Shown here piece after piece: positions 1 to 64,000 of a stretch of 64,000 bases of DNA; position 1 is the stretch's first letter; each line of letters starts with the position of its first letter. Under the pieces are notes generated by a model that was not told the origin of the DNA, did no database searches, and worked only from the letters and a program-made list of their open reading frames with translations. Location of the stretch: the NCBI RefSeq assembly GCF_004010195.1, contig NC_057718.1:93740179-93804178 (forward strand). Reading direction: 5' to 3'. Source of the stretch: Chiloscyllium plagiosum. Lineage: Eukaryota. The translations under genes and the position numbers were made by a program.

Positions 1-1050
1 GGGCCCTATTCTCTCCCTAGTTACCCTTAATATATTTGTAAAAACTCTTTGGATTCTCCTTAATTCTATTTGCCAAAGCTATTTCATATCCACTTTTTGC
101 CCTCCTGATTTCCCTCTTCAGTATACTCCTACTGCCTTTATACTCTTCTAAGGATTCACTTGATCTATCCTGTCTATACCCGACATATGCTTCTTTCATT
201 TTCTTAACCAAACCCTCAATTTCTTTGGTCATCTAGCATTCCCTATACCTACCAGCCTTCCCTTTCACCCTGACAGGAATATACTTTCTCTGGACTCTTG
301 TTATCTCATTTCTGAAGGCTTCCCATTTTCCAGCCATCCCTTTACCTGCGAACATCTACCCCCAATCAGCTTTTGTAAGTTCTTGCCTAATACCGTCAAA
401 ATTGGCCTTTCTCCAATTTAGAATTTCAACTTTTAGATCTGGTCTATCCTTTTCCATCACTATTTTAAAACGAATAGAATTATGGTCGCTGGCCCCAAAG
501 TGCTCCCCCACTGACACCTCAGTCATCTGCCCTGTCTTATTTCACAAGAGTAGATCAAGTTTTGCACCTTCTCTAGTAGGTACATCCACATACTGAATCA
601 GAAAATTGTCTTGTACACACTTAATAAATACCTCTCCATCTAAACCCTTAACATTATGTCAGTCCCAGTCTAGAGTCATAGAGTCACAGAGTCAGTCTAT
701 GTTTGGAAAGTTAAAACCCCCTACCATAACCAACGTATTATTCTTACAGATAGCTGAGATCTCCTTACAAGTTTGTTTCTCAATTTCCCGCTGACTATTA
801 GGGGGTCTATAATACAATCCAAATAAGTTAATCAACCCTTTCTTATTTCTCAGTTCCACTCAAATAACTTCTCTGGATGTATTCCCAGGAATATCCTCCC
901 TCAGTACAGCTGTAATGCTATCCCTTATCAAAAACGCTACTCCTCCCTCCTCTCTTGCCTCCCTTTCTATCCTTCCTGTAGCATTTGTATCCTGGAACAT
1001 TAAGCTGCCAGTCCTGCCCTTCCCTGAGCCATGTTTCTGTAATTGCTATG
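1..1050 (-). mobile_element. CR1 LINE ORF2 fragment (APE endonuclease and linker), truncated by the window edge
   Basis: Minus-strand translations VIAITETWLREGQDWQLNVPGYKCYRKDR (APE domain) and LANRIKENPKSFYKYIK (CR1 linker). Confidence 0.93.
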
Positions 1051-1712
1051 ACTGATGTTTCGAACATAAGCTCTTCATCAGGAATGTTTGTTTGGATGTG
1101 GGAGGATACGAAGGAGAAATTGTTGACGTTCAGGACCAAATCATCCAATCGAATGAGTGCGTCTTTGGAAAGGGACTGGTTGGGTCGGTGGGAGAGGAAG
1201 AAACCGAGGGCTTGGCGGCCTTAGTCATGGCAGATGGATGTGTATAGGGACTGGATGTCCACGGTGAAGATAAGGCATTGGGGGTCGTGGAACCGAAAGT
1301 CATGGAGGAGGTGGAGGGCATAGGTGGTGTCCCAATTGTATGTGGGATATCCTGGACTAAGGGGAACAGGACAGTGTGAAGGTATGCGGAGATATGTTCG
1401 GTGGGGCAGGAGCAGGCTGAGATAATGGGTTGACTGAGGCAGTCAGGTTTGTGAATTTTGGGTAAGAGGTGGAACCAGATGGTGCGAGGTTCCTGAATGA
1501 TGAGGTTGGAATCTGTGGATGGGAGATCCCCTGAGGTGATGAGGTTGTGGATGGTTTGGGAGATGATGGTTTGATGATGGGAGGTGAGGTCGTGGTCGAG
1601 GGGATAGTAGGAGGAGGTGTCCGCGAGTTGGCGCCTGGTTTCCAGCCGTGTAGAAGTTGGTGCACCAAACTACCACAGTGCCCCTCCTTGTCTGCTGGTT
1701 TGATGGTGAGCT
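1051..1712 (-). mobile_element. Penelope-like element RT fragment joined to a hammerhead-bearing terminus
   Basis: Frameshifted PLE RT motifs on the minus strand (VVWCT.., ..LPKIHKPDC.., LVLNVNNFSFVSSH). Minus strand at 1051-1086 reads CATTC-CTGATGA-A-GAGC-TTAT-GTTC-GAAA-CATC. Confidence 0.88.
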
Positions 1713-1764
1713 TGCAACTTTAACTGTTGTAAATTAGGAATAAACTGGATTCCTAGGTATAGTG

Positions 1765-2112
1765 GAGCAGCATGGTGGCTCAGTGGTTAGCACTGTTGCC
1801 TCACAATGCCAGAGACCCACTTTTGAATTCACCCTCAGGTGACTGTGTGGAGTTTTCACATTGTCCCTGTATCTGCATATGTTTTCTCCAGGTGCTCTGG
1901 TATCCTCTCATAGTTCAAAAATGTGTAGGTTAGAATTGGCTGTGCTAAAGTGCCAACAGTGTTCATGGATGAGCAGGCTAAGTGAGTTAGCCATGGGCAA
2001 TTTAGAGTTACAGGGATAGGGTAGGGGATGGGCTTGTGTGGGATGCAATTTGGAGGATTGGTGTGGATACAATGGGCCGAATAGCCTGTTTCCACACTGT
2101 CAGGATTCTATG
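1765..2112 (+). mobile_element. HE1-like tRNA-derived SINE
   Basis: A box TGGCTCAGTGG, B-box remnant, core TGTGTGGAGTTT..CATT, CR1-like tail GGGCC..CCTGTTTCCACACTGT..GATTCTATGA. Confidence 0.88.
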
Positions 2113-2392
2113 AACTGCTGGAGAGTTGAGTGGGAGGAAGTGATGGGTTCTCCTGATTTTTCCATTAGCAGAAGAGGAAACCTTAGAAAAATGTTGTAAA
2201 ATTCAATTTGACACCATCTCGGCAGTGACGTTAGAACGGGCAACCTGGGGAAATCCCACAGGAGGACAACTGCTCCTCTCAAAAAATAAGCTGAGCCAGT
2301 TCAACAAAATGGGAAAAATTCCCAATTCAAGAGGAGGAAGTAGGGTAGAGACTCAATACATTTTATAAATGCTTTTAATTTACGTAGTTGAA

Positions 2393-2835
2393 TCATAGAG
2401 ATGTACAGCACAGAAATTGAGCCTTCAGTCCAACTTGTCCACACCGACCAGATATCCTGAATTACTCTCGTCCTGTTTGCCAGTATCTGGCCTATATCCC
2501 TCTAAATCTTTCTGATTCATGTACCCATCCAGATGTCTTTTAAATGTTGCAATTGTACTAGCCTCCATCACTTCCTCTGGCAGCTCATTCCATACACGCA
2601 CCACCCTCTGCATGAAAACATTGACCCTTAGGTCTATTTATATCTTTCCCCCTCACCTTAAACCTATGCCCTCTAGTTTTGGACTCCCCTACCCTGGAGA
2701 AAATACCTTGGGTATTTACCCTATCCATGCCCCTCAAGATTTTATCAGCCTCTACAAGGTCACCCCTCAGTCCTCCAATGCTCCAGGGACAAGAGACCCA
2801 ATCTATTCAGACTTTCCCTGTAGCTCCAACCCTCC
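2393..2835 (-). mobile_element. CR1 LINE 3' fragment
   Basis: ORF 2425..2613 QRVVRVWNELPEEV..FKRHLDGYM is the CR1 ORF2 C-terminus, followed by the 3' UTR and tail. Confidence 0.92.
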
Positions 2836-3194
2836 AGTCCCAGCAACATCCTTCCTGTAGCATGTGCTATGATGCACCTCAGGAGCAGATTGAAATTAAA
2901 CTGATGTCTCCTGTCTCAGAGGTAGGGACATTATGACTGTATCACAAGAGGCCTCAGCTAATACTTTACCTTTACTTGATAACCAATTCTATCAAAGTGA
3001 ACAGAATGACCTATCCAATGTGAAATCCAAAAGAGGACTGATGAGATCATGGTCTCCCAGTGTTACAAAACCAACTTATATTCACATTGCACCTTTAATG
3101 TAATCCATGCTAATTTCTACCCTTGCAATCCCAGTCATTGAATATATGTCATCTTAAAATCTGATGTCAAAAAAACTCTGGCAGAACAGGGTGC

Positions 3195-3643
3195 TGTTGC
3201 CAGGATGGTGCCTGGACTAGAGGGTTTGTGTTTTGAAGAGAGGTTGACTAAGCTTGGACTTTTCTCTCTGGAGAGAAGGAGGAAAAGAGGTGACCTAATT
3301 GAGTTATACGAGGTAATGAGAGGCATGGATAGAGTCAATAGCCAGAGACATTTCCTCAGGGCAGGACTGACTGGCACGAGGGGTCATATTTTAAGATATT
3401 AGGAGGAAGGTATAGAGGAGACGTCAGAGATAGGTTCTTTACACAGAGAGTTGTGAATGTATGGAATGCGTTGCCTACAGTGGTGGTGTTGGAAGCAGAA
3501 ACATTAGGGACATTTAAGCAACTCAAGTGAATTGAGGGGTGTGTAAGTTTGGTTATTATATTTTACATTAGGATTAATCCTCGGCACAACATTGTGGGCC
3601 AAAAGGCCTGTTCCTTGCTGTATGTTTCTATGTTCTATGTTCT
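3195..3643 (+). mobile_element. CR1 LINE 3' fragment
   Basis: MVPGLEGLCFEERLTKLGLFSLERRRKRGDLIE; ends in (TTCTATG)n tail. Confidence 0.92.
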
Positions 3644-3685
3644 AACAAAAAAAGAGATCTTGAGCATACTGGAGCTAAAGTAGTT

Positions 3686-3824
3686 ACAAATCACACGACA
3701 CCAGGTGATGAAGGAGCGGCGCTCCGAAAGCTAGTGCTTCCAATTAAACCTGTTGGACTATAACTTGGTGTTATATGATTTGTAACTTTGCACACCCCAG
3801 CCCAATACCAGCATCTCCAAATCA
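3686..3824 (+). mobile_element. Short PLE-derived repeat, family 2 (hammerhead-bearing)
   Basis: TGATGA-A-GGAGC-GGC-GCTCC-GAAA-GCTA (first core C replaced by G), then the shared family tail; flanked by GGAGCTAAAG on both sides. Confidence 0.75.
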
Positions 3825-4674
3825 TGGGAGCTAAAGAAACAATTTTAACATCTAAAAGGGAAAAATGTATTTTATTGACAATTACATTCACTCAATTTCT
3901 TGTTTTGTCCTTAATTGCAATTAAATTACCCTGTGCCATAAACTGATTCATCAAATGATCTAATCACTTGCAATTTAAAGAGGTTAACTGTGGATCTGTT
4001 GCTACACAATCACCGCACTCCCTTGCTGCCTTGGATCAAGGCATCGCTGTGATTCTCGATAGCATCTTGTTGAGAAGTACTTGAATTTATTAACCAGCCA
4101 ATGTCAACAAATTAATTGAGGCTCTCAATAAAACGGCTTGTATCCTAGATCTTACCAATTGTTCCGATCATTTCCATGAATTTAATTAAATAGGATTTTC
4201 ATGCTATTGAGTAACTACCTCAGCTGTTGTTGTGCCAAAGTGGACGTAGTATCATGCTGAAAACAGTGTGATCTGATACCTAATTAAAAATGAAATCTCA
4301 AGGGTACACTAAATGACAATGTGGCTATATTACAGAAAGCATACTTTTAATATGAAGACACCAGCATAAATTGCATTTTATCAAAGCTTCAGTTTAAACA
4401 CACACAGTAAAAATATCTATCCTCAATAGCATTATGTCGAATGTTAGTTCCAATTCCACATTCAAGCTGCTTGATCACAAGCACGGACACATTTGTTCTC
4501 AACGTCGTCCTGAATTAATGAAACATGAATTAACATTTTGACCATGGACAGTACTAAAAGACAACAAGAGTGATTGGGAAGATTACAGAACGGAGTGGAA
4601 TCAAGCAAGGCCATTTATCCCATTTAATCCATTTCTTCCACGTTACATACCATCTATTTTACCATGGCCTCCAC

Positions 4675-5195
4675 TGAATACGTTGGTGTGGCCACATTTG
4701 GAGTACTACAACCAGTTCTGGTTGTCCTATTATAGATATTACTAAGCTAGAAAGAGTGCAGAAAGGATTTATTAGGTTATTATCTGGATTGGAAGGTTTG
4801 AGTTAGAAGGGGAGGTTGGATAGGTTGGAACTTCTTTCCCTGGTGTGTAGATCACTGGGGGGTGACCTTATAGAGGTCTATAAAATCATGAGAGTAGGTA
4901 GCCAACAGCTTTTCCCCAGGGTAGAGGAGTCCCAAGCTAGACGGCAGAGGTTTAAGGTGAGAGGGGAGAGGTACACAAGGGTCCAGAGGGGCAATCTTTC
5001 CACACAGAGGGTGGTGAGTGTCTGGAATGGGCAACTTTGTTACTTGACAAACATTTTGACAGGTACATGGATGGGATAGGTATGGAGGGATAGGGACGAA
5101 ATGTAGGCAAATGGAGCTAGTTTAATGTGAAAACTGGGGCGGCACAGGTAAGTTGGGCCGAAGGGCGTGTTTCCATGCAGTAGACCTCTATGACT
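4675..5195 (+). mobile_element. CR1 LINE 3' fragment
   Basis: GDLIEVYKIMR..TQRVVSVWN; CR1 3' UTR and CTCTATGAC tail. Confidence 0.9.
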
Positions 5196-5645
5196 GTTAA
5201 ACAATATTCCTTGCCGCCAAAAGATGAGAAGTAATCACTAAGCTCAGTGAAGGCAAATTTAATTGTAATGTTCAAAAAGGATTCTGATCATTGTCTGCAG
5301 ATGTAAGATTTGGAAATCTAAGAGGAAATGACAGAGGAGTGGGAATTGCTGAGTTGTTCTAATGGACATCCATACCAATATGATCGGTCAAACGGCCTTC
5401 TTCCTTGCTGTAAATATTCTATAATCCTGTAATGCTACAAAATTTCCATTCTATTTGTTCATCACTGAATTCCCACTATCCGGCTATAGTGAGTTGGTCA
5501 CCATAAGTAAACATTCTGCCCATGCCCTCCTTCCTATAGTCACAAATATCATTGTGTCCGGTGTGATATTTGTTTCTGGGACTTTTTTTTCGAAGTCCTG
5601 TACCAACACCTTCCTGAAGCTCAAATTGATGTTATGCTGCTTAAT

Positions 5646-5693
5646 GTCACTTCTTGCATTAGGTCACTTCTTGCATTAGGTCACTTCTGCATT
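5646..5693. repeat. Tandem repeat of 17-bp unit GTCACTTCTTGCATTAG (about 2.8 copies)
   Basis: Two exact copies at 5646-5679 and a partial third. Confidence 0.9.
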
Positions 5694-5819
5694 TTCTTTG
5701 AAATGTAATTGAAATTGGTACTGAGTGCCAGCTATATTGAAATATCCATAACTTTGCTAGGTAGGAAAAAGTGCTGCTCTGCTCTCCAGTCATACTAATG
5801 TCGAACTTTTATTTTATTT

Positions 5820-6085
5820 ATTAGATTCCCTACTGCATGGAAACAGGCCCTTCAACCCAACCAGTCCACACCAACCCTCCGAAGAGTAACCCACCCAGAC
5901 CCATTCCCCTCTGACTGATGCACCTAACACTATGGGCAATTTCGCATGGCCAATTCACCTAACCTGCACATCTTTAGACTGTGGGAGGAAACCAGAGCAC
6001 CCAGAGGAAACCCACGCAGACACGGGGAGAATATGCAAACTCCACACAGACGGTTGGCAGTGCTAACGACTGAGCCATCGTGCAG
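5820..6085 (-). mobile_element. HE1-like SINE
   Basis: Reverse complement of the SINE seen at 13358 and 23902. Confidence 0.9.
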
Positions 6086-6892
6086 CTTAATTCTTTTCCT
6101 TCTTTTCACTTAAGATTTTGTACCTGGATACCTAAGATGGCACCATGAATTGAGACATTGCACACTTTTCACTGCATTCCTGTATCCCTTTATTTGAGTA
6201 CACATAACAATAAAACCTAATTCTAATTCTACTGGACTCAAAACATTAGCTCTGTTTCTCTCTCCATGCATACTGCCAGACCTGCTGATCTGCTCCAGCA
6301 ACTTCTGTTTCCATTTCAGTTTTCCAGCATCCGCAGTTCCTTATTTTTATGTTTAAGACATGATCTAACTGTCTGTTTTGCAACAATAAATCAATACTTC
6401 AAATCCAAAAGGAAGATAAGCGAAGTAGCATTTGATTTTTGGGCGTGAATACTTTCTGCAGGCTTCTGAACTCTTTCAAACAGAGTGAGGGTGTGAGGGC
6501 GGGAGTTCAGAGATCTGTGTGGACTCATTGTGATTGTGCCTGGGAGATACAACCATCAACACAAAAACAGTCAAGTTTTTTTTGGAACACCTCCATTTCT
6601 TCAGGGGTCTCAACCATTTTCTTATACTGCTGTGAGTTCCATTGGAGTCCAGTCAAAACAATGGTAAGAGACCTCAATGAATCTTGCAGTGAGATTTGTA
6701 AAGGAACGTCTACCATACCAATGTTCACCCTACCTCAGAGAAAGGCATTGCGCCAAGGTACAGACACAATACCCAGTGTTTTTGGATATCATGCCTTTAG
6801 ATAAACAAGCTTTAGGCCAGTGGTGGATTACACAGCAGAAACTGGCTCTGAAAGTCTAATAAGGTAGGTTTCTGGAGGAGTTACTTGGCTTA

Positions 6893-7117
6893 TGGGGAAT
6901 AGAGTTAGCTCAGTTGGCTGGATCATTGGTTTAGAGAGCAGTGTGATGCCAACAGTGTGGGTTCAATTCCCCTCACTGGTTTGAGGTTACCATGATGGAC
7001 TCTCCTTCTCAAATTCTTCCATCACCTGAGGTCTGGTGATCCTCAGGTTAACTCACCACCAGTCACTTCTCTCTAATGTGAGGGTAGCCCCTATGGCCTG
7101 GTAAGGCTATGGTGACA
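6893..7117 (+). mobile_element. tRNA-headed SINE, second family (other copies at 8563-8745 minus and 23062-23264 plus)
   Basis: TAGCTCAGTTGG A box and GGTTCAATTCC B box; body shared among three copies in the window. Confidence 0.75.
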
Positions 7118-7269
7118 AAATGCCAACACTGGGCTCATTTATTGGTGATTCCAACCACAATGTCTGTTCTGCAGCAATCCCAGAACATGTTCAATTTGGA
7201 AAATTCTTATTTGGAAAATTCTTGTTATGAATTTGCTCATTGTGTCCATAAAACAAAAAAAGGAGCAGT

Positions 7270-7712
7270 ACAGTGCCTCAGTGGTTAGCACTGCTGCCTC
7301 ACAGCAGCAGGGACCTGGGTTCGATTCCAGCCTCGGGAACTGTCTGTGTGGAGTTTGCACATTTTCCCCTTGTCTGCATGGGTTTCCTCCCGCAGTCCAA
7401 TGATGTGCAGGTTAGGTGGATTGGTAAAAGTAAGGACTGCAGATGCTGGAAACCAGAGTTTAGATCAGAGTGGTGCTGCAAAAGCACAGCAGGTCAGGCA
7501 GCATCCGAGGAGCAGGAAAATCGACGTTTCAGGCAAAAGCCCTTCATCAAGAAGGTTAGGTGGATTGGCCATGCTAAATTGCTCATAGTATCCAGAGATG
7601 TGTAGGCTGGATTGGCCATGGGAAAAATACAGAGTTATAGGGAGAGAGGAGAGAGAGTGTTGGTGAGTACTCGTTGGGCCGAATGGCCTGCCTCCATACT
7701 GTAGAGATACTA
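7270..7712 (+). mobile_element. HE1-like SINE interrupted by a PLE mini-element
   Basis: A and B boxes and core present; the SINE resumes after duplicated AGGTTAGGTGGATTGG. Confidence 0.88.
7425..7552 (-). mobile_element. Short PLE-derived element, family 1, with 16-bp TSD
   Basis: AGGTTAGGTGGATTGG at 7409-7424 and 7553-7568; minus strand TTGATGA-A-GGGC-TTTT-GCCT-GAAACGTC (decayed hammerhead). Confidence 0.85.
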
Positions 7713-7974
7713 TAAAATAGTGGGATTAGAGCACGGGTTAACTGTACTCTGCTCACATGGAGGGTTGTTTGTTCCTAAAGTTTGATAGGGCAAGGGAAAC
7801 TCAGCAGACCAGAAACACACACACACAGACACACACGCCCACACAAAGACAAACATGCACAACAGAACTACACACGTATAATAAGACACACAGAAGCAGC
7901 CATAAACGCACACAAAAACAAAACAGATAAAGGCAGGCAAGAAATATACACAAAGACAGCATCACAATACAAAA

Positions 7975-8545
7975 CCAAGCCATTCAGCCCCAGTGTCTGC
8001 AGCAGCTCCTCAAATAAGCATCATACCTATTCCCATTCTCCTGCTTTCTCCACAATAACCTTGCACATTATTTCTATCCAAATAATTATCCAACATTCAC
8101 TTGAATGCCTCAGTTGAAGCTGTCTCCACCACACCTACATGCAATGCATTCCAGAACTTAAACACTCAGTGCATGAATATGCTTTTTCTCACCCCACATT
8201 TGCTTCCTTTGCAATTCACTTTAATTCTATGCCTTCTGGTTTTTATCTTTTTACAAGTGGGAACATCCACTCTAGCCAGCCCCCAGTATGATTTTGAAAA
8301 CCTCCAAAACTCCTCTTAGCCTTCTTCTCTCCAAAGAGAACAGTCCCCAACTTTGTCAATCTGTCCCCAATCTGAGGTTTCTCATTCCTGGAACTATTCC
8401 TGTAAATCTGCTTCTGCACTCTCTCCAATGCATTTACCTACTTTCTCTATTGTAGGACCCAGAATTGAACACGTGGGGTCTAACAAGTGTCTCACCCAAC
8501 TTCAACATCACCCCCTTACTCTTGTACTCTATGCCCCAGACACAA
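7975..8545 (-). mobile_element. Old CR1 3' fragment
   Basis: ORF 8243..8428 MERVQK..DRLTKLG with frameshifts. Confidence 0.7.
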
Positions 8546-8562
8546 AGGTTTCCATGATAAAG

Positions 8563-8745
8563 TCACTATAGTGTAACAAGACCATAGGGCTGCTCTCGTA
8601 TTAGAGAGAGATAACTCGTGGTGGTTTACCACACCTCAAGTGAGAAGGAGAATTTTTGATGGAAACTTTAGCCAGCACAGGAATTGAACCCATGCAGTTG
8701 GCATCACTTTGCAAGAACTGATCAGCCATCCAAGCTAACTGACTC
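8563..8745 (-). mobile_element. tRNA-headed SINE, second family
   Basis: Reverse complement of the 6893-7117 element. Confidence 0.7.
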
Positions 8746-8749
8746 CTCA

Positions 8750-9400
8750 GATAGAAATACACATGCAAACAAACAGAAATAAGTACAGGCTGAAATACAC
8801 AAACACATACAAGACAGGAATATGTACAGACTGAAATACACAGACAAATACATACAGAAATGTGTACACACTGAAATACACACACAAACAAACAGAAATA
8901 AACATAGGCTGAAATACACATACAAACAAACAGAAATATATACAGACTGAAATACACACACAAAAACAAACAGAAATATGTACAGACTGAAATACACACA
9001 CAAATAGAAATATGTATAGACTGAAATACACAAACATATAAGAAATATGTACAGACTGAAATACACAAATACATACAGACTGAAATATGTACAGACTGAA
9101 ATACACACACACATACAGAAATATGTACCGACTGAAATATGTAAACACATACAAACTGAAATATGTATGTATTGAAATACACACACAAAAACAAACAAGA
9201 ATATGTACAGACTGAAATACACACATACAAACTGAAATATGTACAGGCTGAAACACGCACACACAAACAAACAGGCATGTGTACAGACTGAAATACACAA
9301 ACACAAACACGTACAGACCGAAATACACATGCACACTCAAAGAAATGGGATGCACACACACACAAATACATATGTGGGTATACAAAAACGCACACTCATA
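8750..9400. repeat. CA-rich minisatellite, unit about 36-40 bp (GTACAGACTGAAATACACAC..AAACAGAAATAT)
   Basis: Roughly 15 degenerate copies of GACTGAAATA; explains the three long low-complexity ORFs. Confidence 0.92.
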
Positions 9401-11262
9401 CCTTATGTGCTCGTGAACTATCCTCCTCTTCCTATTCTGTTCCACTGTGAGAAACTGTCCAATTATCCTTATTCATCTCTCTGCTGCTGTGCTAATACCA
9501 TGAAATGATACTACTCATAAAGAATTGATCTTCCACACCTGATTGGAGCAAGAAATCATTTTTCAACATGAGTCATGATTGTGCAATACTATATAAACTC
9601 ACTGTGAGTGACATTTTTCAGAACCTTCCAACTGCCAGTTAGACTCATGGAAATGCTCAAAACAAGGACCAGCAGAGAATCATTAGCACTTTCTTCCAAT
9701 ATTCCACCCCGTCTTTACAAGTTGTCTTTTCTCATTAAGATTGGCAAACGTGGGCCTCTATTCTTTTCTCCTTGCTTGAATCCATTGGAGACATAGATTA
9801 AAAACATTGAAAAGTGGTAACATCTGTTACTTGATGAGCCCTGGGTTGAGAGCTCATGATCCATACTTCAGGAATGCAGGATAAAACAGAAAAGATGACA
9901 ACGCAATTAAAACTGATGTACTTTCCTCGTCAAAATGGTTATCAAAATTGGAAGAGTAGTTGTAGTCACTAGAAATGGCAACTTTCTGATTAATATTGCC
10001 TCTGTTTTGTGTTTCATGCTTATAGATTATTTTACCATTTAACTGTAGTGTGCCTCTTCACTACTTGTTTGCATGCTTTCCCTATTCAGCTCTGTGGAGC
10101 TCTTTCAAATGTAAAATGCCTCATTTTGATTTTCTGACCCAGTTAAAGACAATTGTTAGACAGATTCCTGTGTGGTTTCTGTGGTTAAAGGCTGATTCAT
10201 GTCAGTCACATTCTGTGGCTTTCAATTGCCAGAAGTAAATGGGTGTACAGCTGTTGCAACTATCTTTACATACTGATGGTGGTGACCAGTGGCCACAACA
10301 AACACTATCGCTCTGCATCTACACTGCACTTAAAATGTCAGTCACTTGTGTTCAAGACTGGGCATTTCATCACCTCTTGTGCTGGAAAGCTCAACTGTTA
10401 ACTGCACAGAATTGACAATTTTAATTAGTTTGCTTTTGACAACCATGTAAACCCTGTTGAACGAACTATGGTGGTTTGAAAGATACATGTCAATCGTTGT
10501 GCCATACTAGAAGTCTTTGCCACAGAATTCTGCACTGGTTTACTCTCAGTCCTACATTATACCACAGGGAAGCTAGTCAATCTAGAGGATTGATTGCTTA
10601 TATAAACTGGCAGCATTAATTTGGTCCCTGAGGTGAGGTATAACACTGTTACATGAGTAGCGTTCAAGTGTTAGAAGAGCAAAAAGTAAGTGCTTTTGTT
10701 ACTTAATACATTTCATACAAATTATTTTTCTAAATATGTAGAGTACAGCCCAATTCACAGTATTGTTCCCAATCATAGTATCAATGAAAGGCTATTGCAT
10801 TAATGCTCAACTTTAACACTGAAATTTGCAAAAAATACTTGTTACATAGAGTACATGAGGATCCATTAGACATTCCTGTTGCTGATATCAGTGGACGTCA
10901 CAATTTGATACAACAGATTTCTATGCCATTCCTTCCATTATTTTAAGACAAGCTTTTGCCTACTTGTTTTTAAAAGTAACATTTCCACTAGTGAACAGCA
11001 GACAGCCAAGCAAGATGGGTAAGTGATCACCCGTTAATATCACCAGCAACAACTTCTCGGCTGAGACAGACATGATATTAAGGTGATCACTGTTTATATC
11101 ACGTCATATTTCTTCTGTGCACTTGGTTTTACATTCACTCCTGAAATCTGGTCTGAAGTGTGCAATACAAAGACTGTGAACAGTGCTGTCCCAGGGCTAT
11201 TAGAAATGCATGCTGGTTGTTTCCCAGTGTTACAGGGAGCCACTCACAATATAATAATAATG

Positions 11263-11403
11263 TGATGATGCCGGTTTTGGACTGTGGTGGGCAAAATTAA
11301 AAAATCACACAATATCAGGTTATACTCCAACAGGTTTATTTGGAAATACAAGTGCTTTCAAATAAACCCGTTGGACTATAACCTGGTGTTGTGTGATTTT
11401 TAA
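11263..11403. mobile_element. Family-2 PLE terminus in inverted arrangement, hammerhead core absent
   Basis: AAAAATCACACAATATCAGGTTATACTCCAACAGGTTTATTTG mirrored by CAAATAAACCCGTTGGACTATAACCTGGTGTTGTGTGATTTTT. Confidence 0.75.
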
Positions 11404-12182
11404 TATAATTATAAATGGTGCTAGGGACCTACAAGTTTAGTGATATACTTGATACAGGGTATGGAGAGAAACTGGGAATGGGATGCTGAGTTTGCATGAT
11501 CAGCCATGGTCATGGTGGGGCAATCTCGATGGGCCAAAAGGCCTACTCCTGCATCTATTTTCTATGTTTCTATGTTATCATTATATTGTTGCACTACTAG
11601 ACTATTGGACACATCTGACTTAAGGTCAGAAACAAACATTGTAACCAGCTTTAATATGGTACATGAATTTGCTTGAAATCAATGGTAGCAAATGGTATTA
11701 CAGTAATCCTGAGATACTGGACACAACCAGGGTGTCAGGGCCATCTCTTTGAAATGGTGAAGGCAAATCATTTTCAAGTAAATAATGGGCTAGACGGCAA
11801 TGACGAAAACAAAATCAAATTAGAAGTCAAATAAGCAACGACTATAGCAAAGTCAGTTCGTATTCTATTATTGTCTCGGACAATTTTAATTCACGCATTG
11901 TGACTGATGTAAATTTTCCTTTTGATTCAACAGAGGGGCAACATAAATATATTGACTATGCAGAGGTTAAGGAAATAGGCAACAGCTTAAAACGCACCCA
12001 CAGCGGATGTAGCAGACTAACATTAACCCTTTACCAGCTGTTGTCACTTCGGGGGGGCAATCTGATCAGAAAATACATCAGCGAAATGCAAAACTAGCCT
12101 CTTGCAGTGCAGTGGAAGTGTCCCTACGCCTGAGCCAGGAGACCCACGTTCAAGTCCCACCTACATCAGAGGTGGATAATAA

Positions 12183-12465
12183 CATGGTGGCTCAGTGGCT
12201 AGCACTGCTGCCTCACAGCACCAGGGTCCCAGGTTTGATTCCAGCCTTGGGCGACTGTCTGTGTGGAGTTTGCTCATTCTCCCCACGTCTGTGTGGGTTT
12301 TCTTGGGGTGCTCCGTTTTCCTCCCACAAAAGCCCAAAGATGTGTAGGTCAGGTGAATTGGCCATGGTAAATTGCACATAGTGTTAGGTGCATTAGTCAG
12401 AGGGAAATGGGTCTGGGTGGGTGATTATTTGGAGGGTCGGTTTCCACACTGTATGAATCTAATCT
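12183..12465 (+). mobile_element. HE1-like SINE
   Basis: A and B boxes, core, CR1-like tail. Confidence 0.9.
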
Positions 12466-13357
12466 CTGACCAGATTGATTGGAAACCATATTTAGCAGAT
12501 AACCATATTTAGTAATATTCTTCCAAAGATTCTGAAATTCGGGCATTCTTGCCTGACCCAAAAGTGATTTGTAGTGCCTCAGATCACAGAGATTGAAGTT
12601 CACAGAATGAAGCAGTTCCTATATTAATACTGATTCCAACTGCAATCAAACTATCTCCAATCCAGTACTGTGACATAGACATCATTCTGCTACTGGCAAC
12701 CTGTTCCCATTTCCATAGGAAAATAGACATGTTTCAGGTGGTTACCAAGATACCACATGGAATAGCAACAGATAGATCGCTACTTCAATGTTGATTCCTA
12801 CATGGCAAAGCACTTAAAACCAAGTGAAGGTTTCTCTTGACTTGGTGTTAGAGCAGGTGAAGCAGAAGTTCATAGTAGAGGTAAGCTTAGTTCACCAAAG
12901 ACTTACAAGGATGTTGCCAGGATTGAAGGGTTTGAGCACTGGGGAGAGGCTGAATAGGCTGACGCTATTTTCCCTGGAGAGTCAGAGTCTGAAGGGTGAC
13001 CTTATAAAACCGTGAGAGGCATGGATAGGCATGGAAAGATCACTGAGTGAGGTCTTTGTGCTGAAGTTAAATGGGGGTCCATTCAATTATCAGGCCTTCC
13101 TAGTGCCCTAATGTAAATATAGTCTGGTTCAAGTAAGAGATGCCTTTGACTTGCTTGGACAGAGTCAAACTCCAATGTTTGTTTCCTTGATATGCTACTA
13201 TACAGAACCTAACTGTGTTTGTGACTATTTATATACATAAATATATTTTTTATAAATAAAGTATATATTTAAAATTAAAAACATTTTGAAGTATAGTAGG
13301 ATAGTGGTGGTTAACAGGTAGATAACCAAGAATCCTAATTTCAAATCCCAAACATGA

Positions 13358-13672
13358 TGGCAGCATGGTAGTTCTGTGGTTAGCACTGCTGCCTCACAGC
13401 GCTAGGGAACTGGGTTTGATTCCAGCCTCGGGTGACTGTCTGTGTGGAGTTTGTACATTCTCCTCGTGTCTGTGTGGGTTTCCTCCCACAGTCCAAAAGA
13501 TGTGCAGTTTAGGTAAAAATTGCCCATAGCGTTTGGGGATGTGTAGGTTAGGGGAATTAGTCAGGGGTAAATGTAGAGTAATAGGGGAGTGGGTCTGTGC
13601 GAGTTATTTTTGGAGGGTCGGTGTGGACTTGTTGAGCCAAAGGGGCTGTTTCCACACTGTAGGAATTCTATG
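13358..13672 (+). mobile_element. HE1-like SINE
   Basis: Near full-length copy with head, core and tail. Confidence 0.9.
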
Positions 13673-13877
13673 AATTTACAAATCTTACAGTTTGAGTGTT
13701 TGCACCTAACATTCCACTCAGACACCAGTGAAAGATTAACACAGTCATGTCTGCCTTTACTTTAATCTTTTTAGTTGAAGAATTCTTGAACTGTCCTGAT
13801 CAATAGATATGAGCTTGAAGTTATTACAAACAGTGTGTAGATTTGATTTCTTTCTTCTAAATAGACTGTTTTTTATA

Positions 13878-14008
13878 TGGAGAAAGTGAGGACTGCAGAT
13901 GCTGGAGATCAGAGTCGAGAGTATGGTGCTGGAAAAGCACAACAGGTCAGGCAACATCTGATGAACAGGAGAATCAACGTTTCGGGCAAAAGCTCTTCAT
14001 CAGGGATG
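13878..14008 (-). mobile_element. Short PLE-derived element, family 1
   Basis: Minus strand CTGATGA-A-GAGC-TTTT-GCCC-GAAACGTT followed by the family-1 terminus. Confidence 0.82.
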
Positions 14009-14185
14009 AGGGCTTGTATTGTATATGTACTACTCTTGATAAAACCTCTTCAAAATCTAAATTTCATTGTGTAATTCACAATACATTTGAGTTAAGCAAT
14101 AAGCTGAAAAATCAACCTATACGCACACCTTAATGTAGGTGATAGAAAATAAATGGAATTGAGTGGGAACAAGTCATTGCAGATA

Positions 14186-15918
14186 ATAGACAATAGACAA
14201 TAGGTGCAGGAGTAAGCCATTCATTATGATTATGACTGATCATCCACAATCAGTATCCTGTTCCTGCCTTATCCCCATAACCCTTGATTCCACTATCTTT
14301 AAGAACTCTCTTTCTTGAAAATATCCAGATACTTGGCCTCCACTGCCTTCTGGGGCAGAGCATTCCATACACCCACCACTCTCTGGATGAAGAAATTTCT
14401 TCTCACCTCTGTTCTAAATGGCCTACCCCTTATTTTTAAACTATGTCCTATGGTTCTGGACTCAGCTTGGAATCTGTCTTCCTGTTCTTGCCACCAAAAT
14501 GGATAACCACACATTTATCCACATTAAACTGCATCTGCCATGCATCTGTCCACTCACCTAGCCTTTCCAAGTCACCCTGTATTCTCATACATCCTCCTCA
14601 CATTTCACGCTGCCACCCAGCTTTGTGTCATCAGCAAATTTGCTAATATTACTTTTCATACCATCATCATTAATGTATATTGTAAACATCTGCAGTCCCA
14701 GCACTGAACCTTGTGGTACCCCACTGGTCACTGCCTGCCATTCCAAAGGGGACCCGTTTATCACTACTCTTTGTTTACTGTAAACCAGCCAATTTTCAAT
14801 CCAAGTCAGTATTTGCCCCCAATACCATGTGCTCTAAATTTGCTCGCTATTCTCCTATGTGGGACTTTATTAAAGGCTTTCTGAAAGTCCAGGTACACTA
14901 CATCCACTGGCTCTCCTTTGTCCATCTTCATAGTTACATCCTCAAAACATTCCAGAAGATTAGTCAAGCACAATTTTCCCTTCATAAATCCATGCTGACT
15001 CTGATCTATCCTGTTATTGCTATCCAAATGAGTTGTAATTTCATCTTTTATAATAGACTCCAGCATCTTTCCCACCACTGACGTCAGGCTACCTGGACTA
15101 TAATTCCCTGTTTTCTCTCACCCTCCCTTCTTGAAAAGTGGGACAACATTAGCCACCCTCCAATCCGCAGGAACTGATCCTGAATCTATAGGACATTAGA
15201 AAATGATTACCAATGCCTCCACAATTTCGAGAGCCATCTCCTTAAGTACCCTGGGATGCAGACCATCAGGTCCTGGGGACTTATCAGCCTTCAGACCTAA
15301 CAGTCTACCCACACCATTTCCTGCCTAATATAAATTCCCTTCACTTCATTCATTACCCTAGGTCCTTCAGCCACTACTACATCTGGGAGATTGCTTGTGT
15401 CTTCCCCAGTGAAGATAGATCCAAAGTACCTATTCAACTGTTCTGCCATTTCCTTGTTCCCCATAATAAATTCACCTGTTTCTGTCTTCAAAGACCCAAT
15501 TTTAGTCTTAACCATTTTTTTTTCTTTTCACATACCTAAAAAGGCTTTTACTATCCTCCTTTATATTTTTGGCCAGTTGCCTTCGTACCTCACTTTTTTC
15601 TCCACGTATTGCCTGTTTAGTTATCCTCTGTTGGTCTTTAAATGTTTCCCAGTTGTCCGGCTTCCCGCTCATCTTTGCTAAGTTATACTTCTCTTTTATC
15701 CTTATACAGTCCTTAACTTCCCTCGTCAGCCCCGGCATCCCCTGCCTCCCCTTAGGATCTTTCTTCCTCTTTGGAATGAACTGATCCTGTACCTTCTGCA
15801 TTATACCCAGAAATACCTGCCATTGTTGTTACACTGCCATCCCTACTAGGATATTGCACCATTGAACTTTGACCAGCTCCTCCCTCATAGCTCCACAGTT
15901 CCCTTTGTTCAACTGCAA
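14186..15918 (-). mobile_element. CR1 LINE ORF2 (RT) with internal deletions, plus 3' end
   Basis: SQHGFMKGKLCLTNLLECFEDVT..VDVVYLDFQKAFNKVPH (RT); FFIQRVVGVWNALP; tail repeat near 14190. Confidence 0.95.
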
Positions 15919-15934
15919 TCTGTAGTTGATGGAA

Positions 15935-16037
15935 TCTGTACAGAAAACAACAAATGCTGGAGATCACAGCAGGTCAGGCAGCATCCATGGAGAGAGAGCA
16001 AGCTAACGATTCGAGTCTAAATGACTCTTCATCAGAG
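15935..16037 (-). mobile_element. Short PLE-derived element, family 3 variant
   Basis: Minus strand CTGATGA-A-GAGTC-ATTTA-GACTC-GAAT-CGTTA; shares GATGCTGCCTGACCTGCTG with family 1. Confidence 0.7.
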
Positions 16038-16969
16038 TATGTCTTTTTCAAATATCTTGCAGCACATTGACACCAAATAACTAACCAAACCAATTTAAAC
16101 TGCTATGCTACATGAAAATCTCATTGCTTTCACTGCCCCCAGGTAATGAGAGACAATGATTCAACGAATTTTGTGAGATAAGTTATGATTATTATTGAAA
16201 GTAATTTGAAGAGCCAGCTTAATAAATACATTTCTGACACTGCCTAATTAGTCGATCTAACATCTTGTTTATTTTATTTACTGACTGCATACAAAATTAT
16301 AGGTTAGAATGTATTGTGCACCATTCATCGCACAATTTGATGCCTTCCGTCACTCATTCTGCATTCCTTCGCTGTTGCTGTTGATGTAAAAGCTTCTAAC
16401 ACACCTCCAATTAGCCCTGTGGGTGCACATTGCTTGGACTGCAATTTGAAAAAAAGGCAGCTCACCAAAAACCTCTCAAGTGCAATTAGGATGGGCAATA
16501 AATGTTGGCCTAACCAGCAATGCCCACACCTCATGAACAAATAAAAAAAAATCTCAAGCTCAACAAAAGGCTAAAGGACGAGAAAAAGAAATCTTGATAT
16601 TTTCAGTAGTTTCCAATCTATCTGTTCAGAGATGTTATTATGCACCTCTGGTGAAAATGGGACTTATACCTTGGTCTCCTGGCTCAGAGATCGGGACACT
16701 ACCAGTGCACCTAAGAGCCCAGCTTTGCATTTCATCGATGTCTTTCTTTTACTTTTAAGGAGACAATTATTCTTGAGTAAAACCTGGGTTTTACTCTTTA
16801 GTTCTAAGATTTAGTTTATTTTACATATCAACTTTCAGATTTGTTTTACCAACATATATACACTGCCAGGTCATGAATGTGCCATGTTTTCACTCATGAT
16901 TGGTCTTGCAAAGAAATTATTTTATAATGCCACACTATACGGTGAATGGTAAGGGTCTTTTCCCCAGGG

Positions 16970-17255
16970 TGGGTGAGTTCAAAACTAGGGGACATATGTT
17001 CAGGTGAGAGAAGAAAGATTTAAAAAGGAGGGACAACATATTTTACACTCAGAATGGTTCGTGTGCAGAATGAACTGCCAAAGAAAGTGGTGGATGCAGG
17101 TTACAACGTTTAAAAGATATTTGAATAAGTTCATAAGTAGGAAAGCTCTGGAGGGATATGGGCCAAGTGCAGGCAGTTGGCAATGGTTGAGTTTGGGAAC
17201 ACAGTCAGCATGGGCTGGTTGGACTGCAGGGTTTGTTTCCATACTGTATGACTCA
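16970..17255 (+). mobile_element. CR1 3' fragment
   Basis: TTFKRYLNKFISRKALEGYGPSAG and 3' UTR. Confidence 0.85.
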
Positions 17256-18024
17256 ATAACAGTAACAAACCATAATTATAAATTAGCCATAAACCAACTT
17301 TGGATGATCAACTAGATATAGCATCTCAATTCGATTGTCATTGAAAGATAAGTACTTAATAATCAGTAGTAAATAAAAGTTGAATTTTAAATAATGCCTA
17401 CTATAAAGCATGGTTCAAACAGACTGTGAGAGAGCTCCTCCAACATCTTGCCAGTAGCAAGATGCTCATGGTATTTTTAATCAAATTCTTCAGAGATGTT
17501 ACTATTCTTATCTGGAGTAGACAGGATTTAAACCTGGGTTCTCTGGATTAGAGACAGGGACACTACCACAACATCACTACCAATGCCTTCTAAAGAAGCA
17601 CAAGCTTTGGAACAGCGTCACTGGACTTGAAATGTCAACTTTTTCTTTCTCACTATAGATGCTGCCAGACCTGGACATTTCTCCAGCACGTTCTGTTTTC
17701 TGTTTTGAACCAAAGCTTGTTCATAAAATGAGACACTCACTCCATTGTACACATGGATTCAATCAAATTGACTATTACTATTTTATTAACAAATTAGATT
17801 TCAACAACTTTCAAGTTAAGACAGTTATTCCCAAATGGAGCATAAAATCAGTGCCATAGTTTTGAATTTTCCAAGCATCCTGTGTCTGTTAAAGCATATT
17901 ATGCTCTGAGGCAGGACTTTCAATTCATCTCATGAGGAAAACCTTTGAGAATTCTGAATCGATGGCTTTCTGTCAGTATAAAAACTGGAAATGCTATGTC
18001 ACAAGGAAGGAAGAGGTTTCATAG

Positions 18025-18206
18025 GAAGTGGTGGAGGCTGGTACAATTGCAACATTAAAGAGGCATTTGGATGGGTATATGAATAAGCAGGGTTTGGAGG
18101 GATATGGGCCGGATGCTGGCAGGTGGGACTAGATTGGATTGGGATATCTGGCCGGCATGGACGGGTTGGACCGAAGGGCCTGTTTCCATGCTGTACATCT
18201 CTATGT
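18025..18206 (+). mobile_element. CR1 3' end (5'-truncated, young)
   Basis: Near-identical to 35157-35340. Confidence 0.9.
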
Positions 18207-18324
18207 CTGCAAGCAAGGTTTTGGATGACAGTTTCAAGTCAGTTGTGAATTTTTGATAACTGTGACTTTTGTGTTTGTTGAAAATTACTTAAACAGTCCT
18301 TGATTGTTACATTTTGTTGGATTA

Positions 18325-18665
18325 TCACAGAATCCCTACAGTTTGGAAGCAAGCCATTAGACCATCAAGTCCACACCAATCCTCCAAAGAGTATCCCACC
18401 TTGACCTTCCCCATCCCTGTAGTACTGCATTTCCCACGGTTAATCCACCCAGCCTACACAGCTCTGTGACACCATAGGCGATTTAGCATAGCAAACCCAT
18501 CTAACATGCACATCTTTGAAGCGTAGGAGGAAACCAGAGCATTTATAGGAAAGCCATGCAGATTCAGGGACAATGGGTAAACATCCCCACAGACAGTTGT
18601 CCAAGAGTGGAATTGAACCTAGAACTCTTGCACTCTGAGGCAGCAGTGCTAACCACTGAGCCCCT
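18325..18665 (-). mobile_element. HE1-like SINE (diverged)
   Basis: Reverse-complement head GGCAGCAGTGCTAACCACTGAGCC and core. Confidence 0.82.
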
Positions 18666-19342
18666 GTATCATAGTCAATAAAATTTGATATTATTCAGTG
18701 TTCTAGTTTTGCCTGATGATTTATCTTTGTTGAATTTGAAACACCTGAACTAAACAATTCAAGCAGTTAATTGGTGCCATTTATTTAGGCTTGCGCAATC
18801 AAGTTGAACAAACCTAAATGATCTAACCAACCCATTAAAACTCCCGATTGTGAATGTTTTCCATTAACTTTTAGAGTGAGTTGTTGAGGATTTTCTATTC
18901 AAACATAAATTTAAACAGTATACCAGGGATTGATGTAGGGTTTTGTGCCACAGTGTAGGATCCCTATGTCTGAGACAGAAGAGTCTGGGTTCAAGTCCCA
19001 TCTTCAGGCTCTGAAGGTGTGTCAAACTGAGCTGCTCGTTGGATGCTGCCTGAACTGCTGTGCTCTTCCAGCACCACTGATCCAGAACCAGGTTGGTTTG
19101 AAACAACTAGCAAGGAAATATTATTAAGTCCGCTGCTTCAGCATAGTTACTGTTGAGTGTAACCATCTTCTGAATGTACAAAATCATGGAAACCATGTCC
19201 AGTTGCATGCAGCTCTGATGCTATGCGTTGGTTGAAATGGTACCTGTGGCCATTTACTGAAGAATTCTTGTCAACTTCCTCCTCCCAGTCTCAAAGGTAA
19301 TCCAGCAAGCTCCTGGACAGCAAGGTTACACATGCTGTATCA

Positions 19343-19835
19343 GAACATAAAGAAACGGAGAAGAAGTAGGCCAACTGGCCCCTTGAGCGCGCTCCGCCGC
19401 TCAATAAGATCATGGCTGATCTTTTCACGGATTCAACTCCACTTACCTGCCCACTCACTGTAACTCTTAATTCCTTTACTGTTCAAAAACCTATCTTTAC
19501 CTTAAAAACATTCAATGAGGTGGCCTCAACTGCTTCAGTGGGCAGGGAATTCCACAGATTCACAACCTTTTGGGTGAAGAAGTTCCTCCTCAACTCAGTC
19601 CTAAATCTGCTCCCCCTTATTCTGAGGCTATGCCCCCTCTTTCTAGTTTCACCTCCAAGTGGAAACAACCTCCCTGCTTCTATCTCATCTATTTATTTCA
19701 TAATTTTATATGTTTCCATAAGAGTCCCCTCATTTTTCTAAATCTCAATGATTATGGTCCTAGTATATTCAATCTCTCCTCATAAGCCAACTCTATCGTT
19801 CTGGTATCGACTTAGTGAACCCCCTCTGCACCCCA
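19343..19835 (-). mobile_element. CR1 3' fragment
   Basis: RGHSLRIRGSRFRTELRRNFFTQKVVNLWNSLP. Confidence 0.92.
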
Positions 19836-19925
19836 TCTTACTGCATGACTACATAACAAAATTCTCATGCTTGTTACTACTTTGCAAAGTCCTGAGAGCC
19901 TTTCTTTACTAGAAAAGACCAGTGC

Positions 19926-20087
19926 TGAAAATGTGTTGATGGAAAAGCGCAGCAGGTCAGGCAGCATCCAGGGAACAGGAGAATCGACGTCGATTCTCCT
20001 GTTCCCTGGATGCTGCCTGACCTGCTGCGCTTTTCCAGCAACACATTTTCAGCTCTGATCTCCAGCATCTGCAGACCTCACTTTCTC
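19926..20087. mobile_element. Palindromic family-1 PLE insertion with 17-bp TSD
   Basis: CTAGAAAAGACCAGTGC at 19909-19925 and 20088-20104; loopless centre GAATCGACGTCGATTC at 19981-19996. Confidence 0.88.
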
Positions 20088-22050
20088 CTAGAAAAGACCA
20101 GTGCCATTCAGGGGCCAGCCTAAATACTCATAGACTCCATATTCTGCTGAACCTCTCTTAGCTTCAGTAGCTTTGTTGTAAATGACTTAAACTTTAAAGC
20201 ATCTTCTACCTGCTAAACTCTGCAGGCTAGTCAACTCTACCTATCCTTTGCCTACATTTCTTTTGTATAGATTAGAATCAGTCTTTCAGAAATTGTGTTA
20301 GGGTGCAGAGCTTCTTCTGAGATCCAACTATCTGTTGCCTTTGAGAGTGTTAAATATACTTGCAAGGGTTTTCTTTTTATCTGCCTTTTTTTCCAATACA
20401 AATAACCCTAGTGCCTGTGGTTTTTCTTCATAATATTGGTTTCCAGTCCCACACCAAATATAGCCGCTTTTATATCTTCTTTCAACGGTATGTTTAAAAC
20501 ATGAATTCCCACAACTCAGGCCTTGCTTTACTGTGTGCAATCGTTCTGTAAACATACTGGATCTACTATGGCCACTTTCACAGGAAACCCAGTTTTAAAA
20601 CAGCACAAAATGCTCTTCTTAGTACTCACTCCAAAGGCAGGGAGGTGAGTGCTTCAGTGCCATTCTTCTAATTGAACAGTTAACCAATGTTTACTGCAAA
20701 GCAGCTATTTCTTCCCGTGTCTTATTAAGTATTACAACACAAACATCCATTCAGCCCATCTAGTCCATGCCAGTATTTAATATCCGACATAAGCTTCATC
20801 AATCCACTCTTCTAACTCTATCAATATATCCATCTATTTTTTTTCTTATTATTTACTTTCCATTTGAAATCATCTATGCTATTGGCATCAATGAGTCTCT
20901 GTGGTAGCAAATTGCACATTCTGAATTTGTGCTCTATTCCTTAAAATTAATGTCATGGGAGATTCTGTTTATTTTTGAGACTGAAGGAACAACTATAGGT
21001 GTGGTATCTTCGAATGACATTAAAGGTCAAAAAAAGGTATTAATGTCATGTGACCACCATAGACACATGTACCAGCAGAGGGAGTCTGCTAGCAAGTGAA
21101 ATATAGGATCTATGTTTAACAGCGTGTGAAATTATAATTCTGAGTGTCTCTAATGGAATATATTGTTGTTTCTGTCTCAGGAACATCATAATAGCATGGT
21201 AGAGATTACTAAAGAAGGGGACCTCAAAAATAAGGGCATAATTGCTTTGAAGGATGAAAGGCAGAGACATCAAGAAATAATTCAGTGTCCGCAAAATTTG
21301 AGCTGGTATAGCTGTTGCAAATGATTCTCAAAGTAGGACCAGGCAAGGTTGTAAAAGGATGCTTTGAAGTACATGGGGACCGAGAAGTAAATGTGTTAAT
21401 GTAATAAGGACTAGTGAAGCTTGCAGGGACAAGGACAATATGATAGCAATGTAGGACTTAGAATCACAGAGTCACAGCACAGAAACAGGTCCTTCAGACC
21501 AACTCATCTGCACCAATCAGACATCTCAATCTGGCCTAATCCTATTAGCCAGTATTTGACCCTAAACCCTCTGAACCCTTCCTATTCATTTACCCATTCA
21601 GGTGCCTTTTAAATGCTGTAATTGTACCAGCCTCCACCACTTCCTCTGGCAGCTTGTTCCATAAATGCACCACCCTCTGTGTGAAAAAGTTACCCCTCAG
21701 GCCCTTTTTAAATCTTTCCCATCTCACCTTAAACCTATGAACTCCCCTGTGGAAAAGACTTTGTTTATTCACCCTGTGCAGGCCCTCATGATTTTATAAA
21801 CCTCCACACGTCACTCCTCAGTTCCAGGGAAAGTAGCCCTAGCTTATTCAGCCACTTCCTATAGCCCAAACACTCAAACCCTGGCAATATCCTTGTAAAT
21901 CTTATCTGCACCCTTCCAAGTTTCACAATATCCTTCCTATAGAAGGGCGACCAGAATTGTATGCAGTATTCTAAAAGTGGCCTCACAATATCCTGTATAG
22001 CTGCAAAATGACATTCCAACTCTGACACTCAATGTTATGACCAATGAAGG

Positions 22051-22253
22051 AGAAAGTGAGGTCTGCAGATGCTGGAGATCAAAGTTGAAACTTTATTGCT
22101 GGAACAGCACAGCAGGTCAGGCAGCATCCAGGGAACAGGAGACTCGACGTTTCAGGCACAGTCCTGAAGAAGGGCCTGTGCCCGAAACGTCGAGTCTCCT
22201 GTTCCCTGGATGCTGCCTGACCTGCTGTGCTGTTCCAGCAATAAAGTTTCAAC
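22051..22253. mobile_element. Hairpin family-1 PLE insertion with hammerhead core and 16-bp TSD
   Basis: TTATGACCAATGAAGG at 22035-22050 and 22254-22269; 80-bp inverted arms; CTGAAGA at 22164-22170. Confidence 0.9.
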
Positions 22254-23061
22254 TTATGACCAATGAAGGCAAGCATGCCAAATGCTGCCTTCACCACCCT
22301 GTCTGCCTTCAGTTCCAGTTTCTAGGAACTATGCACCTGCACCCCTAGGTCTCTTTGTTCGGCAACACAGCCCAGGCCCCAACCATTAACTATGTAAGCC
22401 ATGCCCTAGTTTGCCTCATCAAAACGCAACACCTCACATTTATCTAAATTAAACTCCATCTGCCACTCTTAGTCCATTGGTCTATCTGATCAAGGTCCCA
22501 TTGTACTCTGTGATAATTGCCTTCACTATCCATACATCACCTATTTTGGAGTCATTTACAAATTTACTAACTATACCTCCTATTGTCACATCCAAATCAT
22601 TGATATAAATGACAAAAGGTAGTGGACCCAGCACCGATCCTTGAGGCACACCACTGGTCACGGGCCTCCAATCCTAAAAACAACCCTCCACCACCACCCT
22701 ACCTTCAAGCCAATTTTGTATCCAATTGGCTGGGTCTCCATGGATCCCATATGGTCTAACCTTATGAACCAATCCACCACATGGAACCTTGTTGAACGCT
22801 TTGCTGAAGTCCATTGCCTTCATTAATCTTCTTTGTCACCTCTTCAAAAATCTCTATCAAGTTAGTAAGACATGATTTCCCATGCATAAAACCATGCCGA
22901 CTATCTCTAACCAATCCGTTCTTTTTCAAATGCTTGTAAATCCTGCTTCTCAAAATCCCCTCCAACAACTTACCAACCACTGACGTCAGGCTCACTGGTC
23001 TATAGTTCCCTGACATTTCCTTACAGCCTTTCATAAACAATGGCACCATGTTAGCCAACCT

Positions 23062-23264
23062 GGGAATCTGTTTAGCTTAGTTGGCTGGATCGTTGGTTTC
23101 TAGGCAGTATGATGCCAACAGCATGGGTTCAATTCCTGTTACCGTGAAGGACCCTCCTTCTCAACCTCTTCCCTTGCCTGAGGTCTGGCCCCCAGGTGAA
23201 ATCACAGCCAGTTGCTTCTCTTTAATGAGAGCAGTCCCTATGATATGATGACACAATGACAACA
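23062..23264 (+). mobile_element. tRNA-headed SINE, second family, nested in CR1
   Basis: TSD TTAGCCAACCT at 23051-23061 and 23265-23275. Confidence 0.8.
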
Positions 23265-23901
23265 TTAGCCAACCTCCAGTATTTTAGCACCTCACCCATG
23301 GCTATCGATGATAAAAGTACGAAGGAGTCCAGCAATCACTTCCCACAAAGTTCTGCGAAACACCTGATCATGACTGAGAAATTTATCTACCTTTACGCAT
23401 TTTAAGACCTCCTGTTCTGTTGTATGAACTCTTTTCAAGACATCGCTATTTATTTCCCCAAGTTCCCTAGCTTCCATGTCCTCCTTCATGGTAAACACTG
23501 ACGCAAAATATTCATTTAATAGCTTGCCCATCTCCTGTGATTCCACATGTAGAGAGCACACTGACTTTTAAGGGACCCTATTCTAACCCTGGTTACTCTT
23601 TTGCCCTTAATGTATTCAGAGAATCTCTTTAGATTTGTATGGAAGAGAACTCATTCAACTGATTTCAGGATTAGAGATGTTTGCAAAAGGTGAAAGTGGG
23701 GAATCTAATGAAGACAATATTAAAAATCAATCCTCAACTGATGAGAATATAGATTACAGCAACAAGGGATTGAGACTGGGAGATTGACAGGCAGTACTCA
23801 GTGGAAATGAAGTAAGGTGGTTTAGTTGTCATAGACTATCAACCGGGCATACGTTTGAAAACTTCGCTCACGGTCAAAAAAGACAAAGCATTGTAAATCA
23901 G

Positions 23902-24195
23902 GGTGGCACGGTGGTTCAGTGGTTAGCACTGCTGCCTCACAGCACCATCGTCCCAGGTTCGATTCCAGCCTTGGACAACTGTCTGTGTGGAGTTTGCACG
24001 TTCTCCCTGTGTCTGTGTGGGTTTCATCCCACAGTCCAAAGATGTGCAGGTTAGGTAAATTGGCCATGCTAAATTACCTGTAGTGTTAGATGCATTAGTC
24101 AGAGGGAAATGGGTCTGTGTGGGTTACTCTTCAGAGGGTCGACGTGGACTGGTTGTGCTGAAGGGCCTGTTTCTACACTGTAGGTGATCTAATCT
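23902..24195 (+). mobile_element. HE1-like SINE
   Basis: A box, GGTTCGATTCC B box, core, tail. Confidence 0.92.
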
Positions 24196-24474
24196 TAAAA
24201 GAAAATCCACCTGCTGGAGTACAACCACCCTGAGGAAATTTCAGCTCATCTTGATTTCACATCAGGTGGAAGGCTGAATAAGCAGCAGCAAGAAATTTGA
24301 AATTAAGGATTTATTTTTATTCGTTTTCAGTGTGTGGTTCGTTGGTCATTACTAATTGCCCCTGAGATGATGGTGGTGAGCAGCTATCTTGAACTGCTGC
24401 ACTCCTGTATAGCACAGTGCTGTTAGGGAGGAATTTCCAAGATTTTGACTCCTAGACAGTGAAGGAACAGTGAC

Positions 24475-26535
24475 ACGTGTCCTATTGAAAGGTCAGGCAG
24501 GTTGGCAAAGGTGCCAGCGTTACCTTGTTAGTAAGAAATGAAATTAATTGGATAGCAAGAAGCGATAGAGGGTTGGTAGGCATACAATCTGTATGGGTGG
24601 AGTTGAGGAACTGCAAAGGGAAAACAGAGCCTGATGGGAGTTTAGTACAAGCTTCCTAGCAGTGGTCAGGATGTGAGGCAGAAAATAAATCAGGAAATAC
24701 GAAAGGTATGTACTATTACAATAATCAGGTGGGAGCTTCAATATGCAGATGGATTCGGGAAAATCAAGTTGGTAGCAGATCCCAGGAAAAGGAATTTGTG
24801 GAACGTCTACAAGACTTTTTTTTATGGAGCAGTTTATAGTTAGCCTGATCTTGGTTGTTGGTAATATTTTAGAGTCCATTCATAAGGATAAGATTGCAGA
24901 ATACTTGGAAGCGCACGGTAAAATAGGGCTGAATCAAGGGAAGGTCATGCTTGACAAATCTGTTCGAATTCTTCAAGGAGATAATGAGTTAGTTGGAAAA
25001 AGGAGAGCCAGTGGATGTGATCTTTTTGGATTTCCAGATCACCTTTGACAAGGTGCCACACAGGAGGCTGCGAAATAAGATAAGAGCCCATGGTGTTGGA
25101 GGCATGGTACTGGCGTGGATAGGGGATTGGCTGACTGGCAGAAGGCAGAGAGTGGGGATAAAGGGGTCTTTTTCAGGATGGAAGCTGGTGACCAGCTAGA
25201 AGATTCAGTGTTGAGGCAACAAATTTGCGTTACAGAGTCACAGAGACTTACAGCATGGAAACTGACCCTTCAGTCTAACTCATCCTTGCTGACCAGGTAT
25301 CATAAACTGATCGCCAGGATTTAACCCATATCCTTCTAAACCCTTCTGATTCATGTACCCATCCAGATGCCTTTTAAATATTGTAATTGTACCAGCCTCC
25401 ACTACTTCCTCTGGCAGCTCATTCCAAACACACACCACCCCCATGTGAAAACGTTGCATCTCACGGTTGCTTTAAAATGTTTCCTCTCTCAACTTAAACA
25501 TATGCCCTCTCTAGTTCTGGACTCCTCTACCCTGGGGAAAAAGACCTTGTGTATTCACCCAATCCATGCCCCTCATGATTTTATAAACCTCTATAAGGTC
25601 ATCCCTCAGTCTCCGACGCTCCAGCAAAAACAGCCCCAGCCTATTCAGCCTCTCCTTATAGCTCAAATCCTCCAACCCTGGCAACATCCTTGTAAATCTT
25701 TTCTGACCCCTTTGAACGACACCCTTCCTACAGCAGAGAGACCAGAATCGTACACAGCATTCCAAAAAAACTCATCATTGTTATGTACAGCTGCAACATG
25801 ATCTCCCAACTCCAATACTCAATGCACTGACTAAGGAAGGCAAGCGTGCCAAACGCCACCTTCACCACCCCGTCTACCTTCGACTCCACTTTCAAGGAAC
25901 TATGCACCCTTACCACTAGGTGTCTTTGTTTGTTATATGTGTACGATTTGGATGAAGGAATTGGGGGCATTGTTGCTGAGAGTGGAAATCATACAAAGAC
26001 AGGTGGAGGAAAAGGTAATCTTGAGAAGGCAGGGAGACTGCAGAAGGACCTGGGCATACGAGGAGAGTGGGCAAAGAAGTGGCAGATTGAATATAATGTG
26101 GGAAAGTGTGATGTTATGTACATTGGTAGGAAGAGTAGAGACATGATCTATTCTCTAGACAGGGAAAGACTTCAGAAATCTGAAGCACAAAGAAGCTTAG
26201 GAGTCCTAGTTCAGGATTCTCTTCAGGTTAACATGCAGTTTCAGTTGGCAGGTAGGAAGGCAAATGCAATGTTAGCATTCATTTCATGAGAATTGGAATA
26301 CAAGAGCAGAAATGCACTCCAAAGGCTCTACAAGGCTCTGGTCAGACCGCATTCAGCAAATTGGAGCAGTTTTGGGCCCCGTCTCTAAGGAAGGATGTGC
26401 TGGCATTAGAGGAAGTCGAGAGAAGGTTCACAAGAACGATCCCTAGAATGAAGGGCTTGTCATATGAGGGACGGTTGAGGACTCTGGGTTCATACTGATG
26501 GGGTTTAGAAGGATAAGGTGGATATTTCATTGATT
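24475..26535 (+). mobile_element. CR1 ORF2 relic, split by an oppositely oriented CR1
   Basis: GEPVDVIFLDFQITFDKVPHRRL..SGWKLVTS (to about 25198), resuming at about 25931 with YDLDEGIGG..WQIEYNVGKC..KANAMLAFIS. Confidence 0.88.
25230..25930 (-). mobile_element. CR1 3' fragment nested in an older CR1
   Basis: KRFTRMLPGLEDLSYKERLNRLGLFLLERRRLRDDLIEVYKIMRG. Confidence 0.92.
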
Positions 26536-26544
26536 TTCATGAGA

Positions 26545-26730
26545 GACTTAAACAATCAATGTATTTTTCGATGTATAATTTCAGTTATATCACACTGTAA
26601 ACGTTTGCTATAAATTCTGTGTCTCACAATTGTGTACTCCACAACCACCTGATGAAGGTGCAGCACTCTGAAAGCTAGTGCTTCCAATTAAACCTGTTGG
26701 ACTATAACCTGGTGTGGTTTGATTTTTTAA
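26545..26730 (+). mobile_element. Family-2 PLE terminus with hammerhead core
   Basis: ACCAC-CTGATGA-A-GGTGC-AGC-ACTCT-GAAA-GCTA-GTG (stem II decayed). Confidence 0.78.
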
Positions 26731-27717
26731 CATGGGAGCAGAACACTGTCTTAAAATGACTGGCTATGGGAAGGTCTGAGTCCTACTTGCACATAGAATG
26801 GAGGTGTTCTGCAAAGCAGTCGCCCAGTCTGCATTGGGCCTCTTCAATGGAAGCTGTTCTGGGCAGTGGAATATTATTGCATTCATTGGTAGCTTTGAAA
26901 ACAAATACTGGAATTTCTAATTCCAATTTCATCAGAGACAAATGGCAGCTCTGGTTTATAAATAATGCTGTACATGCAGCACAAATGCCATCAGCTTTCA
27001 GAAATTTGAGGTGAGATACAGCCGACCAAAACTCTAATAACGTTTCTTAAAAATAAAGATCACCTTTGATCTACCATTCTACATCTGAAAGACAGAAGAT
27101 GCTGCTCCTTAATAATGTCACACTGATGAGGATTTTAGTCCCCATGACACAAGACATGCTATGGCGAACCGTACTGTCGCTAGATGCGATCACAGTTAAG
27201 TTTGTTTGTTTATTGGCCGGTTATATATGAAGGATGGAAGCACATCACATTCAAACAAGCTGCTTAATATTTACCTCAGAAAGATCTGAGGTAAAGAAAT
27301 CCCAGGTGAATATTTGCACACCTGCCTGAAACAAAAGGCATAGAATCTGTAGATAATACGTATCAGTAAGCCTTGAGTTAAGGGAAAGAACTGATTAAGT
27401 GATGCGGTTCATGGTTCATTTTTCATATTTTTTTAAAATGTGAATTATTACACCATAGGCCACTCTGCCTTCCTGTAAACAAGTCTGGTGAGCTCTTGTT
27501 GTCCGCACTTCTACGGCAATAATGCCCTTCGTCAGGTAAGGAGTACTAAAGAGGATGATAGATTCTTGGGGATAATCAGGAATGTGAATTTGAGAATTAC
27601 AATCAGATCAGACATCATCTTATTGAATGTTGGCACAGGTGTGAAGGGCTGAGCGGTCTATTTCCGTATATGTATGCTCATATATGCAACTGCACACAGT
27701 GCTCCATGAGCAGTCTT

Positions 27718-28370
27718 GCATTCATTCATAGGACATGGGCATCACTGACTTTGCCAGCATTGTTGCCCATCCCTGATGCTCTTGAGAAGGTGGTGATGAA
27801 CTATCTTCTTGAACCGCTACAGTCCATTTGCAGTAGGTAGACCCATTATGCTGTTAGAAGATAAGATTCAGGATTTTGACTCAGCAACAGTGAAGGAACG
27901 GCGATATATTTCCAAGTCAGGATGGTGACTGCTTTGGAGGGGAACTTGCAGGTGGTGGTGTTGTTCCCATGTATCTGCTGCCCTTGTCCTTCTAGATGGA
28001 AGTGGTTGTGGGTTTGAAGGGTGCTGTCTAAGGAGCCTAGTGAATTTCTGTGAAACATCTTGTAGATGGCACACATCGCTGTGACTAAGCGTCATGGGTG
28101 GAGAGACTGGATATTTGCTGATGTGATGCCAATCAAACAGGCTGCTGGATGACTTCAAGCTTCTTCAATGTTGTTGGAGCTGAATTCATCCAGGTAATCA
28201 GAGAATATTCCGTAACAGTTCTGGTTTGTACCTAGTAGACGGCGGACAGGTTTGGGGGAGTCAAGAGGTGAGTAACATGCTGCAAAATCCGAGCCATTGA
28301 CCTGCTTTTGGAGCCACAGCACTTATAAAACCCATCCAGTTCAGTTTCTGGTCAATGGTAACATCCCCAT
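27718..28370 (-). mobile_element. 3' end of a second CR1/L2-group LINE family
   Basis: Homologous to 46515-47985; minus-strand RLLRQHPSNPQPLPSRRTRAAD..ILTWKYIAVP; tail GGGATGGGCAACAATGCTGG shared with the SINE at 52910. Confidence 0.75.
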
Positions 28371-28918
28371 TGCTGGATTTCCATGACGATAGTACTTGTG
28401 CTTCTTTACTATTGAAGCAAGTCCTCACTACTCCAATCCTCTTGCTGATCAGGAATTTTTGAACCCTTTGACATTGATTCTCTGGCCATTAGATAAATGG
28501 GCAAATATCTGGGTCTGGGGTTTCGGGGTTTCCCTGCTTCTCATGGGGAATGTCTGATTTTTAAGGAGAACCTACTGTGTAGGATGTTATTTCACACAAA
28601 TGCATAATTTGTCTGCCACATTTGCACTGATGTTTTTCCATGTCTGTCTTGCCAAGTTTGCTTCCATAATTCCGCTGTTTTCCCTGTCTTTTAACCGTGA
28701 AATCTCTTTGCGTGTGACTTCAAGGACACCGAAACTTTGTGTCGGAGAATTCCACACTCTAATCTCTGACCGTGCCAAGCTGATTTTGTTCTCTAACCAC
28801 TCCTTTAATTATGTTTTGACTATCTTTCTGTCTTGCTGGCTCACAAGAAATAGTTCACCACTTATCACCTCCATCAGGCCAAACCTCAACTTTCAGTTTT
28901 TTGAAGATTTTAACTTCA

Positions 28919-29120
28919 GAAGAAAGTGAGGACTGCAGTGCTAGAGATCCCAGTTTAAAAGTGTGGCATTGGAAAGGCACAGTCGGTCAGTCGGCATCCA
29001 AGGAGCAGGCGATCAACGTTTCCAGCATAAACCCTTCCTCAGGAATGTTCCCGAAATGTCTACTCTCCTGCTCCTTGGATGCTGCCTGACCTGCTGTGCT
29101 TTTCCAGTGCCACATTTTTT
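28919..29120. mobile_element. Inverted family-1 PLE insertion (diverged)
   Basis: GAGAAAGTGAGGACTGCAG.. arm followed by the opposite-orientation ..CCCGAAATGTC..GATGCTGCCTGACCTGCTG arm. Confidence 0.78.
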
Positions 29121-31071
29121 CGCTGCTTCTAAATTCAAGATGGCTTCACCAGGCCAGATGTCAACATGTCAGGAGATAGTTGTGGAGCAAAACATTCCAT
29201 AAAGCTGCATTGGTCTAATTGTTGCTCAGAAAGCTGCCTTTAATTATCTCTGTGGGCAGGCAGGATCCTGAAATATGAGATCCGGGCTGGAAAACAGGGT
29301 GATGGGGGAGAACTAAAGAGTCAGTGGAAATTGAGGATGTTGCACAAGGGCTCAAGGACCATGAGCCACTCTAATGTCCTACAGCTGCCCATCACTGAGC
29401 ATAAATGAAATCATGTGGGCGGAGTTAGAGCAGATAGAAGGAACACTCTGGAAGACAAAATAGGGTTTGAGTCTCTAGAGGAAATATAGGGGCTACATGG
29501 ACAGAAACACATGAGGGAGCTAGATTAGTCCTTTTCTGATGTAACTATCGGTCAGAGCCTGATACATCAGTGTTTACCATGTCCAGCAATATTTAATATT
29601 AATGCATGATAATTAGTATTACCTTGAATTCTAAGCCTGAAAACAATTCTTGATTTTCTCCTCTTTTTGACCAGTCTGCCTTGAACTCAAACTCATAGTG
29701 AGACATATTTTTAAAAATAAGAAAAATAATATGTATCACTAGAAATATTTCAAGGAGGCACACAAAATTCTCAGCTAATTGTTGGCGAGGTACACAAGGC
29801 CCAAAGCGTTTGTTTTTTTTTGTGGTTGAAGGCTGCTGAGTTGTTTCATAATGTGTGAAAATATTGGCCCTTTGTTGCAAATATTCCACATCCACATTAA
29901 GCCAGTCAGAAGACTGGGAAATGGACGGTCATTTTAAAAGTGTCCTATAGGAATGAGGTGACTTTCTTCTGACATTTTAACTGAGCTCCCAATGGGTGCA
30001 TTTCACCCTCCAGTGCAAGATGAGCTTTATCCTTGCAAGATCCAGAGGGAATCATGAGGAGAGAATGACCCTGAGAGACAGAGGTGTTGCTGAGAAGGGC
30101 ATTGACTTTATAGTACAGAGGCAGGCCATTCAGTCCAAAGGGGAGTGTGTCGATGTTCCATATGAGCCCTCCTCCTACCTTACTTCAATAAATGCCACAT
30201 GCTTTTCTTTCCCTCATGTAGTTAACTTTCATGTACTTCCCTTAAACAGCCACCTATTTTCTAAACCAGTTCTGAGACACAGCAGTGATGGCTGGACTCG
30301 ATGTAACACTTATACGAAAGAAGCAATAACCGATGTAACATTGATCTGCACAGTGAAGTTATCATTTTATGTGCCACCAGCAATGATCATTGTTCAGGCA
30401 ATATTGACTTTGATGGCCAAGAGCTGGTGGTATATTAGGTGCTGTAACTCAGTTTAAGAATGAGTTTAACTCATTGTGTTGTGACTGGGAATGGCACACC
30501 TGCAATGTGAGTTTAGTGTCACTTGGCCTTCATTCATGCAGCTTGTAATGGTCTGTTTGTTTTTGAAGGGTTATTACCAGTTGCTAGCCTTATGCTTTGC
30601 AGCAATGGGCAATAAAGGCGGATGCAGAAAGACAGGGCACGGATTGTATTTGACCTTTAAGGTTCTTGTTTCATGACATATTATATTACTGTACTATTCA
30701 AAGCACACAGACCTAGCGTCTTAGCAACTTTTAACCTTTGCCCTCCTCATGTGTGTCTGAGTATTGGCACATTTATCTTTCACTGTTCTCTGAAAAACAA
30801 TGTGTTACCATTTGCTCCTGTAAGATACCAGTTGTTCATTGCACTTTACAACATAGCAACAGATTTGCATTGTGCAGCAACATGAAGAATGGAGGAAAAG
30901 AAAGCAGCCATACACGTAATGGATTTCAATTTGATACAGCTATCGCTGCCAATAAACTGGCAAGATGGTACAATACATTTATCAGAGCCTTGACCCCTGA
31001 TTTAAAGGTGGTGTGTTTAAAACCAGCCCCTGTTTCTGGTTGTTATGCAGTGATTCCTTCTGGGAATACTT

Positions 31072-31820
31072 AGAGTCATAGAGCTGTACAGTAAGGAATC
31101 AGACCCATCAGTCCAACTTGCCAATGTTGACCAGATATCCTGAATTAATCTAGTCCCGTTTGGCCCATATTCTTCTAGATGTTTCCTATTCATGTACCCA
31201 AGCATTTTAAATGTTGCAATTGTACCATCCTTCTCCACTTCCCCTGGCAGCTCATTCCATACACGCACCACCCTCTGCGTGAAAATGTTGCTCCTTAGGT
31301 CCCTTCAATATCTTTTCCTCTCTCACCTATGCCCTCTATTTTTGGACTTCCCTACCTGAGGATAAAGACCATGTCTATTTACCCTATCCATGCCCCTCAT
31401 GATTTTATAAGCCTCTATAAAGTCACCCAACTCACACTTCAACTCCCCCTCCCACTCCACCAAGGACATGCAGGTCCTTGGACTCCTCCATTGCCAGATC
31501 ATCATTTCCAATGCCCCTCCCCCAAGTCCCTCCTCCCTACCTTTTATCTTAGCCTGCTGGACACACTTTCCTCATTCCTGAAGAAGGGCTCATGCCCGAA
31601 ACGTCGATTCTCCTGCTCCTTGGCTGCTGCCTGACCTGCTGCGCTTTTCCAGCAACACATTTTCAGCTCTATAAGGTCACCCCTCAGCCTCCGATGCTCC
31701 AGGGAAAACAGTTCCAGCCTATTCAACCATTCCCTGTAACTCAAACCCTCCAACCCTGACACTATCCTTGAAAATCTTTTCTGAACCTTTCAAGTTTTAC
31801 AACATTCTTCCGATATGAGG
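31072..31820 (-). mobile_element. CR1 3' fragment interrupted by a PLE
   Basis: GLEGLSYREWLNRLELFSLEHRRLRGDLIE; VRVWNELPGEV. Confidence 0.9.
31429..31666 (+). mobile_element. PLE 3' remnant: end of GIY-YIG, terminal repeat, intact hammerhead core
   Basis: Translates HFNSPSHSTKDMQVLGLLHCQ; CTGAAGA(31578)-A-GGGC-TCAT-GCCC-GAAACGTC; TSD CTCTATAA(A/G)GTCACCC at 31413-31428 and 31667-31682. Confidence 0.88.
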
Positions 31821-32540
31821 ATGTTCAGTTATTGGATCCTCCTGGTGCCTCAAATCTATGCAAATATAATCTTTTACAAGTAAAAAATGCCTTTGGTTTG
31901 TTTGCTGAAGGTTTATTTGTTTCTGCTACTGTACAGAATTGAACTGCTTTAGTGACTGTATGTATATAAAGATATTTTTACAAGTAATGTATATTTTTGA
32001 AATAAAAAAAACATTAGGGCAGAACCAGCCTCAGCTGTGAAGCACCCTCAGGTAGAATAGCTCATTGATACTCACTGCCTGGAGTTTACATCAAGGTATG
32101 TTTGAAGCCTCAGCAAGTTGGTGTTGTCAATGTGAAACGCAAGGCAGCAGCAGAAGCTAGCATTGTTAGAAAATCATTGGAGGGCAGGTATTAACATGGG
32201 AGGTCTATGGAGGGGATGGGGGGAGAATAGGGTGTGTGGAAGGGTCACAAAGAAAAAGCAGCATAAAGATTGAGAATTAAAATTGCTCCCCCCGGTTAAA
32301 CCGTGTTTTAGCATGGCAAAATGTTTGGGACAAGTGACAACGCCAACTTAAGATGAGATAGATTTTTAAGCAGCGTCTCAAAGGAAGAAAGAAAGGTGGA
32401 GAGGTTTGAGAAGAGAGTTCCAGGCCTTGAATTGGAGGGTAGTAAATGGTGGTCACTGTTTGCTGCTGGCAGTGCCATGAATGTTGGAGGAAAGATGATG
32501 GGGAATGCATAAAGGGTCAGATTCAGAAGAGTGCAAAGAG

Positions 32541-32855
32541 GGTGGCATAGTAGTTCAGTGGTTAGCACCGCTGCCTCACAGCGCCAGGGTTCAATTCCAG
32601 CCTCAGGCGATGGTCTGTGTGGAGTTTGCACATTCCCCCTGTGTCCCCCATGGGTTTCCTCCAGGTGCAGGTGAGGTGAATTGGCCATGCTAAATTGCCC
32701 ATAGTGTTCAGGGATGTGTAGGTCAAGAGCACTAGTCAGAGATAAATGTAGAGTAATAGGATAGGGGAATAGGTCTGGGTGGGTTGCTCTTCGGAGGGTC
32801 AGCCTGGACTTGTTGGGCCGTAGGGCCTGTTTCCACACTGTAGGGATTCTATGAT
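32541..32855 (+). mobile_element. HE1-like SINE
   Basis: Head, core, tail. Confidence 0.9.
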
Positions 32856-33029
32856 TGTATGAAAACAGACGACTGTAGTTGGAAGAGGTTCCATAAGAAT
32901 ATATGGAGCAGGAGTATGCCTCTCAAACCTGCTCTGCAATTTATTCGCGTGGTTGATTCTCTGTCTTAACACCATTCCTGATTCCCTTAGATTTCAACAA
33001 GATACCAATCTCAGGCTTCCAATGTTTGT

Positions 33030-34155
33030 CATTGAAAGCCTGTGATCAGAGGTGTACCACAAGGTTCAGTACTGGGAACCTTGCTGTTTGTTATGCCCAT
33101 TAACGATTGGGCTGTGAATGTAGAAAGTAAAATTGGTATACTACCACCTGATGAAGGAGCGTCGCTTCGAAAGCTAGTGTGCTTCCAATTAAACCTGTTG
33201 GACTATAACCTGGTGTTGTGTGATTTTTTAACTTTGTACACCCCAGTCCAACATCAGCATCTCCAAATCATTGGTACATTTACAGTTGACATAAAAATTG
33301 GTGGATTTGTTGATGGTGAGGAGGATGGTCTCAGGGTCCAAAAGCTTGTGATTTTATTTGAAATGTTGCACTCTAATTCGAACCTGTTGGACTCTAACCT
33401 GGCATTGTATGACTTCTGACTTTGTCCACCCAGTCCAATACCCAGGGTGTACTGAGGAACAAAGGGACCTTGGTGTGCAAGTCCACAGATCCCTGAAGAA
33501 GTCAGCACAGGTGGACAAGGCGATGAAGAAGGCATATGGGATACTTACCTTCATTAGCCAGGGTGTAGAACACAGAAGCAAGGAGGTCTTATTACAACGT
33601 TATAAAACATTGGTTAAAGTATGGGTGGAACACTGTGTTCAGTTCTGGTCACTGCACTGTTGGAAGGGTGTGATTGCACTGGAGAGGAGATTCACCAGGA
33701 TGTTGCCTGGGATGAGAAGTTTCAGTAATGAGGAGACATTGGATAGGTTGGATTTTTTACCTTGGAGTAGAAGAGGCTGAGGGAGGGGGCCTGATTAAGG
33801 AATAAATAATTATGAGAGGCGTACACAGAGTAGATCATGAGAATCTCTTCCCTATGGCAGATCCATCTAAGACCAAAGGGCACAACCAAAAGGTGAGGAG
33901 CAAATGGTTTGGAGGAGATATGAGAAAGCCGTTTTTCACCCAGAGGGTGGTTGATATATGGAATGTACTGCCTGAAAGGGGGTTGGAGACAGATACTCTT
34001 TCAACATTTAAGAGCTATTTGAGTGAATACTTTAAAACACCAGAGCAAGACAGGCAATGGACCAAGTGCGGGTAAATGGGATTAACGTATTTTACTAATT
34101 ATTGGTCAGCACAGATGAGGCAGGCCAAAGGGCCTGTTTCAATGCTAGATGACTA
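33030..34155 (+). mobile_element. CR1 ORF2 RT C-terminal half and 3' end, with PLE mini-insertions at about 33141-33270 and 33345-33440
   Basis: GVPQGSVLGTLLF; EQRDLGVQVHRSLKKSAQVDKAMKKAYGIL; FFTQRVVDIWNVLP. Confidence 0.92.
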
Positions 34156-34754
34156 CTTTTCTCAGTTTTTAAGATTTTTGTTTCTTGACATGTTACATGA
34201 CTGTACATTCAAAGCATAGTGACCTACTACCTTAACAACTCTTAACCTTTGCTCATATAATTATTGAATGAATATCCAAAGATTTTTCTCAGTCCAAAAT
34301 GTTGTCCTCTTGTCTTGAACTGTTCCGCCAATGCTGGACTCTCTCGCCAGAGGGGGAACATCGTCTCATCATCATCTACCCTGACAAGCTCTCCCAAAGC
34401 CTTATCGGTTTCAATGAGATCTAGGTTAAATTTCTCTAACGCTCAGAGAATTTGCTCAATCTTCCCTTCTAGGAAAAAGTTCTCATTCTCTGTATCATTC
34501 CAGCAAATCTTCATTGCACCTTTTCAAAGCCAATTATGTTCTTTCCAGATATGAAGTCCAAAACTGTGTCCATTACCTCACGCGTGGCTTCCCCTGTAGA
34601 ATTAATATGAATAGGAAGGGTTTGGAAAGATAAGGGCCAGATGCTGGCAGGTGGGATATCTGGTCAGCATGGACAGGTTGGACTGAAGGGTCTGTTTCCA
34701 TGCTGTACATCTCTATGACTCTATGACTCCTCACTCCTGTGTCCCGATTGCTTT

Positions 34755-35343
34755 GCGAGATCATGTTGCGGCTGTGCAGGTCATTGGTTAGGCCACTGTT
34801 GGAATATTGTGTGCAATTCTGGTCTCCTTCCTATCAGAAAGATGTTGTGAAACTCGAAAGGGTTCAGAAAAGATTTACAAGGATGTTGCCAGGGTTGGAG
34901 GATTTGAGCTACAGGGAGAGGCTGAACAGGCTGGGGCTGTTTTCCTTGGAGTGTCGGAGGCTGAGGGGTGACCTTATAAAGGTTTGCAAAATTATGAGGG
35001 GCATGGATAGGGTAAATAGGCAAAGTCTTTTCCCTGGGATCGGGGAGTCCAGAACTAGAGGGCATAGCTTTAGGGTGAGAAGGGAAAGAAATAAGAGAGA
35101 CCTAAGGAGCAACTTTTTCACGCAGAGGGTGGTACGGTTATGGAATGAGCTGCCAGAGGAAGTGGTGGAGGCTGGTACAATTGCAACATTTAAGAGGCAT
35201 TTGGATGGGTATATGAATAGGAAGGGTTTGGAGGGATATGGGCCGGGTGCTGGCAGGTGGGACTAGTTTGGGTTGGGATATCTGGTCCGCCCAGATGGGT
35301 TGGACCGAAGGATCTGTTTCCATACTGTACATCTCTATGACTC
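34755..35343 (+). mobile_element. Young 5'-truncated CR1 with open ORF2 C-terminus and 25-bp TSD
   Basis: ORF 34739..35266 uninterrupted (LVRPLLEYCVQFWSP..GYGPGAGRWD*); flanking duplication at 34730-34754 and 35344-35368. Confidence 0.95.
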
Positions 35344-36168
35344 CTCACTCCTGTGTCCCAATTGCTTTAAATTGACATACCATTTGTTTTATTAACTGCT
35401 TGCATGTTACAAGGATTTCTGAATCGCTCTGAATCCCAGCATTTAATAGTTTCTGACCATTTGAAAATATTCTGCTTTTCGATTGTCCCTACCAAACTGA
35501 ATAACCTCACATTTCTTGAGATTATGCATCATCTGCCAACTTCTTGTGCATTGATTTAACCTTTCTTCCTTTGCAGATCCTTTGTGTCTTCCATATAGCG
35601 CCTAACGTTGCGTTATCAGAATACTTGGATGTATAGCACTCATTTTCACCACAGGGATGAGGGAGGCCATGATAGAATTGAAAACTAGGATAAGGATTTT
35701 AACACGTTGTAATTTTTAAGGTTATTAAGTTGGCTAACTATGCAGCCTCAGTGTTTGTGCTATTGCGTTGATCTTTTTATTGGGTGATAGACAGCTTAAA
35801 TGAGACCTGAAGTCATGGGATGTTCACTGGAAAGAAGTCTAAAATATTGGTCATGATCTAGCCTTCTTGAAGTGCTGTGAGTAGACCCACATGGGTCTCA
35901 TGAGTGGTTAAAAAAGAGTATTAATAAGATTAAAGTAGAAATCATAAGTCTGACTTCAATAGGTTTTTAACACCTTGATTTAGACATTTAAGACAAATGG
36001 GTATTGAGAAATCATGTAGTCATCACTAAATGCTAAAATGCATGGAGACACAACGTAATTAATACGTAATCCTTGTGTGATCCAAAGGTCATGAAATTGT
36101 TTATTTTCATAATATTCTTGAGTGAGAATGTAAAATATTGTCCTATGGCCTGGGAAGCTGAAGAATAA

Positions 36169-36303
36169 GGAGGCCTTCCTTGAAGAAGCTCTCTGCCTCT
36201 CACTCTCTGCTCATTCCTGAAGAAGGGCCTGTGCCTGAAACGTCGAATCTCCTGTTCCCTGGATGCTGCCTGACCTGCTGTGCTGTTCCAGCAATAAAGT
36301 TTC
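36169..36303 (+). mobile_element. Short family-1 PLE element with 14-bp TSD
   Basis: AAGCTGAAGAATAA at 36155-36168 and 36304-36317; CTGAAGA-A-GGGC-CTGT-GCCT-GAAACGTC. Confidence 0.85.
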
Positions 36304-36394
36304 AAGCTGAAGAATAAAGATCATTTAAAAATACTTGAGCTGGGGAAACACTGGCTCCTGTGGAAGAAGTGGATAGGTCATTCTATTTCCCAAA

Positions 36395-36635
36395 CACACG
36401 GGTTTTCTCCAGATGCTCCAGTTTCCTCCCATAATCCAAAGATGTGCAGGTTAGGTGGATTGGCTATGCTAATTTGCCCATGGTATCTAGGGATGTGCAG
36501 GCTAGGTGGATTAGCCATGGAAAATACAGGAATACAGGGATAAAGTAGGGGGTGGTGGGTCTGGTGGGATGCTCTTCGGAGAGTCGTGTGGAGGTGATGA
36601 ACCAAATTGCCTGTTTTCATGTGTTAGGATTCGAT
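36395..36635 (+). mobile_element. 5'-truncated HE1-like SINE
   Basis: Core CCAAAGATGTGCAGGTTAGGTGGATTGG and tail. Confidence 0.82.
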
Positions 36636-38699
36636 GATTCGAAGGTCAATTGTTTGCATTCTATTATTTGTTTTTATTTTCATTCATTACATTTTTGAAA
36701 TTAAGTCGGGAGTAATAGGTTTCTCCTTGAGATCACTGGATTCTAATTTTGCACATTATTCTTTCTGTTCTGAGCTTCTGGTTTTCAATACCCATCATCA
36801 ACAACAACTGATATTTATACAGTGTCTTTAACGAAAAAAAATCCTAAGGAGCTTACTAGGAGCAATAGAAAACAAAGTGTGATACTAAACCAGAGAAACA
36901 TGTTTTAAGAACGGTTTTAAAGGAGGGGATAGAGAGATGGAAATGTGTATGGAGGCAATTGGAAGCATCAGGTCCAGTCAACTGATGGTGAAATACTGAT
37001 AATTGGGAGTAGAATTAAGCCGACATTGAATCAGTCCTGACCTTACGAACGTCAGAACAGGTTGTTCAGCCAGCTCCTGATCCCATTTCTCATGTTCTTG
37101 TGACCTTGTATGAATTTGTTCCGTGTTCACTTGACTCTTCACTCATCTCCCTCACCACTGATCTTCCCTGCCCCAGCTGCCGATTCATTTCAGCTTCTCC
37201 TGTTTTTCTTTAGACTTTCAGCATTCACAACATTTCACTTTTGTGATCAGCTGTCTTATCGTCACCTTTTTGTCAGTGTGCGCCAAACTACTTTCTGTTG
37301 TAGTGAATTACTGCATTTATACAAAGCTCCAAAGTAAATAAACTGGAGGGACTTTTAAAGTAGGAGATATTTTTACACGTCAGAGAGATATCTGGTGATA
37401 GTTCATGGGTCATGCATCTTTTTTCAATACATATTATGATGCGAATTTTAAAATATAATTAGATTTCACCACTGCTATCGATAGCTACCTGAGCAAACTT
37501 CTATGCCAACCAAACCAAGTGATTATCCAATTCTATTCTCAATGGAATTAATGACTTCAACCTCTTTTGCTAGGAGCTTGCTCCCAGTTGATTGCTGAGG
37601 GAGGAAAAACCTTTCCAATCTGCGGTCTCACTGGAGGCTGGTTAATTTTGTACTTGTGTCCTTTGCTTATGCATTTACAACTCAAATTAAAGACTAATTA
37701 GATCTGTACAATTTGCACCTTTAATATCAAATCAAAAAGACTTATCTGGAAACACTGAGCCACAAATTGGGGTGTATTGAGGATTGTAATCCTGACTGTT
37801 ATATTGAAGCACTTCATTATAAAATCCCATAAGTCACGGTGTGGTATACATTTGGGCAATAAAAAGGTTTGACTTTGAATTTGTTAATGAGAGCATTAAA
37901 GAGATTAATGCACAATATTCCCTGCTTTACTAGCCCTGTTGAAGAAAATCTCTTTAAACCAATAATGCCAGAGAAAAAGAATACATTAGTCATCGCTAAG
38001 TGCTAATGTAATCTTTTTAAAAGCTCCAGTGTGTGTTTCGTATGTCAATTCGGATTTGCAGAAGATGCTGTCTGGGCAGATGCAAGTTGATTTAGATGTG
38101 GTTAGATCTTTTATGGGTGATGAAGAATATCACAGCTGTAAAGAAACAGCCAGAGAAGAAAGCAGCTGGCCTACAGCTCTGAGGCTCAAAGACCATCCAA
38201 AGAATGCTGTAAAAGCATTTCCTTTCAACTACACATTGAAAACAGTGAAGAGGGTGATTCACCATGGAGATGGTTAAAATAACAGCAGGGCAGACAACAC
38301 TTTTGAATTTTTATATTTCTTGAAAGATATGGATCTTTTCCAAAATGCTTTTTGGAGCAGGTTAATACCCTGTAGGAATGAAGCCAAACACCTGGGATTT
38401 TCTAAGGCTGGGTTTTGGAGGAGACATTAAACCTGTAGCACATTGAAGGGTTGCTCTGAGGCAAAATTTCTGTTTGAACCTCCAGATGAGCCTTTCAGCT
38501 AGTCAAGGTGTGGTTCTATTTATAAACAGCGGTCAGAAATTCCTTCACTTTAACAGGGGCTGCTTGCTTTATATTTGAGCCGGTGCTAGTTAGCGGAATG
38601 GTTGCCCACGTTATTTTGTAGCACAAGGAGGGGTCTTATTTTCTGAATCTAGTATCACAGAATGACACAGATTGGGTCTATGGTCCAGGGTGACCAACA

Positions 38700-39075
38700 G
38701 TTATGACCAGGTGTGGGGGTGGGGGGAAAACATGATTACCCAAATAGTGGATGTCAATATTGAGCTTCCTCATTTCCCCTCCCCCCACCTTATCTCAGTC
38801 CCAACCCTCGGACTCAGCACCACCTTCTTGATCTGCAATCTTCTTCCCAACCACTCCGCCCCACCCCTTCTCCGGCCTATCACCCTCACCTTAATCTCCA
38901 TCCACCTATCGCATTCCCAACACCCCTCCCCCAAGTCCCTCCTCCCTACCTTTTATCTTAGCCTGCTTGGCACACCTTCCTCATTCCTGAAGAAGGGCTT
39001 ATGCCCGAAATGTCGATTCTCCTGGGCCTTGGATGCTGCCTGACCTGCTGCGCTTTTCCAGCAACACATTTTTCA
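38700..39075 (+). mobile_element. PLE terminal-repeat region with hammerhead core
   Basis: C-rich segment shared with 31515-31666; CTGAAGA(38987)-A-GGGC-TTAT-GCCC-GAAATGTC. Confidence 0.82.
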
Positions 39076-39227
39076 AACCTCTTCTGCACCTTCTCCAAGT
39101 CTCCACATCCTTCCTGTAATATGGCGACCAGAATTGAACGCAATACTCTCAGTGTGGCTTAACCAAAATCTTATAATAATCTGTAAATGTAAGCACAAAC
39201 AGGATTTTGGCTTTGAAATATCCTGTA

Positions 39228-39835
39228 TGATGTGGAGGTGCCAGTGTTGGACTGGGATGGACAAAGTTAAAAAATCACACAACACCCAGGTTATCATCCA
39301 ACTAGTTTATTTGGAAGCACTAGCTTTCAGAGCGCTGCTCCTTCACCAGGTAACTAGTGAGGCAGGATAATGTGACACAGAATGGGTGGCATGGTGGCTC
39401 AGTGGTTAGCACTGCTACCTCATAGCACCAGGGTCCCAAGTTCAATCCCAGCCTCAGGTGACTGTCTGTGTGGAGTTTGCACATTCTCCCTGTGTCTGTG
39501 TGGATCTCCTCCCAGAGTCCAAAGATGCGCAGGTGAATTGGCCATAGTAAATTGCCCGTAGTGTTAGGTGCATTAGTCCGAGGGAAATAGGGCTGGGTGG
39601 ATTATTCTTCGGAGGGTTGGTGTGGGCTTGTTGGGCTGAAGGGCCTGTTTCTACACAGTAGGGAATCTAGTCTAATAGCAAAAGATTACAATGCATGAGG
39701 CTGTGAACTTTTGCCGTAAATTCTGTGCCTTATATCCCATCCCACTATTGACCTGATGAAGAAACAGCGCTCCGAAAGTTAGTACTTCCAAATAAACCTG
39801 TTGGACTATAACCTGTTGTTGTGTGATTTTTAACA
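39228..39835. mobile_element. Inverted family-2 PLE element split by an HE1-like SINE (about 39384-39672, plus strand)
   Basis: Minus arm ..GCACTAGCTTTCAGAGCGCTGCTCCTTCACCAGG; plus arm CCTGATGAAGAAACAGCGCTCCGAAAGTTAG; full SINE in between. Confidence 0.78.
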
Positions 39836-40789
39836 ATATTCTGTCTGGTTAGACCTTAGATGGAGAGGCTTTTAAACATAAAACCCACATACACAATGGA
39901 ATGGAACAACGTATTTGATGTCTTTTAAAACTCCAGTCAGTAATGCTGAGATGGCTGTGAACATCAGTGAATTTGATTTTGTGTACTCCAGAAAGGGAAG
40001 AGATCCAGGTGTGCCTGGACGACTCTGTAACAGGATTTACTTTTCTTCTGAATGGCATATCAGTATTCTAAAAAAGGCCCACAGCAACACTGTCTTCATG
40101 GATGGCTTCAACAAAAATAAATGCTATTACTGATGCCTGCAGAGCAGGCAGCCTGTCAGAATCCCTTATTATTTAAGCACATTTTAACTGTTGCAATAGG
40201 CAAGTTTTTTTTTAATGTCTGACCTCTCAATCAAACTGAGATTCCGTAAAGTTGCATTTCAGTTCAGATCCATCGCTGGTGATGTATTTTCTCTCTGCAT
40301 CCAAACAAAACAGAGATTAAGTTTTTTTTTAAAAAACGCAACCCCTTTAATTTGCCTCATGGTGGAAATGAGTTGTTAGCTAACTGGCGATGTCAAGCCA
40401 GTTGGAAAAATTGTATTTAAGGATACTGCTTACAACTGGCAGAGGCTTCCTTGTCTATCAGTACCTTATCAAAGTTTTATGTATTAGCCAGCTTCCTGCC
40501 TGAAACCTAAACTGATTTTCCTGCCAACCTTGGCTGAGGTAGAAACTGTCTGTGTTGTGACTGGGAGATATTGCTGGAAATCTTATATCACACCTGGTCT
40601 TCGTTGTTCATAGATCGACATCAAATATCAGTAACACTGGGTTATTCCGTCATCTTGAACACTCTAACAATTGTCCTATTACTTTACTCATGTCAAACAC
40701 ATTGAGGGACAACCACTCAAACTTTAACCTTTTCATTTGTCACGAAAGCTTCAGCCATGTTGTTTGCTTAACCACGGTTAAAATTGTAT

Positions 40790-41350
40790 TCTACATTGGT
40801 AAGGCCACATATTGCACACAGTTCTGGTTTCCCTGCTACAGGAAGGATATTATTAGACTGGAAGGGGTGTAAAAAGGATCTGCAAGGATGTTACCGAGAC
40901 TGGAGGGGTTGAGTTATAAGGAGAGGCTGGATAGGCTGGCACTTCTTTCCCTGGAGCGTAGGAGGCTGAGGGGTGACCTTGTAGGTATTTATAAAATCAT
41001 GAGGGGGCATGGATAGAGCAAATAGGCAAGGTTTATTTCCCCAGGGTAGGGGAGTCCAAAACTAGAGGGCATAGGTTTAACGTGAGAGGGGAAAGATTTA
41101 AAAGGGACCTGAAGGTCAATTTATTCACACAGACGGAGGTGCATGTATGAAATGAGCTGCAGGAGGAGGTGGTGGAGGCTGGTACAATTACAACATTTAA
41201 AAGACACTTGGACAGATACAGGGATAGGAAAGGTTTAGAAGGATATTGGTCAAATGATGGCAAATGGGACTAATTCAGTTCAGGAAACCTGGTCAGCGTG
41301 GACGAGTTGAGCCAAAGGGTCTATTGCTGTGCTGCATGACTCTCTGACTC
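40790..41350 (+). mobile_element. CR1 3' fragment
   Basis: QFWFPCYRKDIIRLEGV..; 3' UTR and tail. Confidence 0.9.
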
Positions 41351-42984
41351 TTAAGTGTAGTCATATGGCCTCACTGTTGCAGTCACACACTTGTCACATT
41401 ATAACATTTTTAGCAAACTTGCATTTTTAATAATGCCTTTCATGAGCACCTGACATCTCAACATGCTTTACAACTTATGACACACTTTGAAAGTGGAGTC
41501 ATTTCAAGAAGTGCGAAACTATTCCACACTCAGCAAAAGTAACAATGGTCAGGAAAAAACAATGTTGTGGCACTAACTGAGGGATAACTATAGCCTGGTT
41601 CTTTGAAGTCCTGCTACAGAATCCTTTTACATTCATCAAGACTAGATGATGGGGCCTCATCATCGCATATAACATAAGGGCTATCATGTAGGTGTGAACT
41701 CGATGGGCCGATTGGCCTGCTTCTACCCTGTAGGGATCCAATGATAAAACAGCACCTCTGATAGTGCATTGAAGCATCAGTCTTGATTTTTGTATACAAT
41801 CCCGTAGAGTGGGACATCAAAGCAGTGTTACCAACTGAGCCACTGGTGATACTCAGTGCAGTTAAAATGGAAATACAGGCTTCACCATATAAATTGCATA
41901 TTATTGTAAATTAATAGAAATCCCAGACACAAAATCATAACGATTCTACTCGCAAGCCATCACCATTATTCTGATTCACAGAATCTGTAGGAATATTCTT
42001 TCTCATCCTCTGTCTCTCTTTCTTGCTTTATTTTTCTTTGTTGTCTCATTCTCTTTCTGTATCTCTCTCTCGCCTTCTTTATGTATATTTAAGGTCGGTA
42101 GATGTATTGTTATTTGGGGAATCAAAGGGTTATATGGGTAAAATGCAAGAAAGTGGATGTGAGGAATGCCAGATTAACCATGATCCTGTTGAATGGAGGG
42201 GCTGGATTGAGGGGCCGAATGGCCTACTGCTGTTCTTATTTCTTACGGTCTCTCATACCCGAACACCACAACCTCCTCTTCCACTCCCTTTATCATGACA
42301 TCAAATACTGCAGTACCAAATGTTTAAGACATATTGAAGCCTTCAGGCATAGGCCTCAAAACTGTGGAACTCCATTTATCCTTCAGTCTTTCTTCATTTA
42401 ATACTAGTATCATGAGGTCACCACAACCTCTGAACTTATCTCTCTTATGCGACACTTCCAACCTTTAGGGTAGTCTGCACAATGGGGTTGGAATACAAAT
42501 TCAGCAAGTGCACAACGTGAGCAACGTAGAGATAAAATTGGACCGAGTTCACAAAATGCGATTGATTCCCTGACTCGCACTTTCAGCTGTAGCTAAAGTC
42601 AACACTCACCTTCTCCAGGTCTTGACATTTTTATTAATGAAATATTTCCCCCTTTGCTCGCTAGCTGATGGCCAACAGAAATATGTGCCTTGACAGATTT
42701 CTAAATGAGTCAAGAATGATTTGTGCAGTCAGGTAATGCTTATAACAGAACAGGAAAAGAACTGAGAACGATCTATGTGAACTAATGTTTACACGTATAA
42801 AATGGAGTTGAAAGATACTCTTTTGCAAACTGCCTTAATTTTGTCCAGGAAAATAATTGATGATAAATTTTTCAGTCCATAAAAAATAATACATTACAAA
42901 AGGCTGCCACAAAATATTGAATGAGGTTGCGATCAATCCACAAACAATAATACTGGAATTCTCCAGACAGATACGAAATAGGAA

Positions 42985-43410
42985 GCTGATCAAAATGTCT
43001 GCATTCTGTCTCCAGGAATAAGAGATACTGAAGTATACTGCAGGACTGGAATACACTACAGGATTGGGCTATGCTGCAAAATGAGATACACTGCAAAGTG
43101 ACAAATACTGGAGGAGTGAGTACACTACAGGACTGGGATACACTGTAGTACTTAGGTATACTCCAGGAATGAGACATACTGCAGGATTGATATGTAGTGT
43201 AGGGCTGGGGTAGATTGTACTAATGAAGTATGCTATACTGCTGAACTATATTGCAGTCCAGAGAAATGCTGTAGGACAGAGAGACACTGCAATACTGGAA
43301 TATGCTGCATAGTTGAGGTATAGTGCAGTATTGAGGTATAGTGCAGTATTGAGGCATAGTGCAGTGTTGAGGTACAACACAGCGTTGAGGTACACTGCAG
43401 TATTGAGGTA
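42985..43410. repeat. Degenerate minisatellite with a unit of about 20 bp (TAGTGCAGTATTGAGGTA-like)
   Basis: Clear copies at 43310-43410; degenerate ATACACTGCAGGACTGG units upstream. Confidence 0.75.
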
Positions 43411-43585
43411 AAGAGGAACCTCGACTATCCTGCGTTCAATTACCCGAATATCAAATTATCCTAACAAGATCGCAAGGTCCCAATGCTTGATTAAACTATG
43501 TTATCCGGCATTTGATTATCCGGAATTCAATTAACCAAACAAAATACTCCCCGCCCATGTCCTTCAGATAATCGTGGTTCCCTTG
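43411..43585. mobile_element. Tc1/mariner (Tigger/pogo-like) MITE
   Basis: TA at both flanks (43409-10, 43586-87); imperfect TIRs AAGAGGAACCTCGACTATC and GATAATCGTGGTTCCCTTG (14/19 match); internal ATTATCC repeats. Confidence 0.75.
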
Positions 43586-45014
43586 TACATGCAGTCCTGA
43601 GATAAACTGTGGTCCTGAAATATTCCTCAGTAATGAGATGGCTTTCAGGTGAGATGTCAAATCCTGGCTCCATTTACCTTCTTTAATGTGCGTGGAAGAT
43701 TTCTTGACGCAATTAGAGCATGGAAGGTCTCCCTCTTGTTTCTAATTAATATTAATCCCGCATTTATCACTCAAGAATCCCAATCCAGGTTACCTGGTCA
43801 TACCAGACTACGGCCTGTAAGAACTTGCTGCGTGTGAGGTGGCTGTTACATTTCCTAAACTCCATCAATGACTACTCTTCAAACACACTTACATTTCTAT
43901 ACAGCACTTTGGGATGTCCTGAAGTCCTGAAAGGTGCTATCCAAGTGAAGTCCTCTTTTCTTATATCTCATCATGTAATGCAAATGGCAAAGAGAGGACC
44001 ATGCTGTCAACATTATTTCAGGAAGGCCCTTCTCAACAAGCTTATGTGATCAGTAATCTACTTGTGGCACTCATTGACCATGCTAACTTCTTCCTTCCTT
44101 GTGAAAAAAGTGCCTGTTTTTCCTTGTCGCCATATCTGCTCTCGTTCCCTGCAGTGAGAACCGAGATGTGCAGAATGTCGGAGAACTGGAAGGATAAAGT
44201 TATCTGAGACAAGCCCCTACCCCCACACTTAATGCTCTAACTCCTTCTTACACCGTCTCCTCTTCCTTCAAAGACAGGTTTTTGATTTTCTGAGGCATCT
44301 CAGGGACGGTGTCAGAGACATAACTGGCACTCAGCGAACAGGCCAGAGGATGACAGGTTTTCGATAACTTGTTTATTGTCACCCGGCCTAACCCACACAA
44401 GGAAGCACAAAAGCAAGCAAAGGTCATTCAGCCACCAAGCCATTTGTTAGATATCCAATACAATTCTCAGTGTCATGAACTCTACCCCACTTATTGCCTC
44501 CCTCCACCACAACCCCCACCAACAATCACTTCCCATCCCCCAAAGACTCTCTTTTCTGCTCCGTAAGTCTGTGCCAGTGGAACTGCACCTCTGCAAAGCC
44601 ATCTTTATCCTGGTGCTGATTTAACTTGGATCAGGGGAGATTTCAGCTCCAGACAGCAGTTTCAAGAACTACACACCTCCAAGAGGCTACTGCTGGGATA
44701 GGAGATTGTGCTGTGCAAATGCCAGGATCTAAATCACGGGAAGTTGTTCCAATAGAATCTAAATTAATACAATTTCATATGAAAAAGACCCGAGGTTCTC
44801 GAGCCGAAAGGAGAAAAACAACGTGCAAAGAAATCAAACCTTTTGAGAAAAAAAGTCAATTCCATCAAAATTGTAGGTCTGGAGACATGTATAATTGATG
44901 TATGGCTGTTACAGGTTTCTGACGAATAATCAGTAATCTGAACGGTTAACTCTATTCCTCTCTCCACAGATACTGCCAGACACCTACTGAGTGTTTTCAA
45001 TACTTTGTTCTTTT

Positions 45015-45715
45015 AATCCCCTTGTGGGACAAGGTTGTCACTTGCTAACCAGCATTTAATGCCCACCTCTAGCTATCCCTGAACTCCAGGTTATAGTCCA
45101 ACAGATTTATTTGGAAGCACTACTTCTTCATCAGGTGACAACCACCTGATGGAGCAGCACTCCGAAAGCTAATGCTTCCAAATAAACCTATTGGACTATA
45201 ACCTGGTGTTGTGTGATTTTTAACTTTGTCCACATCAGTCCAACACTGGCTCCTCCAAATCATATCCCTGAACTGAGTGACTCACTAAAGTGATTTCAGA
45301 GGGCAGTTGAGAGTCAAGCTTATTACAATGGGTCTGGAGTCACATGTAGGCCAAACCAGGTAAGGATGGCAGATTTCCTTCCCTGAAGAACATTAATGAG
45401 CCTAATTGTTTTTTTTCCCCTGATAATTGCCAATGGTTTCATGACCATTCATCTCAGATTTCTTTTAAAAATTGAATGCAAATTCTGTCATGGGACTTCA
45501 AACCTGGGTCCCAGAACATTATTCCTGATGAAGGGTTTTTGCCCGAAACGTCGATTTTGCTGCTCGTCAGATGCTGCCTGAATTGCTGTGCTCTTCCAGC
45601 ACCACTGATCCAGAATCTGGTTTCCAGCATCTGCAGTCATTGTTTTTACCTCCCAGAACATTAGCTGAGTTTCTGGATTAATAGTCTTGTGATAATACCT
45701 CTAAACTACCACCTC
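45015..45715 (-). mobile_element. tRNA-derived SINE (probably SacSINE1/Deu-SINE-like) containing two PLE mini-insertions
   Basis: Reverse complement of the 52910 and 54283 SINEs; insertions at about 45084-45262 (family 2, inverted) and 45522-45650 (family 1). Confidence 0.75.
45522..45650 (+). mobile_element. Short family-1 PLE element with intact minimal hammerhead core and 13-bp TSD
   Basis: CTGATGA(45525-31)-A-GGGT-TTTT-GCCC-GAAA-CGTC; TSD TCCCAGAACATTA at 45509-45521 and 45651-45663. Confidence 0.87.
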
Positions 45716-46514
45716 CATTGTTTCGGTTTTATTTCAGATTTCTAATATCCACAGAATTCTCATTTTAAATAAATAACCATTTTTCCAAAAAACAATCTTT
45801 ATTTTCAATGAATAACCCATTTTCCTGAAAATAGCTCATTTCCCTTTGACTAATATTATTTAAATTAGTCACTTTCCAGTCATTTTAGGCATAGGAAAAA
45901 TTCAATTTTAAGAAATCCTTTGTTCTGGATCATTTTGTGATGACGTTATTGGAGGCTTGGCATGTTAAAGCTTTCAGCTAGTAACGCAGATTATAATGTG
46001 GACTGACACTGGACAAATTGCTTATAAAAGGTAAAGCCAGCTCAAGATAGTGGTGCAAACAGTTCACCTTCGAGAGTGCAGGAGGTAAAATGGAAGTAAC
46101 AAAGTCAAGTCCCTACAATCACAGCACCCTTCAAAAGTCGTCATGACCTCAAGAAAATATTGACAAATGCAAAGCACTGAACGTCAGCATCATGGCTGTC
46201 ATAGATAAACCCATCCAAAGGAGCGCTTTGGATACACTAACTAGAACCAATATTTCAAGGGAGGTTCCAAGGGCTTTTGCGAGATTGCTAAAAGGGAAGC
46301 TGCTGTCTCCATTTCTCTCTCAAAAAAAAGTTGCAACCATGTTCCATGGAAGCAGTTTCTGAGAAGATCTATCAGGAAGTGGAAATCATTGACATAACTT
46401 TAACATTCACTACTGCAACTGCATCCAAGAAGCCAGCTAACTAAGGCTAACATTTACCCTTTGTAAACATTTACACTTTGATGACAATTTAAACTGAATT
46501 TTCTACCTTTCTTT

Positions 46515-47985
46515 TTATTCTCTTGTCGAGGGTGGGTGGGTATCGCTGGTTATTTATTGCCCATTCTAGGTTGCCTTTGAGATGGTGGTGGTGAGCTGCC
46601 TTCTTGAACCGATGATGTCTGAGGATGTTTGTAGATAGTACACACTGCAGCTACTGAGTTTCAATGGTGGAGGGAGTGGATGGTTGTGGATGTGGTGCCA
46701 ATCAAGCGGGCTGCTTTGTCCCAACGGTGCAAAGCTTCCTGAGTGACTGGGTGTAAACTAGGGAAGTGATTGCTGGGCCTCTTACTGAGATATTCGTATC
46801 AGCGATTGCCAAGGGTGAGGTGCCAGAAGACTGGAGGTTGGCATAGATAGGGTGAATAGCCAAGGTCTTTTTCCGAAGATGGGGGAGTCCAAAACTAAAG
46901 AAAGATTTAAAAAGGAGCTGAGGAGTAACCTTTTCACAAAGAGGATGGTGCGTGTATGGAATGAGCTGCCAGAGGCAGTGGTGGAGGCTGGTACAATCAC
47001 AAATTTAAAAGGCATCTGGATGGGTATATGAACAGGATGGATTTAGAAGGATATGGGCCAAATGCTGGCAAATGGGACCAGGTCAGATTGAGATGCCTGG
47101 TCAGTGTGAATGAGTTGGACTGAAAGTCTGTTACCATGCTCTATGACTCTATGATTCTGTGAGTATTCTTGGAGTTGCACTCATTCAGCCAAGCGGGGAG
47201 GATTCCATCTCATTCACGATTTGTGCCTTGTCGATGGTGGACAGGCTTTCGGGAGTCAGGAGGTGAGTTACTTGCTGCAGTATCACTAGCCTCTGACTTG
47301 CTCTTGTAACCACTGTGGCAAGTCCAGTTATAGTAACCCCCAGGATGTTGATAGTGAGGGATTTGGTGATGGTCATGCCATTGAATGTCAAGGGATGGTG
47401 GATAGACTGTCTCTTATCGGAGATGGTCATTGTTTGACATTTGTGTTGTGCAAATGTTACTTCCCACTTTTCAGGCCAAATCTTGATGGTATTCAAGTTT
47501 TGTTGCATTTGGATATGGTCTGCTTCAGTATCTGAGGAGCAGCAAATGGTGTTGAACATTGCACAACGCATCGATGAACATTCCCATTTCTGACCTTATG
47601 ACAGAGGGAGGGTGATTGATGAAACAGCTGAAGATGGTCAGGGCTCAGATATTCTCCTGAGGAACTCATGCAGCGATGTCCTGGAGCTGAGATGACTGAT
47701 CTCCTCCTATTGGCCAGCTATGAATCATATCAGTGGAGACTTGCCCCCCAATAGCTGTGGATTCTGGTTTTGTTAGGATTCCTTGAGGCCTTACTCAGTC
47801 GAATGCGACCTCGATGTCAAGGGGTGTTATCTCACGTCACCTCTGGAATTCAGCTCTTTGGCCCATATTTGAATCAAGGCTGTAATGAGGCCAGAGTCTG
47901 AACCCAAGCTGGGCATCCCTGAGCAGATGCTGCTCAATAGCACTGTTGATGGCATCTTCCATCACTTAACTGATGATCGAGAGTT
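46515..47985 (-). mobile_element. CR1/L2-group LINE (second family), with a plus-strand CR1 nested at about 46755-47155
   Basis: ORF 47185..47571 QMQQNLNTIKIWPEKWEVTFAQHKCQ..INILGVTI..RASQRLVIL (RT thumb region). Confidence 0.82.
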
Positions 47986-48101
47986 AGTGTCTTCCTTTAA
48001 ACATTGTTAAAAATCACACAACACCAGGTTATGGTCCAACAGGTTTATTTGGAAATAAACGTGTTGGACTCTAACCTGGTGTTGTGTGATTTTTAACTTT
48101 G

Positions 48102-49224
48102 AGAAAGTGAGGACTGCAGATAAGAGTCAAGATTGTGGTGCTGGAAAAGCACAGCAGGTCAGGCAGAGTCTGAGGAGCAGGAGAATCAACGTTTTGGGCA
48201 TAAGCCCTTCATCGGTGCTGAGTTGGAAGGTTGGAACTGGGATAAGGTGGAGGGGTGGGGAAATGAAAAAACTGGTGAAAGCACTAGCTTTCGGAGCACT
48301 GCTCCTTCATCAGATGGTTGTCATCTGATGCCGTGGGGTTGGAGGGTTCCAAGGCAGAAGATGAGGCGATCTTCGGCATCGGTTGGTTAGAGAGTGGCGA
48401 TGGAGGGGACCCAGGAAATGCATGTCCTTGGCAGAGTGGGAAGGGGAGTTGAAGGGTTCGGCCACTGGGCAGTAGGGTTGGTTGATGCGGGTGTCCCAGA
48501 GATGTTCTCTGAACCGCTCTGCAATTAGACGTCCTGTCTCCCTGATGTAAAGGAGACTGCATTGGGACCAACGGATACAGTAAATGACATGTGTGGAAAT
48601 GCAGGTAAAACTCTGATGAATGTGGAAGTCTCCTTTGGGGCCTTGGATTGAGGTGAGGGTGGAGGTGTGGTGCAGATTCTGCGATTCCTGCAGTGGCAGG
48701 GGAAGATACCAGGAGGGGAGGGTGGTTTGGTGGGGAGTCGCAGAGGGAATGGTCTTTACAGAAAGCGGATAGGGGTTGGGAGGGAAATATATCTCTGGTA
48801 TTAGGGTCCGTTTGTAGGTGGTGGAAATGATGGAGTATGATATGATGTATATGGAGGTTGGTAGGGTGGAAGGTGAGGACTAGGGGGCTTCTGTCCTCGT
48901 TGCGGTTGGAGGGGTGGGGTTCAAGGGCAGAGGTGCAGGAAGTGGATGAGATGTGCTGGAGGGCATCATCGACCACGTGGGAGGGGAAATTGCAGTCTTT
49001 GAAGAAGGAGGCCATCTGGTCTGTTCTATGGTGGAACTGGTCCACCTGGGAGCAGATGCGGAGGAACTGGGAATAAGGGATAGCATTTTTACAGGAGGCA
49101 GGGTGGGAGGAGGTGTAGTCCAGGTAGCTGTGGGAGTCGATGTGTTTATAGAAGATGTTGGTGAAGTTGATGAACTGTTCAAACTCCTCGTGGGAGCATG
49201 AGGTGATGCTGATATAGTCATCGA
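48102..49224 (-). mobile_element. Penelope-like element 3' half: RT thumb/linker, GIY-YIG endonuclease and family-1 terminus
   Basis: MASFFKDCNFPSHVVDDAL..PLVLTFHPTNL..; frameshifted FTCISTHVIYCIR..LYIRETGR..ERFREH; terminus GAGAAAGTGAGGACTGCAG; TTTAACTTTG at 48092-48101 and 49225-49234 inside a family-2 repeat. Confidence 0.9.
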
Positions 49225-49265
49225 TTTAACTTTGTCCACCCTAGTCCAACACTGGCACCTTCAAT

Positions 49266-49316
49266 TGTGTGTGTGTGTATGTGTGTGTATGTGTGTGTGT
49301 GTGTATGTGTGTGTAT

Positions 49317-49393
<77 letters not shown>
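49266..49393. repeat. (GT)n microsatellite with GTAT interruptions
   Basis: Read directly from the sequence. Confidence 0.98.
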
Positions 49394-49395
<2 letters not shown>

Positions 49396-49603
49396 ATCAG
49401 CGAATGAGTTCTCGTGACTGCCCAAGAGATGAATGCTGGGTATCGCATCTTCATTATTTTTCTTGGGTTTGTAAGTAATAACTCCACTCTTTCTTTAACT
49501 GAAGAAAACTTTATAATTGGCTTTTACAGCTCACAATCAAAACAGTTAATTACATTTTAAACTGGGAGAGGTATAGTCTTGTACTTCAAAACATTTTTTT
49601 TGG

Positions 49604-49897
49604 ATTAGATTCACTGCAGTATGGAAACAGGCCATTCAGCCCAACAAGTCCACACCGACCCTCCAAAGAGTAACCCACCCAGACCCATTCCCCTATCCCA
49701 TATTTCCCCCTGACTAATGCACCTAACATTATAGGCAGTTTAGCATGGCCAATTCACCTCACCTGCACATTGTTGGATTATGGGAGGAAACCCACGCACA
49801 CACAGGGAGAATGTGCAAACTCCACACAGACAGTTACCTGAGGCAGGAATCAAACCCGAGTCCCTGGCAGTGTGAGGCAGCAGTGCTAACCACTGAA
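49604..49897 (-). mobile_element. HE1-like SINE
   Basis: Reverse-complement copy. Confidence 0.9.
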
Positions 49898-50519
49898 CTC
49901 TCATTGTGAGCAAGCAAGAGGATTGAACCAAAGACAACCAGTTCAGTGCATCTCACCTGGTCACAGTAACTTGCATCTCAAAAACACAGGATCTGTTTTG
50001 TACAAGCATCAATCAGCTTCCCCAAGAAATAATTTTCTCATTTCATGCAAACCTTCCCCAAAGAAAATTCTGCTTTCTGACAAAACAGCTAAGGGATTAC
50101 GCATTGAAAATAAAGCCGCTTGTGGTTAATAATCAGATTGAATATGTAAGAATGAATGATTAGGTGGGAGATTGTATAACTGTATTACTGACATATTGTG
50201 CCTGTACGGGAAATGCTGACTGTCAACACACATTCAGTTTATCTCCACATGTAAGTAAATGATTAAATGAATTTTTATTAAGTATCATATATTTTGATTT
50301 GAAAGATATCAATCATGAAATACAGCAGATGCCAGCAATCTGAAGTGAAAGAAGAAATTGCTGAAAGCAAGTCAGAGTTTTATTCAGCAACTAGACAGAA
50401 AGAAAAGTCGACATTTCAAGATTTGTCTTTCTTTGGAACTTCTCATCCAATTGCTTGATGAATCCACCTAAACTGGAAAGGTGAGGAAGTAAGGCTTCCA
50501 TTTTTATTCCCTTCTCAGG

Positions 50520-50697
50520 GGATATCTGCAAATGGCTGGATGATGTCAATGCACTGGTCACTGGCAGAATTCAACCCGGGAAAGTGTTAGGTAATGCACT
50601 TGAGAAGATCCAACAAGGCAAGGGATTACAGTGTGGGCCCTGGAAGTACTGGGGATCAGAAGGACCTTGATGTGAACATCCGCAGATCCCTGAGGGC
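50520..50697 (+). mobile_element. CR1 ORF2 fragment, left half of the CR1 interrupted by R2
   Basis: FNPGKC*VMHLRRSN..DQKDLDVNIRRSLR; aligns by eye with 33450-33497. Confidence 0.82.
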
Positions 50698-50719
50698 AGT
50701 AACTATGACTCTCGCTAGG
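50698..50719 (+). other. 28S rRNA-derived leader at the R2 5' end
   Basis: AGTAACTATGACTCTCGCTAGG vs 28S AGTAACTATGACTCTCTTAAGG (the 22 nt upstream of the R2 site): 16 contiguous identities, 19/22 overall. Confidence 0.85.
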
Positions 50720-51019
50720 TCGCATCTCCCATGGGAGCCTGGCTTGGCTGGTTGCTCTACTGCTAATTTTTACAGGTATTTGACTATCACCTCGATGGTC
50801 TAGCCTCCTCATTGGAAATAATTTGCTGACTCGTCAAATTGACCATTTGAGAACAAACATGAAACCGCTATTGATCTGTGAGGATCACAATACACGATAG
50901 CCTCAGGTATCACCACAAAAAGAGTTGTGGATGATGGGTTGGGCTGCATTACCAAGAACAAACACCCTTGTACATGGCAGCAATCAGCGAGAAATGCCAA
51001 TACCACCTGGAGTCCGGTG

Positions 51020-51335
51020 AGAATCCCTACAGTGCTGTATCAGGCCATTCAGCCCATCCTGTCCCTCCAAAGAGCATCCCACCAAGATCCACCCAGCCTT
51101 GTAACCATGCATTTCTAATGGCTAATGTATCTAGCCTGCACACTATGGGCAATTTTGCCTGGCCAATCCACATAGCATTGGACTGTAGGAGGAAACTGGA
51201 GCACTCAGAGGACACCCATGCAGACATGGGAAGAATATGCAAACTCCACACAGCCAGTCACCCGAGGCTGGAATCCAACCCATGTCCCTGGCACTAAGTG
51301 GCAACAGTGCTAATCACTGAACCACCATGCTGCCC
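51020..51335 (-). mobile_element. HE1-like SINE nested in R2
   Basis: Reverse-complement copy. Confidence 0.87.
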
Positions 51336-52239
51336 TGTTTGCAGCATCCATGGTGTTTTTTTTATTTACACCTTTGATATTTGAGTTTCACACCAACCAG
51401 TTCAGAGATGTTACTGCCCACCTCTGGAGCTGCTTGGATTTGAGCCTGGGTGTCCTGGCTCAGAGATATGGACACCACCAGTGCACTGATGGTGACTTGG
51501 TTTCCCTTGCTCCTATGTCAATTTTGTGCTGTGACTGTAGACTAATGAGCAGTTAGATATCCCAAAAGAATTTGACATAAACAAGATATCGCCCCATCAA
51601 ACTCAGACAATAAGCTCCCCATAAACAGATGGAGGAGATGGGATGGAGACTCCAAAGATGGCTTTCTGTCTCCTCAAACCCATCTGGTTCTGTATCTGTA
51701 TGGGGACAAGATTCCAGGAGCCAGGATCAGAAGACCCAACTTACCAGTAGGTGTGGACTTTAACGTTATGGAAGGGAATGTTGAGGGAGTCCCAACCAAA
51801 AGCACGTGAGTCTACATTACAGACGCCAAACTTCTATAACAGCTTATAAAAGTGAGGGCGCAGGTAATTCAGAGAATAGCATGTTGTGAGCAGGCCATTA
51901 TGCCAAGTGTGATGGCAGATACTGAACTGAACAGCTCAGAGCTTACAGGTGCCCTGCGTGGAAACTCAAGCTTACATCCAAGATTAGCCTCAGCAAACAC
52001 TGTAAGCACCCGGAATTGAGAAGCTAAAGCGCTTAGACAGAGACAAGATTGATTCTAAATGTGAAAGAAGACACCAGCTGTGGGCTGAGCAAGAAATACA
52101 ACTATTCCTTCAATCACAACAAAGTTTTGCGGAGTGTAAATTTATTAGTAGGGCGATTAAGGGTATCCTCAAGAGTCAAACACTGAAGGAAATCTCAGAT
52201 AAGTGCAGTGCATTGCAGAAATCCCACATGGCAACCTGT

Positions 52240-52506
52240 CCAGCTTTGGGCAACTGGCTGTGTGGAGTTTGCACATTCTCTCCGTGTCTGTGTGGGTTTC
52301 TTCTAAGTGCTCCGGTTTCCCCCCACAATCCAAAGATGTGCAGGTTGGGTGAATTGGCCATGCTAAATTGCCCATAGTATTAGGTGCATTAGTTAGGGGT
52401 AAATATAGGGTAGGGGAATGAGTTTGGGTACGCTACTCTTCGGAGGGTCGGTGTGGACTTGTCGGGCTGAAGGGCCTGTTTCCATACTGCAGGGAATCTA
52501 ATCTAA
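52240..52506 (+). mobile_element. HE1-like SINE (head missing) nested in R2
   Basis: Core and tail. Confidence 0.87.
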
Positions 52507-52575
52507 ATGGATGGTTTGGCCCAGGAAAGGGGTGGGGGGGCTCTCTAATTCACATGAGGGTTATTCAATCACTAG

Positions 52576-52694
52576 GCAAAAGTGAGGACTACAGATGCTG
52601 GAAACCAGAGTTTAGATCAGAGTGGTGTTGGAAAAGCACAGCAGGTCAGACAGCATCCGAGGAGCAGGAAAATCGGCGTTTCGGGCAAAAGCCC
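52576..52694 (-). mobile_element. Short family-1 PLE element nested in R2, 14-bp TSD
   Basis: TATTCAATCACTAG at 52562-52575 and 52695-52708. Confidence 0.85.
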
Positions 52695-52909
52695 TATTCA
52701 ATCACTAGCAAGTTTCTCCAATCAACAGGACATTAATGAACAACTTACTCAGGCTTAGGAATGACTGGGTCAAAGAAATACTCCAAGGTCAGAGCGCAGG
52801 GACTGAAATTCATTGAGTGCATCGCTAACCTTTTGAATTCTGGCTATGACTCAAATAGACTGGATCTTAGATTGACAAATTAGTAATGAAAGAGGCCCAG
52901 GAATGCTAG

Positions 52910-53260
52910 GAGGAGTTGATGGCCTTGTGGTATTGTCCCTGAACTGTAAATCCAGAGGTCAAGGCAATGTTCTGGGGCCTGGATTCAAATCCTGCCACAG
53001 CAGATGGTGGAGTTTGAATTCAATAAAAATCTGGATGATGACCACAAAACCATCATCGACTATTGGGAAAATCGCATCTGGGGTTCACTAATGCCCTTTA
53101 GGGAAGGAAACTGCCATCCTTACCTGATCTGGCCTACATGTGACTCCAGACCCACAGCCGTGTGGTTGACTCTTAACTGTCCCCTGGGCAATTAGGGATA
53201 GGCAATAAATGCTTGGCCTAGACAGCAACACTCTCATCCTGTTAATGAATTAAAAAAAAG
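52910..53260 (+). mobile_element. tRNA-derived SINE (SacSINE1/Deu-SINE-like) nested in R2
   Basis: B-box-like GGATTCAAATCC; GGGAAGGAAACTGCCATCCTTACC..GGCCTACATGTGACTCCAGACCCACAGC; A-rich end; family name is from recall. Confidence 0.75.
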
Positions 53261-54282
53261 GTAAAAGCCAGAGGACAGTGGGCGAAGAAAAGACAATAAT
53301 TCAGAGAAACTCAAATATCCTATAAAAAGGATAGGCATCAGTTAGCCCACCAAATCACTGGGGGCTCTGGCTATTTCTCGATGTCCTCTTTCAGAAGAGA
53401 AGCTTGAAATAAATTTCCACAAAAATGGTCAGTGCCAACCGAAAAGGCACTGGCTTTTCAAAATGTTCAGGAAGGAGGAAGGAAGGTTAATTAACGTGCT
53501 CCATAGATGGAGGAGAAGTCAGTAACACCATCTTAGACACGAAAAATCCACCAGGCCCAGATGGGAAGATATCCCAGTCATACCTTCGGAGGGTACTACA
53601 TGCCTATGTTGTATCTATTCGTTATGGTTATGATCATCTGCGAAACCTGGACACTCTCAAAAAGACTGAGAGTCTTAATTCCCAAACCTGAAGGTCAGGA
53701 AAACTGTAACAAAATATTTACAATGTGGGGCCCATTACTGTCAGCCCAATTCTGCTTGGTAAAGTCACTAAGATCGTGGCAAAGAGGTTTAGTTCTGTTA
53801 TTCAGAGAAATCCTCAGCAGAAAGAGTGTCTTGCAGAGACCCTGGGTTGCAGTGAAAACATCACAATCCTAAATTACATCATTCAGGATGCAAATGGGAA
53901 CAAGAAGGACCTTGCAATTGTTTTTATTGATCTGGCTGAGGCATTTGACACAAATGGTCATAAACTTGTAATGAGGGCTCTTGAGTGAGTAGTCTGCCCA
54001 AATCATTCATACAGTTGATTAATTGCCTTTATATGGATAATTCAACGATCATTGAGGGCAATCACTCAAAAACAAATCCAATTAAGATTCAGAAAAGAGT
54101 TGAACAGGGGACTGTGTCCCATATGCTAATCAGCTTAGCGTTGGATCCATTAATAAGTACTCGGGCAGAAGGTAGATCAGGAGGGACACTACCCCCTGGA
54201 GGATGGAAGAATGAATTACTTTGCTTTAGCTTTCACAAATAACATAGTACTGATGAGTGACTCTTATGGTGGGATGTGATGA

Positions 54283-54637
54283 GGGTGACGATGGCCTAGT
54301 GATATTACCACTGGACTGTTAATCCAGACACCCAGATAATGTCCTGGGGACCTAGCTTCAATTCCCATCATGGAAGATAGTCGTATTTAAATTCAACAAA
54401 AATCTGGAATTAAGAGTCTAATGATGACCATGAATCCATTGTTAGCAAAAAAACCCATCTGGTTCACCATTGTCCTTTTGGGAACAAAATCCGTCATCCT
54501 TATTTGGTCTGGCCTACATGTGACTCCAGATCCACAGCAGTGTTGTTGACTCTCAACTGCCCACTGGACAATTAGGGATGGGCAATAAATGCTGGATGAG
54601 CCAGGAATGCCGTCATCCTGTGAATGAATTAAATAAA
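54283..54637 (+). mobile_element. Second copy of the same SINE, nested in the R2 RT domain
   Basis: Colinear with 52910-53260. Confidence 0.75.
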
Positions 54638-56468
54638 GGAAGAACCTTCAAATTATTCAGTCCTTCTGTGAGAATATGGGGTTAGCTATTCAATCGCCTA
54701 AACCAAAGAGTTTCACGTCATGTACAAAGACCTTTCTGTATGATTTTGAAGAAGGTTGGAAGATTTGAGTGGTGGAAAGATTCAATTTATATTCCCCCCT
54801 TCCCCATCCCCCCACCCCAAAACCATCAAAGGAGACCTTGAGAAATATTCTGGAGCACATATTGACTTGTGGATTGAAGGGGGTGTGTGGGGGTGAGGGG
54901 GTGTCACAGAAACTGAGTGGGTCAGGAAGGTAGAGATCCTGGTTAGCCAATCTGAATATGGCTGCCATCTGCCCTAACCTCAGGTCACTTGTCACCCCCA
55001 GACTACACTATAATCTTATTTTAACAAAACAGTTTCCATAAATTTGATTTAATCGTAAGAAAAGCCACCAAACCGCACCTCCACCTACTGCTGCATGCAA
55101 CAGATGGCATTTCATGTGCCTGAAACAATGTTGGAAATCTTGTGTTATCGAAACTCGAAGTGCAGATCACGATTGCTCTCATAAGGAAGAGGGAATCCTT
55201 GCAAGACTCTAGGGATCTGCCTCTTTTCAATTCTCAAAGATTAACAATTTAGACTCTGTTAGGAAATTGACTCAACTTAAGGTCTTGAAAGAGGTAGAGC
55301 ATTTTACTGTTGAACTGAAAACAAGTCCTTCAATGGTGAGTGTCAACCTACAGAAACTATCGGGACAGATTATAACAGAATCCGATCCAACCCTGTTGAT
55401 GGTGGTGGATGGAGTGATTAGGAGTTGGCTAAATGGGTTAAATTATCAAGCCACGGAGTTGGGATCAGCTATTTTAAGATTGACATGACCTTCAGCTCTT
55501 GGATGCAATTAGTATGTAATATAAAATCACCATGGATTATTGCTTCACGGTAACCTATATTCGAACAAGACAACTTTAGCTAGATATAGGCCTCCAGCCC
55601 AGAAAGAGCGTAGGAGATGTGAGTCCCCACTGGAAACTATATCACATATGTCAGGTTCTTGCACATTCATGAAAAAGTCTAAGAATTAAGAGGTACAGCA
55701 TTGCTAAAATATAAGAATATGTAGGGGAATACAGTTGGGTAATCTAAATCAATCTCTGCCTGAAGGATAAAGAAGACCACCTTTGGAAACCAGACTTGTT
55801 CTTCAACAAGATAGTCGTGGTCAACGTGACCGTAGGGTTTGAAGATGGCAATAAATCTCTGGAGAAGGCACGATTGGAAAAGGTTTTGAAATAGAGGCAT
55901 TTCGATTGGCAGGGCTGACAGCTGGAATAGAAAACCATTCTGTACTTTGGATTTGTGACGGGAGTGAGAGGCAAGGGGGAAAGAATAAAACAACAGCTCA
56001 ATGAACTTCCCGGGGATCCAGTGGTACAACTCATTTTGCACAGTAGCATGACATAGCCCTGATGTTGGAGATTTGCATATCTTAACTGACAGGTGAGAGT
56101 TTAATTAATTGCAGGGCGTTGTATAGATTAGATAGGTTATGTTAGCGATATGGGTGAGGTGTAAGGGCACTATAGGTATATTTCAACTATGGGTAATGGG
56201 AGGGGAAAACAACATGGGATATGGTATTAGTTATCTGTACATAATAAGTATTAACTGTGGAGGGAGCAACAGATGATTTTTTTTCAGTATTCAAACCAAA
56301 ACAGTAATAGCCTCAGTTTCTGACCAGTGGGTGTTTCCTGTATGATTAGTTCAGTAGTCCCTCTGCCACTGATATGTCAATAATCCCATCATTTTCCACT
56401 AGAAATTCTTACATGTTGACACGTGGCAAACAAACTTGGACAAGACACTCACCTGAGTGTCCTCCAAA

Positions 56469-57180
56469 TAGCAGGGAGGATAAAGGGAAGATGGTTAAGA
56501 AGGAATAAGAGACACTGCCTTTCTTAGCAAAAGCAATGAAAACAAGAGCAGAGGGAATTTTGTGGAACAATGCAATAGTCCCAACCTGGGCAAGAAGTTC
56601 CAGGTTCCAATCCTAACTGTTCCATGGATGTGTCGTCAACAGGTTGGTTAAAAGTATCTCCAAGAGTGGAGAAGTTATTCTGGAACTGTATTAAACATTG
56701 GTTCGGTTACAACTGCAGTTCTGGTCCCCATATTATAAGGAGGATGTGATTACACCGGAGAGGGTGCATAGAAGATTTACCAGTAATGCTGCCTGGACTG
56801 GAAGGTCCAAGCTATGAGCAAAGATTGTTTTCCATGGAGCAGCAAAGGTTGAGAGGGGACCTCATAGAGGTGTGGAAGATAATGAGAGGCATAGAAAGAA
56901 TGGATAGGAAGACACTTCTTCTATTAGCAGATGGATCAAAATCCTCAGAAAATGTTGCGGAGGAGATTTTTTTTTCCACTCAGATGGAACTGACTACCTG
57001 CAAAAGTAATTGGATTAGAAATTCGCATAACCTCTCAGCAGCATTTAGATATTCACTAACTGCTATAACTTCCAGGGCTCTGGGACAAAAGCTGGAAATT
57101 GAGGTTAGTGTCGACAAAGCTTTGTTGACCAGCATAGATCTGATGAACCAAATAGCCTTCTCTGCACTACAAGTGACTAA
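56469..57180 (+). mobile_element. CR1 right half, resuming after R2
   Basis: TAGCAGG..ATGGTTAAGAAGG..CTGCCTTTCTTAGC (compare 33500-33560), then QFWSPYYKEDVI.. and MLPGLEG..RLRGDLIEVWKIMRG. Confidence 0.82.
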
Positions 57181-57779
57181 AAGTTTACAAAGCTCTGTTT
57201 TGAGAACTGGACCTCAAAATATTGTGTTTTCAATGTCCTTCTATAAACATTAAGGTACAGCAATGAAAGCACTCCTTACAGGGTTAAAGAGTATAATGCA
57301 TAGCTAAAACCTTTCTAACAGGCTTAAAATAGCATTGATAATCAAGAAATAGTGTTGGCTTAACTATCTAATTGTTAAATTATTAACTATATAACTGTTG
57401 AAGAAAACAGCATTTTAAGTAATAAGAAGTGATTCTCTCACCATAGAAGCTTACCTGTGTGCATCTTTCAGTTTATTCTGCCATTTTGTTTCCTTCAATT
57501 CAGCACCACAATTTTTTAATCACATCATCATACCTTCTTTGGTGTTAATACCCCTAATGGCTGAAACCTGCTATCGCAGGCCTTTATCTCTTAAAGACAT
57601 GGAATTATACTCAGTAAGTCTTCTTTAAGAAACCACAACCCTGAAAAGTGAAGGTATGGTAGATGCAAAACAAGGAACAATGAAAGGACAGAACAGCAAA
57701 CAAAGTGAGTGTAAGCAACAAACAAGCCCTGCACTCAATATAAAGGGCACAGACCTGTAATAAGAAATTTCAAGCAAGT

Positions 57780-58460
57780 ATTTGCCTTTGGATTGGGTGG
57801 CAAGTGACATCTTTCCTCAACTTCAGCTATTTAAGCAAGATATGGTGTGTTAATTTGCAGAACAAACCATAAATGATTCCAAGAGGCAATCTCTTAAAGT
57901 ATTACTTGCTGTCAGCAAAAGGAAGCTTTGCAGATTAAACACATTCAGTTTTTTGAAGACAATAAAGCAGATCCAGAGAAGATCTGGACAGTACCTGTGG
58001 ACTAGCTCAAAGTACAAATCAACTTCTGGATTAAAAGACACCACCTCATGTCGTACAAAAAAAATCTCAAAAGTCTATTGATATCTATCACCACATCCTA
58101 CAGCAGAGGACATGAGTGTGATTTCTCTGAAGAAGAATCTGCAGACAGACTAATCTTGTTGGTAATAGCCTCTACTGCAGTAGAGAAAGCCTTCAGTAAA
58201 TATTTTCTGGGTGAGGAAAAGGGCCTCACTATTGATGCCTTGCTGCAAGATGGATGCTAGCATGAAGCCATTGTGACAGGCCAACAGCCATTGAGTACAT
58301 TGAGTGCAGACAGCACTTTTGCTAAAGTAAGCAAAGTGTGCTAAAGCAGCAAGATCTACATTTGGTTTGCCCCTGAAGACATCTGTCATTTCTTCACATC
58401 TGTGAAGCATGAGATGCTGAAGATATTGGGCACACATATGGAGAAAATCTGGTTTCAATT
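57780..58460 (+). mobile_element. Decayed Gypsy-like LTR retrotransposon gag relic
   Basis: LDWVASDIFPQLQLFKQ; ECDFSEEESADRLILLVIAST..FLGEEKGLTIDALLQDG; remnant zinc-knuckle-like segment near 58360-58450; no LTRs or pol recognised. Confidence 0.6.
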
Positions 58461-61400
58461 GCCAGGTGACCAGCAAGGTGATACCACACCACAACGTTGG
58501 TAGCATGGAAAACCATCTAAATACACACAAGCATATTTACAAAGTAAACAGCCAAATGACTTAAAAACAATCTTTCGATTATCAAGCCTTTCATAGTGTC
58601 AACTTCACATACCGTACTAATGGCAAAAGACACAGAGAACCTTTTATGACCAGCAACATTGCATGCCCACAAAAGGCAGGTTGACACACCCCAAAACCAC
58701 GAATAATACCCTTACGCATCCTCAAAAAACACATATCCCAGTAATGGTGTTCCAAGGTAAAACCTACAAAAGACTGTCCCACACACTACAAGGGATCATG
58801 AATTCTGTGCAGCTGCACAGTCACACTTCAGTGACAATGCGGAAATCTTCCACCTAGTGGATGCCAATAGTGGCAGGATGAGCTGTATGCACAGATCTTT
58901 ATGGGTTAACTATTCATAGACTCAAACTAGACCCACAATGGTGAGAATGAAAGAATCCCAGGACTTTGCTCTTCACCGACTGGGGAAGAATGAAACAGAT
59001 ACACTAGCTTAGCAGGTGGAGAACCACCACAACTACACACCAAGCAAACCGCATGAATCAGAAATCCAAGCATATATACCTGGGTACCAGCAAAGGTTTC
59101 TAGGTTATACAATTAGCTGAGGTCAAGTGACATTGTTGGCGATCATGGAGCCACATCGCACAGGAACAGAGCTCAGTCCTGACATATGTACAACAATCAT
59201 GCACAGAGTGGCAAAGAACACTCTGATGATGATGATTGTGTAATGATGCTGAGTGACAGCAAGACAAGCAATGTGGCACTCAAGAGTAAAACCTTTCTCT
59301 CTGGAATGGATAAACAATCGACAAATCAGGACAAGTTGTTAACCTCCAAAAGGTTAGAGCAAAGTTTTATTTATTAATCTTATTCTCTCTGTTTTCACAA
59401 GGCTGTATAATTGAGTTGACAGCAGGTACCTATTACTACAATGTCTAACCGTATGGGATTTTTTGGAAAAAGAGACATGTTGCCTTATGTCCTGCAACAG
59501 AAATGTGATGTACCTTTTAACACATGCTGATGAAATAGTACAAAGCTCCAGATGCCACTGGAATAGACAGACCTTGGAGACTGTCCAGCAGCAGGGAAAA
59601 TTAGAGGGAATGTAGTTCCAAAGACTGAAGGAAACTGGGATTTTCAACTTGGAAAAAAAAATCTGAAGGTGATCCCATAACAGGCATTAAACAACAATGA
59701 AGATATGGGAAACAGGTTCAAGCTGGTGGAAAGTACATTTGGAATGAAGTTAATTCTTCATGTAGAGATTATTCCACATGATGGAATAGACCTCCAGCTA
59801 GACTGATGGAGGCTGAACTGATCACTGATTTCTCACATCTTAACCCAATACTGCTGATGTTAGTTGCAGGTTCTGGCAGGGATGAGACCAACTAACTCTG
59901 CATGGACCACTAACCGAACCTGGTTTTCCTTATCAGTGTGGACCAGTATTAGTGCAGTTACTAAGCGAGTCATTAGTTGGAAATAAATTCTTGTCAAATC
60001 ATTATCTACTGACGAGGAGGATAGCTAAATGTTTGAGTATAACAAGCATTTACAAATTGGTGTGTCAATTGGATAGAGTCATTTTACTTTCTCATTTTTC
60101 TTTTCTGTGAAAACAACACTGCAATTGCAGCTTATTTTAAATCTTTTACCTGTTCTACCATTTGATGATTGTTATAGATGGTTGAGATTGAGTTAAGTAC
60201 AGCTTTTTGGGAAATATTGACCCCCTTGTTTTAAACTTCATGTCACTCTATTCTGATAATCCCCCACAGCAGAGAGCTTAAATGATATCCCTTTAGATTA
60301 CTATCTTTTGGAGGACTGCTATTTGTGAGGGAGTTGGGGAGTTTTATGAGTGCAATTAAAAATAGTTTTAAACTTTCATTTATCAAGTGTTCAAGTACTT
60401 TAGTTGGAACTTATTGGTTATTTGTTGCCTATAATGATTATAATGGTGCCAGATTTGATAAGTATCTCAATGTAAAGGATTTTTGTTAAAAGTAATGGTG
60501 GTGCTGTAGGGAGAAGGTCCGTTTTTTTTCCATTGGAGACCCATATAGCATCACCTATATTGTTGTGTGTAATGATTTCCTTTGTTTACGTATTGATTAC
60601 AAATTCACAGAATGCGTCATTGTTAAACAGTCACGTGTGTCAAACTGCCTGTCGTGAATTTCTTCATAAAACCCTTTTGTCTTTTCTCTCAACCTTAATG
60701 CTTCAATCCTTGTCAATGGATTTTGTCCAAGCTTTTTTCTAACTATTTGGTCTGGTGTCTAGTTTTCTTTCTCGTTGTCTCTCTTAGAGTTAAATTGGAA
60801 CATTTTTCTGTGTTGAGTCCTCTTTGTGGGTGTAAACTGTTGTATATAATCTGTGTTTTCATCACTTATTGTGTAAATCTAGTCAAATAATGGAGCAAGC
60901 GGGCCTGTTCCTATTGCCTATGTTTCTATACTTATGACGGAGGTCAGTCAGCTCACTTGGCCAAATAGCTTGTGACAGTCGATTTGTCTGTATTGCTGTT
61001 GTAATCTGACTGACATTCTTATCGCCACAACTGTTGTATTTGGTCTTAAAGTACTGGTAATCACAAAACAAAGTCCTGTCCATTAGCTAGATCACAATCT
61101 TTTGTGAAGACAGTCTATTCACAGGGCACAAGGCAAAGACTGCAGAACGTTCCCCGTCTCACTGTTACTGGTACTCACCTGCAGAAACCAGGTGAGGACA
61201 GGAACAGACTGGACTGTGGTGCTCCCCACAGCTTGCTAACACTCACAGTAAAATATCAGGCATAAGGAGTCATGGCCTCTTCCCTCAGATATTGAGGAGA
61301 TGGCAAATGATTCCCAACAAGTCCAGAAGAGGGAAGAAAAGCTAAGTGATGGGGTTTAGCCCCAGTGACCCGAGAGATGAATGGCTGGTTGGAGAATATA

Positions 61401-63654
61401 GAAGAGGTAACAGCCAGGAGCTGAAAGACCAGTTCCTGGTGCTGTAAGAAGATTGAACACAGACTGTCCTCTCCAAAATGATTCCCTAAGCCTGTTTATT
61501 TTGAAATTGATCTCAGAGCAATAAGCAGATGGATAGGACAAAGGGATTGAAGTTTACCTAAAGATAAAATAGGAATTATTATGATCACATTTTGCTTGGC
61601 TTTACTGTTCGAATTTACACTGCTATTTTCAAGGTTAGAAATGACACTGCTATTTTGACAGTAGAACAGAAAACGGCACAAATATTATTGAAGATGGTAA
61701 AAAGTAACTTTGAGTGTTACAATGAGGAATTCCATCCAAATCTGTCCCCATTGCTGCAAGATTGCATGTGGCTATTTAACCACTGCCATGACTCACCAAG
61801 CAACTCACTCTGCAATCTGATACTGAGCCTGACTCATATCGAACTTATTCATAATGTTAACAGGCAAAGTCATTACCTGTGATAAGGCTGTGTTTTTCCA
61901 TCATTTATTTGAAACACTAAACAAGGTGTCAGCTCTAAATCTGTCAGTCCAGCTGTGAGGCATATGCCAAGGACTAACCCAGGATTTAATTAAAGCCAGT
62001 GGGATAGTGAGATTGATGGACATGTTTTGTGTCTGTCCCAGGCCTGGTATGAGTGAATTTACCTAGCATTGCACTTAATACTTATCAAAATATTTTTTCA
62101 ATGTCTGTGATAGATTTACAATTTTGTGAAATTGGTGACTGGATGAAGCTTCTGTTGTAGAAGCAGGTGAATTATGATTTCCATTGAGAACTGGAAGTAT
62201 TCTGTAACAGTTAAAAAGTTGAAAAGGTACATAAAGATACCAATGTACATATGAAAGTTTTTAACCAGTTATTTATTATGTTTGGGGAATAAACAGCCAC
62301 ATGGACTCTGTTATACTGTATACCAATGATGCATTAATGCTTTACATCATATTTTAACAATGTTAGAGGAACCAAGACGGCCATTTGGAATATGCTGTAA
62401 TACTTTTAAAATTCTTTCATGGGATATGAGTATCACTGGCAAAGCCAGAATTTGTTACCCATCCCGAACTGCACTTCAGAAGGTGGTAATGCGCTGTTGC
62501 GAGCTATCTGGTGTTGTTAGGAAGAGAATTTCTCTACAGAGCAATTCAGTTATTTCCATTGCCTGACTGTATTGAAATCAATCAGCTTTTAATGTGAGTT
62601 TCTCATTCTTTTATATTTGCACCCAAAATCACTGTTATTGTCAGCTGTGGCACAGATTTGTAGTTTCATTCTGACCTTGGTACATTCAAATGCTGATTTC
62701 CACACTTGTTCTTCAAATAGTAAATTAACAAAAAAGCATAACTTATTCTTTCCATTGAAGACAAGATTGGCAATAAGATTTCACTTGAAATTACCACATC
62801 AGTTGCGGTTAATTGCTACAAAGACAAGGGGTGTACAGCACAACTGGAAAGCTACGGGCAACAGCATAAGCCTGCAGGAAGAAACACTCCTGTATCTGCT
62901 TATACAGCTGAGTTATACACTGTCAGGATTGGTGGAGGGGTCTAAAATACTGCTAAAGCTTGTTTGCTTCTTGCAGAAAACATTTTGACAGAACTGATCC
63001 ATAAAGCATTCTTTTGTCTTTGTGAGAATGTTTTGAAGCCATTTCTTTTATACTTCCTCGGTGATAGGGAAGTGCATGCATGCACGCTGAAAGGAATTCT
63101 GTTAGCATGGAAAGGACTCGTGCAATGATTGATGACCCACTACCTTGATCACCATGCATTTGCCCAGGGTGGTCTCTGCTGTGACTTTAAAGCCACATAA
63201 ACCTCACGTAGCAAAGGCAGCACAAAAGGTATTTCAGCTAAAGAAGGTGCACGAGTTCATGTGGAAAGCAATTTGGCTGGCTTCCAGTAACACTCCTGTT
63301 TGTCAAAACATATATCTTTCTGTAAGGCAGTCCTCAGCATGAAAGGCATGAATTGCAATGTTCCTACTTATTCACACCAAGGAGAAAAATGCTCATTTAA
63401 ACCTGAGTATCTTATCTCTGGTAAGTAATGTTGTTTGTCTTCCATTGTTTCCTGTTTTAGTTCCTACCCTCTTGAGAGAACAGGGAAGCACAATCTAAGC
63501 CCAGACTCTTGGCCTTATTTCCATATGGTGCAGCTGGCCAGATTGTCACAAGACACCCCCTTCCACAGTCGCACGGCTGAGCTGAGCATGGGAATTCGGG
63601 GATAAATTGGTTTTCCATTTGGATCTGAGATGGACTGAACCAATGGGTAGATCG

Positions 63655-63860
63655 TGATTTGGAGGTGCCGGAGTTAGACTGGAATGTACAAAGTTAAAAA
63701 TCACACAACACCAGGTTATAGTCCAACAGGTTTATTTGGAAGCACTAGCTTTCGGAGCGCTGCTCCTTCATCAGGTGGTTGTGGAGACAACCACCTGATG
63801 AAGGAGCAGCGCTCCGAAAGCTAGTGCTTCCAAATAAACCTGTTGGACTATAACCCGGTG
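63655..63860. mobile_element. Family-2 PLE element with two head-to-head intact hammerhead cores
   Basis: 74-bp inverted arms 63709-63782 and 63787-63860 with 1 mismatch. Confidence 0.88.
63790..63826 (+). ncRNA. Minimal type-I hammerhead ribozyme motif (mirror copy on the minus strand at 63743-63779)
   Basis: CAC-CUGAUGA-A-GGAGC-AGC-GCUCC-GAAA-GC-UA-GUG: conserved core, 5-bp stem II, 3-bp stem I, palindromic AGCU in place of stem III; activity untested. Confidence 0.72.
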
Positions 63861-64000
63861 ATGGATGAATCAGACAGCCTTCCACATTGCCAGATCTCTG
63901 GCACCTCTGCACGAATTGTGACTTCCCATGTTTCAATAACTGTGACACAAGAAGTGTGACTTGAATAGTTTAATTAATTAAAATTAAGCAATTCACTACT

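What the first reader, a model, noticed from the sequence alone, without database searches (positions are those of the whole stretch)
50660..56530. Full-length R2 retrotransposon outside rDNA, inserted into a CR1 LINE at a 28S-like junction
Seen: a complete R2 domain series (zinc fingers, Myb, RT, CCHC, RLE, about 400-nt 3' UTR) splits one CR1. The CR1 stops at ..CAGATCCCTGAGGGC (50697) and resumes at TAGCAGG..GGTTAAGAAGG (56469). An unbroken homologous CR1 segment lies at about 33485-33560. The 3' junction reads CCAAA|TAGCAGG. Known: R2 normally inserts in 28S at TTAAGG^TAGCCAAATG, giving A-tail|TAGCC junctions. Inference: the empty site was roughly CCCTGA(A)GG^TAGC, a mimic of the 28S core. 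This is either an off-target event or an R2 lineage that uses a conserved position of an abundant CR1 as an alternative target. After removing nested insertions the element is about 4.2 kb, a normal R2 length.
Basis: partly seen in the sequence, partly recalled or inferred. Interest (0 to 1): 0.85.

Follow-up and report, generated by a model that had tools for sequence, protein, structure and literature searches.

The report
Shark R2 strays into CR1 hotspots
A long-dead copy of a jumping gene that normally targets ribosomal RNA genes landed in another repeat at a spot that mimics its usual target; its relatives in this shark genome hit the same and a second such spot again and again, which leaves a natural record of how this gene-therapy-relevant element misfires.

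Summary
An R2A-type element of about 4.2 kb net splits one CR1 at a site matching the 28S core in 12 of 14 bases. It is full-span but dead.

It is not a one-off. The window's CR1 position was hit by 4 further independent copies, and by 2 more in a sister CR1. In the nearest well-sampled lineage (B), 19 of 59 distinct 3' junctions sit at a second CR1 position; lineage A has 0 of 56 there. Other B sites are enriched for the 28S -25..-19 motif (12 of 33 vs 1.1 expected), the published R2Tg off-target signature.

The source elements sat in rDNA: copies carry -28 leaders and 28S tails, and a zebra-shark relative sits in 28S. Best reading: leaky rDNA R2s whose best near-matches are supplied in thousands by CR1. 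A dedicated CR1-targeting lineage is less likely. The scan had noted other strays in this genome; I found no paper describing the hotspots.

The parts
50569..50696 (+). Left half of the interrupted CR1, intact up to position -1 of the nick
   Evidence: Aligns with the CR1 majority over its last 55 bases; repeat hits from 50569
50697..56468 (+). Decayed full-span R2A element, 4216 nt after removing nested inserts
50698..50713 (+). 28S-derived 5' leader (28S -22..-7), remnant of a template cut upstream in the rRNA co-transcript
   Evidence: Exact 16-mer, unique in the window; relatives carry the leader from -28
50803..50815 (+). Likely remnant of the HDV-like ribozyme core; the partner strand after it is decayed
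   Evidence: Aligns with the conserved core of 28 lineage-B 5' ends; no Rfam hit; role inferred
51020..51340 (.). Nested SINE-like repeat (appears antisense; family name not tested)
   Evidence: up to 57 hits in fetched DNA
51374..51490 (.). Nested short repeat
   Evidence: up to 5 hits; ends approximate
51890..52230 (+). ZnF2 remnant, ZnF1 and Myb, all decayed
   Evidence: translations compared with shark, turtle and bird R2
52232..52507 (+). Nested SINE-like repeat
   Evidence: up to 65 hits
52578..52708 (+). Nested short element with a 14-bp target-site duplication (copies at 52562 and 52695)
52909..53260 (+). Nested SINE-like repeat with A-rich end
   Evidence: ends approximate
53420..55284 (+). 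Reverse transcriptase and thumb, frameshifted, split by the insert at 54278-54636
54278..54636 (+). Nested SINE-like repeat resembling 52909-53260
   Evidence: ends approximate
55600..56056 (+). CCHC knuckle and restriction-like endonuclease, decayed; stop at 56054-56056
56057..56468 (+). 3' UTR ending in a short A run
   Evidence: sequence; end resembles lineage-B ends by eye
56469..57145 (+). Right half of the interrupted CR1, starting TAGC
33445..33640 (+). Unbroken homologous CR1 segment (variant without the 28S-like core)

Best explanation
The window holds an old, dead off-target insertion of a shark R2A retrotransposon. Steps: (1) The source copy sat in 28S rDNA, was co-transcribed with rRNA and was released by its ribozyme 28 nt upstream of the insertion site. 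Shown for lineage B by the leader boundary; inferred for this copy from its leader remnant. (2) The R2 protein reads a short two-part target: GGGAGTA at about -25..-19, and a nick site starting T(AG), with help from a T/C-rich patch near -12..-8. Enrichment is shown; assignment to RT6a, ZnF1, ZnF2 and RLE is inferred from published R2Tg and R2Bm work. (3) Two positions in abundant CR1 subfamilies happen to satisfy this rule. H1, the window's site, has a near-perfect core plus T-20 in register. H2, in the CR1 RT, has a perfect upstream motif spaced one base further out. Because CR1 supplies these sites in thousands, they act as recurrent secondary targets (shown). (4) Copies outside rDNA lack the Pol I promoter, are dead on arrival and persist as fossils, while their rDNA masters were lost by rDNA turnover (inferred). 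Lineage B differs from lineage A in tolerating H2.
For: R2 placement: shark R2 clade, support 0.99-1.0, next to turtle R2. Contiguous flanks and 12/14 core. H1 hit also by L172 (5'-truncated B1), L284 (A), L282 (old A-sister) and L283 (old; 5' end not reached), and at the homologous position of a sister CR1 by L285 and L286. H2: 19 of 59 distinct B junctions vs 0 of 56 A (Fisher p=8e-5 on non-28S, non-tandem sets). All 14 H2 copies whose 5' flank I checked have the matching upstream CR1 and different 5' junctions or truncations. The H2 label is not clustered on the B tree (16 changes vs 15.4 shuffled). Non-H2 B sites: GGGAGTA with at most 1 mismatch in 12 of 33 vs 1.1 expected (p=2e-10), the strongest of 28 heptamers tested; T at +1 in 35 of 35 'other' B junctions, after a one-base boundary adjustment. 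H2 makes up 51 of the first 100 listed of 13,357 exact GGGAGTA-N18/19-TAG sites (my count), so no CR1-specific adaptation is needed. Occupied H2 sites carry the more 28S-like T at -11 in 9 of 14, vs 7 of 56 exact empty sites on C1 (p=2e-4). rDNA origin: 28S identity falls from 17 of 28 at -28 to 4 of 28 at -29; B copies L190 and L195 are 28S-flanked; non-hotspot B flanks start TAGC in 10 and TAGA in 3 of 35; zebra-shark R2-1_STig has a B-like N-terminus (compared by eye) and a canonical 28S upstream flank. Same signature as R2Tg off-targets (PMC12222951); +1 spacing is tolerated by R2Bm (PMC10499050).
Against: No lineage-B copy was found in an intact-looking rDNA contig of this assembly; only 2 of 59 are 28S-flanked, both on dispersed fragments. 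The rDNA masters are therefore inferred. A and B differ sharply at H2, which a simple shared rule does not explain. The window copy is a long branch: B-side placement has support 0.96 but 0.48, so B's rules are extrapolated to it. Its own -25..-19 stretch is a poor match to GGGAGTA. The T-11 excess could reflect an older CR1 variant present when B was active. Sampling is of best-scoring hits, not a full census. The motif was first noticed by eye in the same flanks that were then tested. No R4, NeSL or Utopia outgroup was in the trees.
Confidence: 0.74

Rival explanations
1. Lineage B has evolved a true second target in CR1 (H2) and for a time propagated from copies outside rDNA, keeping the 28S leader as part of its own ribozyme.
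For: 19 of 59 junctions at one base, none for lineage A. No B copy in assembled rDNA. Older B2 copies have a uniform 5' end in which the leader is fused to the element. The RT6a loop differs from birds and between A and B.
Against: H2 copies are scattered over the tree. None of 14 checked copies carries an H2 flank into a foreign site. Non-hotspot flanks look 28S-like, not H2-like. The fused B2 5' end also occurs in a 28S-flanked copy (L190). H2's share of insertions does not exceed its share of best-matching sites.
Confidence: 0.16
2. A non-specific R2 family like R2NS-1_SMed or R2NS-1_CSi; the TAGC junction is chance.
For: 35 of 59 B and 30 of 51 non-tandem A junctions lie in unrelated sequence; such families are described (PMC5035012).
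Against: Expected hits by chance are about 0.0007 at H2 and 0.004 at H1 under generous site counts that I assumed, vs 19 and 5 seen. Motif enrichment. 19 of 56 A junctions are 28S.
Confidence: 0.03
3. One R2-into-CR1 chimera was copied by CR1 machinery or by segmental duplication, creating false hotspots.
For: Some duplicates exist: L200/L208/L210, L189/L237 and four copies on C8.
Against: Hotspot copies have different 5' truncations and junctions, belong to different R2 lineages and are not clustered on the tree. Identical junction contexts were collapsed before counting.
Confidence: 0.03
4. R2 RNA was inserted in trans by another LINE's endonuclease and RT.
For: Many dispersed copies carry 51-1228 nt of 28S tail ending in unrelated DNA, which could be retrocopies of read-through RNA made by another enzyme.
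Against: For copies without tails, including the window's, the junction is A-run|T(AG) and the upstream motif is that of R2's own target. No target-site duplication is seen at the window junction.
Confidence: 0.04

Closest known systems
Shark R2A elements R2-1_STig, R2-1_SCa, R2-1_CCar, R2-1_CPu (PMC13188248 Table S2); catshark proteins P0002/P0003
   Same: Domain order, 4.2-4.7 kb length, 28S leader; P0002 is the window copy's best match (43% over 556 positions, anchored on it)
   Different: Those were curated as rDNA elements. In the passages I saw, the paper does not discuss dispersed shark copies or CR1 hotspots ('CR1' and 'off-target' occur 0 times). The window copy is an older, dead branch.
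R2Tg off-target insertions in human cells (PMC12222951)
   Same: 4-5 nt downstream match, -25..-19 match with T-20, T/C-rich patch near -9
   Different: Engineered, under 1% of reads. Here the insertions are natural and fixed, and up to a third of one lineage falls on one repeat position.
Non-28S R2Bm insertions (Xiong et al. 1988, seen only as cited in PMC10499050)
   Same: Sequence-guided insertion at a 28S-like site outside rDNA
   Different: Described as rare, single sites; no multicopy secondary target was mentioned in the passage seen
R2NS-1_SMed and R2NS-1_CSi (PMC5035012)
   Same: R2-clade families with many copies outside 28S
   Different: Reported as non-specific and in clades D and C; the shark copies are clade A, keep a target motif and still have 28S-inserted relatives
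R8 and R9 (R2-derived families with changed rDNA targets; named in PMC5035012)
   Same: Precedent for target change within the R2 clade
   Different: They have a distinct new target (rDNA sites, recalled); here the alternative sites lie in a LINE and are not exclusive

Membership tests
R2 clade (R2A), by protein | RT groups with R2 | tested here: met
   Best PDB hits are R2 proteins, E=2e-13; nested among shark and vertebrate R2A, support 0.99-1.0. No R4/NeSL/Utopia outgroup was included.
R2 clade (R2A), by protein | N-terminal zinc finger(s) plus Myb | tested here: met
   ZnF1 and Myb are recognisable though decayed
R2 clade (R2A), by protein | Three N-terminal zinc fingers | tested here: inconclusive
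   ZnF2 is a remnant and ZnF3 is not recognisable in this copy; all three are present in lineages A and B
R2 clade (R2A), by protein | C-terminal CCHC and restriction-like endonuclease | tested here: met
   Present with substitutions
R2 clade (R2A), by protein | 5' HDV-like ribozyme, often cutting at -28 in 28S | tested here: inconclusive
   Leader 16-mer and core remnant in this copy; sharp -28 boundary in relatives. No fold or cleavage test; no Rfam hit.
28S-inserted R2 (canonical copy) | Inserted at the canonical 28S site | tested here: not met
   Both flanks are CR1. Met by relatives: L037 and L048, 19 of 56 A junctions, 2 of 59 B.
R2NS-type non-specific family | No target preference and no 28S copies | tested here: not met
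   Motif enrichment and single-base hotspots; 28S-flanked relatives exist
Dedicated CR1-targeting element | Most copies at one CR1 site, forming their own clade | tested here: not met
   22 of 59 B junctions are at the two CR1 sites; H2 copies are not clustered
Dedicated CR1-targeting element | Protein cleaves the CR1 site preferentially | not testable with these tools
   Needs an in vitro assay

The most novel reading that the evidence does not exclude
Shark R2 lineage B is caught part-way through a change of target: it gained real affinity for a conserved site in the RT gene of an abundant CR1 LINE, used it as a second safe haven, and could replicate from there without rDNA. Recurrent near-matches in multicopy repeats would then be the stepping stones by which site-specific retrotransposons acquire new targets.
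Probability: 0.16. Interest if true: 0.85.

Novelty: new variant of a known kind. Interest (0 to 1): 0.6.

Why it matters
R2A proteins are being developed for site-specific gene insertion, and their off-target rules are known mostly from cell assays. This genome holds over a hundred natural junctions that reproduce the engineered R2Tg signature. They show that an abundant host repeat can absorb a third of one lineage's stray insertions, and that two sister lineages with the same domain set differ in tolerance. This makes a long-standing question, how R2 keeps or changes its target, directly testable with defined oligonucleotide targets and published shark proteins. The single window copy by itself is an ordinary dead fossil.

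Tried and rejected
DNA search with the element's own 3' end found only itself. A protein search with the short RT fragment among longer proteins found nothing. A pattern for the empty site had no match in the window, and a first regex for CR1 copies found none (replaced by alignment). Pfam gave only a sub-threshold RVT_1 hit. Rfam found no ribozyme. Laying reads and contigs of 4 coded runs on a lineage-B 3' end was not decisive: too few reads reached the junction, and loose ends in two other organisms were mixed and not 28S-like, on 2-3 contigs each. Only 3 empty H2 sites lay in my fetched DNA, too few for the T-11 test (p=0.08), so genome-wide lists were used. An orthologous empty site could not be checked because no related genome is held. 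Rows dropped before the census: 12 of 60 regions had no 3' end in range; 7 more (L227, L240, L247, L252, L254, L272, L278) were cut short or scored under 30 and are not's counts. L278 is still cited as an H1 hit. L232 lies in the H2 CR1 with a deletion but is counted as 'other'. Rejected: chimera amplification, chance, and a CR1-only clade (see rivals). Xiong 1988 was not held. Four of 16 supplement files of PMC13188248 were not searched, and 5 of 15 chondrichthyan rows were not seen; they may bear on whether dispersed shark copies were noted. Literature searches that showed no report of the hotspots: (open-access library only).
Full report
VERDICT. The element is real and is an R2A-type retrotransposon, long dead, inserted outside rDNA into a CR1 at a site that mimics the 28S target. 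It is one of many stray R2 copies in this shark genome, and these strays repeatedly hit two single positions in CR1. The best explanation is leaky rDNA-resident R2 lineages whose near-matches are supplied in bulk by CR1.

1. THE LOCUS. The RT fragment at 53710-53985 matches solved R2 proteins best (R2Tg, E=2e-13; R2Bm E=0.02). Translated comparison with shark, turtle and bird R2 proteins maps ZnF1, Myb, RT, thumb, CCHC and RLE in order, followed by a 412-nt 3' UTR. The frame is broken many times, and catalytic motifs are changed. Six nested repeats total about 1556 nt and leave 4216 nt, the length of lineage-B copies. Alignment with 37 CR1 copies shows the left flank intact to position -1 (50696) and the right flank starting at +1 (56469), with no deletion or duplication. 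The empty site equals 28S at 12 of 14 positions from -10 to +4, and also at -28, -27, -25, -23 and -20. Many R2 ribozymes cut 28 nt upstream in the rRNA co-transcript (PMC3774820, passages), so this is the expected trace of an rDNA-born template.

2. THE FAMILY. The copy has no DNA-level sibling, but protein searches of the genome returned 150 scored matches of 377 and of 414 candidates, on most chromosomes. They fall into two main lineages. Lineage A includes intact ORFs and copies with 28S on both sides (L037, L048). Lineage B is related to catshark proteins P0002 and P0003. Both keep three zinc fingers and Myb and form a shark clade beside turtle R2 (support 0.99-1.0). The window copy is a long branch on the B side (0.96, 0.48), grouping with two other old copies. 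The trees had no R4, NeSL or Utopia outgroup.

3. JUNCTION CENSUS. Among distinct 3' junction contexts, lineage B has 59: 19 at CR1 site H2, 3 at H1 or its homologue in a sister CR1, 2 with long 28S flanks, and 35 elsewhere. Lineage A, with two old sister copies, has 56: 19 in 28S sequence, 2 at H1, none at H2, 5 head-to-tail tandems, and 30 elsewhere. These are best-scoring hits, not a full census; dropped rows are listed under Tried and rejected. H1, the window's site, was also hit by L172, L282, L284 and L283, from different lineages; upstream CR1 was confirmed for the first three. All 14 H2 copies checked have the matching upstream CR1 and different 5' junctions or truncation points. H2 copies are scattered across the B tree (16 label changes vs 15.4 for shuffles). 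They are therefore independent events. Chance expectation is about 0.0007 for H2 and 0.004 for H1 under generous assumed site numbers. The A-versus-B difference at H2 has p=8e-5.

4. THE TARGET RULE. In 33 B sites that are neither H2 nor 28S, GGGAGTA (28S -25..-19) occurs with at most one mismatch in the last 32 nt upstream in 12 cases vs 1.1 expected, the strongest of all 28 heptamers of the 28S upstream region (the motif was first seen by eye in these flanks). All 35 'other' B junctions begin with T after a one-base boundary adjustment; 18 begin TAG. H2 has a perfect GGGAGTA one base further out than in 28S; two zero-deletion junctions fix the nick (L204, L206). R2Bm tolerates exactly +1 spacing (PMC10499050, passages). 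R2Tg off-targets in human cells show the same three features: a 4-5 nt downstream match, a -25..-19 match with T-20, and a T/C-rich patch near -9 (PMC12222951, passages). The genome has 13,357 exact GGGAGTA-N18/19-TAG sites (fewer than the reversed control, 19,514), and 51 of the first 100 listed are H2 (my count); 7,416 empty H2 sites match within 3 of 34 bases, and 213 for H1. CR1 thus supplies about half of the best sites, enough to explain a one-third share. Occupied H2 sites carry the more 28S-like T at -11 in 9 of 14, against 7 of 56 exact empty sites on C1 (p=2e-4; the two patterns differ slightly in length). This points to base-level read-out, though an older CR1 allele could give the same result.

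5. WHERE THE MASTERS LIVED. In 28 full-length B copies, identity to 28S drops from 17 at -28 to 4 at -29. L190 has 158 nt of 28S upstream and 689 nt downstream; L195 has a 63-nt 28S tail. Non-hotspot B flanks start TAGC in 10 and TAGA in 3 of 35, closer to a 28S tail than to an H2 tail. The zebra-shark element R2-1_STig has a B-like N-terminus by eye and a canonical 28S upstream flank (PMC13188248 Table S2 rows). Against this, no B copy was found in an intact-looking rDNA contig here, and read laying did not settle the point. B copies have long terminal branches (median 0.075), as expected of dead-on-arrival copies. That rDNA turnover removed the masters is inference from general knowledge of rDNA.

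6. COMPARISON WITH WHAT IS KNOWN. Sequence-guided R2 insertion outside 28S is known but called rare (Xiong 1988, seen only as cited in PMC10499050). Non-specific R2 families are known in flatworms (PMC5035012, passages). Shark R2s were catalogued in 2026 as rDNA elements (PMC13188248, passages and supplement rows). PMC10946416 (passages) added nothing. My searches showed no report of dispersed shark R2A or of CR1 hotspots; the library is open-access only. I file the element in the R2 clade by protein, not as a canonical 28S-inserted copy, not as an R2NS-type family and not as a dedicated CR1-targeting element. Earlier scan notes saw other strays in this genome, one with three copies at one spot of a repeat; I reached my reading before seeing them and did not check their loci.

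7. SCORES. Best reading 0.74; true second target in CR1 0.16; others 0.10 together. Novelty: new variant of a known kind. Interest 0.6, carried by the family-level pattern rather than by this fossil.

Noticed in passing
L166 / L188 (G000:C5:91.33 Mb): A full-length lineage-B 5' end abuts the reverse complement of the CR1 sequence downstream of H2, as if inserted backwards at the same hotspot; 3' end not reached
   Followed up: partly
L045 and L195: Copies from lineages A and B both carry exactly 63 nt of 28S tail before unrelated DNA; other tails end at 51, 76, 217, 263, 366, 401, 533, 539, 689, 840 nt. Unexplained
   Followed up: partly
L025, L127, L128, L134, L138 (small contigs): Lineage-A copies joined head to tail: the 3' end is followed directly by the next element's 5' start
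   Followed up: no
L033, L038, L040, L043, L047 5' ends: Dispersed lineage-A copies start at the element's own 5' end without a 28S leader, unlike lineage B; the two lineages probably self-cleave at different sites
   Followed up: partly
RT6a loop region, alignment: The DNA-reading loop has K-D-S in birds but N/R-K-T in sharks, with A and B differing; a candidate for the specificity difference
   Followed up: no
L177 and L178 (C12:55.55 Mb, C7:90.78 Mb): Two B copies lie close to the same position of a third common repeat; L178 has 14 nt matching 28S at its 3' junction
   Followed up: partly
L200/L208/L210; L189/L237; L251/L258/L260/L267; L124/L126: Sets of R2 copies sharing one 3' flank, probably duplicated after insertion or carried by another element
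   Followed up: no
G000:C24:16493151 (L113): Lineage-A match in a 1555-codon open frame with a 1228-nt 28S tail on a chromosome; unusually long for R2
   Followed up: no
window 52562-52708: Young short element (up to 94% identical to other copies, 105 hits) with a 14-bp target-site duplication nested in the R2
   Followed up: partly
window 14833-15810 (-) and 22593-23010 (-): Weak translated matches to RT-bearing proteins, probably CR1 RT fragments
   Followed up: no
GGGAGTA-N19-TAG list: A sister CR1 subfamily supplies 15 of the first 100 motif sites but is hardly used by lineage B (possibly L194 only)
   Followed up: no
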